DNA from: Chitinophagaceae bacterium
GTDB taxonomy: Bacteria; Bacteroidota; Bacteroidia; Chitinophagales; Chitinophagaceae
Direction: 5' to 3'
DNA length: 64,000 bases
Assembly (NCBI GenBank): GCA_047600605.1
Contig: JASGKK010000002.1
Location: forward strand, 1,075,509-1,139,508
Shown one piece after another: positions 1-64,000 of the stretch. The translations under genes were made by a program, and so were the position numbers. Numbering within the stretch: position 1 is the first letter of the stretch; the number at the start of each line of letters is the position of its first letter. The notes under the pieces are model-generated. The model saw only the letters and a list, made by a program, of their open reading frames with translations, searched no databases and was not told the origin of the DNA.

Positions 1-764
1 TTTTCCCCTTTCGGGGCAAAGGGGCGTCCTTTGATGTATTCAATAGTAGTGGTGTCGGGAGCAATCATGCCGCAGCGTGCACCCATTTCGATGCTCATAT
101 TACAGATGGTCATACGGGCCTCCATGCTGAGGGCGCGAATGGCGCTGCCGGCAAACTCTACGGCATAACCCGTGGCACCGCTTGCTGTAATAAGTGATAA
201 AATATAGAGTACGATGTCTTTGCTGACAACACCTTCATTGAGAGTACCTTCAATATTAATACGCATCAGTTTGGGGCGGCTTTGCAGCAGACACTGCGTG
301 GCCAGTACCATTTCTACTTCGCTGGTGCCTATACCAAAGGCAATACTGCCAAATGCACCATGGGTAGAAGTGTGGCTGTCGCCACATACAATGGTCATAC
401 CAGGTTGGGTAAATCCAAGTTCGGGGCCAATCACGTGTACGATGCCCTGGTAAGGATGTCCCAGTCCATATAATTCAATGCCATGTTCGGCGCAGTTTTT
501 CTTCAGTGCTTCTACCTGGCGGCGGGAGAGTTCTTCTTTAATAGGGAGGTGCTGATCAAGCGTGGGCACATTATGATCGGCGGTAGCCACTACCTGTTGC
601 GGACGAAATACTTTAATGCCTCTTTTATTGAGTCCGTTAAAAGCCTGCGGGCTGGTCACTTCATGAATGAAATGCTTATTGATATACAAAACAGAGGGGC
701 CGCCATCAATTGTTTTAACAACGTGGCGTTCCCAGATCTTTTCAAATAATGTTTTTCCTGCCAT
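1..764 (-). CDS. leuC: 3-isopropylmalate dehydratase large subunit, N-terminal ~254 codons (gene runs off the left edge)
   Basis: Absent from the ORF track because there is no stop inside the window. My reverse-strand translation from the ATG at 762-764 reads [42 protein letters not shown]... and later [23 protein letters not shown] (aconitase-family Fe-S motif). It lies directly downstream of leuA. Confidence 0.85.
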
Positions 765-830
765 AATCTTCTTATCATCGGCTGCCGGTAAGGCTGCCTG
801 TAAAAACTTTGGTTTCGTTCAATCGTTGAT

Positions 831-2003
831 TCAGGCAGTAACTACTACAGCCTGATACTGGACAGCCAGTTCATGAAGATCTGTATCCTCCACTTCTTTT
901 TTGCTGTCGGCTACTTTCAGAAACGCTACATACAGCACATCCACATCGTTGCGGTTGAACTGATACCCCAGCAGATGCAGGCGATGAGCCAGTGCGGAGC
1001 GGCCGCTACGGGCGGTAAGTACGATTTTTGAACCATCAGCACCTACTTCTTCCGGAGCAATGATTTCATAAGTAAGTGCATCTTTGAGGAATCCATCCTG
1101 GTGAATGCCCGAAGAGTGAGAAAAGGCGTTGCTGCCCACGATAGCCTTATTGGCCTGCACAGGCATACGCATGGTATCGGCTACGAGGCGGCTCAGCGGG
1201 TTGAGTTGTTTTGTATTGATACTGGTATGATAACCGAGGGTTTGCTGATGCTGTTTCAGGATCATGACCACTTCTTCGAGTGATGTGTTGCCAGCGCGCT
1301 CACCGAGGCCATTGATGGTACATTCGATCTGCCGTGCGCCATTGATCACACCGGCAATGGAATTGGCAGTAGCCAGGCCCAGGTCATTGTGGCAATGACA
1401 ACTGAGGATGGCTTTGTCTACATTGGGTACATTGTTGATCAGGTAAGCGATCTTTTCACCATACTGATGAGGCAGGCAATAACCCGTAGTATCTGGGATA
1501 TTGACAACGGTAGCACCGGCTTTGATAACGGCCTCTACCACGCGGGCCAGGTATTCATTGTCGGTACGGCCGGCATCTTCGGCATAAAACTCCACATCAT
1601 CTACAAAGTTTTTGGCCCATTTCACACACTGCACAGCACGCTGCAGGATCTCTTCGCGGGTAGAGTTGAATTTCGATTTGATATGATAATCGGAGGTGCC
1701 GATGCCGGTATGGATACGTGGGCGGCGGGCCGGTTTAAGAGCTGCTGCTGCCGTTTCAATGTCTTTCTGTACCGCACGGCTGAGGCCGCAAACGGTTGCG
1801 TTTTTTATTACCCGCGATATTTCTGAAACAGACTCAAAATCGCCCGGCGATGAAATGGGGAAACCCGCTTCGATAATGTCAACGCCCAGCTCTTCGAGAG
1901 CCAGGGCCAGTTCAATTTTTTCTTTGGTATTCAATTTGCAACCAGGCACCTGCTCGCCATCGCGGAGCGTAGTGTCGAAGATGTAGATTTTTCCGTCGGC
2001 CAT
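831..2003 (-). CDS. leuA: 2-isopropylmalate synthase (short form)
   Basis: 390-aa ORF starting [25 protein letters not shown], with the metal-site motif [17 protein letters not shown] at 2001-2003. Confidence 0.92.
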
Positions 2004-2213
2004 AATTTATCAATATATTGGAGTTGATAAAAATGCAGGCTGCTTATTTTTGCTTGCTTGCTATTTTATGGAACCATAAACAACCTGCAGAACTAAATTA
2101 ACCTCTCTTGGGGGGCGGGTAAAACCAAAATTGCCAGGGTTTTACACGATTAAAAATGGCAAAAAACGCCTGAAACCCTTTACAGACAAGGGTTTCAAAA
2201 TACAGGAATTACG

Positions 2214-3761
2214 ATGCCCAACCGTTCTACAGATGCTTTGTTTCAACTGGTAAAGTCGCTGGAAAAGAGTGAAAAACGCAATTTCAAGCTCTTTGTCAAG
2301 CGCAATTCAGCGTCGGAAGACCTCAAGATCATCCAGCTTTTTGATGCGCTGGATAAGATGGCCGATTATGATGAGGCTACCCTGCTCAAAAAGAATAAGG
2401 CTATCCGCAAACAACAGCTTTCCAATATGAAGGCCCATCTGTACAAACAGATACTGGCCAGCCTCCGTATTATCAAGGACGAGAATAATATTGATATCCA
2501 GCTGCATGAGCTGATGGATCATGCCCGTATTCTCTATAATAAAGGCCTCTACCTGCAGACCCTTAAAGCACTCAAGCAGTTTAAAGACCTGGCAAGGGAA
2601 AATAACCAGATCAGTTACCTGCAGCAGGCACTTTTCTTTGAAAAGAAAATAGAAGCCTTATACATTACCCGCAGCATGCAGCACCGGGCCGATGAGCTGT
2701 GCCAGGAATCCGATAATGTCAATAACGCACTAACGATAGTTAACCGTCTGTCCAATCTTTCGCTGCAGCTGTACAGTTGGTATATTCAGCATGGTCATGC
2801 CCGCAATGAGAAAGATATGCGCAGCATACAGGTGTTTTTTCAGATCAACCTGCCGTCCGAAGCCGGCCGTCTGACCGGTTTTTATGAGCGGCTCTACCTC
2901 TATCAGAGTTATTGCTGGTATGCATTTATCCGCCTTGATTTTCTTCAATACTATCGGTATTGTCAGAAATGGGTGGATCTTTTTGACACTAATCCCGATA
3001 TGCTGGCTGTAGAAACGGCCAGCTATATCAAAGCCATGCACAACCTGATGAGTGCTCACTTTGACCTGCTCAATTCAGATAAGCTTGCTGCTGATATCAA
3101 AAAGTTTGAACAGTTTGCACGTCACAAACTGGTAACCCAAAACGACAATAACCGCATTCTTACCTATCAGTACCTGTATACGGCACGTATCAACCTGTAT
3201 TTTTTGCAGGGCACTTTTGATAAAGGGCTCAAGATGGTTCCTTTTCTCGAAGACATGCTGAAGCAGTACGGTATTTACCTCGATACGCACCGGGTACTTG
3301 TATTTTACTATAAAATAGCCTGTCTCTATTTTGGCAGTGGTGATAATGAAAAGGCGATCGATTACCTCAACCGCATTATTAACCAGAAAGCCGATCTGCG
3401 TACCGACCTGCAGTGTTATGCCCGCCTGCTGCACCTGATCGCGCATTATGAACTCGGCAACTTTGATTTGCTCGAATACCTGATCAAATCGGTCTATCGC
3501 TATATGGCCAAGATGGAAAACCTGAGTAAGGTGGAAGAGGAGATGTTTGCTTTCCTTCGCCGTTCCTTTCATGTGGGTGCCCATGCCCTGACTCCTGAAT
3601 TTGAAAAACTACTGATAAAGCTTAAAAAGTATGAAGGCAATCCGCTCGAGACCCGCGCCTTCGCCTATCTTGATGTGATCTCCTGGCTCGAAAGCAAGAT
3701 CCATAAAGTGAATGTGCAGGATGTGATCAGGGAGAAATATGCCAGGCAGAAAAAGAAATAA
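2214..3761 (+). CDS. conserved hypothetical protein, all-helical/TPR-like
   Basis: 515-aa uninterrupted ORF with an ATG start and helical-repeat-like composition. The antisense ORFs inside it are short. I recognise no catalytic motif. Confidence 0.8.
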   Translation: MPNRSTDALFQLVKSLEKSEKRNFKLFVKRNSASEDLKIIQLFDALDKMADYDEATLLKKNKAIRKQQLSNMKAHLYKQILASLRIIKDENNIDIQLHELMDHARILYNKGLYLQTLKALKQFKDLARENNQISYLQQALFFEKKIEALYITRSMQHRADELCQESDNVNNALTIVNRLSNLSLQLYSWYIQHGHARNEKDMRSIQVFFQINLPSEAGRLTGFYERLYLYQSYCWYAFIRLDFLQYYRYCQKWVDLFDTNPDMLAVETASYIKAMHNLMSAHFDLLNSDKLAADIKKFEQFARHKLVTQNDNNRILTYQYLYTARINLYFLQGTFDKGLKMVPFLEDMLKQYGIYLDTHRVLVFYYKIACLYFGSGDNEKAIDYLNRIINQKADLRTDLQCYARLLHLIAHYELGNFDLLEYLIKSVYRYMAKMENLSKVEEEMFAFLRRSFHVGAHALTPEFEKLLIKLKKYEGNPLETRAFAYLDVISWLESKIHKVNVQDVIREKYARQKKK

Positions 3762-3810
3762 TGTGTTAATGTGCGGAATGTGCTGATATGCTAATGCAAG
3801 AAGGGGAGAT

Positions 3811-3936
3811 TGATTTGAAGATTTGGTGATTTGAGAATTTGAAGATGGAGGAAGTGGCTGGTGGCCGGTGGACAGTGGCCGGTAGCCCTCTTTAAACCCT
3901 TTATACTCCTTATACCCTTTAAACTTTTAAACCTTT
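3811..3936. repeat. composite intergenic micro-tandem array R1 (octamers, heptamers, then nonamers)
   Basis: 3811-3853: GATTTGAA GATTTGGT GATTTGAG AATTTGAA GATGGAGG. 3853-3885: TGGCTGG TGGCCGG TGGACAG TGGCCGG. 3888-3936: CTTTAAACC CTTTATACT CCTTATACC CTTTAAACT TTTAAACCTTT, the reverse complement of GT[A/T]TAAAGG units. Confidence 0.85.
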
Positions 3937-4069
3937 GCCCGCCGTTGTGGATAATCTTTGCTGCTTTGTGAAATATTTTGGCCTCCGATGAACTTTTTCC
4001 GTCTTACTTTTGCGCAATTTGTTCAACCAGAGCCTGGTGGTAAACCTGGCAAAAAAACTTCATAACTTA

Positions 4070-5176
4070 ATGACAGATAAACAATTACCCGCTGTATTGG
4101 TACTGGCTGATGGTACCGTGGCTCATGGCAAAGCATTTGGCGCTATCGGTACTACTACCGGCGAAATTTGTTTTAATACAGGCATGACCGGTTATCAGGA
4201 AGTATTTACCGACCCCAGCTATTATGGTCAGATCCTGATCATGAATACGGTGCACGTGGGTAACTATGGAGTAAAAGATGATGAGGTAGAGTCTGATAAT
4301 GTAAAGATCCGTGGCCTCATTGGCCGCAATCTCGAAGAAGGTTATTCCCGCAAACTGGCCAAAGGCTCACTCGAAGATTACCTGAAAGCAAACAATATCG
4401 TTTCTATCGAAGGCGTAGATACCCGCGCCCTGGTAGCGCATATCCGCACCAAAGGGGCGATGAACTGTATCATTTCTTCTGAGACCACGGATGTGGAAGC
4501 GCTGAAAGCTCAACTGGCGCAGGTGCCTGACATGGATGGCTTGGAACTTGCCTCTCAGGTGAGCACGACCGAAGCTTATGAAATGGGCAACCCTGACTCA
4601 GACGTGCGTATTGCAGTAATGGATTATGGTGTAAAACAGCATATCCTGCAGTGCATGACAGATCGCGGGGCTTTTGTAAAAGTATTTCCCGCCAAAACGG
4701 CTCTCGCAACGGTGAACGCATTTAATCCGCATGGCTATTTTATTTCCAATGGCCCGGGCGATCCTTCGGCAATGGACTATGCGATCACAACGGTAAAAGA
4801 AATTCTGAAAGAAGAAAAACCTGTATTCGGAATCTGTCTCGGACATCAGTTGCTGGCTCTGGCCAACGATATCCCTACATTTAAAATGCACCATGGTCAC
4901 CGTGGGCTCAATCATCCGGTAAAAAACCTGGTGACTGGCCGTTCGGAGATCACCACGCAAAATCATGGTTTTGGTGTAGATCCGGAAGCAGTAAAGAAAG
5001 CGGATCATATTGAAATAACCCATGTCAACCTCAACGATCAGTCTATCGAAGGTATAAGGGTGAAGGGTAAACCTGCATTTTCTGTGCAGTATCACCCCGA
5101 AAGCACACCCGGACCTCACGACAGCCGTTACCTGTTTGATCAGTTTATTGATCTGATCAGGCAACATAACAATTAA
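4070..5176 (+). CDS. carA: carbamoyl-phosphate synthase small (glutamine amidotransferase) subunit
   Basis: MTDKQLPAVLVLADGTVAHGKAFG...GMTGYQEVFTDPSYYGQI, the GICLGHQLL active-site Cys, and HGHRGLNHPV. The track ORF begins at a TTG (4010); the in-frame ATG at 4070 fits homologue N-termini better. Confidence 0.93.
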   Translation: MTDKQLPAVLVLADGTVAHGKAFGAIGTTTGEICFNTGMTGYQEVFTDPSYYGQILIMNTVHVGNYGVKDDEVESDNVKIRGLIGRNLEEGYSRKLAKGSLEDYLKANNIVSIEGVDTRALVAHIRTKGAMNCIISSETTDVEALKAQLAQVPDMDGLELASQVSTTEAYEMGNPDSDVRIAVMDYGVKQHILQCMTDRGAFVKVFPAKTALATVNAFNPHGYFISNGPGDPSAMDYAITTVKEILKEEKPVFGICLGHQLLALANDIPTFKMHHGHRGLNHPVKNLVTGRSEITTQNHGFGVDPEAVKKADHIEITHVNLNDQSIEGIRVKGKPAFSVQYHPESTPGPHDSRYLFDQFIDLIRQHNN

Positions 5177-5234
5177 GATGACTGACTGTTGCCGGACGAT
5201 GGTTTCGCAACAGCCAGTAAAAATATAAGGTACT

Positions 5235-5768
5235 ATGTTTCCGGAATTGCAGACAACCAATTACTGGCTAAAGGAAATTCAAAGGGCTGATCAGCCCTTT
5301 GTTTATGAAGGACTCAGCCATCCGGAAGTGATCCGTTATTATGGAGTGTGGTACGATTCACTGGAAGCCACTGCGGGACAAATGGATTTCTATGAGCGTG
5401 TATGGAAAGAGCAGACGGGATGTTTCTGGAAGATCGTATCAAAAGAAACCGGTGAAGCCCTGGGTGTATGTGGTATGAATGGATATCTGGCACAACATGA
5501 ACGGGCCGAATTGGGTTACTGGTTATTGCCGGCTTACTGGGGCAGGGGAGTAATGAGAGAAGTATTACCCGTGGTGATACAACATCTTTTTTCGCAATGG
5601 AAACTGCACCGGCTCGAAGCAGTAGTGGAAGAAGGCAATGAAGCCAGCAGCCGCCTGGCAGAGAAGCTGGGTTTTGTGTTTGAAGGTGTTTTGCGCGATG
5701 CAGAAATCAAAAAAGGAAAAAGGGTCTCGTTGCGGATGTACAGTATGATGAAGAGTATAAAGGTATAA
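5235..5768 (+). CDS. GNAT family N-acetyltransferase (RimJ/RimL-like)
   Basis: 177-aa ORF with an acetyl-CoA-binding-like segment, WGRGVMREVLPVVIQHLF...LHRLEAVVEEGNEASSRLAEKLGF. Confidence 0.8.
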   Translation: MFPELQTTNYWLKEIQRADQPFVYEGLSHPEVIRYYGVWYDSLEATAGQMDFYERVWKEQTGCFWKIVSKETGEALGVCGMNGYLAQHERAELGYWLLPAYWGRGVMREVLPVVIQHLFSQWKLHRLEAVVEEGNEASSRLAEKLGFVFEGVLRDAEIKKGKRVSLRMYSMMKSIKV

Positions 5769-5835
5769 AAGTTTAAAGGGTATAAGGAGTATAAAGGGTT
5801 TAAAGGGGACTGCTGACCACCAACCACTGGCCACC
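5753..5835. repeat. micro-tandem array R2 (nonamers then CCANNNN heptamers)
   Basis: AGTATAAAG GTATAAAAG TTTAAAGG GTATAAGGA GTATAAAGG GTTTAAAGG, followed by GGACTGCTGA CCACCAA CCACTGG CCACC. It overlaps the last codons and the stop of the GNAT gene. Confidence 0.85.
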
Positions 5836-5858
5836 AAAAAAGAATTATATTCGTTGCC

Positions 5859-6278
5859 ATGAAAATTGCGATCATCAACGGACCTAACCTGAACCTGCTG
5901 GGCAAACGGGAACCGGGTATTTATGGCAGCGAATCATTTGAAGATTTTCTGCAGAAGCTCCGGGCGAAATATCCACAGGTGCAGTTTTCCTATTTTCAAA
6001 GTAATATTGAAGGTGAACTGATCGATGAACTGCAACGTACCGGTTTTGATGCTGATGGTATTATTATGAATCCCGGTGGCTATACGCATACTTCAGTAGC
6101 TATTGGCGATGCCATTGCTGCTATAAAAGCACCTGTGGTAGAGGTGCATATCTCCAATGTACATGCGCGGGAAGAGTTCCGGCACCTTTCTCATGTAAGT
6201 GCCAAAGCTGCCGGCAGCCTGATCGGCCTCGGACTGAAGGGGTACGATCTGGCCGTGGCTTATCTGCTGGAACGGTAA
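5859..6278 (+). CDS. aroQ: type II 3-dehydroquinate dehydratase
   Basis: MKIAIINGPNLNLLGKREPGIYG...NPGGYTHTSVAIGDA...VEVHISNVHAREEFRH, the classic AroQ signature. Confidence 0.93.
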   Translation: MKIAIINGPNLNLLGKREPGIYGSESFEDFLQKLRAKYPQVQFSYFQSNIEGELIDELQRTGFDADGIIMNPGGYTHTSVAIGDAIAAIKAPVVEVHISNVHAREEFRHLSHVSAKAAGSLIGLGLKGYDLAVAYLLER

Positions 6279-6419
6279 AATCAACTGTTTGGGAATAATT
6301 TTTGTGCTGGTAAAGCAGGTATTTCTGCTGTAAAGGGAATACCAACCGGTCTGTATTTGCGTTTATAGGGTAGACCGGTAGAAGAGGATGATCTATCGGA
6401 TAAGAATAAAACTTTGATC

Positions 6420-7127
6420 ATGCGTATTTTACTGATTGTTGCTGCTTTATTTTCCGGTTATGTGACTGCTGCCCAATGGAAGGATTTTATCATCAGCGTG
6501 CGTGGCGATACGCTGAACCGGGTTGACCTGAGTGGCAAACGCCAGGGACCCTGGGTGATGCATGTAGATGCACTGCGCGGCGAGCAGGGGTATGATGAAC
6601 AGGGTTATTATGAAGATGATCTGAAAGTGGGCAAGTGGGTACGTTTTTCGCTGATGGGCGATAAGATTGCAGAAGAGAACTATCGCTGGGGTTACCTCGA
6701 TGGACGTTCAAAATACTATAATCATACTGGCAGCCTGATTCGTGAAGAAAGCTGGCGCGCTTTTGAACCCGGTAAGGCCTTTGATACCGTAGATGTGGTA
6801 GACCCTACTGACCCCTCGCGTATAAAAAACCGGGTAGTAGTAAAAGTAGATGGTAAGACCATGCGCCATGGCGAATGGAAATATTATGATTCCGACTGGG
6901 GTACTGTCTACAAAACCGAGCAATGGTTTATGGATTCCCTTAAAACAGGCAAGGACCCCGATGCCCTGGCGGCTGAAGTAGATGATGACCTGAAGCCAAT
7001 TGATGTCGGCGGCAACAATAAAGACAAAAAAGAAACAAAGAAACCACAGGCCATCCTGGATTACGAAAAGAAAAACTCCGGTAAGAAAAAAGTGAATGTG
7101 CGGGATGGACGGACGGGAGGGAATTAA
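6420..7127 (+). CDS. secreted MORN/YwqK-like repeat protein with a Lys-rich tail
   Basis: Signal peptide MRILLIVAALFSGYVTAAQ. Repeated G.W..Y/dG...Y patterns (GPWVMH, KVGKWVRF, YLDGRSKYY, RHGEWKYY). The ATG at 6420 is preferred over the TTG at 6414. Confidence 0.7.
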   Translation: MRILLIVAALFSGYVTAAQWKDFIISVRGDTLNRVDLSGKRQGPWVMHVDALRGEQGYDEQGYYEDDLKVGKWVRFSLMGDKIAEENYRWGYLDGRSKYYNHTGSLIREESWRAFEPGKAFDTVDVVDPTDPSRIKNRVVVKVDGKTMRHGEWKYYDSDWGTVYKTEQWFMDSLKTGKDPDALAAEVDDDLKPIDVGGNNKDKKETKKPQAILDYEKKNSGKKKVNVRDGRTGGN

Positions 7128-7130
7128 AAA

Positions 7131-7190
7131 GTATAAAAGTTTAAAGGGTATAAAGGGTATAAAGGGTATAAAGGGTATAAAGGGTATAAT
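7131..7190. repeat. micro-tandem array R3 (nonamer GTATAAAGG)
   Basis: GTATAAAA GTTTAAAGG, then four perfect GTATAAAGG units (7148-7183), then GTATAAT. It lies between two convergent gene ends (7127 and 7212). Confidence 0.9.
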
Positions 7191-7211
7191 AAACTTATTA
7201 CTTAAAACTCA

Positions 7212-8030
7212 CTACTTATTACTTTCCCTAAAGTAGTTGCTGAAAAACAACAATTGATACTGCACCGCATTGCCCCAGTAATTCCAGTCATGCTTACCGG
7301 GACGTTCGATATAGTCGTGCGGAATTTTTAGTTTCAGCATTTTTTCGTGCAGGCGGTGGTTGATGTCATAAAAGAAATCTTCGGTACCGCAGTCGATGAT
7401 CATACGCGGGGTCCCCTTTTCCATTTTTTCGATTACATGTAATACTGAGTAGTTGTCCCAGTTGGAGGCATAGCGTACCGTGTCGCCAATACGTTTGGAA
7501 ATATCGAAACGTGAACGGGAACTGTTGAGGTCCACACCGCCGCTCATGCTGCCGCAGGCGCCAAAGAAGTCGGCATGGCGAATACCCAGGAATAAACCGC
7601 CATGGCCGCCCATGCTAAGACCGGTGATGGCGCGTCCTTTTTTGTCGGGAACCACAGAGTAGTGCGATTCAATATAGGCGGGTACTTCGGTGGCTATATA
7701 AGTTTCATAACGCATGGCACTGTCGACCGGGCTGTCGAAATACCAGCTGCTGTAATCCCCATCGGGGCATACGATCATTAATCCATATTTATCGGCATAG
7801 GTAGACAGGGCGGGAACTTTCTGGATCCAGTTGCTGTAGTTGCCGCTGTAACCATGCAGCAGGTATACCACCGGCCAGCCAGTGGCGGGTGGTACCGTAG
7901 CTGGTTGTATGACTACACAGCGGATATCCTTTTTCATAGCCTGGCTGCGTATCACGACGGTGTCGACCCAGCCGGCAGATGAACAGTTGACAATCAGTAA
8001 AAGGCAAAGGGAAATGATCATTTTTTGCAT
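7212..8030 (-). CDS. esterase family protein (alpha/beta hydrolase, putative esterase/CE1-like)
   Basis: 272-aa ORF with an N-terminal signal-like segment, the nucleophile elbow GLSMGGHG and VVYLLHGYSGN. Confidence 0.85.
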   Translation of the reverse strand: MQKMIISLCLLLIVNCSSAGWVDTVVIRSQAMKKDIRCVVIQPATVPPATGWPVVYLLHGYSGNYSNWIQKVPALSTYADKYGLMIVCPDGDYSSWYFDSPVDSAMRYETYIATEVPAYIESHYSVVPDKKGRAITGLSMGGHGGLFLGIRHADFFGACGSMSGGVDLNSSRSRFDISKRIGDTVRYASNWDNYSVLHVIEKMEKGTPRMIIDCGTEDFFYDINHRLHEKMLKLKIPHDYIERPGKHDWNYWGNAVQYQLLFFSNYFRESNK

Positions 8031-8110
8031 GCCTTAAAGATAGGTAAATGCGGAGGTGGGTTGCATGAGGTGGCTGTTGTTTTTATCAGGGTTGTCAGTT
8101 TGCGGTCTAT

Positions 8111-8134
8111 AGGCCCGCGATGCATCGCGGGCCT
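8111..8134. repeat. perfect 24-bp palindrome in a divergent promoter region
   Basis: AGGCCCGCGATG|CATCGCGGGCCT is its own reverse complement. It lies between the esterase start (8030, minus) and the SPFH start (8241, plus). Confidence 0.8.
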
Positions 8135-8240
8135 GCAGCATTTTTGTGATCTGGTGCCTTCACAGCTTTTTCCGTTTAATTTGGAAATTTCCTTTTCATG
8201 ATCTATATTTGATATCATTTTGATATCAAACTAAAAGCAT

Positions 8241-9116
8241 ATGGAAAAGCTCATAAAACCTGTATCGGGATTTTTTGCCCTCTTGCTGGCATTCCTCTTT
8301 TTGCTGGGCGGTATTGCCCTCATGGCCGTATTCAATCCCGAACAGGATGGTTCGGCTGCTCTTTTTACAGTAGGCCTGTTGCTGGTCGTTGCATCCCTGT
8401 TTTTATTTAAAGGACTTACGATCATCAACCCCAATCACTCCCGCGTGTGTGTATTCTTTGGTAAGTATGTGGGTACGGTCAAGGAAAACGGATTAAAATT
8501 TATCAACCCGTTTTATAAACGGATCAATATCTCATTGCGCGCGCAGAACCTGGAAAGTTCCAAGTTGAAAGTGAATGATAAAATGGGTAACCCCATTGAG
8601 ATCGGTGCAGTGATCGTATGGCAGGTACGCGATACCTATAAAGCTGCTTTTGAAGTGGCCAATTATGATCAGTATGTAAAGGTGCAGAGTGAAGCGGCCA
8701 TTCGTCACCTGGCCAATAGTTTTCCTTATGATAATCTCGAAGATGAAACGGCTGATATCACCCTGCGCGATGGGGCACTGAAAGTAAATCAGATACTGGA
8801 AGAGGAACTGAATGAACGATTGGCTCCCGCCGGCCTTGTGGTCATAGAAGCGCGCATCAGTCATCTGGCTTATGCTGCAGAGATTGCAGGAGCCATGCTG
8901 CAGCGTCAGCAAGCCACGGCAATTGTAGCGGCACGTACCAAGATCGTGGAAGGTGCAGTAGGTATGGTAGAAATGGCACTCGAGATGCTGGCTGCCAAAC
9001 AGGTGGTCACACTCGACGATGAAAAGAAAGCGGCTATGGTCAGCAACCTGATGGTGGTGCTTTGCGGAGAGAAAGCTGCTTCACCTGTGCTCAATACCGG
9101 CACCCTTTATCAGTAA
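8241..9116 (+). CDS. SPFH/band-7 domain membrane protein
   Basis: Two N-terminal TM segments, then the SPFH-like core (VKENGLKFINPFY...VNDKMGNPIEIGAVIVWQV...) and an Ala-rich coiled-coil tail. Confidence 0.85.
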   Translation: MEKLIKPVSGFFALLLAFLFLLGGIALMAVFNPEQDGSAALFTVGLLLVVASLFLFKGLTIINPNHSRVCVFFGKYVGTVKENGLKFINPFYKRINISLRAQNLESSKLKVNDKMGNPIEIGAVIVWQVRDTYKAAFEVANYDQYVKVQSEAAIRHLANSFPYDNLEDETADITLRDGALKVNQILEEELNERLAPAGLVVIEARISHLAYAAEIAGAMLQRQQATAIVAARTKIVEGAVGMVEMALEMLAAKQVVTLDDEKKAAMVSNLMVVLCGEKAASPVLNTGTLYQ

Positions 9117-9135
9117 AACTAAATGAGACCTGGGC

Positions 9136-9321
9136 ATGGGCGACAAAAAATCATTTGTGATCCGTATTGATGCAGATACTTATAAGGCATTGGAAAAATG
9201 GGCGTCCGATGAGTTTCGCAGTGTCAATGGACAAATTGAATGGGTACTTTATCAGAAACTGAAAGAAGCCGGTCGCATCCGTGATAACACGGAAAAAGGA
9301 AAACAAAAGCCATCGAAATAA
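9136..9321 (+). CDS. Arc/ribbon-helix-helix-like small DNA-binding protein
   Basis: 61 aa. KSFVIRIDADTYKALEKWASDEFRSVNGQIEWVL fits a beta-strand plus two-helix RHH layout. It starts 19 nt after the SPFH gene. Confidence 0.6.
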   Translation: MGDKKSFVIRIDADTYKALEKWASDEFRSVNGQIEWVLYQKLKEAGRIRDNTEKGKQKPSK

Positions 9322-9350
9322 TCGTTTTGTAATAGCGAAGAAAATATGCT

Positions 9351-9385
9351 AAACCGCCTGCAAGAGCAGGCGGTTTTTTCTTTTT
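9351..9385 (+). terminator. intrinsic terminator
   Basis: AAACCGCCTGC-AAGA-GCAGGCGGTTT, an 11-bp perfect stem, followed by TTTCTTTTT. Confidence 0.8.
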
Positions 9386-20200: not shown

Positions 20201-21262
20201 ATGCCCCGCTGCAAGCGGTGGTGAGCAATGAGACCGCTAACATTGATGTGTTCTTTGATAATCTGCAGAACTTGCCCCGAGCTTGCTTCGGGGTGACACA
20301 TATCCGGGGATCGATCCTGGAAGAGACGCAACTTGCCCCGCCAGCGGCGGGGTTACTATCCTTTTGGGTTGACGATGGCGGGGATATCGTCGAAAGCGTT
20401 GGCTTTTGGCTCTCCGGAGAATAGGTATAAGTTTAACGAAGGTACTGAATTAGAGCATAAAGAATTTAACAACGGAGCAGGCTTAGAATGGTACTCAACA
20501 GAATTTAGAAAATATGATCCGCAAATAGGACGCTTTCATCAGATCGATAATCTATCATTTTTGACCTATGATTATAGCCCATACACTTTTGCAAATAATA
20601 ACCCAATCTTGTTAAACGATCCCTTAGGCCTAACGGGAGATACCGCTTGGAAGGAACTTGCCCCTGTAGTTGTTACAGCAAAAATCCCCAAACCTTTAGA
20701 TACAGAGAATGGTCAAGTCTTGCCGCCACGATCCAGGTTTTGGGATTTTTGGGAAGGGAATCGTACATGGCAAGCGTACCCGGGAAGTTTCTATCGACAT
20801 GCAGTTGATCATCGAGGATACATAATTCCGAATGCACCATCTCCGCCAATCAAGTTTGAAATAAACATTCCGCCTGTAAGTTTTACAAGAATAAATCTAA
20901 GAGCCGTTTTTAATCTTAAGAACTGGATCAAAGGTCGATTTGCGATATACAGAGGAAAGAAATTCAATGGAGAATTGTACATTGGGAAAGCAACCACAAA
21001 AGATGGAAGCCTGTCTTTTAGATACTCAGCAGACGAAATCCTTGAGCTAGAGGCTACAGTGATAAAGGGATTAGACAATATACCAAACAATGCAATTGCT
21101 CTTGGAGTCGAGCAGCTAATAATTGATTTAAACGGTGGAATTCGTGGTGTCAATGTTGCTAATAAAATACCGGCTACGGTGAAAGAAATTTATATGATTG
21201 AGGCGAGATATTGGCTGAATCAAAACTTACCCAATTGGGAGACGCTATTAAAATTTCAATGA
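20201..21262 (+). pseudogene. orphan rhs cassette 1: 5'-truncated, frame-disrupted core plus an intact C-terminal toxin ORF (20333..21262)
   Basis: Homology to the main gene starts at the equivalent of 18523 (..[16 protein letters not shown]..). The core continues [28 protein letters not shown]...YDPQIGRFHQIDN...NNNPILLNDPLGL (20618-20632), followed by a unique 209-aa tail. There is no N-terminal RHS body or signal peptide. Confidence 0.8.
20204..20352 (+). repeat. three short GC-rich hairpin insertions in the rhs core of orphan 1
   Basis: H1 20204-20221 CCCCGCTGCAAGCGGTGG. H2 20269-20292 AACTTGCCCCGAGCTTGCTTCGGG (24 nt). H3 20331-20352 ACTTGCCCCGCCAGCGGCGGGG (22 nt). All three are absent from the intact gene (18520-18640) and from orphan 2. 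Confidence 0.85.
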
Positions 21263-21873
21263 TGAAAAAAAAACTCTTTTTTACAGGATCTGTGTTTCGG
21301 TTTTATATACCTGAAATTGGAAAGTATGGTTTTTGTAAGTTTTTTGATTTTAAACATTTAAGTGTATTTCATGGGCTACTTGCGCAGGTATTTGATAAGT
21401 TTACAGATACGGAAGACAACACAATAGATGATTTAAAAACTTGTGACTGGCTGTTCGGTCCAAGAAGCATATACAAATGGCCTGATTTAAAAAAAGATAC
21501 TGGTTGGAAATTATTGGGCATCTTGAATTCTGCTAAAGATGATTTTGTTCCGGATTTTAAAGAAGTTCAAGCCTTTCCCACGGTTGTAGAAGATGAGTCG
21601 AAAAAGGGGCCGTGGTATCCTATACATAATTTAACCCAAAGGGGTGAAAACTGTAATTATGGACAAGTAAAGCATTTAGAGCAAATAATCCTTACTCCCA
21701 CTATTGGGCTTATATTAAGAACTGGTATGGAATACTGCAGAATTAACGGTCTGAATGTTGGTGATTACTATGATTTAAGTAAGGCGGGCATTAAAAGTAC
21801 GTATTTGCAGATGATAAATGTTCCAATTTATAGCACCATTCCTTATGAAATACGAGGGAAATCAATAGTGTGA
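21259..21873 (+). CDS. putative immunity protein for orphan toxin 1
   Basis: The ATGATGA junction overlaps the toxin stop (21260-21262). 204 aa: MMKKKLFFTGSVFRFYIPEIGKYGFCKFFDF..., which is Imm26-like in style. The assignment rests on position. Confidence 0.65.
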   Translation: MMKKKLFFTGSVFRFYIPEIGKYGFCKFFDFKHLSVFHGLLAQVFDKFTDTEDNTIDDLKTCDWLFGPRSIYKWPDLKKDTGWKLLGILNSAKDDFVPDFKEVQAFPTVVEDESKKGPWYPIHNLTQRGENCNYGQVKHLEQIILTPTIGLILRTGMEYCRINGLNVGDYYDLSKAGIKSTYLQMINVPIYSTIPYEIRGKSIV

Positions 21874-21934
21874 ACCCATTACACTGTGGTATCCAAACCC
21901 TTTTGATCCATCTTCTATATGGTAAAAAATAGTA

Positions 21935-22738
21935 ATGAAAATTGATATTTTTAGATTGACTTCGATTGATCATGCCGGTGTCGGTAATGAAGAAAACGGA
22001 TTAGTCGACCTGCTTTATTCCTTTTTACTTTGGAAGAATGGACTGGATTATTATAAATACATATTGATTAATCAAATTGGAAAGGATCAACAGATTAAAG
22101 AAGTAGTTCAAATTAAGAATGGCCGGGTTCATGTTAATTTAATTTACACCACCGAAAAGAATTTTGATCAGTTAGATGATTATAGGAAAAATACGATCAA
22201 GGTAGATATTATCCATGAAGGGCTTCAGAGATTATCCAAAGTTGATCCAAGGTTTTCTGATGAATTGCTGAATAAAATTAGAGGTCAAATAATTTCAAAG
22301 AATTTTTCTGTTGAATTGGAAAGTATTGGAAAGAATAGTCCTTTTGACAAAGAAGTTAGTGGCAAAATGGTGATTTTGCCCACCCCGAAATACTTTGACT
22401 ATTACCTTTTGATAAAGAATGGCAGCAAAGAAATATGTAGGCAGTTTATTTATAGAGGCGCCCCAACATCCGATTATTTCTACGCTTTTTTTTCAAGAGC
22501 TAAGTGGAAGAATAACATCACTTTTATTGTTGAAGGACGTGAAAAACAAATGCGATTGAAACTTGATGTTTCTAATTGTAAAGTTACTTTTGAGAATTTA
22601 ACTCATTACCCCAACCCACCCTTATGGGAAATAATGAAAGTAGGCATAAGTGAACAGGAAAGCAAAAGCGCCTACGAAAACTGGCTGCACTCCCTTCCTC
22701 CTGCGGTTGCCGCGATGATAAGGGATCACGAGAATTAG
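21935..22738 (+). CDS. uncharacterised 267-aa protein, tandem paralog 1 (candidate orphan immunity/accessory protein)
   Basis: MKIDIFRLTSIDHAGVGNEENGLVDLLYSFLLWKNGLDYYKY... with C-terminus ...PPLWEIMKVGISEQESKSAYENWLHSLPPAVAAMIRDHEN. Confidence 0.8.
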   Translation: MKIDIFRLTSIDHAGVGNEENGLVDLLYSFLLWKNGLDYYKYILINQIGKDQQIKEVVQIKNGRVHVNLIYTTEKNFDQLDDYRKNTIKVDIIHEGLQRLSKVDPRFSDELLNKIRGQIISKNFSVELESIGKNSPFDKEVSGKMVILPTPKYFDYYLLIKNGSKEICRQFIYRGAPTSDYFYAFFSRAKWKNNITFIVEGREKQMRLKLDVSNCKVTFENLTHYPNPPLWEIMKVGISEQESKSAYENWLHSLPPAVAAMIRDHEN

Positions 22739-22751
22739 TTTCAATATAGAT

Positions 22752-23555
22752 ATGAAGATTGAAATTTTTAGACTAATTTCTATAGACCCTAATGGTATAG
22801 GAAATCGAGGAAATGGGTTATTAAATATAATTTATTCCTACCTACTGTGGAAGAACGGGTTGGATTATTATAGGTTCATCAAGGTAAACCAAATTGGGCG
22901 GGAGCAACAGGTTAAGGAATTTGTAGAAATTGACAAAGGATACGTCCATATAAATTTAATATATCCCACAGATAAGGATTTCAATTTGCTTGATGATGAT
23001 AACAAAAACAAAATTCGTCTAGAAGTTGCTCATGCAGGTTTACTGCGATTGGCAGAGGTTGATTCTCGGTTTTCTATATCTAAACTGAATAAAATTCATG
23101 AAGAAGTAATAAAAAATAATTTCCAAATTGCATTGGAAAGTGATGGTAAGATAAATCAATTTGATAAGGGCGTTCTGGTAAAGCTGTTAATCTTACCAAG
23201 TATAACCTACTTCGACTATCACTTGATAATTCAAAGGGATGGTGCCGAAATTTGCCGACAATTTTTATACCGGGGAAAGCCCGCACCTGACATTGTTACC
23301 TATTTTTTTTCTAAGCCAAAGTGGAAAAATAAAAACGAATTGGTAATTGAAGGAGAAGAAAAGCAAATGCGTCTCCGATTAAATATATCCAATTGTAATT
23401 TGGAGTTTCAGAATTTGACTCAGTATCCAAGCCCACCCTTGTGGGAAATGATGAAAGTAGGCATAAGCGAACAGGAAAGTAAAAGTGCCTACGAAAACTG
23501 GCTGCACTCCCTTCCTCCTGCGGTTGCCGCGATGATAAGGGATCACGAGAATTAG
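22752..23555 (+). CDS. uncharacterised 267-aa protein, tandem paralog 2
   Basis: MKIEIFRLISIDPNGIGNRGNGLLNIIYSYLLWKNGLDYYRF... with the same C-terminal ~40 aa as paralog 1. Confidence 0.8.
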   Translation: MKIEIFRLISIDPNGIGNRGNGLLNIIYSYLLWKNGLDYYRFIKVNQIGREQQVKEFVEIDKGYVHINLIYPTDKDFNLLDDDNKNKIRLEVAHAGLLRLAEVDSRFSISKLNKIHEEVIKNNFQIALESDGKINQFDKGVLVKLLILPSITYFDYHLIIQRDGAEICRQFLYRGKPAPDIVTYFFSKPKWKNKNELVIEGEEKQMRLRLNISNCNLEFQNLTQYPSPPLWEMMKVGISEQESKSAYENWLHSLPPAVAAMIRDHEN

Positions 23556-23568
23556 TTTCAATATAGAT

Positions 23569-24372
23569 ATGAAGATCGAAATTTTCAGATTAATTTCAAT
23601 TGATCCCGATGGTATCGGCAATCAAGGAAACGGCTTGTTAGATATTCTTTATTCTTATTTATTATGGAAGAATGGTTTAGACTTTTATAAATTCATTAGG
23701 ATTAATCAAATTGGGCATGAGCAACAGATAAAAGAATTCGTAGAAATTGAAAAAGGGAAGGTACATGTTAGTCTAATCCATCCTACGAACAAAGAATTCG
23801 ATTTACTTGATGACTACAACAAGAATAAGATTCGATTGGAGGTAATACATGCCGGACTACTTAGGTTGGCAGAGGTTGATCCCAGGTTTTCACCAAATGT
23901 GCTTGAGAAAATTCGTGAGAATATCCTCAATAGTAATTTCAATGTCGCGCTGGAAGGGGAATGGAAAGTAAACCAATTCGACAGAACTGTTCAGTTTAGC
24001 TTTTCAGTTATACCGTACACAGCATTTTTTGATTATTATATAACAGTTCAGAGGGACGGAATTGAAATTTGTAAGCAGTTTTTATATCGAGGGAAGCCTA
24101 ACCCTAGTATTGCGTATTACTTTTTTTCTAGGCCAAAATGGAAAAATAAAAGCGAGTTGGTGATTGAAGGGGAAGAAAAGCAAATGCGTCTCCGTTTAGA
24201 TATATCCAATTGTACTTTAGAGTTTCAAAATTTAACCCAGTATCCAAATCCACCGTTGTGGGAAATGATGAAAGTGGGCATAAGCGAACAGGAAAACAAA
24301 AGTGCCTACGAAAACTGGCTTCACTCTCTTCCACCGGCAGTCGCCGCGGTAATAAGAGATCACGAAAATTAG
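23569..24372 (+). CDS. uncharacterised 267-aa protein, tandem paralog 3
   Basis: MKIEIFRLISIDPDGIGNQGNGLLDILYSYLLWKNGLDFYKF... with C-terminus ...SAYENWLHSLPPAVAAVIRDHEN. Confidence 0.8.
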   Translation: MKIEIFRLISIDPDGIGNQGNGLLDILYSYLLWKNGLDFYKFIRINQIGHEQQIKEFVEIEKGKVHVSLIHPTNKEFDLLDDYNKNKIRLEVIHAGLLRLAEVDPRFSPNVLEKIRENILNSNFNVALEGEWKVNQFDRTVQFSFSVIPYTAFFDYYITVQRDGIEICKQFLYRGKPNPSIAYYFFSRPKWKNKSELVIEGEEKQMRLRLDISNCTLEFQNLTQYPNPPLWEMMKVGISEQENKSAYENWLHSLPPAVAAVIRDHEN

Positions 24373-24423
24373 TTTCTGCTAAAATATAGGTCCCTGTGAG
24401 ATTTTTTTTGTAAGAAAAATTAT

Positions 24424-25053
24424 ATGAAATATCTCTTAATCTCTGTGGTCATAGTATTGGGGTGTGGGAATGATAAGGGGACGGAGAAGGAATCAGTCAC
24501 TACCCTCAATGATACACTTACATCTGTCCAAAATTCAGTACCTGATTCAATGATATATAAATTAATTAGGGACAACCTTTATGTTGGTAAGGAAGGAGGA
24601 ATTGCATTTAGAGTGACAGATAAATCAAATCCAGAAGCATATGAGCCACGATATGTTACCACGGTTTATGTAGACGGCGTTACAGGAGCTGAAAAGCGTC
24701 TGCTGAAAGACCATGTCGACACCGCTTCCTTTCATGTAATTAAGGGAGTGTATTATGCGGATAAGAGCCGAGTGTATGTTCATAATGACATGTCCGATGG
24801 GGGTAATTTGGCGACAATTGCAAATGTCGATCCGAAAGGTATTTCAGTTCTCAGCTGTTGTTACGCTAAGACAAAAAAAATCGTCCTTTATCAAGGTAAT
24901 ATTATTGAAAATGCAGACCCCCTAACATTCAAAATTGTAAAAAGCGATTTCGAAAAAGGACAAGCGGGGCTTTTTGGGAAAGACAAGCACAATACCTATT
25001 ACATGGGGACTCCAATCACTGCTGAAGAAATAAAACAGTACGGAGTCAAATAG
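24424..25053 (+). CDS. DKNYY-family lipoprotein
   Basis: Lipobox MKYLLISVVIVLGCGND. DKNYY-type repeats YYADKSRVYV and GKDKHNTYYMG. Confidence 0.7.
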   Translation: MKYLLISVVIVLGCGNDKGTEKESVTTLNDTLTSVQNSVPDSMIYKLIRDNLYVGKEGGIAFRVTDKSNPEAYEPRYVTTVYVDGVTGAEKRLLKDHVDTASFHVIKGVYYADKSRVYVHNDMSDGGNLATIANVDPKGISVLSCCYAKTKKIVLYQGNIIENADPLTFKIVKSDFEKGQAGLFGKDKHNTYYMGTPITAEEIKQYGVK

Positions 25054-25091
25054 TGCTTCTTCGAAAGGCTATTATATTGTTCGCATTGCTT

Positions 25092-25601
25092 ATGAAAACG
25101 CTAATTACCATAATGACCTTGTTTGTTGTATCGTGTAATACGACATCGAAGGAAGCAGCGGCCTGTCCCGATTTTGTAAAAGAAAGGACGGAAAGAGAGG
25201 CTGTCCTGTTTTTTCATAGACCTATTTCGGGTTCTACTTACCAATTGTTTTTGTTTCCAGTTTACGATATTGCTAAAGATGGAATCCAAGATAGTTTAGT
25301 GTTAAATAAGCAGGTTACAGCCGGTGTTAGTTTTAGTGTTGCCTCAGATGATAAGCAGTTTTCAGACATTCTTAGAACTGCCAAAAACATTGAATTGGTG
25401 GACCACGATAGTTTGGCTCCGAATTATCGGAATATTTATTATTCCTATATAAGGGTTAACATTTTATCTGATTTACAAGAACTAAAAAAGGATAAAGAGT
25501 TGTCGCAAAAGAAATTGACATTAATGTCCGGAACAGAGATTTCGTTAAAGTATTATTTTATTCCTTTTTTCGAGTTAGAAGTTTTGGAAAGTAAAAAATG
25601 A
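25092..25601 (+). CDS. hypothetical lipoprotein
   Basis: MKTLITIMTLFVVSCNTTSKE lipobox. The track ORF begins at a GTG (25053) that overlaps the upstream stop. No recognisable domain. Confidence 0.6.
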   Translation: MKTLITIMTLFVVSCNTTSKEAAACPDFVKERTEREAVLFFHRPISGSTYQLFLFPVYDIAKDGIQDSLVLNKQVTAGVSFSVASDDKQFSDILRTAKNIELVDHDSLAPNYRNIYYSYIRVNILSDLQELKKDKELSQKKLTLMSGTEISLKYYFIPFFELEVLESKK

Positions 25602-25866
25602 AAGATACCAGAATAAGACTAGGGGCTGACTATCTTCTTCCCATCTATTTTGGTAGATTCAGGAGTCAATTCATTCGATTAACTTTTCCGCACTATCAAA
25701 TGTTCCAGTGATGGGTCGTTGAGGATCTGTTCCAGTACCTGCTCCACCATGTCTTGAATGTCCTGTTGAATCAACAGATAGGTATTCCTGATTTCTTTTT
25801 GAGTTACTTCGCAGATCACGGGCATGGGTTGCATCGTTTGCCGCTCTTTGGCTAGCGCCGCTTCAT

Positions 25867-27636
25867 CCGCAACGATACGCTGGAGTTTATCAGTCAAGAA
25901 GAAGTACGGATCCGTAAAAAAGGTACTACTGCGCTGGTATACGATTACATGCTCAAAGATCACCTGGGCAATGTGCGAATGCTGCTGACCACCGAGCGGG
26001 ATACATCGTTTTATCCCGTAGCCAGCCTCGAAACAGCCAGCCTGGCTACCGAACGCAATTATTATAGTGGCGTGGATACCGGCCGGGTTAATAAAAGTAC
26101 TGTGGCGGGTTATCCCGGCGATACCTATACCACCCCCAACGATTTTATCCAGAAGCTGAATGGCGCTGGTCCGAAGATCGGTACCAATATGGTGCTGAAG
26201 GTGATGGCAGGTGATAAAGTAAACCTCTTTGCCAAAAGCTGGTACAAAAAAACGGGATTACACCCGGCACGCCTAATAATCCGCTGACCAATATTCTCAA
26301 TGTGCTGGAGCCGGCCATCGGGGGTATTACAGGCACGCACGGCGGAGCTACGCTGACGGAACTACAGACTACCAGTGTGCTGGATAACCAGGTGACCAGT
26401 TTTCTCAACAGCCAGAGTGGCTATACCACCAGCAAACCCAAGGCTTTTGTGAACTGGGTATTGTTTGATGAACAGTTTAAATATGTGGCTGCCAGCAGTG
26501 GTTTTGAGCAGGTGGGAGCCGATAACACATTGACCACTCATACCCCGACTGCTATTAACATTTCAAAAGGCGGTTATTTGTATATTTATGTGAGCAATGA
26601 GACACCCAATGTAGACGTGTTCTTTGACAACCTGCAGGTATCTCATATTCGCGGGCCGATCCTCGAAGAAACCCATTATTATCCTTTTGGCTTAACGATG
26701 GCGGGGATATCCTCAAAGGCGTTGGCGTTTGGAGAGCCGGGGAATAATAGGAAATGGAATGTTGGAAGTGAATTAGCAAGTAAAGAGTTTAGTGATGGTA
26801 GTGGATTGGAGCTTTACGAAACGTTTTATAGGAGTATTGACCCGCAGATAGGAAGATTCTGGCAAATAGACCCAGAATTTGAAGCACAAGAGAACTCTTC
26901 TCCATACGAAAGCATGGGAAATAATCCGATAAGTAATATGGATCCGCTGGGTGATTTTAAAACTAAATTTGGTGCAAAATGGCATAGATTTTGGCATGGT
27001 GGCGGGGCTGTTCAGAAAAATGAATATGATGAATGGTATGTAAGCAAAAGCAAAGTTGAAGATGATGGGAACGGCGGTACTGTTGTGAAATCGTGGAAGT
27101 ATTACGGTAAGGGAAGGGACAAATACTTTACAGTAAGAGAAGCTCTTTTAAAAGACTATGCTATCATGGAGGATATACAACAGAAGGGGGATGCCTCTAT
27201 GTACCAAATGTACGATTCGCCAGAAGATGCAGGTAAAGCAGCTTTGAGTCTTGGGGTAGGAGTTGTTCTTCCAAATCCAGTTTTAAAGACGGGTACAAAT
27301 GCTGCGAATGCTACTCAAGTCGTTGCAAATGGAACTACAAAGGTACTTTCAAGAGCAGAGCGATTACAATTGTTCAAAGAGAGTATATTAAATGCACCTA
27401 TGCCTAAAAACCCTAAAGAGGCATTAAAGCTAATAAATAAAATTTTGGATAAAATAGAGGATGCTCATGCAGGTGCTAATGATAGAATGTATGGGATACT
27501 TGACAAAAAGTATGTGACTACCCGTTCAGATGGTGGACTTACTGCTTTAACTAAAGGGCATAGAATAGAGATATCGACTAATGGTAGTTTTAGTATTTAT
27601 GAGAGGGCTACTGGAAACCTATTTTTAACTAAATAG
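25867..27636 (+). pseudogene. orphan rhs cassette 2: 5'-truncated RHS body+core, frameshifted in an A7 tract, with a unique C-terminal toxin (open part 26302..27636)
   Basis: Homology begins at the equivalent of main-gene position 17801; 57 of 60 nt match between 25947-26006 and 17881-17940. The frame breaks at A7 (26246-26252). The core ends ...NNPISNMDPLGD (26941-26955), followed by a 226-aa unique tail. Confidence 0.8.
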
Positions 27637-27637
27637 T

Positions 27638-27904
27638 ATGAAAAAAGAACAAAAAGAAAAAAGTAGGATCGTTGCTATTTTGGATCAATATTCAATTAAG
27701 TACAAAATACATCAATTACTTTCAGGAGTAATACTTATTGATATTTGGTATAACGAAAAGTTTTATGTCATTCAATTGGAAAAAAATATGTTTGGCTTAT
27801 CTGAAATAAATGCAGGTAATCCCGGATTCGACACCATTCCTGACGAGAAGTTTAAAAACTTTCAGGAATTGGAGAATAGACTATTAATTATTCTTTCTCA
27901 ATGA
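27638..27904 (+). CDS. putative immunity protein for orphan toxin 2
   Basis: 88-aa ORF whose ATG lies 1 nt after the toxin stop (TAGTATG). A terminator follows. The assignment is positional only. Confidence 0.6.
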   Translation: MKKEQKEKSRIVAILDQYSIKYKIHQLLSGVILIDIWYNEKFYVIQLEKNMFGLSEINAGNPGFDTIPDEKFKNFQELENRLLIILSQ

Positions 27905-27915
27905 GTATTAAAGCC

Positions 27916-27942
27916 AACCACTCCTCACCGAGTGGTTTTTTT
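27916..27942 (+). terminator. intrinsic terminator
   Basis: AACCACTC-CTCACC-GAGTGGTT followed by TTTTT. Confidence 0.7.
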
Positions 27943-27962
27943 ATGCCTAAAACTTAAACAAC

Positions 27963-28519
27963 ATGGAACTAAACACAACTAACCCGCACTGCTTTATCTA
28001 CAAGACTGATGAACTACTGATAGAACTGCTTGGAGGAATGCGAATAGAAGGCTTAGACAGAATGCGTGTAACGATCAAAGTGACAGTGATAAACCGCAAA
28101 CATGCAGGCTATTTAAACAATAAAGAACTGGCTGGATTATCGACAATCTGGATTTGTGCAATGACACACAGGTGGAGAAGTTTGTAAGAAGAGTTGCAGA
28201 GAAGTTGGAAACGGGCAGCATAGCCCTTACTAAAGCCATTGCAGACATCACCAGCCAGTTAGGAGAATACAGGCTCAAACAATTGGATAAGCAAGAGACA
28301 AGGAAGGAGAAGGATTTAAGCAAGGAAGAACGGGAAACAGCTATACAGTTCTTGGAGCAAAAGGATCTGCTGAACAGAACCAATGAGCTGATAGGTAAAA
28401 GTGGTGTGATAGGAGAAGAAACCAACAGGTTGCTCATGTACCTGATATTTACCAGCAGAAAAAGAGAGCATCCCCTGCATGTGATTTCACTGGGTAACAG
28501 CGGTATTGGAAGCCTGTAA
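27963..28519 (+). pseudogene. 5' fragment of a mobile-element primase/helicase-like P-loop gene (frameshifted and truncated)
   Basis: Two overlapping ORFs in different frames (27963-28187 and 28154-28519). The second ends ...NRLLMYLIFTSRKREHPLHVISLGNSGIGSL*, breaking off inside a Walker-A-like GxxGxGK. It resembles replication proteins of Bacteroidota mobilisable/conjugative elements, from memory only. Confidence 0.5.
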
Positions 28520-28616
28520 CTAAAATGCCGATCAGGGTTCGGAACGTCGAAGCGAGCGTGGCAACAGGCGATGCTAGTAGTAATGCAGTTGGGTTCATAA
28601 GACTTCTTTTATTAAC

Positions 28617-29533
28617 CCCAACGATTTTATCCAGAAGCTGAATGGCGGCGGTCCGAAGATCGGTACCAATATGGTGCTGAAAGTAATGGCAGGTGACAAG
28701 GTAAACCTGTTTGCCAAAAGCTGGTACAAGAAAAATGGGGTCACACCTGGCACACCTACCAATCCGCTTACCAGTATCCTGAATGTGCTGGAACCGGCCA
28801 TCGGAGGTATTACAGCTTTACATGGCGGAGCTACCTTAACAGAGCTACAGACTACCAGTGTACTCGACAACCAGGTGACCAGTTTCCTGAACAGCCAGAG
28901 TGGCTATACCACCAGCAAACCCAAGGCTTTTGTGAATTGGATACTGTTCGACGAACAGTTTAAATACGTAGCCGCCAGCAGTGGTTTTGAGCAGGTTGGG
29001 GCCGATAACACATTGACCACCCATACCCCGGCCGCTATTAATATTTCAAAAGGAGGTTATTTGTATATTTATGCGTGCCCCGCTGCCAGCGGTGGTGAGC
29101 AATGAGACTGCCAATGTAGACGTGTTCTTTGATAACCTGCAGAGCTTGCCCGAACTTGCTTCAGGGTGACGTATATCCGTGGACGGGTCCTGGAGGAGAC
29201 GGAACTTGCCCCGCCAGCGGCGGGGTTATTATCCTTTTGGGGTGACGATGGCGGGAATAAGCAGTAGGGCATTGACACTCGGTTCTCAAAAGAATAGGTA
29301 TAGATACAATGGCAAGGAGTAAGAAAGGCAGGAGTTTGCAAATGGTTCAGGGTTGGAATGGCTGGATTATGGAGCGAGAGTGTACGATGCTCAAATTGGA
29401 AGATGGAACAGCATTGATATTTTGTCTGAAAGTATGACCCGCTTTTCCCCATATATTTTTTGCTTTTGACAATCCTATAAATTATATAGATCCCGATGGT
29501 ATGAAGCCAGTATGGAATGGAACTGATATGTAG
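28617..29533 (+). pseudogene. orphan rhs cassette 3: heavily degraded core with hairpin insertions, internal stops and almost no toxin tail
   Basis: Homology begins at the equivalent of main-gene ~18068 ([32 protein letters not shown]...). There is a stop after ...YRYNGKE and several frameshifts. The core end reads ..[13 protein letters not shown], followed only by KPVWNGTDM*. Confidence 0.8.
29074..29225 (+). repeat. three hairpin insertions in the rhs core of orphan 3, at the same positions as in orphan 1
   Basis: H1 29074-29095 CGTGCCCCGCTGCCAGCGGTGG (22 nt). H2 29143-29165 AGCTTGCCCGAACTTGCTTCAGG (23 nt). H3 ~29202-29225 GAACTTGCCCCGCCAGCGGCGGGG. Confidence 0.85.
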
Positions 29534-29667
29534 GCGATGTTCAGAGGTATTATTAATTTAGAAATTATGCAGAAGATAAGAATTACGTTATTATGAATTT
29601 GGAATATGGAGAGGAATGTGCCGAAATTAAACTTGATAATTGAGAGTAAATAAAACCTGTAATAAGC

Positions 29668-30063
29668 ATGTATATAGGATCCCTTGTAGAAACTCTTATT
29701 TCTAAGATTGTACTCGAACAGGGTGATTTAGAGGACAGTGAATTAATTTTATTTCTCATAAATAATGATAATTCAAAGGAGGCAAGTATTTATGTAACAC
29801 TATTTACTCCTATTGTTTTAGGAAGAATCATTTGCGAACCCTTAAATGTGGAATTTGTTAATGTTTACCATGAACAGTTAGAAGATGGAACGGAAAGAAA
29901 AGGCTTTTTGACAGAAAATTCTTTCTATACAGAAATCTACAAGATTGTAAAAACACTGATAAAAAATGGTTTCATTGATGAAGACAGTGTTTTTAAAATT
30001 GCTTTACGGAGCCCTGAGTTTAGACTTTTAAATGATTTCATATTGAAAGGTAATAATGTGTAA
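29668..30063 (+). CDS. hypothetical protein (possible orphan immunity gene, perhaps 5'-degraded)
   Basis: 131-aa AT-rich ORF downstream of degraded cassette 3. No motif recognised. Confidence 0.5.
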   Translation: MYIGSLVETLISKIVLEQGDLEDSELILFLINNDNSKEASIYVTLFTPIVLGRIICEPLNVEFVNVYHEQLEDGTERKGFLTENSFYTEIYKIVKTLIKNGFIDEDSVFKIALRSPEFRLLNDFILKGNNV

Positions 30064-30071
30064 TAGTCAGT

Positions 30072-31252
30072 ACTTGATCTGACAGTTGAGGATTAATTTT
30101 TTAATTTTCAAAAGGGATGCCGATTAAATTAGTTAGGCTGCTGAACTTACCTGGTTCAGCAGTTTTTGTTTAGCTAAGGTAATAGATTCAGTAAAGGTAA
30201 GCATGGGGGTTTTGCCAAAGCAGTATCTGCCACTGTGTGGTCTTTCGTTGTTGTAGAACTCCAGCCACTGATCCAGGTCGTGTTGGAGCGTTTCCAGATT
30301 CTGGTATAATTTTTTACGGAATGTGATGGCATAGAACTCCTCCTGCATCGTTCGATGCAGGCGTTCGCAGATACCGTTGCTTTGGGGATGACGAACTTTT
30401 GTCTTGCTATGATCGACTCCTTCGATCTGTAGGTACAGAGCGTACTCATGGCTTTCAGGTCTTCCATTAAACTCGGTACCGCGGTCGGTGAGTATCCGCA
30501 GCAGGGGTATTTGTTGCTGTTCAAAGAAGGGAAGAACCTTGTCATTGAGTATATCTGCCGCTGTAATAGCATGCCTGCTGGTATACAGTTTTGCAAAAGC
30601 TACACGGCTGTAAGTATCAATGAAAGTCTGCTGATAAATACGGCCAACCCCCTTGATTGTTCCAACGTAGTAGGTATCCTGTGAACCCAGGTAACCTGGA
30701 TGCTCCGTTTCTATTTCGCCATGGGCCTCCAGTTTCTCCCTTTTACGCTCCAGGGCTATCAACTGAGCTTCTGTAAGGATCAGCCCAGCCTGAGCAACAC
30801 GGACTTCCAGGGCCTTTAACCGCTTTTCGAAGACTTCCAGGTCATGGCGCTGCCACACACAACGGACCCCTGCAGCGGAGATAAAAATGCCCTGTTTGCG
30901 TAATTCATTGCTGATCCGGAACTGACCATAGGCCGGATAGTCAAAGGCCATCTTCACAACAGCTTCTTCCACAGCCGGATTGACCCGGTTCTTCGGTACA
31001 GGTTTGCGGCGGCTGATCTCCCGCAGCGCCTCTTCTCCACCGGTATCATATAACTGTTTGATGCGGTAAAAACTGTCCCGGCTGGTGCCCATTAACTTAC
31101 AGGCACGGGTGACGTTGTTCAATTGTTCAGCCAGGTTGAGCAGGCCAATGCGGGATTTGATTAACTTAGTTTCAGAGTTCATGATCTGACTTTTGGGGGT
31201 TATTAATTTAGTTTGTCGTTACTCTAAATTAACCCCAACTGTCAGATCAAGT
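30072..31252 (-). mobile_element. IS481-family insertion sequence
   Basis: 17-bp perfect terminal inverted repeat ACTTGATCTGACAGTTG (30072-30088 versus the reverse complement of 31236-31252), extending imperfectly to ~26 bp. A single transposase ORF lies inside. I saw no clear target-site duplication. Confidence 0.85.
30133..31182 (-). CDS. IS481-family transposase (HTH + DDE/rve integrase core)
   Basis: 349 aa. ...[23 protein letters not shown]... HTH, then DTYYVG...FIDTYSRV...[10 protein letters not shown]...[19 protein letters not shown]. Confidence 0.9.
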
Positions 31253-31506
31253 CTTAACTTCTACAAATAATGCCAGTGATATTAAGTTTTCACCATTACA
31301 TTTAAACAGGTAGACTCGTTCCTTTTCGTCATTGCAGGTATTTAAGGTAATAATTAGTAGTAGCCCTGACAGTTGATGGTTTTTATTTTACTGCTCAAAA
31401 TGGTTAGGGTTAAACAGCCGGGCTACTATTGAAAAGCTTCCCCTGGTTAAATCTAATAATTGTTTACTGCTTTCAATCGCTACGATTTAAGGGGAAACTT
31501 TTTAGA

Positions 31507-31545
31507 AATGAAACACCCAACGTAGATATATTCTTTGACAACGTT
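31507..31545 (+). pseudogene. 39-nt rhs core relic
   Basis: AATGAAACACCCAACGTAGATATATTCTTTGACAACGTT encodes NETPNVDIFFDNV. This matches the core segment [13 protein letters not shown] of the main gene (from 18531). Confidence 0.7.
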
Positions 31546-31574
31546 ACTATATAATTAAGCTACATATTGTCGGC

Positions 31575-32204
31575 TTATAAGCCTAGGTTTCCCTTACCAT
31601 TGTTTTCCTGTAGACTGAGTAGCGTATTGATGTCTTCCAGATCAATACTTTTTCTGCTGCTCAAATAATTGATGATTCCTGTTTGTATAGCCACTTCTCT
31701 TTGCATGAGGGGATGAGAGTCTATTTTTGTTTGAAAGTCTTTGTCAGCATTAAAATCGAGAGATTCCAGCTCTTGAATGTACATATCAACGGAATCTGTA
31801 GCAACAGTTGAAATGTCTTTTAATCTTGATTCTTGTTTGTCGATCAGGAAATCCAGCGTTTCTGCAATTGAAGTGCAGGCATCAAGTGCTGAGGAGACCA
31901 AAATGGTGTCAAAGTCTTCAGTATCGGGCGTGTTTTTTTCTACTGTAAGCAGAAATTTTTTAGCCAAGGGTTTATCAATACCCTCATTCAGTATGCAACC
32001 CAACACAAAATCTATGGCAGTTCGTAAGACGGAGCTATCGCCAAATTGGAAATTAGCGGAAAAATAAACATAGTTTGGATAAAGTCGTTCACAGGTAAGG
32101 TAGGCAAAAATCAACTGTTTTTTAAACTCTAAACTGTTGAGGCTGTTGATGTCAAGAGGTGTCATTCGTTGATAATTATATGTAGGAATTGTTTGAGTCT
32201 CCAA
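31575..32204 (-). CDS. DUF416 (YjaG-like) family protein
   Basis: ...QLIFAYLTCERLYPNYVYFSANFQFGDSSVLRTAIDFVL... parallels E. coli YjaG ...FMACLCERMYPNYAMFCQQTGFGDGQIYRRILDLIW..., and the length is similar. Confidence 0.7.
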   Translation of the reverse strand: METQTIPTYNYQRMTPLDINSLNSLEFKKQLIFAYLTCERLYPNYVYFSANFQFGDSSVLRTAIDFVLGCILNEGIDKPLAKKFLLTVEKNTPDTEDFDTILVSSALDACTSIAETLDFLIDKQESRLKDISTVATDSVDMYIQELESLDFNADKDFQTKIDSHPLMQREVAIQTGIINYLSSRKSIDLEDINTLLSLQENNGKGNLGL

Positions 32205-32297
32205 ATCCTATCAGGTTTTTTCAAAATAAAGGATAAGTTAGGCTTTTATTTCACGGAAGAGCCGATCAACTCAAAAGAAATTAACCACTATAAAACA

Positions 32298-32591
32298 ATG
32301 GATAACTTTCCGGTTTTACAGGACAATCAGGTTGCATTGCTGCATGCACAACATTCAACAGGAATTGTGTTGAACGTGGATTTGCAACGTGCTGACTTTA
32401 GCGCTGCTCCAGAAATCTACCTGATTTTTGACGATGTAGATAAAGCCCGGGAGCACATCGGCCAGAAGATAAATCTGGTCAGCGACACTGAATTTGTAGT
32501 TTATGATAAAGATCAGGAAGTGGTTTTGTATGTGGCTCCTCCGGGATCTTATTATTCCGAAAATCCTCCCCCATTTGTAAAGCGAACTTGA
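32298..32591 (+). CDS. hypothetical 97-aa protein
   Basis: An ATG at 32298 inside the 140-aa track ORF begins MDNFPVLQDNQVALLHAQ.... No motif recognised. Confidence 0.45.
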   Translation: MDNFPVLQDNQVALLHAQHSTGIVLNVDLQRADFSAAPEIYLIFDDVDKAREHIGQKINLVSDTEFVVYDKDQEVVLYVAPPGSYYSENPPPFVKRT

Positions 32592-32792
32592 GGGAAATAA
32601 ATCAGGGATCAATGGCGCTATCGGAATTTTTCCAACCATTCAGCGGGGTTGCCTTTTAATCAGGAACTCTTTTTCAGTAATGCAACTCCTGAGGTGGAGA
32701 TGTCGCTATTCGCCCTATACTTTGTCGTATTTGCACAACCTTAAGTCTGTTTTTGTTGCCGAGATTTGTTGTACAACAAAACGATCCTTCAT

Positions 32793-33728
32793 ATGAACAG
32801 GCATTTTCTAACCGGTCTTTCTCTTTTAATCGTATTGCTGATGGCATCCTGCCAGCAAAGCCCGAAGGAAGGAGAAAAAGATTCGGCAACGACAAAAGAC
32901 ACGGATACGACCCGGCCGGTAAAACCGGCAGAGAGCGGCTATGCCGATGTAAATGGCCTAAAAATGTACTACGAAGTCTATGGTGCCGGTAAGCCCATTG
33001 TGCTGATCCATGGTTCTTTTATGAACATTCCCATGAACTGGGCGCATATCATACCTCTGCTGGCCAAAGACCGCAAAGTGGTGGTAGCCGAAATGCAGGG
33101 CCATGGCCGTACCAAAGATATACCCCGCGCATTCAGTTACGAAGGCATGGCCGATGACGTATCCGGTCTGCTTAAGCAACTTAAAATAGACAGTGCCGAC
33201 ATCCTCGGGTATAGTATGGGCGGCAGCGTTGCTTTTCAGATGGCTATACGTCATCCGGAACAGGTACGCCGGCTTATCGTCTTATCTGGGACCTATGCGC
33301 ATAATGGCTGGTGGCCCGATGTGGAAGCGAGTTTTGCTACGTTTACCGGTGATATGTTTAAAGGAACACCGATACAAAAACAATACGACAGCCTGGGCAA
33401 TGATCCGGCACGCTTTAACGACTATGTCAAAAAGGTATTGAGTCCTGACCTGAGGCCCTATGACTGGACAAAAGAAGTAAAGCAAATAAAAGCCCCGTTA
33501 TTTATGGCGATTGGCGATGCCGACGGAGTACGATATGAACATGTCCTGGAACTGTTTCGGGCCAAAGGAGGCGGAAAGATGGGCGATATACATGGACTGC
33601 CCCAATCAAGGCTGGCCATTCTTCCCGGTACCACACATATCGGTATGATGCTGCATGCTGACTGGCTGATACCCATGGTGACCGATTTTCTGGACTCAGA
33701 CCTGAGTGCGACGCCCCCGGCATTTTGA
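32793..33728 (+). CDS. alpha/beta hydrolase lipoprotein
   Basis: MNRHFLTGLSLLIVLLMASCQQ lipobox, HGSFMN, and the nucleophile elbow GYSMGGSVA. Confidence 0.85.
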   Translation: MNRHFLTGLSLLIVLLMASCQQSPKEGEKDSATTKDTDTTRPVKPAESGYADVNGLKMYYEVYGAGKPIVLIHGSFMNIPMNWAHIIPLLAKDRKVVVAEMQGHGRTKDIPRAFSYEGMADDVSGLLKQLKIDSADILGYSMGGSVAFQMAIRHPEQVRRLIVLSGTYAHNGWWPDVEASFATFTGDMFKGTPIQKQYDSLGNDPARFNDYVKKVLSPDLRPYDWTKEVKQIKAPLFMAIGDADGVRYEHVLELFRAKGGGKMGDIHGLPQSRLAILPGTTHIGMMLHADWLIPMVTDFLDSDLSATPPAF

Positions 33729-33745
33729 GGCAAAGGGAAAAGGGA

Positions 33746-33956
33746 AAGGTGAAAGGCAAAAGGTATAAAGGTTTAAGGAGTATAAAGGGTATAAAAAGTT
33801 TAAAGGGTGCTGGTTGTCCGGTCTGTGAGGATAAATATGAGATAAAGGAGGCTTGTAGTAGTAAACAGGCCCTAACCATGGGACTTGACGGGACAGAACC
33901 CGGAGGTTTTTTGCATAAACAGATAGAAATATCCTATTCCTTCTGCCTTTCACCTT
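33746..33956. repeat. micro-tandem array R4 bounded by 18-bp imperfect inverted repeats (MITE-like)
   Basis: AAGGTGAAAGGCAAAAGG (33746-33763) matches the reverse complement of 33939-33956 (AAGGTGAAAGGCAGAAGG) at 17 of 18 positions. Inside is the nonamer array GTATAAAGG TTTAAGGA GTATAAAGG GTATAAAAA GTTTAAAGG. Confidence 0.75.
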
Positions 33957-33993
33957 CTATCTTATTATTTAAATTCGTTATCAAATCAACCAG

Positions 33994-34473
33994 ATGGCAA
34001 ACTCAACCAAACGTCCTTCGCCTTACGGCCCGCGTAAGTTTGTGAGCATTGACGATTATCATTCTTCTTTCGATGGAGAAGTAAGAAAAATACTCGATCA
34101 GATGCGGGCCGCTATCCGGCAGGCAGCTCCTAAAGCCAGCGAAGTGATCAGCTATAATATGCCGGCGTTTAAAGGAAATAAAAACCTGGTGTATTATGCG
34201 GCTAATAAAGAACACCTGGGCTTTTATCCGACTCCATTGCCGGAAGAGTTGTTTGCCAAAGACCTGCAGGGATACCAGCGTTCCAAAGGCGCTATCCAGT
34301 TTCCCTATAACAAATCCTTTCCGGCAGCGCTGGTAAAAAAGATTGTCAGCTACCGCGTAAAGGTTGATGCGGAGGCAGTAAATGTGAAGCCGGTTAAAGC
34401 CGCATCCAAAACAGCGAAGAAAACTGTGGCAACCAAAAAGAAAACAGCTGTTAAATCAAAGAGCCGTAAATAA
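33994..34473 (+). CDS. DUF1801 (YdhG-like) domain protein with a Lys-rich tail
   Basis: ...ISYNMPAFKGNKNLVYYAANKEHLGFYP...GAIQFPYNKSFPAALVKKIV... is typical DUF1801. Confidence 0.75.
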   Translation: MANSTKRPSPYGPRKFVSIDDYHSSFDGEVRKILDQMRAAIRQAAPKASEVISYNMPAFKGNKNLVYYAANKEHLGFYPTPLPEELFAKDLQGYQRSKGAIQFPYNKSFPAALVKKIVSYRVKVDAEAVNVKPVKAASKTAKKTVATKKKTAVKSKSRK

Positions 34474-34494
34474 CCAGTTCAGCCGGTATTTCAT

Positions 34495-34580
34495 TGTAGC
34501 GGCGCGATGCATTGGCAACCTTTTTCGTACAATTTGACGCTGCCGTTTTCTGTAGCACCGCAATGCATCGCGGCGCTACA
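34495..34580. repeat. 20-bp inverted repeat (1 mismatch) with a 46-nt spacer
   Basis: TGTAGCGGCGCGATGCATTG (34495-34514) versus CAATGCATCGCGGCGCTACA (34561-34580). It shares the CGCGATGCAT word with the palindrome at 8111. Confidence 0.75.
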
Positions 34581-34607
34581 AAAGCATTTTTTGAGGTATA
34601 TAAAAAA

Positions 34608-34634
34608 GAAGGTCCGCAATATTTGCGGACCTTC
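34608..34634. terminator. bidirectional intrinsic terminator between convergent genes
   Basis: GAAGGTCCGCAA-TAT-TTGCGGACCTTC, preceded by AAAAAA and followed by TGCCTTTTT. Confidence 0.75.
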
Positions 34635-34664
34635 TGCCTTTTTCCTTACACCTCCAACCTTTTA

Positions 34665-37046
34665 TCAGAATCCTTTTTTCTCAGCCGCTTTCTGCATCGG
34701 GTTGATGCCTTGCGGTTGCTGTACATTTTGTTTTTGTTTAAACAACTGGAATTTGCTGGGGGCAGCAATAGTATTCCAGCTATTGTTTGTCTCATCGACA
34801 TCAGCTGTTTCACGCATGGGATCCAGTTTAATAGAGGCCACTTCCTTATCCTTCATGAAGGTTTTGATCACCTTGCCTTCATTGGCACGCCATACCTGTA
34901 CAGGGATGCGCTCAATTTCCTTGCTGCCATCCTTGTAGGTCCATTCGATGATGATGGGCATCACGAGACCGCCTTTATTGCTGAAAGTAAGTTCATAGAA
35001 ATGTTTGTTGCCGTATTTCTGTTTGCCGGCATCATCCATGCTTTCCACTTGTGATTTGAATTCTACGGCATATTTGGCGGTATCATGTTTTTCGATGCCG
35101 CGGTCATAACGCCAGTAGAAATCGCGCAGCGAGGTATCGCGGTCTGTTTCGAACACGATATTCTTATCGGTCTTGTTGCGGATCTTCGACAGGTCCTCAA
35201 AATCATTCACCATGGGTTTGGGCAGACCACGCATCACCACAGTATCGTTGCGCATGGGAGGAATAGCGGTCACATCCGGTTTGGCATATTTTACGGTGTC
35301 GAGTGAAATATCAACCGCATCGGTGCCAAAGAACCAGCCTCTCCAGAACCAGTCGAGGTCCTCGCCGGTGGCATCTTCGATTGTGCGGAAGAAATCGGCC
35401 GGTGTGGGCGATTTGAAAGCCCAGCGGCGTGCATATTCCTTAAAGGCATAATCAAACAGCTCGCGTCCCACGATGGTCTCACGGAGTATGTTAAGTGCGG
35501 TAGCCGGTTTGTCGTATGCGTTTGCACCGAAGTTGTTGATGTTTTCTGAATTGGTCATGATTGGCTCCAGCTGATCTTTGGGAAGCTTCATGTAGTTGGT
35601 GATGGTCCAGGGAGCACCTTCGCTGGAAGGGAAGGTATTATCCCACAACTCCTGGGTCAGGTACTGCAGGTAAGAGTTGAGGCCCTCATCCATCCAGCTC
35701 CACTGACGCTCATCGCTGTTGACGATCATCGGGAAGAAGTTGTGACCTACTTCATGAATGATCACATAGATAGCGGCATTGCGTGAGCTTTCGGTATAGC
35801 TGCCATCTTTCTGTGCACGACCGGGGTTGAAGCAGATCATGGGATATTCCATACCCTGGTTGCCTTCTACCGATTGAGCTACGGGATAAGGGTAGGGGAT
35901 AGAAAATTTAGAATAGGTTTTGATCGTATGTGCCACGGCTTTGGTAGAGTAGCGACGATAGATAGGATACGCTTCTTTACCATAAAAACTCATAGCCATT
36001 ACTTTTTTGCCTTCTACAGTCACCGGCAAGGCATCCCATACAAAACGGCGGCTGCTGGTCCAGGCAAAGTCGCGTACATTATCGGCTTTATAGATCCAGG
36101 TTTTTTTAGCTGTACTTTTTTTGGCAGCAGCTTTTTCAGCCTCATCCAGTGTTACGATCTCAACAGGCTCTTTGCTGGTCTGTGCTTTCTGCCAGCGGGA
36201 AGCCTGGGTAGGATTGAGATTCTGTGTATAGTTGAGACACTCACCGGTAGAACCAACCACGTGGTCGGCCGGTACGGTCATCTGTACTTTGAAATTGCCA
36301 AAGCTGAGTGCAAACTCACCACGACCGGTGAACTGATGATTCTGCCAGCCCTGGTCATCACTGTATTTACAGAGGCGGGGATACCATTGCGTCATGGTAT
36401 AGGCATTGTTGCCATCATCAAAACTTTCGTAACCGCCGCGTGCACCACCATAACGCTGGAAGTCGCCGCGATTGGCCAGCTTGTAGCTCCAGTCGATCTT
36501 GAAGACAAACTTCTGACCGGGCTTGAGCGGAGCGGGTAGCTCGATGCGCATCATGGTTTTGTTGAGCAGGCTTTTTAATGGTTTGCCGGTGGCATCTACC
36601 AGTTTTGCTATCTGGAAGCCATAACCATTGTCTGATTTCTTTTCTTCCAGCACATCCAGCATTTTATCGGTTGCCTGGCGGGGCATGCTATTGCCCGACT
36701 GGTAGTTGGCATTGTTTACCGTGCTGTGCTGGTTTTCGTCGAGCTGCAGCCAGAGATACGTAAGCACATCGGGTGAATTGTTGAAATAGGTGATGGTTTC
36801 GGAGCCCGTCAGCTTATTGTTGGGCTCGTCCAGTTCACACTTGATGTCGTAGTCGATCCGCTGCTGCCAGTACTTGGGACCGGGGGCGCCGCTGGCGGTA
36901 CGGTATTCATTAGGCGTAGGCAAAATAGTGCCCAGCTGCTCAAATTTGTTACCATGGTTGCTGCCAGGGTTGTTTTGGATGTTTTGCGCCTGACTGCTAA
37001 AGAACAGGCCAGTGAGCGCAATAAAAAAAGGAAGTACCTTTTTCAT
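34665..37046 (-). CDS. M1 family zinc metallopeptidase (aminopeptidase N-like), secreted
   Basis: HEVGHNFF...WMDEGLNSY (HExxH + E). Signal peptide MKKVLPFFIALTGLFFSSQAQ from the ATG at 37044-37046; the track ORF extends 14 codons further upstream. Confidence 0.9.
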   Translation of the reverse strand: MKKVLPFFIALTGLFFSSQAQNIQNNPGSNHGNKFEQLGTILPTPNEYRTASGAPGPKYWQQRIDYDIKCELDEPNNKLTGSETITYFNNSPDVLTYLWLQLDENQHSTVNNANYQSGNSMPRQATDKMLDVLEEKKSDNGYGFQIAKLVDATGKPLKSLLNKTMMRIELPAPLKPGQKFVFKIDWSYKLANRGDFQRYGGARGGYESFDDGNNAYTMTQWYPRLCKYSDDQGWQNHQFTGRGEFALSFGNFKVQMTVPADHVVGSTGECLNYTQNLNPTQASRWQKAQTSKEPVEIVTLDEAEKAAAKKSTAKKTWIYKADNVRDFAWTSSRRFVWDALPVTVEGKKVMAMSFYGKEAYPIYRRYSTKAVAHTIKTYSKFSIPYPYPVAQSVEGNQGMEYPMICFNPGRAQKDGSYTESSRNAAIYVIIHEVGHNFFPMIVNSDERQWSWMDEGLNSYLQYLTQELWDNTFPSSEGAPWTITNYMKLPKDQLEPIMTNSENINNFGANAYDKPATALNILRETIVGRELFDYAFKEYARRWAFKSPTPADFFRTIEDATGEDLDWFWRGWFFGTDAVDISLDTVKYAKPDVTAIPPMRNDTVVMRGLPKPMVNDFEDLSKIRNKTDKNIVFETDRDTSLRDFYWRYDRGIEKHDTAKYAVEFKSQVESMDDAGKQKYGNKHFYELTFSNKGGLVMPIIIEWTYKDGSKEIERIPVQVWRANEGKVIKTFMKDKEVASIKLDPMRETADVDETNNSWNTIAAPSKFQLFKQKQNVQQPQGINPMQKAAEKKGF

Positions 37047-37071
37047 GTTGATTGTTTTTATATCAGGAGTG

Positions 37072-37647
37072 TCAGGGAATACGTTCAAGAGCCATTTTTA
37101 ACGACATCAGAAAAACACCACCGGAGAGGAATAATACCCACTCCCGCCGGTTGGCCCGCAACAGACCGGTGATCAGCTGCGTCAACAGCAGCAGGATCAG
37201 CACCACCACTATCTGACCGGCTTCGAGGCCTACATTGAAGCCAAACAGGCTCCAGCCCAGTTGCTGATCTTCTGCCAGCATAAAGCGGATGGAATTGGCA
37301 AAACCCATTCCATGGATCAACCCGAAAAACAAAGCCAGGAAATAGTTGATGCGTACCGAACGCGGGGTAAATTTTTTCTGAAATACATTAAAAAAGGCGG
37401 TAAGTACAATGGTGACAGGGATCAGGAATTCCACCCATTTACCGGGGAAACGTACTACATCGAGTACACTTAACGCCAGGGTAATGGAGTGACCAATGGT
37501 AAAGGCCGTGACCAGTATGAGCACCTGTTTCCAGTCGCGCAGCACATAGATGGCGCACAGTGCGGCAATAAACAGCTGATGATCCAGTGCATCGGGGCTG
37601 ATAATATGCTCCCAGCCCAGGCCAAAGTAAAATCCGAAGTCTCCCAT
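37072..37647 (-). CDS. HupE/UreJ family membrane protein
   Basis: MGDFGFYFGLGWEHIISPDALDHQLFIAALCAIYV...TIGHSITLALS. The alternative upstream start at 37698 is less consistent with family N-termini. Confidence 0.8.
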   Translation of the reverse strand: MGDFGFYFGLGWEHIISPDALDHQLFIAALCAIYVLRDWKQVLILVTAFTIGHSITLALSVLDVVRFPGKWVEFLIPVTIVLTAFFNVFQKKFTPRSVRINYFLALFFGLIHGMGFANSIRFMLAEDQQLGWSLFGFNVGLEAGQIVVVLILLLLTQLITGLLRANRREWVLFLSGGVFLMSLKMALERIP

Positions 37648-37755
37648 GGTAGTTTGATCGCAAAACAGGGACAACCATTCCTGTAAAATCTGCGTCACTG
37701 TGTTGCGGGGATCAAAATAAGCCAGACTTTTGTAAGCGAAAAAAAAATTTGGTCA

Positions 37756-38313
37756 ATGGTAGCATGGTTCAATAAATGGCTGATGATGGCGCTGTTGTGC
37801 GGCGGATTTGTAAGTACGACAGTTGTCGGACCCGTAGCCGGCGCAAAACCTGTTCACACACCGGGCATTCCGCACCCGCTGCACCTGGGTGTTACCGAGG
37901 CTGAGCATAATGCTGCCGACCAGACCCTTGAGATCAGTTGCAAGCTGTTTTCGGACGATTTTGAACGTATTCTCGAAAAAGTATATGACCGGGATATTGA
38001 CCTGATCAATCCATCCGACCGGGCTGCAGTACAGGCTGTGATCAATGATTATATCCGCAAGCACCTTTCCTTTAAAGTGGATGGCAAAGCAGTAACCTTC
38101 ACCTGTATCGGTTTTGAGCCCGACCATGAAGCCACTTACAGCTATTTTCAGGCGGAGGGGATAAAAGAAGTGAAAAAGGTAGAAGTGACCAGCACGCTGA
38201 TGTATGATCTGTTTGATGACCAGACCAACATTTTTCACATCAAGGTAAATGGTAAACGAAAGAGCAGCAAACTGAACTATCCGGCCAAAGTAACCGAGAT
38301 CAGTTTTCCCTGA
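37756..38313 (+). CDS. DUF6702-like secreted protein
   Basis: 185 aa with an N-terminal hydrophobic segment, divergent from HupE. I recall this family being neighboured by HupE/M1 genes in Bacteroidota, from memory only. Confidence 0.55.
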   Translation: MVAWFNKWLMMALLCGGFVSTTVVGPVAGAKPVHTPGIPHPLHLGVTEAEHNAADQTLEISCKLFSDDFERILEKVYDRDIDLINPSDRAAVQAVINDYIRKHLSFKVDGKAVTFTCIGFEPDHEATYSYFQAEGIKEVKKVEVTSTLMYDLFDDQTNIFHIKVNGKRKSSKLNYPAKVTEISFP

Positions 38314-38317
38314 TCAT

Positions 38318-39610
38318 TTATTCCTCCATTTCTTCGCGGATCTTTTCGCTGATCTTCACCAGTATCTTGTCAATACGGTGACCATCCATATCCACTATTT
38401 CAATGGTGAACCCTTTCCATTCCAGTTTATCGCCTGTATGGGGTATGCGTTCCAGTTTATGCAGGATAAAGCCGGCCAGGGTATCAAATTCCTGTTCGCC
38501 TTCGTGCATCCATTCCTGCTTTTCGAAACGGGTAAGGAAATCGTAAAAAGGAATCTGTGCATCTACCAGGTAAGAGCCGTCTTCGCGCTCTTTGATTTCA
38601 TATTCAGGAATGTCAGGTTGCGGCATATCGCCGATAATGGCTTCCAGAATATCGTTGAGGGTGATCATACCCAGGATAGTACCGTATTCATCCACAATAA
38701 AACAGGAGTGCAGCTGCGATTCCTTGAATTTTTCCATAACCTGGAAAGCGGTGTTGTTTTCGGGAACAAACAGGGCCGGCTTCATCAGGTTTTTGAAGGG
38801 GATATTATCGGGATTGGTATAAAGGTCTTTAATGGACACCACGCCTTTGATATTGTCAATATCGCGCTCGCAGATGGGATACATGGAATGCGGTTCGCGC
38901 ATGATCTTTTCCTTGATATCCTCTTCGGTATCTTCCGTATTGAACCATACGATATCACTCCGGTGGGTCATGAGTGAGGTAATATTGCGGTCGCTCAGGT
39001 GAAATACGCGTTCTATGATCTCCTGTTCGGTTTCTTCGATTGTGCCCTGCTCGGTACCCTCACTGATGATGGCCTTGATCTCTTCTTCCGTTACCTGATT
39101 GTCGTTTGACTTGAGTTTGAATATAGAGATAATGGCATTACTGGATTTACTGAGCAACCAGATAAAGGGATAAGTGATCCGGCTGAGCACATGCATGGGC
39201 CTTGCCACGGTTTTGGCAATGGCTTCGGGATTGGACAGTCCTAGACGTTTCGGTACCAGCTCTCCAAAAATGATCGTGAAATAGGTGATGATGATAACTA
39301 CAATGGCGGTAGCCAGGCCATGCGAGTAGGGCTGCAGTTTGGGCCATTGATTGAGGTATAAAGCAAAATCATCTGTGATCTTTTCACCGGAATAGATACC
39401 GGTCATGATACCCACCACAGTGATGCCCATTTGTACAGTAGAAAGAAAGTTTTCCGGTTTATTGGCGAGTTTCAGTGCCTCTTTTGCCTCTTTATCCCCC
39501 CGGTTTGCCTGTGCTTCCAGTCTCGACTTCCTGGCCGACACCAGTGCAATTTCAGCCATGGAGAAGAGGCCATTCAGCAGGATCAGTCCTGCCAGTATGA
39601 GTATTTCCAT
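38318..39610 (-). CDS. hemolysin/CNNM family protein (DUF21 TM domain + CBS pair + CorC_HlyC)
   Basis: MEILILAGLILLNGLFSMAEIALVSARKSRLE..., a CBS-like middle section, and a C-terminal ...GDKLEWKGFTIEIVDMDGHRIDKILV. Confidence 0.88.
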   Translation of the reverse strand: MEILILAGLILLNGLFSMAEIALVSARKSRLEAQANRGDKEAKEALKLANKPENFLSTVQMGITVVGIMTGIYSGEKITDDFALYLNQWPKLQPYSHGLATAIVVIIITYFTIIFGELVPKRLGLSNPEAIAKTVARPMHVLSRITYPFIWLLSKSSNAIISIFKLKSNDNQVTEEEIKAIISEGTEQGTIEETEQEIIERVFHLSDRNITSLMTHRSDIVWFNTEDTEEDIKEKIMREPHSMYPICERDIDNIKGVVSIKDLYTNPDNIPFKNLMKPALFVPENNTAFQVMEKFKESQLHSCFIVDEYGTILGMITLNDILEAIIGDMPQPDIPEYEIKEREDGSYLVDAQIPFYDFLTRFEKQEWMHEGEQEFDTLAGFILHKLERIPHTGDKLEWKGFTIEIVDMDGHRIDKILVKISEKIREEMEE

Positions 39611-40231
39611 TTAAGAAGACAACGTTGGTTGTTTATCGAAGATAATGAATCCGTAGCGCTTGTTATACAGGCGACCGGTCAATGTGCCTAAAATGAGGCC
39701 GATTGTAGTGCCGGCAATCACATCAAACGGGTAATGTACACCTACGTAGATCTGGGCATAGCCAATAAGACCGGCCCACACGAAGCCGGTCAGAGCCCAG
39801 CGGCCCAGCCACTTACGGGTGGTAATAAAGAAAAAAGCGGCCATGCCGGTATGATTGGCAGCGTGATTGGAGGTAAAGCTGTGACCCGATGAGCAATAAT
39901 TGACCAGCAGCCGCACTTTCATCATAAAATCGGGATCGTTGCAGGGGCGCATCCGTTCAAAATTGTGTTTGAACAGATAGGTGCCGGTCATATCGGTGAG
40001 CGCCACTGTAGCGAGCATGAATAAAACCCACCAGGCTCCTTTTTCTTTAAAATTGAGCAAGGCAAAACTGATCAGAAACAGGTATAAGGGAGCCCAGTTG
40101 AGCGCATTACGCATAAAAGGCATTACTACATCAAACAGGGGATTGGTGAGCCGGCTATTGACCAGCATAAAAAGCCACTGATCCCATTGTTCGGCGGTAT
40201 GAAGCACACCCGCCTGTAAGAATGAATCCAT
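39611..40231 (-). CDS. PAP2 family phosphatase
   Basis: PAP2 motifs KHNFERMRP, SSGHS and VGVHYPFDV. Its stop directly abuts the downstream gene start. Confidence 0.85.
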   Translation of the reverse strand: MDSFLQAGVLHTAEQWDQWLFMLVNSRLTNPLFDVVMPFMRNALNWAPLYLFLISFALLNFKEKGAWWVLFMLATVALTDMTGTYLFKHNFERMRPCNDPDFMMKVRLLVNYCSSGHSFTSNHAANHTGMAAFFFITTRKWLGRWALTGFVWAGLIGYAQIYVGVHYPFDVIAGTTIGLILGTLTGRLYNKRYGFIIFDKQPTLSS

Positions 40232-40359
40232 GGCGCAAATTTACCGAATTGCGGGCAATACGGGTAATCATCCGTTGCCGCTGATCCCGCCATTACTTGT
40301 GCAAACGGATTAAAATGATTTTTTTTGCAATCCACCAGTCAACCCGTGGCTTTTAAATT

Positions 40360-42333
40360 ATGCTCAGAAGGTATAAAATACCGAAAACACTCCTGTGGGT
40401 GATCAACCTTTTCGGTCTGTTCCTTCTCATTTTTACCATATTCCGGTTGACTACCTACTGGGCTTTCCGGCCACAGGATCTTCATTTTACAGATGTATTG
40501 CCTTCCTTCCTGATGGGACTGCAGTTTGACCTGCGCTGGATCTCCATTCTCCTGTTGCCGGTTGTCGTACTCAGCATGTGGCCGCGTCTTTCGCCTTTTT
40601 ATTCCGCCCGCAACAAAAAATGGTGGACCTGGTACCTGGCTGCTGCCACATTTATTGTGTTCTTCTTTTTTGCCGCCGACTTCGGCAGTTTTTCCTACAA
40701 CCAGACCCGGCTCGATGCAGGCGCGATGAATTTTGTGGAAGATCCCGGTATCTCCCTGCGTATGATGTGGCAGACCTATCCGTTGTTCTGGATGGTGCTG
40801 GGGCTGCTGATCACCGTACTGCTGTTTCGCTGGATGTATCACAAAAGCCACTGGCGGGTGATTCACCAGACCGATGGCCTCAAAATCCCTTACCGGCGGA
40901 AATTCTTTGTTGTGGCAGCAGTAGTACTCCTGCTGTTTGTATACGGCCGTGTGGGGCAGACCCCGCTTGCATGGAAACACTGTTTTGTCTTTCAGGACAA
41001 CTTCAAATCATACCTGGCACTTAACCCGCTGCAGAATTTTTTTACCACACTTAAACTGCGGCGGCCGGAGTATAATGAGCAAAAAGCACGTGCAGCATTT
41101 CCGCTGATGGCCAAATGGATGCAGTTGCCACAACCAGACAGGTTTTCTTACCGGCGTGTAGTGGCACCCGGCAGCCGCGCGGTGGAAAGCCGTCCCAATA
41201 TTGTGCTGGTGATGTGTGAGTCATTCAGCATGTTTAAGAGTTCGATGAGTGGCAATCCGCTCAATACCACTCCATTCTTTGATTCACTTTCGAGCCAGGG
41301 GGTGTTTTTCGAGCGTTGTTTCTCCCCGCATTTCTCTACAGCCCGCGGCCTGTTTGCCCTTGTGACCGGTATTCCGGATGCGCAGTTATTTAAATTCTCT
41401 ACCCGCAATCCGCTCGCCAGCCGCCAGCATACCATCATTGATAATTTTGATGGGTACAGCAAACATTATTTCCTGGGTGGCGATCCCGAGTTCAACAACT
41501 TCAAGGGACTACTGGCCAATATCGATGGTTTGCAGATGCATACAGAAGGAAGTTTTACTTCACCTAAAATCAATGTATGGGGCATCAGTGATAAAGATCT
41601 GTTTCTGGAAGCCAATAAAACATTCGCTGCAGAGCTGAAACCATTTTTCGCCATCATTCAAACATCCAATAATCACCGGCCTTATATGATCCCGCCTGCC
41701 GATACCGCTTTCGAAAAGCGTATTGTACCCGATGACCTGTTGCGCAAATATGGCTTTGAGTCGCTCGATGAGTATAATACCTTTCGCTATTCAGATTATT
41801 GTATTCGCCGCTTTATTGATGCAGCCAGCACCGAAGATTATTTTCACAATACCATCTTTGTATTTGTGGGCGATCATGGGGTGGCTGGCAATGCCGAAGC
41901 CATTTATCCTCCGGCCTGGACACATCAGCGGCTTACCGATGAGCATGTACCGCTGCTCTTTTATGCACCCTATATACTGCAGCCGCAACGCCGCAGGGAA
42001 GTGGTATCGCAGATCGATGTGCTGCCAACCATCGCAGGCATGGTGCAGCAACCATACGTCAATACCACGCTGGGGCGTGATCTGCTGGATCCGCAGAAAC
42101 GGGGCAATTTTGCTTTTATCACCAATACGGCGGGTAAGATCGGTATGGTGACGGATGATTATTATTTTACTACTAATCTCAATTTCCCCGACGAACAAAT
42201 GGTATCGGTACGTTTTACCGAGCCGGTACATTCCCGCAGTCAGCGTGATTCCATTCAGCGCGAACTATCGGCATTTACACAGGCATTTTTTGAAACTGCG
42301 CGGTATATGATTATGAATAATAAAGCGGATTGA
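40360..42333 (+). CDS. LTA synthase/sulfatase family membrane protein
   Basis: Five N-terminal TM segments, then an alkaline-phosphatase-superfamily domain (NIVLVMCESFS...VFVGDHG). Confidence 0.85.
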   Translation: MLRRYKIPKTLLWVINLFGLFLLIFTIFRLTTYWAFRPQDLHFTDVLPSFLMGLQFDLRWISILLLPVVVLSMWPRLSPFYSARNKKWWTWYLAAATFIVFFFFAADFGSFSYNQTRLDAGAMNFVEDPGISLRMMWQTYPLFWMVLGLLITVLLFRWMYHKSHWRVIHQTDGLKIPYRRKFFVVAAVVLLLFVYGRVGQTPLAWKHCFVFQDNFKSYLALNPLQNFFTTLKLRRPEYNEQKARAAFPLMAKWMQLPQPDRFSYRRVVAPGSRAVESRPNIVLVMCESFSMFKSSMSGNPLNTTPFFDSLSSQGVFFERCFSPHFSTARGLFALVTGIPDAQLFKFSTRNPLASRQHTIIDNFDGYSKHYFLGGDPEFNNFKGLLANIDGLQMHTEGSFTSPKINVWGISDKDLFLEANKTFAAELKPFFAIIQTSNNHRPYMIPPADTAFEKRIVPDDLLRKYGFESLDEYNTFRYSDYCIRRFIDAASTEDYFHNTIFVFVGDHGVAGNAEAIYPPAWTHQRLTDEHVPLLFYAPYILQPQRRREVVSQIDVLPTIAGMVQQPYVNTTLGRDLLDPQKRGNFAFITNTAGKIGMVTDDYYFTTNLNFPDEQMVSVRFTEPVHSRSQRDSIQRELSAFTQAFFETARYMIMNNKAD

Positions 42334-42459
42334 GAGTGGTGGACAGAATAAAAGTTTAAAGGTTTAAAAGTATAAAGGGTATAAAGAGTTTAAAGAGTTT
42401 AAAGGGTATTATATCTGTCCACTGACTACTGACTACTGACTACTGACCACTGTCCACTC
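42334..42459. repeat. micro-tandem array R5 (nonamers + six heptamers) bracketed by an inverted repeat
   Basis: GAGTGGTGGACAG (42334-42346) pairs with CTGTCCACTC (42450-42459). Nonamers span 42347-42412. Heptamers read CTGTCCA CTGACTA CTGACTA CTGACTA CTGACCA CTGTCCA (42415-42456). The array fills the gap between convergent stops at 42333 and 42458. Confidence 0.85.
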
Positions 42460-43567
42460 AATTCACCTCCTCCTTCCGCTGTAGTTTCTCAATCATTCCT
42501 TCTACCGCTGTTTTATTGACGGCATCGGGAGCAAGGGGCAGGGCCTGCCGGGCATATTTGAGTGCCTGTTTGAGATCGCCATTGGCGGAGAGGCCACGGC
42601 ACATCCCCACCAGGGTTGTAAACTGACCGGGGTGGGCTTTCAGGTTTTGTCTGAATACTTCCAGCGCGGTGGCATTTTGTTTTTGCTGTAATAACTGCCG
42701 GCCATAATTGTGCACTTCCTGCATGCTGGCGAGTGGCAATCCCTTTTGCATGAGTTGAGCAGCTTCTTCCGGTTTGTCCATTTTTCGCAATAAAGCAGCT
42801 TTGACTATATAGGTGGCAAAAATGCGATCACCGCCAAAGGTGGGACTGTTGGCACTATCGGCCCAGGCGAGTGCCTGTTGCAGATTTACATTACGCTGCA
42901 GGCACCAGTTGGCTGCCATATTCCAGCTTTCCCAGGTAAATCCTTTTTCCTGACGCAGTTCTTTACGGAAGCTTTCCAACTGATCATTTACATAATCTGT
43001 TTCAATGGTAAAGGGGATGCTTAATTTTTCCCATTTGAGTGCCACCTGTGCCTTGTTTTCGGCAAGCGCATTGAATTCGTATTTAAGCCACTCCACAGAT
43101 TCGGTGAGAGCAACGGGTTTTACCGTTACTCGCAGGATATCTTCTGCCGGATCGTAATAATAGCTGCCCCAGGAGTCGGCATTACGGGAAAAGATCAGGA
43201 TGCACTGATCGGCACCATAGGCGATAAAGAACCCATATCTGCCGGCAGGCAGTGGCTGGCCTTCAATCTTCACCGGACGGGAAAATTCAATAGTAGTGTT
43301 TTCATTGGCACCGGCGCGCCAGGGAGCGGCTTTACTACTGCCAAAGCCCTGGTCGGCAAATCCTGCATATACCAGCTGACCCCATATCTTTCCTTCCCGC
43401 CCTTTTACACCGGGCCGGTCATAGTGAATGCTCACATCCGTAAGACCAATCCGTTCGGAAACGGAGGCTTTTTTGTTGCCGCCACTGGGGGCTGTTGTAA
43501 GCGGAATCTGCGCATGCACGGCAAAGGGGAGTGCCATGCAGCAAAGTACATAGAACAGGTAACGCAT
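42458..43567 (-). CDS. DUF2911 domain protein with C-terminal TPR repeats
   Basis: Signal peptide MRYLFYVLCCMALPFAVHAQ. ...VSIHYDRPGVKGREGKIWGQLVYAG...WRAGANENTTIEFS... is DUF2911-like, followed by a TPR-like tail. Confidence 0.75.
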   Translation of the reverse strand: MRYLFYVLCCMALPFAVHAQIPLTTAPSGGNKKASVSERIGLTDVSIHYDRPGVKGREGKIWGQLVYAGFADQGFGSSKAAPWRAGANENTTIEFSRPVKIEGQPLPAGRYGFFIAYGADQCILIFSRNADSWGSYYYDPAEDILRVTVKPVALTESVEWLKYEFNALAENKAQVALKWEKLSIPFTIETDYVNDQLESFRKELRQEKGFTWESWNMAANWCLQRNVNLQQALAWADSANSPTFGGDRIFATYIVKAALLRKMDKPEEAAQLMQKGLPLASMQEVHNYGRQLLQQKQNATALEVFRQNLKAHPGQFTTLVGMCRGLSANGDLKQALKYARQALPLAPDAVNKTAVEGMIEKLQRKEEVN

Positions 43568-43608
43568 AATGGTAGTTTTATAAGAGCAAGCTAGGCATTT
43601 ACCGGATT

Positions 43609-43847
43609 GAGTGGTCAGTGGATAGTGGTCAGTGGCTGGGAATTGGTTCGAATGGCTGAAAGTATCAGGAGAAAATGTATAAAAGTGTAAAGGTTTAAAA
43701 GTATAAAGGGTATAAAGCGTTTAAAGGGAAGAGGTAGCTGGTAAAAGGCTAAGGGGGTGTTCATTAGCGCGCATGAGTAAACCAGCGCAGTGGCATATTT
43801 TCCTTCTTCATCTTCAAATTTTCAAATTATCAAACCACTGCTGTCCG
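43609..43847. repeat. composite micro-tandem array R6 (same modules as R1, opposite orientation)
   Basis: Heptamers TGGTCAG TGGATAG TGGTCAG TGGCTGG (43609-43640). Nonamers at 43677-43728. Octamers, read on the other strand, are GGTTTGAT AATTTGAA AATTTGAA GATGAAGA (43801-43836). Confidence 0.8.
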
Positions 43848-44366
43848 GGAAAATAAAAGAAAATAGCTATTCTTTCGGGAAGTTATCACACTGTCTTTAC
43901 AGTTGAAACGAAGCATACGATCCGGATGCGCAGCGATCCGAAGTCGCGGATTGACCGATCGGTTAAACTGGAAATGATCGAATCGTTTATTATCCGCATA
44001 ATACTGTTCTCCCGTTTCGTACCTGCTTTTAATTCCGTCTTTTTGCCTCCACGGCCGGCAGGCCGATGTGGTTCACCGGTGCTGTGTTTTTCTCCGGTCT
44101 CTGCTTACTGTATAAATTTTAAAGATTCAATCGGAGAAAAACAAGGCACCTTGTGAACCACAAGAAAAAATAAGAGAAAATGGTAGGCAAATGGGATAAA
44201 GAGCCTCTGACACTCTGTGGCCATATCCAACAATGTTATAAAGGGGGCGTTACTTTTAAAAAACTTTCAAAACCGCCTGTAGGTAGCTGATTAGAAGATG
44301 ACCTGTTTTTAATATGAATTTTCCCCGGACAACAGTGATCATCAAATCTTCAAATCACACTGTCCG

Positions 44367-45011
44367 CTACTTAATCAGTTTATGCTCATACGCATATTTC
44401 ACCAGGCCAATCACACTGTTGGTGCCTGATTTGCGGAAGATGTTTTTGCGGTGGGTTTCTACCGTTCGTTCGCTGATGAAAAGAGCCTCTGCGATTTGTT
44501 TGTTGTTATATTCTTTTTCGATAAGGCGAATGATTTCAATTTCGCGCTCCGTCAGGTGGGCTTCTTCGTTTTGTTTTTTGCGGGTATCTGTTTTTTGCAG
44601 GGCGGTAATCACTTCTTCGCTGAAGTAGATGCCTCCGTCGGCTATGCGGGTGAGTGCGGTGACCAACTCTGTTTGCCCGATATTTTTCAGTACATAACCC
44701 GAAATATCGGCATGGGTGATCATATCATTGACCAGGTCGCCTTCACCGTTCATTGACAGGGCAAGGATCTTTACCTGCGGGAATTTTTCTTTGACTTTGC
44801 GGGCCAGTTCATTGCCGGCCATCTCCGGCATCATCACATCTGTAAGGAGGATATCGACGGGGGTGTCGGCCAGTTTCTGCAGTACCTCGCGGGGGTGAGT
44901 AGTGGCAAAGGCAAAATGGAATTGCTCATTGCCAGCCAGCAGGGCCTGCAAGCCATCGATCACTATCTGGTGATCGTCTACAAATGCCAGCGTTATTTTC
45001 CCGTTTTTCAT
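44367..45011 (-). CDS. LuxR/NarL-family response regulator
   Basis: REC domain (ITLAFVDDHQIV...DILLTDVMMPEM) plus an HTH (LTEREIEIIRLIEKEYNNKQIAEALFISERTVETHRKNIFRK). The ATG at 45011 is preferred over the TTG at 45023. Confidence 0.9.
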   Translation of the reverse strand: MKNGKITLAFVDDHQIVIDGLQALLAGNEQFHFAFATTHPREVLQKLADTPVDILLTDVMMPEMAGNELARKVKEKFPQVKILALSMNGEGDLVNDMITHADISGYVLKNIGQTELVTALTRIADGGIYFSEEVITALQKTDTRKKQNEEAHLTEREIEIIRLIEKEYNNKQIAEALFISERTVETHRKNIFRKSGTNSVIGLVKYAYEHKLIK

Positions 45012-45079
45012 GTGGTGTCTCAAAATACTATAAATTCCGGAAGAGCACTATAGCCTGTGGCAAAAATTGATCATTACCG

Positions 45080-47128
45080 CTAAAGAGGCACATGAATGGC
45101 CACGAGTGTACCACGTCCGGGGCTGGTGTCAAAATCAACTGTTCCCTTCAGGTATTGAATACGGGTAAGGATGTTTTTCAGGCCAATACCATCAAACTTA
45201 GACTGGTCGGTAACGGCAAATCCTTTTCCATTGTCTTCAATAGTGGCACTGATACCGTCTTTATCCCTGGCAATGGAAATATCGAGGGTAGTAGCTCCGC
45301 TGTGTTTGATCACATTGTTGACACATTCCTGTACTACCCGGTACAAAACAGTTTCCACATTACTATCGAGGCGCTCATCGAGCCCTTCTGTATAGATATG
45401 TACCTGCAGGGCGCGTTTATCTATTTTGTCAATAAAATCGCGGACAGCGCTGGCCAGGCTGTTTTTAAGCAGGGCATTGGGCATCATGTTGTGCGATACG
45501 GCCCTGATCTCTTTGCAGCTTTCATCTACCAGGCCAATGATCTTTTCAAATGATTGCAGTTGCTCCTGTGGCAACCGGAGATTGGCTTCAAAGGCCGACA
45601 GATTCATCTTGGCGGCACTCATCATTTGCCCTACGCCATCATGCAGATCGCGGGCTATGCGTTGCCGTTCGTCTTCCTCGGCTTTGATCACAGCGCGGGT
45701 AGCGAGTTCCTGTTGCCGGATGATCTCATCGCGCAGGCGGGCCTGCTGTTTCAGCCGGTAACGGCGATATATGGATATGCCCAGCAACAAGACCAGAATG
45801 AATACACCGGATACGGCCCAGATAATAATATTTTTTTTGCCGATCTCTGCCTGCTGTAGCAATATTTCCTGTTCTTTCTTTTCGGTTTCGTATTTGACCT
45901 CCATATCGGCCATTGCTTTCAGATTGGCTTCGTTGAGGAGGGTATCTTTGAGGGCAGAAAATAACTGCTGATACCGTAAGGCCTCGCGCAGGTTGCCGGT
46001 AGCGGCATAATACTCTGCACTTGCTTCGTAGAGGTATTTGCGGTCGTCTTTGCGATTGGTCTCATTGATAATAGCCCGCGCACTGTCGAGGGCTGTGCTG
46101 GCTTCAGCATAACGGCCGAGGCGTGTGTGCGCCTGTGCCAGTCCCAGCAGGGGGGCTGCCAGATTGCGCAGGTTGCCCATTTGCCGGTTGAGGGTAACAG
46201 AGCGAGTGAAATAGACCCTTGCAGAATCGTTTTCGGCCTGATCCAGAAATATCCTGCCAAGATCAGAGGCCACCATGGCTATTTGCCGGGCATCGTTGGT
46301 CCGCTCATAAATCTCCATGGATTTATTGATGGCGGCACGTGCTTCGTTGAATTGCTTTTTTTCAGAAAAAACGGAGCCAAGCGTTTGATAACTGATGGCC
46401 AGTTCATTCCAGTCTTTGCTGGCTTCCTGTATGCGAATGCCTTGCTGCAGGTGTTCTATGGCCTTATTGTATTCTTTTTTACGACGGTATACAATAGCAA
46501 TAAAGTTGTGTGTTTTGGCTACTGCCCGCTGATCATTGAGTTTTTCAAACTGGCGGAGTGCATAAAAGAAATTATCGAGGGCTTTGTCGTAATCGCCAAT
46601 ATCCTTGTAGATAAAACCAATGTTGTTGTAGCTCATGGCAATGCCTGAAGAGTCATGTGCCTGCTGCCGGATCTCGAGTGCGCTTTTGTGTTTGTCGAGT
46701 GCTTGCGGGTATTCGCCCAGTTCAATATGGATATTGGCTTCGTTGTTGCGGGCAAATGCCATGTTGATTTTATCACCGGCCTTACTCGAAAAATCATAAT
46801 ATTTCTGAAAGGCCTGCATGGCTTCGGGATATTTGCCCTGCATGTAAGAGGCATAACCGATCGAGTTCCAGGCAAAGGCATTAAAGCGGGGAGGCCCTTT
46901 GAGTGTTTCATTTTTCTGCAAGGCAGCCTGTGCATAGTAGATACCGGAGTCGGGTTTGGTCCAGCGGTAATATTCAGCGATACGCAGCAAAGTGCGCACC
47001 TGTTGTGTATCGGCTGGTTGTGTTGCTGCCTGTTTGAGCAGACTGTCAATATTGGTGGATTGGGCAGCTGTCCAAAAAGGGGCTACCAGTATGAGTCCGG
47101 AGACCCAACGGTTCAGTGGTGTGCGCAT
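45080..47128 (-). CDS. TPR-repeat sensor histidine kinase (HisKA_3 + HATPase_c)
   Basis: Signal/TM segment, about 8 TPR-like repeats, one TM segment, the H-box RIARDLHDGVGQ, and an ATPase G-box ...DNGKGF...GIGLKNI. Confidence 0.9.
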   Translation of the reverse strand: MRTPLNRWVSGLILVAPFWTAAQSTNIDSLLKQAATQPADTQQVRTLLRIAEYYRWTKPDSGIYYAQAALQKNETLKGPPRFNAFAWNSIGYASYMQGKYPEAMQAFQKYYDFSSKAGDKINMAFARNNEANIHIELGEYPQALDKHKSALEIRQQAHDSSGIAMSYNNIGFIYKDIGDYDKALDNFFYALRQFEKLNDQRAVAKTHNFIAIVYRRKKEYNKAIEHLQQGIRIQEASKDWNELAISYQTLGSVFSEKKQFNEARAAINKSMEIYERTNDARQIAMVASDLGRIFLDQAENDSARVYFTRSVTLNRQMGNLRNLAAPLLGLAQAHTRLGRYAEASTALDSARAIINETNRKDDRKYLYEASAEYYAATGNLREALRYQQLFSALKDTLLNEANLKAMADMEVKYETEKKEQEILLQQAEIGKKNIIIWAVSGVFILVLLLGISIYRRYRLKQQARLRDEIIRQQELATRAVIKAEEDERQRIARDLHDGVGQMMSAAKMNLSAFEANLRLPQEQLQSFEKIIGLVDESCKEIRAVSHNMMPNALLKNSLASAVRDFIDKIDKRALQVHIYTEGLDERLDSNVETVLYRVVQECVNNVIKHSGATTLDISIARDKDGISATIEDNGKGFAVTDQSKFDGIGLKNILTRIQYLKGTVDFDTSPGRGTLVAIHVPL

Positions 47129-47150
47129 GTGGTATGTTTTCGGCCGGGTA

Positions 47151-47867
47151 TTACAGACCCAGAACCTCTTTCATACTAAAGATACCGGTTTTGCCTTTTA
47201 GAAATTCAGCGGCAACAACGGCTCCGCTGGCAAAACCTTTGCGGCTGTGTGCAGTGTGAATGATCTCAATATCGTCGATAGGTGAGGTATAACGGATGCT
47301 GTGTGTACCGGGAGCAGGATCTTCGCGTTTGCTGTGAATCACCAGTTGGCTGGTATCGGCAGTAGGTTCATTTACCCAGTTTTTCTTGCGGGTAACCTGC
47401 TGCAGCACCTGCTCGGCCAGCGTGATGGCTGTGCCACTGGGCGCATCTTTTTTTTGGGTATGATGAATTTCTTCCATCACCACATCATATTCCGGATGGC
47501 CGGCCATGAGAGCGGCCAGCTTTTTATTAAGCTCAAAGAAAAGATTTACACCCACACTGAAATTGCTGGCATACAGAAAAGCGCCCTGCTGTTTGCGGCA
47601 AAGCTCTTCTATCGCTGGCAACTGTGCCGTCCATCCGGTAGAACCACATACCACGGGTATACCCCATTGCAGCAATGATTCTATATTGCGGAAAGCACTG
47701 TGTGGACTGGTAAACTCAATAGCTACGTCTGTGCCGGCGAGGTGAGTGGTATTGAAATCGCTGAGGTTATCTTCGTTGATACGGGCTGTGATCTGGTGAC
47801 CGCGTTGCAGGGCAATCTCTTCAATGGCTCTTCCCATTTTTCCATAACCGATCAGGGCAATATTCAT
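47151..47867 (-). CDS. dapB: 4-hydroxy-tetrahydrodipicolinate reductase
   Basis: MNIALIGYGKMGRAIE NAD-binding site and the EEIHHTQKKDAPSGTA signature. Confidence 0.93.
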   Translation of the reverse strand: MNIALIGYGKMGRAIEEIALQRGHQITARINEDNLSDFNTTHLAGTDVAIEFTSPHSAFRNIESLLQWGIPVVCGSTGWTAQLPAIEELCRKQQGAFLYASNFSVGVNLFFELNKKLAALMAGHPEYDVVMEEIHHTQKKDAPSGTAITLAEQVLQQVTRKKNWVNEPTADTSQLVIHSKREDPAPGTHSIRYTSPIDDIEIIHTAHSRKGFASGAVVAAEFLKGKTGIFSMKEVLGL

Positions 47868-47919
47868 AGCTTGAGTTTAGTAGAATTGAAAAGGCAAGAT
47901 AAGGCAAAATGAGTTGGTA

Positions 47920-48585
47920 TCAGAACCGTGAAGGCAGCATACGTACCTGCGAAGAAGGTTTCTTACCGATCTGAAGTACCAGACTGAGGCCGGTAGTGCC
48001 GGCTATTTCGCTCCGGCCGGGTTTGATACGCAGGCTCAGGTCAGGACTTACATCAAACGATTTGAGGTGGGCATCTACAGCAGCATCCACCACATTTAAT
48101 CCCCACATGATAAGAAAGAAAACAGCGGAGTAGTCGATATCCCGTCTGAACTGATCGCGATAAGAGCGGAGAGAGGATTCACTTAATGGTTTAAGTACGT
48201 CTTTGATCTGGCTGTATAATGCGGAGTCAGTAAAGTTGACCCGCATATTATATTTTACCCGGTAAGCAAAGCGGGTGTCGCGGTAATTTTTCAGGTTATA
48301 AAAGAAAATGCCGGCGGTGGTTCCCAGTGCGCCATATACAATAGGCACTTTCCAGTATTTGCGATTGTACACCTGCCCCCATCCCGGAATGATGGCTGAG
48401 CGCAGCGCTGCCTTGCCCGGATTGTATTCGTGTTGTTTCTTTTTTTTGACACTGTCTGCAGCTACGACTTCAGTTGCTGCAACGGTGTTTTTTTGTAAGC
48501 TGTCTGTCTGGGAAATACCGGTTTTGGCCAGCAACAATACTACCAGCAGGAAAAATAATCGGCGAAAACTTTTTAGCTTGTTCAT
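47920..48585 (-). CDS. DUF5683 domain protein
   Basis: ...AALRSAIIPGWGQVYNRKYWKVPIVYGALG..., in the usual position between parB and dapB in Bacteroidota. Confidence 0.75.
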   Translation of the reverse strand: MNKLKSFRRLFFLLVVLLLAKTGISQTDSLQKNTVAATEVVAADSVKKKKQHEYNPGKAALRSAIIPGWGQVYNRKYWKVPIVYGALGTTAGIFFYNLKNYRDTRFAYRVKYNMRVNFTDSALYSQIKDVLKPLSESSLRSYRDQFRRDIDYSAVFFLIMWGLNVVDAAVDAHLKSFDVSPDLSLRIKPGRSEIAGTTGLSLVLQIGKKPSSQVRMLPSRF

Positions 48586-48604
48586 GTATCAGTCATGGGC
48601 CATT

Positions 48605-49522
48605 TCAGCCAACCTGCACACCCATTATCTGCAGCAATTTGGTCAGTTCTTCGTTTGAATAGTAATCAATGAGTATCTGACCATTGCCACCCTTGCTGTG
48701 TTTTAATTTCACGCGGGTGCTTAAATGCGACGCTAAGTTATCTTCTATTTTCTGGTAGGTAGGAGCCAGGCTGCTTTTTGCCGTTTTTTTAACAGCTGCA
48801 CCCTGTTTGTACAGATTGCGTACAAGAGCTTCTGTCTGACGTACAGAAAGATCTTTGCTGGTGATCTCTTTGAAAATAAAGAGTTGCTTATTGATGGTAT
48901 CTACATTGATGAGTGCACGTGCATGTCCCATGCTGAGTGAGCCATTGCGTACTGCCAGTTGAATATCGGGTGGCAGTTTGAGCAGGCGGATGAAATTGGC
49001 AACAGTGCTGCGGTCTTTACCCATGCGTTCTGCTACCTGCTCCTGGGTATAATCCAGTTCTTCCATCATACGCTTGTAACTCAGTGCCACCTCCATGGCA
49101 TTGAGGTTTTCGCGCTGCAGATTTTCCAGCAGGGCCAGCTCCAGCAGCTCCATATCATTGGCCTGACGGATATAGGCCGGAATATCTTTCAGTCCCGCCA
49201 GTTTGGACGCACGCAGGCGGCGCTCACCTGAGATGAGGCGGTATTTGCCGGAAGGAAGTTTGGAAACTGTGATGGGTTGAATGATATCATGCAGTTTGAT
49301 AGATTCAGCCAGTTCTTTCAGTGCCTGTTCATCAAAATCGCGACGCGGTTGTTTGGGGTTGGTGTCGATATCGCCAACAGGTATACGATTGATGCCGGTA
49401 GCATTTTCTACCACAGCAGGTTTGAGGTTGCCGGTACCTGTTTTCAGATCGCTGTCGATACTTTGCAGCAGGGAGCGGATACCTTTTCCTAATGCGTCTT
49501 TATTTTGTTTGGGGTTGGTCAT
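48605..49522 (-). CDS. parB: ParB/Spo0J chromosome partitioning protein
   Basis: ...IQPITVSKLPSGKYRLISGERRLRASKLAG... ParB box. Confidence 0.92.
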   Translation of the reverse strand: MTNPKQNKDALGKGIRSLLQSIDSDLKTGTGNLKPAVVENATGINRIPVGDIDTNPKQPRRDFDEQALKELAESIKLHDIIQPITVSKLPSGKYRLISGERRLRASKLAGLKDIPAYIRQANDMELLELALLENLQRENLNAMEVALSYKRMMEELDYTQEQVAERMGKDRSTVANFIRLLKLPPDIQLAVRNGSLSMGHARALINVDTINKQLFIFKEITSKDLSVRQTEALVRNLYKQGAAVKKTAKSSLAPTYQKIEDNLASHLSTRVKLKHSKGGNGQILIDYYSNEELTKLLQIMGVQVG

Positions 49523-49573
49523 GGTAAGCTATTTGCGAGGGCCGAAGGCCCGCATCATCGGGAGTTTTTTCCC

Positions 49574-50377
49574 TTATAATTCAAGGATCCTTTCTTCCTG
49601 TTTGATCTTCGTCATATTGTTTTTCTGCAGGATCTCTTTGGCCAGATTGAGATAGTTCATAGAGCCCTTGCTGGCTGCATCGTAGAGTATAACGGGTTTA
49701 CCCACACTGGGTGCTTCGGAGAGACGTGCATTACGATGTACGATAGTACTGAAGACCAGGTCTTCGAAATGGCGTCTTACTTCGCTCACCACCTGATTGC
49801 ACAGGCGCAGACGGCCATCGTACATGGTCATCAGAATGCCTTCGATGACCAGGGCGGGGTTGAGGCGACTTTGAACGATCTTAATGGTATTCAGCAATTT
49901 GCCCAGACCTTCGAGGGCAAAAAACTCACATTGCACAGGCACTACCACTGAGTCGGATGCCGTAAGGGCATTTACTGTGATAAGACCCAGGGAAGGAGAG
50001 CAGTCGATGATAATAAAGTCATAATCGTCCCGGACCGGCTCCAGCATGTTTTTGAGGACCATTTCCCGGTTGGGATAATTGATCATCTCGATTTCTGCAC
50101 CTACCAGGTCAATATGGGAGGGAAGGAGGTCGAGATAGGGGATCTCTGATTTCAGGATCACGTCTTTGGCCTTGGCCTCATTGACCATACAATCGTAAAG
50201 ACTTTGCGTAACGTTGTGAAGATCAAAGCCTACGCCTGTGGTACTATTTGCTTGCGGGTCGCCATCCACCAGCAGGGTCCTGTATTCCAGTACGGCAAAA
50301 CTTGCCGCCAGATTGATGGCAGTGGTTGTTTTGCCTACGCCACCTTTTTGGTTTGCCACGCCTATGATTCTAGCCAT
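49574..50377 (-). CDS. parA: ParA/Soj partitioning ATPase
   Basis: [24 protein letters not shown], the deviant Walker A motif. Confidence 0.93.
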
Positions 50378-50540
50378 GCCGGGTATCTCCTGAAAAATTT
50401 AAGTTAATAGGTAAAGATGCTACCAGAAGACTGGAGTTCAAAATTTAGTTTTGCCCATCCGGTCCGCCCTATCCGGCAAAAATAAGTTTTCGGCAAAAAC
50501 TATTTATCAAGGCGGCTGTTTAATTTTGAATCCTTCATTT

Positions 50541-51788
50541 ATGCGTAATTCTCCGTTTTGGTGGATCCTGATAGGTTTTATGGTTTTGCTGGATATCTAC
50601 GTATTCCAGGCCGTAAAAACGCTGGCCTGGCCGGCAGCCACCCGTACCCGTACGATTATTTTTATAAGCTACTGGACTATATCGGTCATAGCACTTTTGC
50701 TGCTGATATTCCTGCCATACCTGCATTTTGACCAGCAGTCGCGGATGTTGCGAAGCACCATTTTTGCGCTTATAGCAGGTCTTTTCTTTGCCAAATTCAT
50801 AGCAGCCCTGTTCTTCTTTATTGATGATGTACGCCGTGGGGTGCAGTGGATGGCAGGCCTCTGGGGAGCCCGGAGCGGAGAAAACGATGTGGTGCAGCAG
50901 CCCGGCATTACCCGATCGGCTTTTCTGACCTGGACAGGCATGCTGTTTGGCGGCGGCCTTTTTGGATCGCTGATCTATGGGTTTGGCAACCGGTATAAAT
51001 ATCAGGTTAAAACGATACCGGTCAGTTTCAATAATCTTCCGGCCGCCTTCCGCGGGTTACGTATTGTACATATTTCTGATATTCATTCCGGCAGTTTTAC
51101 TGATAAGCAGGCTGTTAAAAAAGGCGTGGAAAAGATCATGCGGGAAAAACCCGACCTGATCCTGTTTACCGGCGACCTGGTCAACAATACAGCCGATGAG
51201 ATGGATGAATACCAGGAAATATTTGCCCAACTCAATGCTCCCATGGGTGTATACTCGACCCTGGGCAATCATGACTATGGCGATTACGTGCACTGGGATA
51301 CTCCCGATGCTAAAACGGCCAACCTCGAACGGTTAAAACAGGTTCATGCATCCATGGGCTGGAAACTCCTCATGAATGAACATGTGGTACTGGAAAAAGA
51401 CGGAGAAAAAATCGCGATCCTGGGTATCGAAAACTGGAGTGCCAAAGGCCGTTTTCCCAAATATGGTAAAATGAGGGATGCCCATGCCGGTACCGAAGCA
51501 TATCCCTTTAAAATATTACTGAGTCATGATCCCTCACACTGGGATGCAGAGATAAAAGAAAAATATCCGGATATTGACCTTATGCTGTCGGGACATACCC
51601 ATGGCATGCAGTTTGGCGTGGAACTTCCCGGCTTCAAATGGAGCCCTGTGCAATATATGTATCATCAATGGGCCGGATTGTACGAAACAGGCAGCCAGAA
51701 GCTGTATGTAAACCGGGGTTATGGTTTTCTGGGTTATCCCGGCCGGGTGGGTATATTGCCGGAAATAACGGTACTCCATCTCGCCTGA
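50541..51788 (+). CDS. membrane-anchored metallophosphoesterase (YkuE-like)
   Basis: TM segments followed by IVHISDIHSG, FTGDLVN, GNHDYG and LSGHTHG. The ATG at 50541 (MRNSPFWWILIG) is preferred to the upstream alternative start. Confidence 0.88.
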   Translation: MRNSPFWWILIGFMVLLDIYVFQAVKTLAWPAATRTRTIIFISYWTISVIALLLLIFLPYLHFDQQSRMLRSTIFALIAGLFFAKFIAALFFFIDDVRRGVQWMAGLWGARSGENDVVQQPGITRSAFLTWTGMLFGGGLFGSLIYGFGNRYKYQVKTIPVSFNNLPAAFRGLRIVHISDIHSGSFTDKQAVKKGVEKIMREKPDLILFTGDLVNNTADEMDEYQEIFAQLNAPMGVYSTLGNHDYGDYVHWDTPDAKTANLERLKQVHASMGWKLLMNEHVVLEKDGEKIAILGIENWSAKGRFPKYGKMRDAHAGTEAYPFKILLSHDPSHWDAEIKEKYPDIDLMLSGHTHGMQFGVELPGFKWSPVQYMYHQWAGLYETGSQKLYVNRGYGFLGYPGRVGILPEITVLHLA

Positions 51789-51873
51789 TAAATCAGCAGG
51801 TCCATTAAACCCTGAGCGACCGGCGTGGTCAAAGCCGCAGATCCGCCCGGAACCACCGAACTAAATATACCTG

Positions 51874-52905
51874 ATGACAAAATACACCCTGGTACTCCTG
51901 CTGACCCTGAGTATAACCAGTACCAGCCTGGCACAGAAAAACACGCCCGATACTGCTGTTACGGCCGGTGTGGATATGGAAGATCTGGATGACCTCGATG
52001 ATCTGCTGAATGACCTCGAACTCTTTTTGGATTCTTTATTACGCCCCAGAAGTTATACAGTTATCGGACTGACTTTTTCTCCGGGTTATTATAATTATAA
52101 AGGCAACCTGCAGACCCAAACCCGTATCCGTACGGAATCGAAACTCACATGGGCTCCCCTGCTGGCCTACTATCATCGCTCCGGCCTGGGACTTGCTGCA
52201 TCGGGATTTATGATAGCGGAAGAAGGAAAACTCAATCTTTTCCAGTATGCCATCACACCTTCGTATGATTACCTGCGCAACAGATCGCTGGCAACCGGCA
52301 TTTCCTATACACGTTATTTTTCCAAAGATTCCTTACAGTTTTATGTATCGCCTTTGCAAAACGAGCTGAGTGCTTATTTTACTTATCGCAAAAGCTGGAT
52401 CAAACCTTCGGTCATTGTCAATTATGCATGGGGTACCCGCGAAGAACTGAAAATGCGTCTGGCATTCATTGAATCATTACGTCTGCGCAGGCGGCTGCTC
52501 GATTATCTGCAATCGCGCTATGACCAATCGGTCAGTGATATCAGTGTTACAGCTACACTTGTACATGACTTCTACTGGCTGCAGGTGTTTAATAAAAAAG
52601 ATAATATCAGGCTGACCCCGCAATTATTATTTACCAGCGGTACCCAGCAGTATGGATTCAATCAAAAGATAAATGATTATTCGCTGACCAAACTGACCCG
52701 TACCAGCCTGCTCGCCACAGCACGCGAGTTTAACCTCGATAGCCATAAGGAATTTAAGCCACTCTCACTGGGCTTTTGCATGCGTGCAGAGTATGGTATT
52801 GGTAAATTCTATATTCAGCCGCAATGCCTGTTTGATTATTATTTTCCTGCCAGGGAAAACAACTGGTCCACTATTTTCTCCGTGAATGCCGGTTTCAATT
52901 TCTGA
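51874..52905 (+). CDS. hypothetical outer-membrane beta-barrel-like protein
   Basis: Signal peptide MTKYTLVLLLTLSITSTSLAQ, an acidic linker, alternating strands, and a C-terminus ending ...FSVNAGFNF. Confidence 0.7.
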   Translation: MTKYTLVLLLTLSITSTSLAQKNTPDTAVTAGVDMEDLDDLDDLLNDLELFLDSLLRPRSYTVIGLTFSPGYYNYKGNLQTQTRIRTESKLTWAPLLAYYHRSGLGLAASGFMIAEEGKLNLFQYAITPSYDYLRNRSLATGISYTRYFSKDSLQFYVSPLQNELSAYFTYRKSWIKPSVIVNYAWGTREELKMRLAFIESLRLRRRLLDYLQSRYDQSVSDISVTATLVHDFYWLQVFNKKDNIRLTPQLLFTSGTQQYGFNQKINDYSLTKLTRTSLLATAREFNLDSHKEFKPLSLGFCMRAEYGIGKFYIQPQCLFDYYFPARENNWSTIFSVNAGFNF

Positions 52906-53057
52906 TTTTAGAAAACCTTCACAAACGGCCGGCAATAACACGGCCCGAAAAATGTTTTAGTAATCTTAAAGCGGTCAGCCGTTAATGCAAATTAACAGCC
53001 ATGCAAATCTGCTGGCATTAATCTTGGATTTCATCTGCTCTAAAACTTTAATTATTT

Positions 53058-53648
53058 ATGAAAGCAAAACTCTTCCTTCCGCTCGCAGCAATGCTATTCC
53101 TTTCCTCGGCAGCCATGGCCCAGTTTCATATCGGGATCAAGGGCGGAGCCAACGTTTCGAAAGTGGATGGCGCTTCTTTCAAAGACAAGTTTAGCTATGG
53201 GTATCATCTGGGTGGATTTGCTGAAATCGGACTGGGTCGCAAATTTGCGATACAACCTGAAGTGATGTTTAATCAGTACAACACTACAGTGGACAGCAAC
53301 TTTAACCATGTCTATGAAAGCGTATTCAATTCAGATCAGAGCAAAGTACGGCTCAACTATCTCTCCATTCCCATTTTACTTAACTACAAACTGATTGGCA
53401 ACTTTCTCACGTTGCAGGCCGGTCCTCAGTTTAGCGTGCTGATGGATCAAAATAAAAACCTGTTGCAAAACGGCGGAAAGGCTTTTTCAAATGGTGACTT
53501 TGCCATGCTGGGCGGCGTGCAGCTCAAGTTGAGTGCATTGCGTATTAGCGGCAGATATGTGGTAGGGCTTAATAACATTAATGACATTGACAACCGCGAT
53601 CGCTGGAAAAATGAAGGCTTCCAGTTGTCGCTGGGTCTTGCTCTCTGA
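53058..53648 (+). CDS. small outer-membrane beta-barrel (porin-family) protein
   Basis: MKAKLFLPLAAMLFLSSAAMAQFHIGIKGGANVSKV..., an 8-strand-like pattern. Confidence 0.8.
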   Translation: MKAKLFLPLAAMLFLSSAAMAQFHIGIKGGANVSKVDGASFKDKFSYGYHLGGFAEIGLGRKFAIQPEVMFNQYNTTVDSNFNHVYESVFNSDQSKVRLNYLSIPILLNYKLIGNFLTLQAGPQFSVLMDQNKNLLQNGGKAFSNGDFAMLGGVQLKLSALRISGRYVVGLNNINDIDNRDRWKNEGFQLSLGLAL

Positions 53649-53671
53649 TTTTCGAAAAACAGCCATGAAAG

Positions 53672-53702
53672 GCCCGTCACCCCCACAGGTGCGGGCTTTT
53701 TT
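53672..53702 (+). terminator. intrinsic terminator
   Basis: GCCCGTCAC-CCCCACAG-GTGCGGGC (one bulge) followed by TTTTTT. Confidence 0.6.
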
Positions 53703-53891
53703 GCTGAAAAAAGGGACGCAAACTGACAGAGGACTGAGGCTAATTTGGCTTTTTTGTCGCTTCATTATCAACATATTTGCATGGTTTGGCAGTTGTTGCC
53801 CCGCGGCACGATCATTGAAACGGGTACATTCCTATTATTTTTGTACCCCGCCTCTGGCGAGGTGACAATATGACCCTAGAAGCCAAAGAAT

Positions 53892-56294
53892 ATGAGTTTT
53901 GACAAGTTAATTTTCCGCCCGGAGGATGAAATGGATTTTTTACCCATTATCCCGCTCAACGAATCGGAACAGGATGACAGCAACGGAATTGAAATCCCCG
54001 ACGAAATAGCTCTTTTGCCGCTGCGCAATACGGTGCTTTTTCCCGGTGTGGTATTGCCCATTACCGTAGGGCGTGATAAGAGTATCAAAGCTGTACAGGA
54101 AGCTTATAAAGCAGACAAACTGATAGCCGTTGTGGCTCAAAAGGACAGCACGGTCGAAGATCCTGCAGTAACCGATCTGGAATCGATCGGTACCGTAGCC
54201 CGTATCGTCAAACAGATCCGCATGCCCGATGGAGGCACCACTGTGATCATACAGGGCAAGAGCCGTATTCGTATCGAAGCAATCACGATGGAAGAGCCTT
54301 ATTTCAGGGCACGCATACAAAAGCTGGAAGAAGAGCCTTCACCGGCTGCTGCAGATTTTGATGCCTATGTAGCCAATATCAAAGACCTGGCCACAGAGAT
54401 CATTCAGCTTTCTCCCAATATCCCCAGCGAAGCATCCATCATACTGCGCAATATTGAAAATCCTGCTTTCCTGATCCATTTTGTAAGCAGCAACCTTAAT
54501 ACATCGATCCGCGAGAAACAACAACTGCTCGAGATCAATGGCATTCGTGAAAGAGCAGATATGCTGATGCAACTGCTGCAAAAAGAACTACAGTTTGCAG
54601 AACTGAAAAATAAAGTAACGACCAAAACCCGCACCGAACTCGATAAGCAGCAGCGGGAATACTTTCTGCAGCAACAACTGAAAAGCATCAAAGAAGAACT
54701 GGGTGGTGATAGCAATGTGCAGGAAGTAAAGGAAATGCAGAAAAAGGCGGAACAAAAGAAATGGCCGGCTACTGCGCGCGAACTGTTTAAAAAAGGAATA
54801 GAGAAGTTGGAGCGTATGCATCCCAGCACTCCCGATTATTCGGTCGTGTATAATCACCTCGACCTGATGCTGGAATTGCCCTGGGATGAGGTATCGGAAG
54901 ATCAGTATGATCTCAAAAAGGCGAGAAAGGTGCTGGACAATGATCATTTCGGTATGCATAAGATCAAAGAGCGTATACTGGAATACCTGGCAGTGCTGAA
55001 GCTGAAAGGCGATATGAAGAGCCCCATTCTTTGTTTTGTAGGACCTCCGGGTATAGGCAAAACATCGCTGGGACGCAGCATTGCCAATGCTATTGGCAGA
55101 AAATATGTGCGGCTGAGCCTGGGTGGCATGCACGACGAAAGTGAAATACGCGGTCACCGCAAAACCTATATCGGTGCCATGCCGGGACGTATCCTTCAGT
55201 CGCTCCGGAAAATAAAAACATCCAATCCGGTCATGATCCTCGATGAGATCGATAAGATTGGCAATGACTTCAGGGGCGACCCCAGCAGTGCATTGCTGGA
55301 AGTGCTGGATCCGGAGCAAAACAATAACTTTTACGACAACTATCTCGAAACCGAGTATGACCTGAGCAAGGTATTATTCATTGCTACAGCCAATAACCTG
55401 CAAAACATTCAGCCAGCCCTGCGCGACAGGCTGGAGATCATCGATCTGAGTGGCTATGCAGTAGAAGAGAAGATAGAAATTGCCAAACGTCACCTGGTGC
55501 CACGGCAGAAAGAATTGCATGGATTAAAAAGCAGTCAGTTTAAGATCAGTGATAAGGTGCTGGAAAAAATGATCCAGGATTATACGCGCGAAAGCGGTGT
55601 ACGTGAACTGGATCGCCAGCTCGCATCCGTAATGCGGTATCAGGCCAAAGAACTGGCGATGAAAGGGAAACTGCGTTCGTCTATCAGCGGAGCCGATGTG
55701 GAGAAGATACTGGGCAAGCCGCGTTACAGCAATGAACTGTACCGTACGGCCAATATGCCGGGTGTGGCAGTTGGACTGGCGTGGACCTATGTGGGGGGCG
55801 ATATCCTGTTTATCGAAACCAGCCTGAGTGCAGGCAAAGGTGATCTGAAACTGACGGGCAACCTGGGCAATGTAATGAAAGAAAGTGCCAGTACTGCACT
55901 CACTTATTTGCAGGCCAACGCTGCTAAACATGATATTGATCCGGAAGTCTTTGAAAAGAAAAGCATTCATATTCACGTTCCAGAAGGAGCCGTACCCAAA
56001 GACGGTCCGAGTGCCGGCATTACTATGATGACCGCCATGGCTTCTGCACTCACCGGCCGGAAAGTAAAACCTTTTCTGGCCATGACCGGCGAGATCACTT
56101 TGCGCGGACAGGTATTGCCGGTAGGTGGTATCAAGGAAAAAGTGCTCGCCGCCAAACGTGCCGGTCTGAAAGAGATCATCCTTTGCTGGCAAAATGAAAA
56201 GGATGTACAGGAGATTGAATCAGACTTTATCAAAGGACTCCGCTTTCATTATGTAAAAACAATGAACCAGGTGCTGGAAATCGCCCTGGTATAA
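53892..56294 (+). CDS. lon: ATP-dependent Lon protease (endopeptidase La)
   Basis: Walker [10 protein letters not shown], the catalytic-serine motif [11 protein letters not shown], and a LON N-terminal domain. Confidence 0.95.
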
Positions 56295-56307
56295 AACGAG
56301 CCCACAG

Positions 56308-56340
56308 GGCAGGCACCCGTACTAAGCCGCGGTGTCTGCC
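56308..56340 (+). terminator. possible terminator hairpin after lon
   Basis: GGCAGGCACC-13 nt-GGTGTCTGCC (one mismatch) followed by TTATCTT, a weak U-tract. Confidence 0.35.
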
Positions 56341-56356
56341 TTATCTTCGTAGGGTC

Positions 56357-57370
56357 TTGCGATTTTTTTTCATCATACTCTTTTGCGGATGGGTACTGTC
56401 GCTGCAGGCTCAGACCCTGGGCGGACAGGCTGCCTTTACTTTTTTGCAGATGCCTGCCACGCCACGGCTTACCGCGCTGGGGGGTATCAACGTTTCCGAT
56501 CCGGCAAACGATATAGGACTAGCATTCAACAATCCCGCCTTACTGCAACCTTCCCTGCACTGGCAATTGAATACCGTAGTGACGGCAATAGCAGCCGATG
56601 TAAAATCCTATCACGCCAGTCTGGGTTTATATGCGCCAAAAATCGCAACCAGTTTTGGATGGGGCCTTCATTATATTGATTATGGCTCGGTGCCGCAGAC
56701 CGATGCTGCCGGCAATGTGATGGGACGCTTTATGCCGCGTGACTGGGTGATGCAGGTAATGGCCTCTCGCCAATATCTCGAAAAATGGCACTATGGCATT
56801 ACGTTGAAATATATTCAATCTGCGTATGGTAGTTACCGGTCCAATGGCATTGCAGCCGATGTGGGAGTACAGTACCGCGATACGGCTGCCGGACTATCTG
56901 TATCCTTACTGGCAAAAAACATGGGCACACAGTTGAGACAGTATGTGCCGGGGCAACCAGAAGATATTCCCTTTGACCTGCAGGCAGGTATTAGTAAACG
57001 GTTACGCCAGGCGCCTTTTTCTTTTTCCTTAACTGCGCATCATCTGCATCAGTTTGATATCGGTTATCAGGACCGGGCAACACGTTCCCGGTTCAGCATA
57101 GACCAGTTGTTGCGCCATTTTGTGCTGGCCACTACCGTGTACCTGGGCGATAGAGTGGAGCTGACAGCAGGGTACAATTATTTACGTCGCAAAGAACTCC
57201 GAATCGGAGAAGGAGGTAATGGGCTTACGGGCTTTTCGCTGGGAGCTGTATTACTGCTTCGCAAATTGCAGGTACAGTATGCCCGCTCGCAGTACCTCAA
57301 CAATAAAGCGTATAACCAGTTTGGTATTAACCTGGCGCTCGATCAGTTGACCGGGCTGGGAAAAAAATGA
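56357..57370 (+). CDS. porQ: type IX secretion system protein PorQ
   Basis: ...QAQTLGGQAAFTFLQMPATPRLTALGGINVS...NPALL... is a PorQ-family N-terminus. It has barrel-like composition. The start is a TTG and uncertain. Confidence 0.7.
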   Translation: MRFFFIILFCGWVLSLQAQTLGGQAAFTFLQMPATPRLTALGGINVSDPANDIGLAFNNPALLQPSLHWQLNTVVTAIAADVKSYHASLGLYAPKIATSFGWGLHYIDYGSVPQTDAAGNVMGRFMPRDWVMQVMASRQYLEKWHYGITLKYIQSAYGSYRSNGIAADVGVQYRDTAAGLSVSLLAKNMGTQLRQYVPGQPEDIPFDLQAGISKRLRQAPFSFSLTAHHLHQFDIGYQDRATRSRFSIDQLLRHFVLATTVYLGDRVELTAGYNYLRRKELRIGEGGNGLTGFSLGAVLLLRKLQVQYARSQYLNNKAYNQFGINLALDQLTGLGKK

Positions 57371-57378
57371 TCACCTAT

Positions 57379-58890
57379 TTACTGGATCATGATAGAAGAG
57401 TCGGGCAGCAACGGAAGAGCGGTGTTGAAATAATTGTTTAATACTATCCTGAAGGAATTTACCGGTGTGACAGATGGATAAAGCAGGCTATCTCGCCCAT
57501 CGCTGAAATAATAGGCAGCCAGGTTCATAAACTGTTTATCTCTTGGCCGGGAGGCAATGGGTAGTTCATTATCTCTTTTACCATGATCACCGGCTACAAT
57601 CACCACACGCGGACGTTCAAACGGCTGATTGGCGGCCTGCGCAATCTGGCTTATCCATGTATTGGTATATTTTACCTGATCGAGGTACAGGCTATCTTCG
57701 CGAAGGGAATAATCGTTATCAATGATCCGTGCACGCCCATCGCTGTCTACATAAAAAGGCCTGTGGGGGAGCATGGCATGTGTCATTACAAATTTGGGCC
57801 GGCTGTCCTGCATTTTTAATTCGGTCATAAGGCCATTCAGATTAACCAGATTGCGCTGAATCACTTCCTGTTGTCGCCGGGCTTTCTCTTCCGGGCTTTT
57901 TCTTAACCAGGTCCAGCGTTCTGTAAAGTTCCACCAGATCTGCCAGTAGATGCGGTATCCCATTGTCTCATTCAGGAAAACAGCATCCATATCCCTGTCA
58001 AAAAAAGAAGGGCCGGTGGAAGGATGATTTACAAAATCCATGAGGCCTAGATTTACGATCCTGTAGCCCAGGCTATCGAGCATCGAAGGAAGAAAACTCC
58101 TCTCGTAAGCGTATTGTGCTTCGAGGATATGCCGCGGGTCAGAAGGAGAACCTTCGAGATCGGCCTGCAGAAAATTTAAATTGAGCGTGGCAGCGAGTGA
58201 ATGCGGCGTGGAGTTGTAGTTACTTTTAGATTTATCGGCAACAAAAAAATGGTTGCGTGTTAACAGGGTATCCATCGCGCTGTTATCAAAATTAAGATAA
58301 GTCGCAAGAGAGCGGCTGCTTGCATATTCATCAAAAACCACAAAGAATATATCGGGAGCTACAGCAGGCCTGGCCGGTGCGGGAAGCAGATGCGCTGTTG
58401 TTTTGTTTTTACCGATGTCCAGTTGTGTCAGTTGCCCGTTTCCCAGTTTGTAACCCGTGGTGAATATTTCCAAGCCAATAAATACGATGAAAAGCAGATT
58501 GAGAAAAAAAGTAAACCGTGTTAATCCGGGTTTCTTTTTCCTCAGGAAAAAGGCGCTGATGATAATGGCAAGAAAGTAAAGGGAAAGAAGTACAGTGTAA
58601 GAAGATAATCGTGCTGGTAATGGCAGCGACTTCAGGAAATCATGAAAAGGCGCCCAGAATAAATATGGTAAGAGGATTGTTGCTGCCCAGACACCGGCGG
58701 CACGTACCTGCCTGATGAGTAACCAACCCAATCCAAACAACCCGAGTGAGGCAGCCAGAAATACGGCGAAATAAAACGCCGGATATTTGAAATAGATGTA
58801 CCCGAAGTATTCATTGTATACATGCCATACAAAGAATAAGGGCGCCAGTAGCAGGTAAACGGGTAGTTTTTGCAGGGTATTCCGGATCAT
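57379..58890 (-). CDS. membrane sulfatase-like (alkaline phosphatase superfamily) hydrolase/transferase
   Basis: About five N-terminal TM segments, then DIFFVVFDEYAS and VVIVAGDHG. The ATG overlaps the upstream stop (ATGA). Confidence 0.75.
   Translation of the reverse strand: MIRNTLQKLPVYLLLAPLFFVWHVYNEYFGYIYFKYPAFYFAVFLAASLGLFGLGWLLIRQVRAAGVWAATILLPYLFWAPFHDFLKSLPLPARLSSYTVLLSLYFLAIIISAFFLRKKKPGLTRFTFFLNLLFIVFIGLEIFTTGYKLGNGQLTQLDIGKNKTTAHLLPAPARPAVAPDIFFVVFDEYASSRSLATYLNFDNSAMDTLLTRNHFFVADKSKSNYNSTPHSLAATLNLNFLQADLEGSPSDPRHILEAQYAYERSFLPSMLDSLGYRIVNLGLMDFVNHPSTGPSFFDRDMDAVFLNETMGYRIYWQIWWNFTERWTWLRKSPEEKARRQQEVIQRNLVNLNGLMTELKMQDSRPKFVMTHAMLPHRPFYVDSDGRARIIDNDYSLREDSLYLDQVKYTNTWISQIAQAANQPFERPRVVIVAGDHGKRDNELPIASRPRDKQFMNLAAYYFSDGRDSLLYPSVTPVNSFRIVLNNYFNTALPLLPDSSIMIQ

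Positions 58891-64000: not shown

Follow-up and report, generated by a model that had tools for sequence, protein, structure and literature searches.

The window, i.e., the whole 64 kb of the source genome that was analysed, carries short tandem arrays in spacers beside carA, a GNAT gene, aroQ and genes for an esterase, an alpha/beta-hydrolase, a sulfatase and a LuxR-type response regulator. These arrays form six sites and one mini-site, built from modules of repeated words (Table 1). N designates the nonamer, H and h the ACTG-type heptamers, O and o the octamer, and P and p the purine- and pyrimidine-rich words, lower case marking the opposite strand. In RNA form, words of the family read (GUAUAAAGG)n, (CCUUUAUAC)n, (ACUGNCC)n and (ACUGUCC)n. 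Relatives were compared as samples of 8-10 kb.

Table 1. Array modules in the window, with their words, copy numbers and neighbouring features
Site and module	Position	Strand	Word and copies	Context
Site 1, octamer O	3812..3846	+	(GATTTGAA) x4.4	orthologous spacer of three congeners lacks O
Site 1, G-rich heptamer H	3854..3887	+	(GTGGCCG/GTGGACA) x4.9	holds a small GC hairpin, z -2.1
Site 1, nonamer	3888..3936	-	plus-strand reading n = CCTTTATAC/CCTTTAAAC	
Site 2, nonamer N	5755..5808	+	x6	TAA of the first unit is the stop codon of GNAT gene 5235-5768
Site 2, C-rich heptamer h	5809..5835	+	ACTGCTG ACCACCA ACCACTG GCCACC	
Site 3, nonamer N	7131..7189	+	x6.7	begins 3 nt past the stop of ORF 6414-7127
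Site 3, heptamer x	7193..7225	+	ACTTATT/ACTCACT	overlaps final codons of esterase gene 7212-8030(-)
Site 4, purine-rich P	33729..33762	+	AAAGGGA/AAAGGTG...	begins at the stop of the alpha/beta-hydrolase gene
Site 4, nonamer N	33763..33807	+	x5	N x6 and x8 in congeners
Site 4, pyrimidine-rich p	33935..33963	+		31 nt ahead of the next gene's start
Site 5, short H	42334..42346	+	(GAGTGGTGGACAG)	immediately past the sulfatase stop codon
Site 5, nonamer N	42350..42409	+	x7	in relative L207, block inverted relative to the H..h arms
Site 5, heptamer h	42415..42459	+	(ACTGACT/ACTGACC/ACTGTCC) x6.3	overlaps the stop codon of gene 42458-43567(-)
Site 6, heptamer H	43609..43639	+	(GTGGTCA/GTGGATA) x4	41 nt before the start of gene 42458-43567(-)
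Site 6, nonamer N	43677..43728	+	x6	nonamer module
Site 6, octamer o, then short h	43806..43846	+	o (TTCAAATT/ATCAAACC), h (ACTGCTGTCC)	
Mini-site, o + h	44338..44367	+	o x2.5, h (ATCATCAAATCTTCAAATCACACTGTCCGC)	ends at the stop of LuxR-type response-regulator gene 44367-45023(-)

All six sites reported by the initial annotation were recovered in place and far above chance, with TRF arrays of period 7, 8 or 9 and 3-7 copies at each. Over the spacers of the window, TRF returned 16 rows with periods of 6-11, located in seven spacers, against 0.23 on average and at most 1 in dinucleotide shuffles, and array density was 20.5 per 10 kb of intergenic DNA vs 0.35 per 10 kb of coding DNA. The nonamer GTWTAAAGG occurs 22 times for 1.28 expected, a count reached by 0 of 100 shuffles, and 19 of these 22 copies lie inside the six sites; the ACTGNNN trimer is present in 6 copies (0.23 expected) and the octamer dimer in 7 (1.86 expected). 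Because matching arrays were recovered in independent assemblies (L001, L002, L202-L207), they are no assembly artefacts. The mini-site, a seventh location absent from the earlier list, is a direct repeat of 43806-43846, the two copies flanking an insert of about 480 nt. As had been argued from their periods, the arrays are non-coding: coding or peptide repeats are ruled out since periods 7 and 8 run out of frame and one frame is closed by the TAA of the nonamer. This genome has real, non-coding compound tandem repeats of 7-, 8- and 9-base units in its gene-boundary spacers.

Three words had been described as common to the six sites, which holds for the nonamer and fails for the heptamer and the octamer, found in subsets only. 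TGGNNNG/ACTGNNN heptamers are restricted to sites 1, 2, 5 and 6, and the octamer to sites 1 and 6 plus the mini-site; the heptamer of site 3 is a different one (ACTTATT) and the block of site 4 is purine-rich, of the AAAGGGA type. Nor do sites 1 and 6 share one module order on opposite strands, as had been proposed: site 1 reads O H n and reverse-complemented site 6 reads H O .. n h, i.e., the O/H order is swapped and one additional h is present. The closest pair is instead formed by sites 1 and 2, which make up a 78-nt inverted repeat around carA and the GNAT gene. Its left arm is 3859-3936 in site 1, and its right arm, at 5759-5836, includes the h module of site 2, which ends 23 nt 5' of the aroQ ATG. 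The arms agree at 68 of 78 positions after reverse complementation, including an exact run of 39 nt that contains the rare unit GTATAAGGAG. Further complementarity links the p module of site 4 to 33746-33767, its inverted partner (22 nt, 91% complementary), and the H module of site 6 to the h module at the opposite end of gene 42458-43567(-).

Regarding class, the arrays are not CRISPR, as previously stated: the units measure 7-9 nt and abut directly, whereas CRISPR repeats span 23-55 nt and alternate with unique spacers of comparable length, and no CRISPR, tRNA or tmRNA was found in the window. Rfam 15 gave no match over the whole window at gathering score and, at a relaxed threshold, only chance-level hairpin matches (miRNA models) outside the arrays. 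The earlier rejection of classical MITEs is likewise supported, unit order and length differing from locus to locus, loops being unique and orthologous sites varying by unit indels. A phage origin was considered and dismissed, the 17 viral-contig matches to the nonamer dimer being isolated or coding dimers with no arrays. The view that no described class could be assigned is superseded: the arrays fit long simple sequence repeats with units of 5-11 nt. Simple sequence repeats with units of 1-11 nt are termed LSSR (Mrazek 2007, as summarised in PMC4679880), and the present arrays combine head-to-tail units in that range, a frequency above the expectation from composition and whole-unit slippage. 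The nonamer word itself and this word family were not found in the literature, where searches on repeats of Chitinophagaceae or Bacteroidetes surfaced only the general papers cited here.

The arrays had been placed exclusively at gene 3' ends. In a wider data set, nonamer arrays adjoin starts (25) about as often as stop codons (26), and site 6 itself adjoins gene 42458-43567(-) at its start rather than at its end. The distance from stop codon to array has a median of 3 nt. Arrays were present in 8 of 75 spacers between divergent genes vs 18 of 59 between convergent ones (Fisher p 0.007). Orientation is strongly biased, with 21 N-loop-n pairs and no n-loop-N pair, the 5' end of N turned toward the nearest gene in 51 cases vs 10, and array spacers of the nonamer clade ordered G>C then C>G in 39 cases vs 7. 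This last order was rejected as a general rule, the ratio being 11:14 in other Chitinophagaceae lineages. The strand that is poor in C and rich in purines (N, H, O, P) reads away from the neighbouring gene and, therefore, the complete element is a quasi-palindrome with C-poor modules first, followed by G-poor ones. Pure neutrality leaves the polarity (21:0, 51:10) and the hugging of stop codons unexplained, and therefore some selective or mechanistic constraint acts. No array was found within the island at 9.4-32.7 kb, an absence that is weakly significant given spacer numbers; in agreement with the initial annotation, this array-free island is a true insertion, missing from congeners.

This very fast-mutating family is characteristic of a single genus-level clade of Chitinophagaceae that includes the window organism, the MAGs 'Sphingobacteriales bacterium 46-32' and Chitinophagaceae Gw_Bodden_bin_256, and the genomes behind L202-L207. 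Scanning for the nonamer dimer returned at least about 25 loci in MKTY01 and at least about 13 in JAGODE01, with single matches in other taxa among the matches listed; the MKTY and JAGODE loci are thus selected for presence of that dimer. Orthology of the window to the pattern-matched MKTY loci was discarded, only L010 and L039 overlapping the window, away from the array sites. Congeners (L202, L203 and L205, 84-90% identical to the window in DNA) have arrays in equivalent spacers, with differences in copy number, word variants and sometimes modules; at sites 1, 2 and 4, all three keep the module order and show changed copy numbers and words. Between MKTY and JAGODE loci, which are 89-93% identical, indels of 42 (6x7), 63 (9x7) and 119 (17x7) nt were observed, and array-free spacers are highly conserved. 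L203 and L205 differ by 52 mismatches over 9,402 aligned bases (99.4% identical), yet every internal indel falls within sites 1, 2 and 4, including +14 nt (2x7) and +18 nt (2x9), and 11 of the 52 mismatches fall in the 125 nt of site 1. Similarly, L001, 99.4% identical to the window, has one unit fewer at site 3. The arrays are indel hot spots of otherwise near-identical genomes, and the spacers that hold them are fixed and conserved from species to species. Such whole-unit length steps are the signature of replication slippage, and the unit-multiple indels found both between congeners and between 99.4%-identical genomes bear out the earlier suggestion of slippage-prone host repeats. Besides, an array kept in its spacer across about 15% DNA divergence, even as its sequence turns over, could reflect selection for having one, which would speak against neutrality.

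Exchange between arrays is also likely. The rare unit GTATAAGGAG is missing from orthologous site-1 arrays, so that site 1, a near-exact inverted copy of site 2 and unlike its own orthologues, points to inter-array conversion. Site 3 consists of N and x in the window vs a P..p hairpin in congeners, and L207 has the middle block of site 5 in inverted orientation. Whole modules as well as word variants would accordingly travel between arrays through intragenomic recombination or gene conversion, as exemplified by site 1 copying site 2, the other module type at site 3 and the inverted block of site 5. Slippage alone cannot carry one word to hundreds of spacers, and the cases behind the proposed inter-array conversion are few. 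The unit variant TAAGGA was considered as specific to the window genome (3/33 units vs 0/264) and rejected, since it also occurs at congener sites 2 and 4; it is therefore site-linked and old, being new only at window site 1, where its presence speaks for conversion.

When folding was compared with that of shuffled sequences, the window sites gave z values from -1.07 to +2.58, none folding better and sites 2 and 3 folding worse, which rules out the hairpin hypothesis for these sites. Site 2 is significantly less structured than its shuffles (z +2.6); in congeners, orthologous sites 1 and 2 gave z of +0.5 and +2.7. In relatives, N arrays often pair into N-loop-n hairpins with z of -3 to -9.5, hairpins with matching arms as a whole reach z of -3 to -13, and L177 presents a canonical A-tract/stem/U-tract core between (AGUAAAA)n and (UUUUACU)n arrays. 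Such hairpins also occur in Terrimonas sp. NA20, a relative available in culture. Pattern scans listed no GC-stem + T-run terminator inside array modules of the window, such terminators being listed elsewhere, at 9351-9376 and 34607-34635. With no better folding than shuffles and no listed terminator in the modules, the terminator role once suggested for the six window sites is not upheld. At congener site 4, the N array is followed by a conserved terminator-like CCGGA(G)TTTTTTG. A sigma-70 promoter scan, ill-suited to Bacteroidota promoters, gave counts equal to those of shuffles.

The sites are probably lineage-specific compound extragenic short tandem repeats, driven by slippage and conversion and largely neutral at gene boundaries. 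Where both halves of an element use the same word, a very stable stem-loop would form right after the stop codon, and such a stem-loop may serve as a transcript-end or boundary element. Instead, halves made of different words, as at all six window sites, are predicted to be as unstructured as random sequence or more so; hence, the window copies are read as self-perpetuating, largely neutral spacer DNA and no dedicated terminators. A boundary-element function is possible, though unproven.

Stronger versions of such a function were weighed. The arrays could be boundary elements acting on transcripts, i.e., bidirectional terminators or stem-loops protecting RNA 3' ends in a REP/BIME-like manner, whose arms grew by slippage from the A-rich and U-rich flanks of ancestral terminators and of which the window copies would be decayed or alternative forms; we regard this as unlikely, with an appreciable chance of being right. 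N-loop-n as the only order (21:0), with an A/G-rich 5' arm and a U/C-rich 3' arm, does match the polarity of an intrinsic terminator that works in both directions, and the arms begin 0-16 nt past stop codons and form exceptionally stable stems (z -3 to -13), but 0 of 6 window sites fold better than shuffles, with sites 2 and 3 worse, and orthologous sites 1 and 2 are unstructured in congeners too. The array-flanked core of L177, the richness of convergent spacers in arrays (18/59 against 8/75 divergent, Fisher p 0.007) and the listing of GC-stem + T-run terminators elsewhere than in window array modules fit this view, to which are opposed the switch at site 3, in a convergent spacer, where congeners have a hairpin and the window has none, the occurrence of hairpins in divergent spacers beside gene starts, the position of the site 4 N array upstream of a separate terminator-like hairpin + T-run, and AU-rich stems without a clean U-tract. 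The probability is low that the arrays are binding platforms for a putative lineage-specific single-strand RNA- or DNA-binding factor, with words as recognition units co-evolving with it, or deliberately unstructured leaders, start-proximal arrays tuning translation in these non-Shine-Dalgarno bacteria. Units and copy numbers drift freely between near-identical genomes, which would be surprising in a binding site under tuning, one entire module can take the place of another at a given position, and no candidate protein was identified; yet each lineage uses its own word set across many spacers. In six other lineages, (AATTCGTGT)x4 ends close to the aroQ ATG, 1-2 nt 5' of it in L115, L134, L144, L154 and L157 and about 14 nt in L172, and the N-h array of the window ends 23 nt before it, although arrays are found just as well downstream of stop codons and between convergent genes. 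The low structure of site 2 and of its orthologue, significant against shuffles (z +2.6 and +2.7), would suit such a platform, and a comparable proposal was published for TAACTGA repeats (PMC4679880).

The strict polarity implies that genes or operons are bracketed by complementary arrays, with G-poor words before the start and matching C-poor words after the stop. This is illustrated in the window by n/H...N/h around carA-GNAT and by h...H around gene 42458-43567. An active lineage-wide process, as opposed to tolerated slippage, could be imagined on this basis, in which a dedicated factor or end pairing insulates or marks native units, or repeats are added by templating at breaks; we consider it distinctly improbable. 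One version invokes an array-reading factor, or pairing between the 5' and 3' ends of one transcript or between two DNA flanks, and another has repeats added by templating to the 3' DNA ends of breaks at gene boundaries, from which the N-loop-n-only order would follow directly. It is very improbable that the arrays are non-autonomous mobile elements of MITE or REPIN type, served by a transposase encoded elsewhere in the genome. Points in favour are their many intergenic copies, their quasi-palindromic form with inverted ends (H..h, N..n), word sets peculiar to each genome, and site 1 being a copy of site 2; against this, there is no fixed length or master sequence, unit order differs in every array, loops are unique in N-loop-n pairs and no target-site duplications were seen. 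Moreover, orthologous spacers hold arrays in all compared species and vary by unit-multiple indels, with no presence/absence, and a Pfam scan of about 40 window ORFs revealed no Y1/RAYT-type transposase, the only transposase among them being an rve-type IS gene within the island. Finally, G-quadruplex-forming repeats such as GGGAATC of Xanthomonas are an extremely improbable model: (GGGTATAAA)n of site 3, where congeners have the P..p hairpin, fits the canonical motif (at least four G3+ tracts, loops of 1-7 nt; G3-N1-7 x4), but site 3 alone does so among the window array sites, most arrays mix GG, GA and 8-nt units, and H heptamers carry GG runs only.

Tandem repeats of 5-11 nt that fill the spacers of some bacteria have been on record for cyanobacteria since 1990, with Xanthomonas and Beggiatoaceae added later, and to our knowledge they have no accepted origin or function. 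The compound tandem repeats described here are best read as having their probable closest relatives in kind in the Xanthomonas, Nostoc and cyanobacterial heptamer repeats, and this likeness to still-unexplained repeats implies no new kind of system. The cyanobacterial STRR heptamers (Mazel et al. 1990) reportedly are CCCCAGT, TTGGTCA and CAACAGT. As with STRR, heptamers are tandemly repeated in spacers and several word types coexist in one genome. The H/h words have in common with the STRR words a CAGT/ACTG core plus three variable bases; the similarity is limited to this core, exact words (TGGTCAG, TGGACAG, GTGGCCG, ACTGACT here) and taxon being different, and the STRR description includes neither nonamer or octamer modules nor N-loop-n hairpins.

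Intergenic G-rich heptamer SSRs were described in Xanthomonas (GGGAATC) and Nostoc (GGGGAYT) (Rehm et al. 2015, PMC4692102), and three heptamers exist in Calothrix (PMC4692102). The Xanthomonas repeats occupy equal spacers in two species with varying length, form inverted pairs between convergent genes, are few in divergent spacers and had no function found (PMC4692102). The window family resembles these SSRs in its tandem units of about 7 nt, strong intergenic bias, convergent inverted array pairs, relative rarity between divergent genes, and spacers shared by relatives with large variation in length and sequence. It differs in that its compound arrays join units of 7, 8 and 9 nt in a set order, its AT-rich words are for the most part unable to form G4, the two arms may use different words and the host belongs to Bacteroidota. 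TAACTGA direct repeats are known from Beggiatoaceae, Cyanobacteria and five Bacteroidetes (MacGregor 2015, PMC4679880); in Gramella, Aequorivita and Elizabethkingia they sit in spacers alongside other heptamer repeats. The TAACTGA arrays are points of contig breakage, and close relatives lack them or are variable (PMC4679880). They are likewise intergenic heptamer arrays with an ACTG core. In Beggiatoaceae, however, they lie mostly just 5' of start codons in one orientation, whereas the window family adjoins starts and stops equally, and the 64 kb contain TAACTGA in 6 single copies, none in tandem. REP/BIME/REPIN elements, as outlined in the accounts of them considered here, are similarly high-copy, extragenic, enriched at gene ends, species-specific and able to form hairpins as inverted doublets, and those accounts mention proposals that REP-type elements act in termination, mRNA stability and supercoiling. 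REP units are imperfect palindromes of 20-40 nt with a GTAG/CGTC head and spread by RAYT, while the units here measure 7-9 nt, are tandem, variable in number and not self-complementary, so that hairpins need two opposed arrays.

This locus extends the spacer-repeat phenomenon to a family of Bacteroidota in which it is unusually easy to dissect. Indeed, the word modules obey an ordered grammar with strict polarity and come in two physical extremes, very stable hairpins or unstructured stretches, and slippage, conversion, inversion and module replacement can be followed directly by comparing the several congeners that have been sequenced. Terrimonas sp. NA20, which is cultured, offers an experimental route. 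The arrays constitute natural high-resolution strain markers; they also break short-read assemblies and cause gene callers to extend ORFs.

The six intergenic arrays of the initial annotation were recovered both by reading the intervals and by Tandem Repeats Finder (TRF), with periods 7, 8 and 9 at each. The nonamer GTWTAAAGG (module N) occurred 22 times in the 64 kb against 1.28 expected, a count reached by 0 of 100 shuffles, and 19 of these copies fell within the six sites. Trimers of ACTGNNN (6 observed, 0.23 expected) and octamer dimers (7 observed, 1.86 expected) also exceeded expectation in the window. The density of period 6-11 arrays in spacers was ~60 times that in ORFs (20.5 vs 0.35 per 10 kb), and 16 TRF rows lay in spacers as compared with 0.23 in dinucleotide shuffles. 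The same arrays were found in independent assemblies, and short-read contigs break off inside them. Given this excess of words and arrays over shuffles and their recurrence in independent assemblies, the arrays are real and not a product of chance.

Of the three words first attributed to all six sites, only the nonamer is common to them all. G-rich heptamers (H) or their complement ACTGNNN (h) were found at sites 1, 2, 5 and 6, and the octamer (O or o) at two of them, 1 and 6, as well as at a mini-site (44338-44367) missing from the initial list. At site 3 the heptamer is a different one, ACTTATT (module x), and site 4 carries P, a purine-rich block whose inverted partner p lies at a distance of 167 nt. 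By their module orders, site 1 cannot be turned into site 6 by simple reverse complementation, contrary to the same order on opposite strands proposed initially. Nor do all six lie at gene 3' ends or between convergent genes, as site 6 adjoins a gene start.

Coordinates of arrays and neighboring features (window positions unless a locus is named; module orders on the plus strand, lower case for reverse complements)
Feature	Coordinates	Description
Site 1	3811-3936	O H n
Site 2	5753-5835	N h
Site 3	7131-7190	N x
Site 4	33746-33956	P N .. p
Site 5	42334-42459	H N h
Site 6	43609-43847	H N .. o h
Canonical hairpin	8110-8135	GC-rich, T-run
Canonical hairpin	9351-9376	GC-rich, T-run, bidirectional
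Canonical hairpin	34607-34635	GC-rich, T-run, bidirectional
Island, DUF5977 protein		
Island, toxin	15159-19553	DUF6443-RHS polymorphic toxin
Island, immunity gene	19544-20008	SUKH/SMI1
Island, cassettes	17.8-29.4 kb	direct repeats of toxin-tip + immunity cassettes
Island, paralogues	21935-24372	three in tandem, 267 aa
Island, DUF416 gene		
Island, IS element	30053-31271	right end; rve-type integrase gene 30133-31182(-)
Terrimonas sp. NA20 repeats	L209 1425-1540 and 4927-5020	hairpins with tandem 9-mer arms, CGCAAAG-type arrays

The evolution of the arrays was followed in related genomes. The MAGs Sphingobacteriales bacterium 46-32 (MKTY01) and Chitinophagaceae Gw_Bodden_bin_256 (JAGODE01) are 89-93% identical across three orthologous stretches; their arrays occupy the same spacers with module order kept, and their array-free spacers are highly conserved. 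The copy-number comparison suggested initially revealed unit-multiple length differences in the same spacers, the array indels of 42, 63 and 119 nt corresponding to 6, 9 and 17 heptamers. In three congeners with syntenic loci (84-90% DNA identity to the window), site 1 reads H-n as in the window, with O in the window only and a differing heptamer word (GTGGCCG vs GTTGACA), and site 2 reads N-h throughout, with 4-6 heptamers; site 4 has five, six or eight nonamers across window and congeners. Between two of these loci, L203 and L205, 52 substitutions were counted over 9,402 aligned bases; all their internal indels, +14 and +18 nt among them, fall in sites 1, 2 and 4, and site 1 (125 nt) holds 11 of the 52 substitutions.

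Exchange between arrays is suggested by the match of window 3859-3936 to the reverse complement of 5759-5836 (68 of 78 bases, 87%). Its 39-nt exact run contains the rare unit GTATAAGGAG, which is missing from orthologous site-1 arrays, so that in the window lineage site 2 most likely converted site 1. This 78-nt inverted repeat brackets carA and the GNAT gene with arms 1,822 nt apart, and could permit inversion of that segment or pairing of transcript ends. Site 3 is N and x in the window vs a P..p hairpin in the congeners. At site 5 of a relative (L207), the middle nonamer block is reversed between H..h arms of unchanged orientation, the outcome expected from recombination between inverted arms. 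Together, the unit indels and these cases of conversion, replacement and inversion point to slippage combined with recombination among arrays whose positions stay fixed.

Two further observations concern the region of site 6. About 480 nt between the response-regulator and DUF2911 genes (43849-44337) are missing from L207. This segment is bracketed by direct H-O module copies (43806-43846 and 44338-44367), contains a 96-nt near-perfect hairpin (44067-44162; -49 kcal/mol, folding z-score against shuffles -7.4) and is 88% identical at 44029-44093 to MKTY01 locus L089 5994-6059; it is possibly a small element, structured or mobile, that was inserted into an array. The DUF2911 homologue of L207 (187-1470, P0121) is called at 427 aa vs 369 aa in the window, apparently through extension of the ORF upstream through the arrays; such arrays can make predicted ORFs too long.

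The arrays are strongly oriented. Across the nonamer clade, the purine-rich strand has its 5' end toward the nearest gene in 51 cases vs 10, with N in sense after a stop codon in 26 cases (median 3 nt past the stop) and in antisense at a gene start in 25. Array spacers run from G>C to C>G in 39 cases vs 7, every window site conforming. As a consequence, genes are bracketed by complementary modules, as illustrated by carA-GNAT (sites 1 and 2) and gene 42458-43567 (h and H). Arrays occur in 18/59 convergent vs 8/75 divergent spacers (p 0.007), and in 55/287 tandem ones. In MKTY01 and JAGODE01, 21 N-loop-n pairs with unique loops, and no n-loop-N pair, were found; they fold into stems of 20-45 bp (z -3 to -9.5). 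Arms of the same word give very stable hairpins, whereas arms of different words, as at every window site, fold no better than shuffles or are significantly less structured (site 2, z +2.58, its orthologue +2.69; site 3, z +1.4 and +1.8).

The best-supported interpretation is that the arrays are compound extragenic simple-sequence repeats, self-maintained at gene boundaries through slippage and inter-array conversion. The comparisons establish their identity and mode of evolution; any function would be a matter of interpretation. Strict polarity is not accounted for by neutral slippage, and is therefore the main reason to keep functional explanations open. Arrays in hairpin form may be bidirectional transcript-end or insulating elements, as their polarity, their position directly past stop codons and a terminator core in locus L177 would indicate. 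However, none of the six window sites has the hairpin form and at site 3 the hairpin is replaced by a non-hairpin, so that the terminator role initially considered is not assigned to them. At array-free gene ends the organism uses ordinary intrinsic terminators, as the strong canonical hairpins with T-runs there show; window pattern scans listed no GC-rich T-run terminator inside array modules. The N array of site 4, which follows the stop codon and precedes a conserved terminator-like CCGGA(G)TTTTTTG, is probably part of the 3' untranslated region.

Outside the window, a scan of one genome per species concentrated the nonamer dimer in MKTY01 (at least ~25 loci) and JAGODE01 (at least ~13), other taxa giving single matches among those listed. 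MKTY01 is closely related to the window (96.8% amino-acid identity in their overlap). In both MAGs, N arrays are intergenic, differ in unit number and order at every locus and are followed by modules as in the window (ACTG-type heptamers, ACTTATT/ACTTAGA, CAGCACAT/TAGCACAT and TTCAAAC-type octamers). No N word was found in 80 metagenomic loci containing more distantly related homologues of aroQ (66-83% identity). Many of these carry period 7-9 arrays of other words, including inverted heptamer pairs (GATTGCG/CGCAATC, GTGAATG/CATTCAC, AGTAAAA/TTTTACT), and in six lineages (AATTCGTGT)x4 stands shortly upstream of aroQ, ending 1-2 nt from the ATG in five and ~14 nt in the sixth. The isolate Terrimonas sp. 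NA20 (GCA_022012415.1), a cultured relative and possible experimental system, has a GC-rich hairpin with tandem 9-mer arms (GAACGCGGC...; -90.6 kcal/mol, z -13). Judging from these loci, arrays of short units in general are a family-wide phenomenon, each lineage having its own vocabulary.

The arrays belong to a known, functionally unexplained kind of repeat. They satisfy the definition of long SSRs, although the initial annotation could assign them to no described class; the specific nonamer family, its dimer or such arrays in Chitinophagaceae were not found in the literature searched. They behave like STRR, TAACTGA and Xanthomonas/Nostoc repeats. The latter show the same gene-bracketing geometry with inverted pairs in convergent orientation, fewer arrays between divergent genes and conserved spacers of variable length, and no function was found for them (Rehm et al., PMC4692102). 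The arrays share their preference for convergent over divergent spacers. REP/REPIN, MITE, CRISPR, G4 repeats and intrinsic terminators were rejected, the arrays failing the defining features of each. What is new and useful in the description is the grammar of multiple modules, the units of 7, 8 and 9 nt, the two contrasting forms (hairpin and unstructured), and direct evidence of conversion and inversion, though both are events that we infer.

According to the gene annotation, the array neighbors are ordinary chromosomal genes (homocitrate-synthase-like, carA, GNAT acetyltransferase, aroQ, esterase, Band 7 protein, sulfatase, DUF2911-TPR protein, two-component system, dapB, parAB and lon); no tRNA gene or Rfam family was found in the window. 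The closest aroQ relatives form a tight group (94-97% amino-acid identity) of MAGs labelled "Chitinophagaceae bacterium" or "Sphingobacteriales bacterium", the next ones, Terrimonas and Lacibacter among them, being at most 87% identical. Since the 23-kb island at ~9,392-32,690 is missing from the syntenic loci of all three congeners, whose genomes belong to this tight group, it is, by this comparison, a true insertion; the congeners have there Band_7, a 61-aa gene and a terminator, then an alpha/beta-hydrolase gene within ~0.2-0.9 kb. Island GC drops to 35-42%, and its integrase gene is bracketed by 46-nt inverted repeats (30053-30098 and 31226-31271, 76% complementary). Between 45 and 64 kb, about ten spacers of at least 50 nt carry no array. 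In the same part of the window, parB and parA (48605-50377) adjoin dapB and a DUF5683 gene.

What the first reader, a model, noticed from the sequence alone, without database searches (positions are those of the whole stretch)
20204..20352. Three ~18-24-nt GC-rich hairpin insertions interrupt the most conserved part of the rhs core (orphan 1)
Seen: aligned by eye to the intact core (18520-18640) and to orphan 2 (about 26590-26700), orphan 1 has three extra segments. H1 is CCCCGCTGCAAGCGGTGG (20204-20221), immediately before GTGAGCAATGAG. H2 is AACTTGCCCCGAGCTTGCTTCGGG (20269-20292, exactly 24 nt, between CTGCAG and GTGACACAT). It reads through in frame as NLPRACFG. H3 is ACTTGCCCCGCCAGCGGCGGGG (20331-20352, 22 nt). 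It splits the His codon of ..EETHYYPFG.. and shifts the frame. Each can fold with a CCCCG/CGGGG-type stem. H2 and H3 share the 5' word ACTTGCCCCG. H3 is followed by a U-rich stretch, TTACTATCCTTTT, which is terminator-like. Established analogues such as REP/BIME, Correia and Rickettsia palindromic elements can sit inside ORFs, but they are much longer. I cannot place these mini-hairpins in a described class. Inference: they could be silencers or insulators of orphan toxin modules, guides or barriers for tip-switching recombination, or footprints of a hairpin-specific (HUH/Y1-like) enzyme.
Basis: partly seen in the sequence, partly recalled or inferred. Interest (0 to 1): 0.75.

Follow-up and report, generated by a model that had tools for sequence, protein, structure and literature searches.

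The report
Tiny hairpin insertions in orphan rhs cores
Two silent spare toxin cassettes next to an rhs toxin gene carry 22-24-base GC-rich hairpin insertions from a family that begins C-N-T-G, and related bacteria have gained such hairpins repeatedly at the same nucleotide positions, a pattern I found described nowhere.

Summary
Orphan 1 carries three derived hairpin insertions: H1 20200-20221, H2 20269-20292 and H3 20331-20352. The main rhs gene and orphan 2 lack them.

Related metagenome and MAG loci, one named Terrimonas ferruginea, carry such hairpins at eight or more sites within about 350 nt of the core. All start with an unpaired CNTG head and have no target duplication. Some are doubled in tandem. 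Some hairpin bodies occur at two different sites.

They are not ubiquitous repeats. All six window copies are in orphans. In 786 kb of rhs loci, 26 matches were found against about 2 expected, and 19 lie in rhs cores.

Carriers do not group together by flanking sequence. Flank differences are mainly at third codon positions. The H3 stem is almost invariant and its loop varies. This indicates repeated gain at the same nucleotide, or transfer of the hairpin alone.

My best reading is REP-like miniature palindromes that spread among homologous rhs cores. No terminator, Rfam family or HUH transposase gene was found.

It is a new variant of a known kind, of moderately high interest. The mechanism is inferred, not shown.

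The parts
15159..19553 (+). Main rhs toxin gene (1464 aa). It contains no hairpin inserts.
   Evidence: ORF list. Pfam DUF6443 and RHS_repeat. NCBIfam TIGR03696 and YD repeat.
18506..18710 (+). Hairpin-free reference segment of the main core ([40 protein letters not shown]...). It contains all the empty insertion sites.
   Evidence: Alignments.
18612..18887 (+). Rhs-associated core domain (TIGR03696) of the main gene. It begins at YYPFG, one codon after site 3.
   Evidence: residues 1152-1243.
19544..20008 (+). SUKH/SMI1-KNR4 immunity gene of the main toxin.
   Evidence: The same protein is found on independent Logan contigs.
20200..20221 (+). H1 (site 1): 22-nt hairpin insert CATGCCCCGCTGCAAGCGGTGG. 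Its 5' end is also the 5' limit of orphan 1's homology to the core.
20269..20292 (+). H2 (site 2): 24-nt hairpin insert AACTTGCCCCGAGCTTGCTTCGGG. It is in frame and reads NLPRACFG.
20331..20352 (+). H3 (site 3): 22-nt hairpin insert ACTTGCCCCGCCAGCGGCGGGG. It splits the His codon and shifts the frame.
20333..21262 (+). Orphan 1 module: a complete TIGR03696 core domain plus an intact toxin tip. The mechanical ORF starts at a TTG inside H3.
25867..27636 (+). Orphan 2: a core remnant of about 900 nt plus a toxin tip, with no hairpin inserts.
28605..29520 (+). Orphan 3: a core remnant plus a decayed tip with stop codons. It carries the same three hairpins.
29074..29095 (+). H1' in orphan 3: CGTGCCCCGCTGCCAGCGGTGG, cleanly inserted between TTTATG and TGAGC.
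29143..29165 (+). H2' in orphan 3: AGCTTGCCCGAACTTGCTTCAGG. It is degenerate: 23 nt with a weakened stem.
29204..29225 (+). H3' in orphan 3, identical to H3 at all 22 positions.

Best explanation
H1-H3 belong to a family of very small GC-rich stem-loop DNA insertions. They are 13-30 nt long, mostly 20-24 nt. Each starts with an unpaired C-N-T-G head, followed by a (Y)CCCG...CGGG(R)-type stem.

Shown:
- They are secondary insertions into the untranslated 5' homology arm of orphan rhs toxin cassettes, just upstream of the Rhs-associated core domain.
- They are not part of the coding sequence.
- They have no target-site duplication.
- They can be doubled in tandem, and the same hairpin body occurs at different sites.
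- They are strongly concentrated in rhs cores and are not dispersed.
- Carriers of the same hairpin at the same nucleotide do not group together by flanking sequence. Their flanks diverged under protein-coding constraint.

Inferred:
- The hairpins were gained repeatedly at the same positions, or moved between core copies without their flanks.
- The most likely route is recombination between homologous rhs cores. In the resulting heteroduplex, point mismatches are corrected, but a stable hairpin loop is not. Only the hairpin is therefore transferred or retained.
- New sites arise rarely, by a REP-like single-strand process that needs a hairpin plus a tetranucleotide. This could be an HUH-type enzyme acting in trans, or template switching.
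- The hairpins are probably selfish or neutral passengers that survive only in silent orphans.
- As a side effect they keep the orphan arm out of frame. They also cut uninterrupted homology with the main gene to 28 nt or less in orphan 1. Only crossovers downstream of H3 would give a working gene.
For: - Derived insertions: alignments. Only 12 of the 111 core copies long enough for the alignment carry them, L098 being a further carrier. The main genes of the window and of L001 lack them.
- Common head: CTTG, CCTG, CGTG or CATG precedes the stem in every insert type.
- Mobility: the body TC(N)CGCCGAAGGCGGA is at sites 1 and 4 in L002. It occurs twice in tandem at site 1 in L098. TCCCGACRCTTCGGGA is at site 4 in L005 and L006 and at site 5 in L001. 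A filled and an empty site occur in the same contig, L191, with 88% identical flanks and a clean 30-nt insert.
- Preference for rhs: all six window copies are in orphans. In 786 kb there were 26 matches against about 2 in shuffles, 19 of them in rhs cores.
- Recurrent gain or hairpin-only transfer: between sites 1 and 3, orphan 1 is closest to the hairpin-free main gene (8/85 differences) and not to other carriers (15-22/85). L191a is closest to hairpin-free L191b.
- Coding-type flank divergence: differences between carriers from different genomes are mostly at third codon positions, for example L002 against L006 with 3 at positions 1+2 and 15 at position 3. This matches the pattern between functional main genes.
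- H3 conservation: head plus stem differ from consensus at 2/171 positions, flanks at 56/468 and the loop at 7/27.
- Conserved targets: all sites lie in above-average conserved patches, percentiles 0.69-0.91.
- Homology: the longest exact match of the main gene to orphan 1 is 28 nt, against 83 nt for orphan 2.
- Established knowledge: palindromic loops in heteroduplex DNA escape mismatch repair (Nag, White and Petes 1989; own knowledge). HUH enzymes use a tetranucleotide next to a subterminal palindrome and make no target duplication (PMC13181058).
Against: - No enzyme was identified. No Y1/HUH transposase was found near the locus or in 1.63 Mb of fetched loci. The tblastn queries were recalled from memory, so that search is weak.
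- The heteroduplex-escape step is pure inference.
- The shared CNTG head is not explained by gene conversion alone.
- Whole-genome copy number could not be measured, so a dispersed REP family cannot be excluded.
- Seven of the ten carrier loci (the window plus L001-L006, L098, L161, L168, L191) were found with hairpin-containing queries. Only 3 of the roughly 120 core matches (about 100 long enough for the alignment) in the loci fetched without hairpin-based queries are carriers, so the enrichment estimate rests on small numbers.
- Strong conservation of the H3 stem could instead reflect a selected function.
Confidence: 0.5

Rival explanations
1. This is an ordinary genome-wide REP-type family, mobilised by a RAYT or other HUH enzyme encoded elsewhere. 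The rhs preference is only apparent. Insertions are tolerated in dead orphan arms and purged elsewhere, and duplication of orphans multiplies them.
For: - Size, GC-rich stem-loop, conserved unpaired head, no target duplication and tandem units all match REP anatomy (PMC3733652).
- A few copies lie outside rhs cores, in intergenic DNA: L006 2089-2108, L171 4653-4672, L134 and L199.
- A Saprospiraceae MAG has intergenic arrays of 21-nt CCTGTCCCGCCAACGGCGGGG units.
Against: - There are no copies in the several kb of intergenic DNA of the 64-kb window.
- Density outside cores is about 1 per 125 kb in 786 kb.
- The same nucleotide positions are hit in diverged copies, and each site mostly has its own hairpin type. 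Random transposition followed by tolerance does not predict this.
- The head is neither GTAG nor CGTC.
- No RAYT gene was seen.
Confidence: 0.2
2. The hairpins are selected functional elements of the orphan array. They could be transcriptional insulators or attenuators, or RNA 3'-end stabilisers placed after the upstream immunity gene. Alternatively they could be deliberate frame and homology breakers that keep spare toxin cassettes silent.
For: - The H3 stem and head are nearly invariant while the loop varies.
- Loops are often the very stable C-GAA-G or GCGAAGC and GNRA or UUCG types.
- H1 is the first strong hairpin after the immunity gene.
- The toxin ORFs downstream of H3 stay intact in most carriers.
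Against: - No terminator-like site was called and there is no U-tract. There was no Rfam match.
- Most orphans in related loci have no hairpins at all.
- The number and positions of hairpins vary from 1 to 5 or more per copy.
- One orphan has only an in-frame H2 (L161).
Confidence: 0.15
3. The hairpins are recombination sites, or footprints of a hairpin-specific recombinase. On this view they are attC-like or HUH-type sites used to capture, excise or move orphan cassettes.
For: - Orphan 1's homology to the core starts within 2 nt of the 5' end of H1.
- A tetranucleotide next to a hairpin with no target duplication is the substrate anatomy of HUH enzymes (PMC13181058).
Against: - The drop in identity to the main gene near site 1 is the same in hairpin-free orphan 2 as in orphan 3. 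In L001 it lies about 100 nt upstream of the hairpin.
- The other carrier orphans begin well upstream of site 1.
- No recombinase gene is linked, apart from an ordinary DDE (rve) IS at 30133-31182.
Confidence: 0.08
4. Each site received a single ancient insertion, inherited vertically with the orphan cassettes. No mobility and no recurrent gain are involved.
For: - The same hairpin type is mostly found at the same site in several genomes.
- L001 orphans A and B look like neutral duplicates that already carried the hairpins.
Against: - Carriers do not cluster by flanking sequence.
- Divergence between carriers from different genomes is of coding type, although H1 and H3 destroy the frame.
- Site 1 carries unrelated hairpin bodies in different genomes, and the site-4 hairpin bodies differ between genomes behind a shared AGCCTG head. 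Some bodies are shared between sites.
Confidence: 0.05

Closest known systems
REP (repetitive extragenic palindromic) units, including intragenic REPs (Di Nocera et al. 2013, PMC3733652; REPIN/RAYT, PMC3116915)
   Same: - GC-rich stem-loops of 20-40 bp with a conserved unpaired terminal tetranucleotide.
- Stems vary through complementary changes and loops are variable.
- Single, tandem or clustered units, with no target duplication.
- Some copies sit inside ORFs and encode extra residues.
   Different: - The head is CNTG, not GTAG or CGTC.
- The sequence available shows no high-copy dispersed distribution.
- Copies are concentrated in one gene family, the rhs cores.
- The same nucleotide positions are occupied in diverged copies.
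- No RAYT was found.
Cyanobacterial small dispersed repeats (SDR; Elhai et al. 2008, Genome Res 18:1484; cited in PMC3116915; paper not held, own knowledge)
   Same: Very small mobile-looking repeats of about 21-27 nt, some hairpin-forming, found inserted into otherwise conserved sequences, including genes and other repeats.
   Different: - Different phylum and different sequences.
- SDRs are dispersed genome-wide and are not tied to one repeated gene family.
Ends of HUH single-strand transposons (IS91 family: target CTTG/GTTC next to oriIS, subterminal palindromes, no target duplication, PMC13181058; IS200/IS605)
   Same: The same local anatomy: an unpaired tetranucleotide directly next to a short palindrome, with insertion that makes no target duplication.
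   Different: - There is no transposase and no second end. The whole element is a single hairpin.
- The second base of the head varies (T, C, G or A), whereas IS91 targets keep a T at that position.
- The 5' flanks of the insertion sites share no common tetranucleotide.
Palindromic insertions that escape heteroduplex (mismatch or loop) repair (yeast; Nag, White and Petes 1989; own knowledge)
   Same: It would explain why a hairpin-forming insert, and only the insert, is transferred or retained between diverged homologous copies.
   Different: This is a laboratory phenomenon seen with engineered palindromes. It has not been described as a natural route of spread in bacterial gene families, and it was not tested here.
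Rickettsia palindromic elements, and the GC clusters and 'byp' elements of yeast mitochondria (own knowledge; RPE-4 and RPE-6 are classed as REPs in PMC3733652)
   Same: Small palindromic elements inserted inside coding sequences.
   Different: Those are kept in frame or are bypassed, and they sit in expressed genes. H1 and H3 shift the frame, and all carriers in these genomes are silent orphans.

Membership tests
REP elements | GC-rich imperfect palindrome of 20-40 bp that folds as a stem-loop | tested here: met
   Inserts of 16-30 nt, plus one of 13 nt that uses host bases, fold at -3.6 to -8.9 kcal/mol as ssDNA. Alignments.
REP elements | Conserved unpaired terminal tetranucleotide GTAG or CGTC (PMC3733652) | tested here: not met
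   A conserved unpaired head exists, but it is CTTG, CCTG, CGTG or CATG.
REP elements | High copy number, dispersed through the genome, mostly extragenic | tested here: not met
   All six window copies are in two rhs orphans. In 786 kb of related loci, 19 of 26 matches are in rhs cores. The whole source genome could not be scanned.
REP elements | Associated RAYT (Y1 HUH transposase) gene | tested here: inconclusive
   No Y1_Tnp among 30 window proteins scanned with Pfam. No tblastn hit in 1.63 Mb using queries recalled from memory. The rest of the genome was not seen.
MITE | Terminal inverted repeats of a parent IS, plus a target-site duplication | tested here: not met
   Filled and empty site comparisons show clean insertions without duplication. 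The elements are single hairpins.
Intrinsic terminator | GC-rich stem-loop followed directly by a U-run | tested here: not met
   0 terminator-like sites in 19500-21500. H3 is followed by TTACTATCC.
Known structured RNA (Rfam 15) | Match to a covariance model | tested here: not met
   No match at E<=1 in 19800-20700.
Coding palindromic elements (RPE-like, in-frame peptide inserts) | Insert length a multiple of three, and host gene kept open | tested here: not met
   H1 and H3 are 22 nt and shift the frame. H2 (24 nt) is in frame. In-frame copies exist elsewhere: L161, and the rhs genes in L048 and L054.
HUH transposon end (IS91 or IS200/IS605 type) | Tetranucleotide next to a subterminal hairpin, no target duplication, and a cognate HUH transposase | tested here: inconclusive
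   The anatomy is met. No transposase was found. There is no common target tetranucleotide at the 5' flanks.
Rhs main gene with orphan cassettes (the host context) | Full-length gene with YD repeats and a TIGR03696 core, followed by partial-core, toxin and immunity modules | tested here: met
   Repeat families of the core.

The most novel reading that the evidence does not exclude
The hairpins are a previously undescribed kind of gene-conversion parasite, or the product of a targeted hairpin-insertion system. They are about 20 nt long and CNTG-headed. On this reading they spread specifically through repeated homologous genes (rhs cores) as hairpin-only patches, because the loop evades heteroduplex repair. 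In doing so they disable the upstream homology arm of spare toxin cassettes and gate tip switching. In-frame copies inside rhs genes of a Bacteroidales MAG and a Victivallales MAG hint that the link with rhs may extend beyond one family.
Probability: 0.2. Interest if true: 0.8.

Novelty: new variant of a known kind. Interest (0 to 1): 0.6.

Why it matters
Rhs orphan cassettes are thought to be a reservoir for switching toxin tips by homologous recombination. Small hairpins that repeatedly land at the same nucleotides of the homology arm would matter in two ways.

- For toxin switching: they would be a natural brake, or a marker, on that process.
- For mobile-element biology: they would show how a roughly 20-nt element with no gene of its own can persist and spread inside a repeated gene family.

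If the hairpin-only transfer model holds, it gives a testable, enzyme-free route of spread for miniature palindromes. This bears on the long-standing question of how REP-like sequences multiply.

If they turn out instead to be an ordinary dispersed REP family, the finding shrinks to a new REP head type (CNTG) in Bacteroidota.

Tried and rejected
1. Cross-phylum family. A control scan of viral contigs showed that the bare hairpin CCCCGCCNNNGGCGGGG is common, mostly as terminators, and has a CTTG head in only about 1% of cases. Most cross-phylum hits are therefore generic hairpins. Several in-ORF hits are not insertions at all (L012, L119, L120). Only L098 (same site), L054 and L048 (in-frame inserts in rhs genes) and L058 (hairpin arrays) were kept as relevant.

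2. Terminator reading of H3. Rejected.

3. Known RNA family. No match.

4. HUH or RAYT gene. None found.

5. Insert lengths that sum to a multiple of three (L002: 63 nt; L001 A and B: 81 nt). This is not general. The window copies, L004-6 and L098 do not sum to a multiple of three, and the inter-hairpin segment would still be out of frame. I treat it as chance.

6. Translational bypassing or +1 frameshifting across the hairpins. There are no matching take-off and landing codons, and orphan 1 has nothing upstream of H1 to translate.

7. H1 as the recombination junction of cassettes. The drop in identity near site 1 is shared by hairpin-free orphan 2, and it lies elsewhere in L001.

8. Block transfer of H1-H2-H3 by ordinary gene conversion. 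The inter-hairpin segments of orphan 1 are closer to the hairpin-free main gene than to any carrier.

9. The Elhai 2008 SDR paper could not be read.

10. Literature searches for hairpin or palindromic insertions in rhs orphans found nothing relevant.
Full report
**Observation**

Orphan 1 has three extra segments:
- H1, 20200-20221, 22 nt.
- H2, 20269-20292, 24 nt, in frame, reading NLPRACFG.
- H3, 20331-20352, 22 nt. It splits the His codon before YYPFG and shifts the frame.

All three fold as single-stranded hairpins, at -5.5, -5.9 and -8.9 kcal/mol. The pattern CCCCG-N3-12-CGGGG occurs three times in 64 kb against 0.47 expected. A scan for short GC-rich hairpins found no related element elsewhere in the window.

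A third orphan (28605-29520) carries the same three inserts at the same sites: 29074-29095, 29143-29165 and 29204-29225. Its tip has decayed, with stop codons.

Independent Logan assemblies of ERR12982543-5 reproduce the H1 region base for base.

**Context**

- The main gene (15159-19553) has DUF6443, RHS/YD repeats and a TIGR03696 Rhs-associated core domain at residues 1152-1243, which is nt 18612-18887.
- A SUKH immunity gene follows it.
- H1-H3 lie in the roughly 110 nt just upstream of the core domain, and H3 is one codon before it.
- Orphan 1 keeps a complete core domain and an intact 309-codon reading frame downstream of H3.
- An ordinary DDE (rve) IS closes the array.
- No Y1/HUH transposase was found among 30 window proteins.
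- The scan called no terminator-like site around the hairpins, and there was no Rfam match.

**Relatives**

I searched with a protein translated through the inserts. This returned five short metagenome ORFs, and their contigs were fetched. A genome scan with the H3 pattern found the same context in a Terrimonas ferruginea MAG (L098).

The alignment shows five sites; two more appear in L098 and in L168/L191. An eighth lies about 130 nt upstream. The table lists the seven in the 204-nt segment:

| Site | Position in the core | Inserts seen |
|---|---|---|
| 1 | TTTATG^TGAGC | 22-nt H1 type; an unrelated 20-nt CATGTCGCGCCGAAGGCGGA in L002; two tandem 20-nt units in L098 |
| 4 | GAY^(G)TGTTC | three different hairpin bodies behind a shared AGCCTG head |
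| 4b | GTG^TTC | 30-nt CCTGCCCGTCCGTAGCGAARCGCAGGCGGG in L168 and L191 |
| 6 | GTTC^TTTGAT | CCTGCCTGCCGGCAGG in L098 |
| 2 | CTGCAG^GTGAC | H2 type; present alone and in frame in L161 |
| 3 | ACGCA^TTAYTAY | H3 in nine sequenced copies |
| 5 | TTTG^ | 13 nt that complete TCCCGACGCTTCGGGA, in L001 |

Common features:
- Every insert begins with C-N-T-G before the stem.
- None has a target duplication.
- Some hairpin bodies recur at two different sites.
- Several loops are the very stable C-GAA-G (GCGAAGC) type.

**How common and how specific**

A protein-guided metagenome scan gave 79 further rhs loci.
- Of 111 core copies long enough for the nucleotide alignment, 12 carry inserts; L098 is a further carrier outside that set. 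Only three of them (L161, L168, L191) come from the loci fetched without hairpin-based queries, which hold roughly 120 core matches.
- Every insertion of 13 nt or more that is a true insertion in this segment is a CNTG-headed hairpin.
- A regular expression for the family matched 26 times in 786 kb, against about 2 in shuffles. Nineteen matches lie in rhs cores. The others are a handful of intergenic copies near rhs arrays.

The elements are therefore neither ubiquitous nor a regular feature of orphans, but they are strongly concentrated in rhs cores. All sites fall in above-average conserved patches of the core.

**Descent**

- Carriers do not cluster by flanking sequence. Between sites 1 and 3, orphan 1 differs from the hairpin-free main gene at 8/85 positions and from other carriers at 15-22/85. 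L191a is closest to hairpin-free L191b.
- In the 468 nt upstream, orphan 3 groups with the window's own copies (89%) and not with the carrier L002 (75%).
- Differences between carriers from different genomes are mainly at third codon positions. L002 against L006 has 3 differences at positions 1+2 and 15 at position 3. Orphan 1 against L004 has 5 and 14. Functional main genes show the same pattern.
- The two L001 orphans, by contrast, differ in a neutral pattern.
- H1 and H3 destroy the reading frame. Most of this divergence must therefore have arisen while the segments were hairpin-free coding sequence.
- Within H3, head plus stem differ from the consensus at 2/171 positions, the flanks at 56/468 and the loop at 7/27.

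Together these results argue against one ancient insertion inherited vertically. They also argue against transfer of the H1-H3 block by ordinary gene conversion. They indicate either repeated gain at the same nucleotide or movement of the hairpin alone.

**Mechanism (inferred)**

The anatomy is an unpaired tetranucleotide next to a short GC stem, with no target duplication and with tandem units. This matches REP-type palindromes and the ends of HUH single-strand transposons (PMC3733652; PMC13181058).

A simple way to move a hairpin without its flanks is recombination between homologous cores followed by repair of the heteroduplex. Point mismatches would be corrected, while a palindromic loop is known to escape repair (own knowledge: Nag et al. 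1989).

That model would explain several observations:
- each site mostly has its own hairpin type;
- the sites sit in conserved patches;
- the hairpins are restricted to a multi-copy gene family;
- there is pressure to keep a stable stem;
- expressed main genes, where a frameshift is lethal to function, lack them.

It does not explain the shared CNTG head. That points to a common origin, or to a sequence-specific step when a new site is founded.

The effect on the host is probably incidental. The orphan arm is untranslatable. Uninterrupted identity to the main gene falls to 28 nt in orphan 1, against 83 nt in orphan 2.

**Cross-phylum hits**

The H3 pattern matched many phyla. A control showed that the bare hairpin is common and rarely has the CTTG head. 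Several in-ORF hits are not insertions. I therefore do not claim a cross-phylum family.

Three hits remain notable:
- An in-frame 24-nt copy in the rhs core domain of a Bacteroidales MAG (L054). It matches the H3 of L002 and L098 over 21 nt, loop included.
- An in-frame 21-nt copy in a YD repeat of a Victivallales MAG (L048).
- Arrays of 21-nt CCTGTCCCGCCAACGGCGGGG units in a Saprospiraceae MAG (L058).

**Verdict**

The elements are derived hairpin insertions with a genuine preference for rhs cores. The terminator idea is not supported, and short intragenic REP-like elements are already a described class.

The elements fail two defining REP features, the GTAG or CGTC head and dispersed high copy number. 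I file them as a new variant of that kind, not as members. The mechanism of spread is inferred and needs the genome-wide census and the strain comparisons listed under next steps.

Noticed in passing
It has about 470 nt of core at 89% identity to the main gene. It carries the same three hairpins, and its tip has decayed with several stop codons.
   Followed up: yes
window 20196-20204: Orphan 1's homology to the rhs core begins within about 2 nt of the 5' end of H1. Upstream is unrelated intergenic sequence. This may be chance, or the hairpin end may have been a deletion or joining point. Other carrier orphans begin well upstream of site 1.
   Followed up: partly
window 21935-24372: Three tandem paralogous ORFs of 267 aa each, with DNA identity of 83% and 68% to the first. 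They lie downstream of orphan 1. The first had no Pfam match. They may be immunity-type paralogues.
   Followed up: no
window 30133-31182 (-) and 31501-31548 (+): A DDE (rve, HTH) IS transposase gene closes the orphan array. Just beyond it is a 48-nt relic of the core segment, encoding ...NETPNVDIFFDN..., which may be a remnant of a further orphan.
   Followed up: partly
L058 2500-3640 (Saprospiraceae MAG JABARE010000027.1): An intergenic block of tandem repeats of about 350 nt. It contains head-to-tail arrays of 21-nt hairpin units, CCTGTCCCGCCAACGGCGGGG or CTTGCCCCGCCAACGGCGGGG. These are the same head and stem type as the rhs inserts.
   Followed up: partly
L054 694-714 (Bacteroidales UBA4073) and L048 969-989 (Victivallales MAG): In-frame hairpin inserts inside otherwise open rhs genes. 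In L054 the context is SPDN[GACPANGG]VQMPDF, in the core domain. In L048 it is GNLTN[ACPAIGG]DGTRVYTW, in a YD repeat. Two rhs hits among 120 scan rows is more than expected from the share of rhs DNA in genomes, but the numbers are small.
   Followed up: partly
L028, L045, L046, L063, L097, L116, L121, L123 and others (Acidobacteriota and Actinomycetota): A conserved motif of about 100 nt surrounds CTTGCCCCGCCTCCGGCGGGGCG (...ctccgcctcgctag...gtgt-hairpin-...cttgaagg). It is repeated several times in one Acidobacteriota MAG. The four of these loci scanned (L028, L045, L043, L063) had no Rfam match at gathering threshold. It looks like an unrelated structured RNA or a repeat associated with a mobile element.
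   Followed up: partly
L009 1091-1111 (Saccharibacteria MAG): The H3-pattern hairpin lies inside a 23S rRNA gene (Rfam LSU match at 318-1360). It may be an rRNA expansion or an insertion.
   Followed up: no
L025 5478-5540 (candidate division TA06 MAG): An H3-type hairpin is followed 8 nt later by GCTTGTCCTGAACTTGTTTCAGGGA. This resembles H2, including its unusual ACTTGYT loop, with complementary stem changes. The context is intergenic.
   Followed up: no
L004 110-136 and L005 39-65: A further insertion site about 130 nt upstream of site 1 in the same orphan cores. The insert is CTTGCCCCGAGAGCGAAGCGCTTCGGGA in L004 (CTTGTCCCGAGAGCGAATCGATTCGGGA in L005). The L004 copy contains the very stable GCGAAGC mini-hairpin motif.
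   Followed up: partly

Follow-up and report, generated by a model that had tools for sequence, protein, structure and literature searches.

What purpose could be served by three tandem genes, each encoding a protein of 267 aa, that lie together on one strand and are accompanied by no intact toxin gene of their own? Comparison of the window (the whole stretch of 64,000 nucleotides that was analysed) with related loci argues, with a probability of roughly 80%, that these are paralogous immunity genes of three types (a, b, and c). They would belong to a previously unannotated family of cytoplasmic proteins and neutralize one kind of toxin, a Tox-URI2-like domain at the C-terminus of DUF6443-type Rhs proteins. 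The features of the locus are collected in Table 1.

Table 1. Features of the window in and around the three tandem genes
Feature	Position	Strand	Evidence or relationship
Full-length Rhs: Sec-type signal peptide, DUF6443, RHS/YD repeats, Rhs-associated core, C-terminal tip	15159..19553	+	Pfam DUF6443 3.9e-29 and RHS_repeat; NCBIfam Rhs_assc_core, residues 1152-1243
SUKH (SMI1/KNR4) immunity gene	19544..20008	+	Pfam SMI1_KNR4 1.4e-08, SUKH_6 3.9e-06
Orphan Rhs fragment: Rhs-associated core and 209-aa tip of a different type	20333..21262	+	NCBIfam Rhs_assc_core 1.3e-11, residues 8-100
Imm26-like gene	21259..21873	+	Pfam Imm26 1.9e-4, below curated cut-off
Scar of cognate toxin gene: last 17 codons and stop, EPITLWYPNPFDPSSIW	21872..21925	+	Aligns with 3' end of L001/L002 toxin gene, KPIAQWYPNPLDPSAMW and stop
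Copy a, putative type-a immunity gene, 267 aa	21935..22738	+	83% aa identity to L001/L002 copy a
90-nt identical tract, first copy	22670..22759	+	Last 69 nt of copy a, 13-nt spacer, first 8 nt of copy b
Copy b, putative type-b immunity gene, 267 aa, last ~100 nt a-type	22752..23555	+	84-85% aa identity to L001 copy b and L010 gene
90-nt identical tract, second copy	23487..23576	+	Last 69 nt of copy b, spacer, first 8 nt of copy c
Copy c, putative type-c immunity gene, 267 aa	23569..24372	+	82-91% aa identity per region to P0003/L024
DKNYY-family lipoprotein gene, syntenic right-hand boundary of the immunity block	24424..25053	+	Pfam DKNYY 2.5e-11
rve/HTH IS transposase	30133-31182	-	Only mobile-element gene found in Pfam scans, ~6 kb downstream of array

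The original prediction, made from the window alone, described three tandem open reading frames with uniform ends and a divergent middle, and most of this description holds. The genes are spaced 817 nt from start to start with 13-nt spacers, and no ORF of another kind lies between the copies. Pairwise BLASTP gives 62% identity for a-b, 62% for a-c, and 75% for b-c, with E-values of 1e-128 to 1e-157, so the resemblance is not due to chance. The 90-nt repeat that spans each junction is exact and maximal, having no further extent on either side; every pair shares 91-93% identity over the C-terminal ~45 aa, and residues 105-165 are strongly divergent, as claimed, with 38-48% identity between copies. 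For b and c, identity is 43% inside this segment and 80-84% outside it. The N-terminal ~45 aa, which had also been called nearly identical, are in fact 64% (a-b), 71% (a-c), and 82% (b-c) identical, with a third-codon-position identity of 0.51-0.56, and the motif quoted for this end matches copies b and c only. The family has 14 invariant or nearly invariant residues, all of which are kept in each of the three copies, and direct reading of the three protein sequences reveals neither a signal peptide nor a hydrophobic N-terminus.

The family to which these proteins belong comprises ~98 clusters at 50% identity, and its named records come from Bacteroidota of the Sphingobacteriales/Chitinophagales type. 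It was not recognised originally, and the profile and structure searches that have now been run likewise connect it to no Pfam or NCBIfam model and to no significant match in the PDB or BFVD. Using hmmscan with the three copies and 48 family members, there is no match to an Imm family of Pfam-A at E<=1; an NCBIfam scan of the three copies likewise returns no Imm family, and a sequence-profile search of the PDB with the family gives nothing meaningful. Foldseek with an AF2 model (pLDDT 95.5) finds no match at E<1e-3 in either the PDB (best E-value 6.4e-3) or BFVD (1.3e-3), and the query-normalised TM-score is at most 0.29. (At these values, a local similarity to propeller blades seen in both databases is not read as homology, and a match to SseK_NleB, E 0.039, is among the scattered chance matches of the Pfam and NCBIfam scans.) Within the model, the central segment, approximately residues 105-165, consists of a helix, a loop, and two strands. 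A search of the literature on DUF6443, and on DUF1493 as an immunity domain, yielded nothing useful.

Insight into function comes from related loci, which were gathered using a profile built from 17 closer sequences. In 13 distinct loci (L001(-L004), L009, L010(=L025), L013, L014, L015/16, L023(=L032), L024, L026, L029/30, L031, L033, and L035), an Rhs core and a homologous tip lie directly upstream of a family member on the same strand, and in the seven loci measured the gap from the toxin stop to the family start is 3-75 nt. The proposed check, whether homologues elsewhere directly follow a toxin tip, is therefore positive in 13 independent loci, which supports the idea that immunity genes have been kept here without their toxin; nothing supports the 'decoy' role that had been offered beside it. 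Because the family member is found just 3' of a shared ~110-aa tip domain in all of these loci, it is read as the cognate immunity protein, which makes the family new but its kind well known. For an inhibitor of a ~110-aa domain, a protein of 267 aa is large.

The family appears to track the toxin domain and not its carrier, since the same domain is borne by a full-length Rhs protein in L009 (1541 aa) and L010 (1504 aa) and by an orphan fragment in L001 and L015. For each of the three types, an orthologue in another locus follows a toxin variant of that type: the copy a orthologue of L001/L002 has an a-type toxin directly 5' (omega of window copy a versus that orthologue, 0.11), the immunity gene of L010 lies directly 3' of a full-length Rhs with a b-type toxin, and that of L024 lies directly 3' of a c-type toxin domain (omega of copy c versus L024, 0.09). 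The toxin domains themselves are 65% (a-b), 65% (a-c), and 82% (b-c) identical. Across seven pairs, distances between toxins correlate with those between immunity proteins (Mantel r=0.87, exact p=0.018), a relationship that is confounded by shared ancestry; when the centre and the ends of the immunity protein are treated separately, all regions correlate about equally (r 0.64-0.82), and so the centre is not singled out.

No toxin lies nearby in 11 loci, including the window, which amount to about half of the members with adequate flanks. These loci fit orphan immunity and are also compatible with some other function. One such function, that of an accessory factor of the toxin (a chaperone, adaptor, or activation factor) rather than an inhibitor, would suit a protein whose size and two-part architecture are unusual for immunity and which has no similarity to any known Imm family. 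However, the genes of known Rhs chaperones and adaptors lie upstream of the toxin gene, and these proteins follow the N-terminal region of the toxin, whereas in the toxin-linked loci this family is immediately downstream and tracks the C-terminal tip. In addition, the persistence of the family without a toxin in about half of the loci, and in tandem arrays, makes sense as protection but not as help, and a role as accessory factor is thus very improbable.

The ~110-aa toxin domain is probably Tox-URI2-like, that is, a nuclease of the GIY-YIG/URI fold. Its invariant residues fall in the motifs HIVY..F, LK.GISD, RP..Q, R..AL..E, and H, and the published Tox-URI2 signature of Y, KxG, and [EQ] (PMC3482391) is matched in the toxin alignment by the invariant Y19, K34-x-G36, Q51, and E81. 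When the domain is isolated, five of seven examples match Pfam Tox-URI2 (PF15653), with a best E-value of 0.0028 that is presumably sub-threshold; whole toxin tips have no Pfam match at E<=0.1 and find nothing among PDB sequences. The AF2 model of the domain has a beta-beta-alpha-beta-alpha arrangement, with pLDDT >90 within the domain, and its top Foldseek matches, the GIY-YIG domain of UvrC and I-TevI, are themselves weak (E 0.27-1, target-normalised TM-score 0.44-0.48). The assignment to Tox-URI2 is accordingly a weak one. If it is correct, the family would have the same predicted job as Imm9, Imm12, Imm39, and Imm44, namely neutralization of a URI-fold toxin on an Rhs protein, including in Bacteroidetes (PMC3482391). 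Unlike these families, it has no sequence similarity to any Pfam Imm model (0 of 48 members match) and no significant fold match in the PDB or BFVD.

How the three genes came to be without this toxin can be seen from their surroundings. The earlier statement that no toxin gene precedes them is misleading, because the trio lies inside an Rhs toxin locus with a 17-codon scar of the a-type toxin gene just upstream. The homology of the scar begins at the stop of the Imm26-like ORF, and the scar ends 9 nt before copy a; using toxin tips of ~240 aa each, tblastn finds no cognate toxin elsewhere in the window. The full-length Rhs gene of the window is orthologous to that of L010, with 81% nt identity up to window position 18668. 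Beyond this point L010 has the Tox-URI2-like tip, and the window has a tip that is unrelated to the toxin cognate to the trio. In L010 the Rhs gene with its Tox-URI2-like tip is followed by immunity gene b and then DKNYY, a layout syntenic with the window, and the DNA after the L010 immunity gene is homologous to the DKNYY region of the window (76% nt identity).

The genes between these two boundaries suggest what has intervened. The SUKH gene presumably pairs with the tip of the main Rhs gene, judging from position alone. The Imm26-like gene is likely the immunity partner of the orphan tip, whose TGA stop its ATG at 21259 overlaps (ATGA). This orphan tip has no Pfam match; by eye, it contains a GIY-YIG-like 'AIYRG..ELYIGKA' (20633-21259), which is not matched by Pfam Tox-URI1. 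Under the preferred reading, an incoming orphan tip with its Imm26-like gene would have replaced the toxin tip, and the main Rhs gene would now carry a different tip, followed by the SUKH gene, with the old immunity genes retained.

Replacement of a tip by a toxin-immunity cassette, like the tandem arrays of same-family immunity genes called homogeneous polyimmunity loci, is established for polymorphic toxins (PMC3482391). The locus resembles Rhs/CDI tip displacement in having a conserved core, variable tips each with an immunity gene, orphan fragments that start in the core, and a displaced module whose immunity gene is retained downstream. It differs from the usual case in that the displaced toxin tip has been almost wholly deleted: the right-hand breakpoint falls inside the last 17 codons of the toxin, and therefore only the immunity genes survive.

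With the cognate toxin cut down to a 17-codon scar, the trio might be no more than a decaying relic left after toxin displacement, unexpressed and of no benefit. It is preceded by an orphan module, a kind of element that is often silent; nor is there a recognisable promoter, although here the scans for sigma-70 promoters and terminators are uninformative, finding fewer sites than in shuffled sequence with a sigma-70 consensus that may not suit the phylum. The remark that expression in regular toxin loci is usually limited to the complete toxin and the immunity gene next to it (PMC3482391) also favours a relic. However, none of the three ORFs is disrupted, each encoding exactly 267 aa with every conserved family residue retained; whole-gene omega versus orthologues is 0.05-0.11 despite dS of 0.7-1.7, which argues for purifying selection over the divergence from those orthologues; and about ten other lineages also keep orphan copies. 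Simple decay is thus improbable.

The pattern of identity along the copies had been ascribed to recurrent gene conversion, which would keep both ends uniform, together with diversifying selection, which would drive a toxin-contacting centre apart. Exchange at the 3' end is indeed present. In addition to the 90-nt tract, pS between copies a and b is only 0.17 in codons 238-267, and the informative sites of copy b are b-type up to ~nt 690 and a-type from ~nt 705, placing the switch at ~nt 700. Window copies a, b, and c all end in ..IRDHEN, whereas b and c orthologues from other loci finish with ..IVRDSNN. Recombination is seen in the 3' ~100 nt alone, and b and c carry a-type tails. At the N-terminal end, however, pS between copies in codons 1-30 is 0.69-0.79, that is, saturated, and third-position identity is ~0.5, which argues that gene conversion has not acted there and that the similarity reflects purifying selection. 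Furthermore, the synonymous sites at the C-terminus of copy c are not homogenised (pS 0.54-0.59), and C-terminal conservation is common to the whole family (N221, L222, T223, P228, P229, and S253-P256, among others, are invariant family-wide), which is constraint rather than homogenisation. The proposal of conversion thus stands for exchange within the last ~100 nt but not for the N-terminus, and the 90-nt tract would be accounted for no less well by one unequal crossover than by ongoing homogenisation.

The centre is, as predicted, the part that separates types a, b, and c, and diversifying selection would account for its being both the most divergent segment between copies and the most variable family-wide (entropy of 2.5-2.6 bits versus 1.85-2.3 elsewhere). 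Yet within each type the centre is conserved, with 77-85% aa identity to orthologues and an omega of 0.08-0.19, and close alleles differ at 16 synonymous and 8 non-synonymous codons that are spread along the gene with no clustering. Neither the within-type omega of the centre nor the close-allele comparison gives any sign of ongoing diversifying selection, so that the dN/dS check leaves this part of the original prediction unsupported. As a joint explanation, recurrent conversion with diversification is rather unlikely.

Taken together, these comparisons suggest how an array of orphan immunity genes could work and grow. Each protein would bind and block its own toxin variant in the cytoplasm, and the array would therefore protect the strain against a-, b-, and c-type toxins from neighbours that continue to produce them; the variable centre (~residues 105-165) may set which variant is recognised. 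The 90-nt junction would be what remains of a homologous exchange within the conserved 3' part of the gene, and the simplest version is that one unequal crossover enlarged the array by a copy. A bolder proposal, which is possible but doubtful, is that the family has a structurally new two-part immunity fold in which residues 105-165 alone encode classes a, b, and c, and in which the conserved 3' ~130 nt is a homology patch that stacks genes by unequal crossover, a natural form of immunity cassette capture.

A probable function can thus be assigned to a family that has no Pfam or NCBIfam model, and in soil and wastewater Bacteroidota the family can be tied to one specific Rhs toxin tip that is itself poorly characterised. 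The natural history is unusually clean, comprising three immunity types, the three cognate toxin variants found in relatives, a 17-codon scar that records the loss of the toxin, and a recombination junction whose position is mapped. The locus is thus convenient for studying the residues that determine specificity between toxin and immunity protein, and the way in which arrays of immunity genes expand. None of this alters the general view of polymorphic toxin systems, and this is a tidy but ordinary case of a known defence strategy.

Among known arrays, the orphan genes of the rAID arrays in gut Bacteroidales are similar in being divergent from their toxin-linked cognates yet maintained, and protection by them has been demonstrated (Azhieh et al. 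2025, bioRxiv 10.1101/2025.05.03.651265). The rAID arrays, however, are recombinase-associated, SUKH-based, and directed against T6SS effectors. No tyrosine recombinase adjoins the window array among the scanned genes (Pfam scans of the scanned ORFs from 9.5-31 kb, which leave a few short ORFs uncovered, contain none of the XerC/D type), the toxin carrier is a DUF6443 Rhs with a Sec signal, and the host is of the Sphingobacteriales/Chitinophagales type and not of the Bacteroidales. The trio also resembles the homogeneous polyimmunity loci (Zhang, Aravind et al. 2012, PMC3482391), whose presumed role is defence against the toxins of non-kin strains: it consists of tandem paralogues of one family, in the same orientation, with short spacers of 13 nt and no interspersed toxin gene. 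Unlike those loci, the array does not stand alone but is embedded in a regular Rhs toxin/orphan-cassette locus, and its family is outside the listed Imm families; with three genes, it is also smaller than the 'extended' loci of that survey, which have four or more. As in homogeneous polyimmunity loci, copy number varies among close relatives, from one in L010 to two in L001 and three in the window.

The three tandem genes (copies a, b and c; see table) start at an exact period of 817 nt, with spacers of 13 nt, and align without gaps, their products being 62% (a-b), 62% (a-c) and 75% (b-c) identical in amino acid sequence (BLASTP, E 1e-128 to 1e-157). The 90 nt at 22670-22759 recur exactly at 23487-23576, and the identity cannot be lengthened by a single base. 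As noted before, the copies have a divergent middle (residues 105-165, 38-48% identity) and a uniform C-terminus (residues 223-267, 91-93%), with residues 46-104 at 56-80% and residues 166-222 at 58-84%. The N-terminus had also been called nearly identical; over residues 1-45 this holds loosely for b versus c (82%), but not for a-b (64%) or a-c (71%).

Homologues in other genomes do sit directly after a toxin tip, the variable C-terminal toxin end of an Rhs protein. When the contexts of these homologues were retrieved, and Rhs cores, tips and family members were mapped by tblastn and ORF extraction, 13 distinct loci were found to have a family member right behind an Rhs tip, with 3-75 nt between the tip stop codon and the family-member start (seven loci with a measured gap). 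The tips preceding family members are all mutually homologous; their shared components are the DPxGL core end, a Pro/Ser/Thr-rich linker, a hydrophobic segment and a conserved ~110-aa domain. The tip is carried by a full-length Rhs protein in loci L009 (1541 aa) and L010 (1504 aa) and by an orphan fragment in L001-4, L015 and others, and 11 loci with upstream flanks of 1.6 kb or more, the window included, have a family member without such a toxin. Distances between toxin domains correlate with those between immunity proteins (Mantel r=0.87, exact p=0.018, seven pairs), a correlation to which shared ancestry contributes. This is the genomic signature of an immunity protein which pairs with a cognate toxin but can also spread as an orphan. 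Comparative genomics supports well the proposal that the trio are immunity genes, to which we assign a probability of roughly 0.8.

Because each copy in the window belongs to a type whose orthologue is linked to a toxin elsewhere (see table), the strain would hold antidotes to three non-self toxin variants, none of which it appears to encode. Between the toxin domains of the three types, identity is 65% for a-b and for a-c, and 82% for b-c. (At L024, the locus of the copy c orthologue, an ORF judged by eye to be transposase-like lies right after the c-type immunity gene.)

Features of the Rhs locus and of the three 267-aa genes (window positions unless a locus is named)
Feature	Position	Strand	Remarks
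Rhs protein, 1464 aa	15159-19553		Signal peptide, DUF6443, RHS/YD repeats, Rhs-associated core, C-terminal tip
SUKH immunity gene	19544-20008		
Orphan Rhs fragment (309-aa ORF)	20333-21262		Core and 209-aa tip
Imm26-like gene	21259-21873		ATG at 21259 overlaps tip stop as ATGA (21259-21262)
Copy a	21935-22738	+	ORF, exactly 267 aa; orthologue L001/L002 copy a (83%), directly after a-type toxin
Copy b	22752-23555	+	ORF, exactly 267 aa; orthologues L001 copy b (after copy a) and L010 gene (directly after b-type toxin), 84-85%
Copy c	23569-24372	+	ORF, exactly 267 aa; orthologue P0003/L024 (82-91% per region), directly after c-type toxin domain, putative IS transposase downstream
DKNYY lipoprotein gene	24424-25053		After the trio; 182-aa ORF next
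Further orphan Rhs fragments and small candidate immunity genes	25.9-27.6 kb and 28.6-29.5 kb (itemised below)		
444-aa ORF with unassigned tip	26302-27636		Followed by 88-aa ORF, 27638-27904
Two short overlapping ORFs (74 and 121 aa)	27963-28519		Between Rhs fragments; resemble pieces of a disrupted gene
Frameshifted Rhs fragment	~28616-29452		Followed by 131-aa ORF, 29668-30063
rve-type IS transposase (HTH and rve integrase core)	30133-31182	-	Distal end of Rhs orphan array
Recurrent ~87-91-nt element	28510-28600; L001 4902-4988, 14599-14689; L010 10414-10500, 11208-11298		

The trio sits within an Rhs polymorphic-toxin locus. It had been noted that no toxin gene precedes it; toxin genes do stand upstream, but none is its cognate. 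How the cognate toxin may have been lost is indicated by two related loci. L010, from Sphingobacteriales bacterium 46-32, shares synteny with the window across the gene before the Rhs gene and across the Rhs gene itself as far as its core, at 81% nucleotide identity, stopping at window position 18668; beyond that point, L010 has the Tox-URI2-like tip, followed by a single immunity gene of type b and by a DKNYY gene with 76% identity to window 24424-25046. The closer relative L001, whose Rhs gene is 87% identical to that of the window at the nucleotide level, has an orphan a-type tip, directly after which lie copies a and b, again with 13-nt spacers. Homology between the window and L001 sets in precisely at the stop codon that closes the Imm26-like gene, covers the final 17 codons of the toxin gene and continues into copy a; these codons align, with the stop, as EPITLWYPNPFDPSSIW* (window) against KPIAQWYPNPLDPSAMW* (L001). 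No other remnant of the toxin tip was found within the 64 kb. The simplest reading would be standard Rhs cassette replacement, in which an incoming tip and immunity module recombined on its left side within the conserved core, while its right side was joined illegitimately within the 3' end of the former toxin gene. Such a replacement would remove the toxin and keep its immunity genes. Separately, L001 (10819-11970) and L010 (8002-9152) share 98.9% identity over the b-type immunity gene and its downstream DNA, whereas the upstream Rhs genes of these loci are only 80-83% identical; this mosaic points to horizontal exchange of the immunity-side segment in the recent past.

The original prediction also held that gene conversion homogenizes both ends of the copies while the centre diversifies. 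Of this mechanism, only exchange at the 3' end stands. Synonymous divergence among the copies is saturated nearly throughout (pS 0.6-1.0), and since this includes codons 1-30 (pS 0.69-0.79), the N-terminal similarity reflects constraint rather than homogenization. Over codons 238-267, pS between a and b is 0.17. At sites where a-type and b-type orthologues differ, copy b follows type b to ~nt 690, and 16 of the 17 such sites from ~nt 705 to its end follow type a; in addition, b and c orthologues elsewhere end in ..AAIVRDSNN, but all three window copies end in ..IRDHEN, as does type a. We infer that a single unequal crossover of an a-b array with an a-c array, placed in the conserved 3' end, would yield exactly what is seen: the b gene would gain an a-type tail, and its junction with c would be the same as the junction of a with b. 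The C-terminus is also under family-wide constraint, with N221, L222, T223, P228, P229, S253-P256 and A260 invariant in 17 sequences.

The centre is the most variable part family-wide (2.5-2.6 bits versus 1.85-2.3 elsewhere; Spearman 0.34-0.41 between entropy and variability among the window paralogues). Within each type, it has 77-85% amino acid identity to the orthologue, with omega 0.08-0.19, and the differences between close b alleles (16 synonymous and 8 non-synonymous codons) are dispersed across the gene. Its divergence is thus neither neutral nor, on this evidence, a product of ongoing positive selection; rather, the centre looks like a set of fixed, type-defining differences now under purifying selection. 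This pattern fits a role in specificity, with which it is compatible without being proof.

The 267-aa family is small: a word-indexed search of 5.8 billion proteins gave 20 clusters at 90% identity, and an exhaustive search gave 98 representatives at 50% identity, 74 of them with E<=1e-10. Named records come from Sphingobacteriales bacterium 46-32, Parafilimonas, Terrimonas, Flavisolibacter, a Chitinophagales MAG and 'Bacteroidetes bacterium'. The trio proteins matched no model in Pfam or NCBIfam, and 48 family members scanned singly against Pfam gave no recurring family and no Imm family. The AF2 model, built from an alignment of 48 sequences, has very high confidence (pLDDT 95.5, pTM 0.89); its N-terminal part is alpha/beta, residues 141-221 are rich in beta structure, and helices make up the C-terminal part. 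A Foldseek search against PDB and BFVD found no fold match at E<1e-3 (query-normalised TM-score <=0.29). One orphan member, P0017 (L018 1601-2758), is a 385-aa protein in which the 267-aa domain is followed by a C-terminal DUF1493 (Pfam 1.1e-09), and may be a polyimmunity-type fusion; no link of DUF1493 to immunity was found in the literature.

The toxin domain, whose invariants are ..HIVYxF.., ..LKxGISD.., RPxxQ, RxxxRxxALxxE, H and W, is probably a URI-fold nuclease resembling Tox-URI2, although this is not proven. The invariants fit the signature Y, KxG, [EQ] published for Tox-URI2 (PMC3482391). Five of the seven domains match Pfam Tox-URI2 weakly (best E-value 0.0028), and the AF2 model, with pLDDT above 90 across the domain, has a beta-beta-alpha-beta-alpha topology; its top Foldseek matches, the UvrC GIY-YIG domain and I-TevI, are weak (E 0.27-1, target-normalised TM-score 0.44-0.48). 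The 267-aa protein has no signal peptide, which would fit a cytoplasmic inhibitor of a nuclease. Tox-URI2 occurs on RHS proteins, including those of Bacteroidetes, with the immunity families Imm9, Imm12, Imm39 and Imm44 (PMC3482391). Membership of the trio in any of these four was rejected, there being no Imm family among the Pfam matches; if the toxin is Tox-URI2-like, the 267-aa family would be a new, unrelated immunity family for such toxins.

The trio would work in the manner of a small homogeneous polyimmunity locus and of the immunity genes that remain when Rhs tips are displaced (PMC3482391), which makes this locus a further instance of a well-known type of system; what is new here is the protein family, its fold and its pairing with this toxin tip. 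The trio is also akin in spirit to the arrays of orphan immunity genes in gut Bacteroidales, for which protection has been demonstrated (bioRxiv 10.1101/2025.05.03.651265). It is not a rAID system, because a tyrosine recombinase, looked for beside the array among the ORFs scanned between 9.5 and 31 kb, was not found.

Several other features of the locus can be mentioned. The orphan tip before the Imm26-like gene has, by eye, a GIY-YIG-like 'AIYRG...ELYIGKA' motif; Imm26 is listed by Zhang et al. 2012 (PMC3482391) as a Tox-URI1 immunity family, and a Pfam search of this tip for Tox-URI1 gave no match. The small ORFs behind the Rhs fragments at 25867-30063 are probably additional orphan immunity genes, without family assignment. 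Upstream of the DUF6443 Rhs gene, whose product has a Sec-type signal peptide, lie conserved genes of 480 aa, 1242 aa (DUF5977) and 129 aa (9547-19553 with the Rhs gene), and L009 (292-9989) has the same gene order, with genes of 506 and 1161 aa ahead of its Rhs gene; this set may be a Bacteroidota-specific Rhs delivery cassette. Finally, Rhs loci from three genomes contain several occurrences of a conserved element of ~87-91 nt (91-93% identity). In the window and at 4902-4988 in L001, an orphan Rhs fragment follows shortly after it; the element could mark the border of a cassette or serve as a site of recombination.
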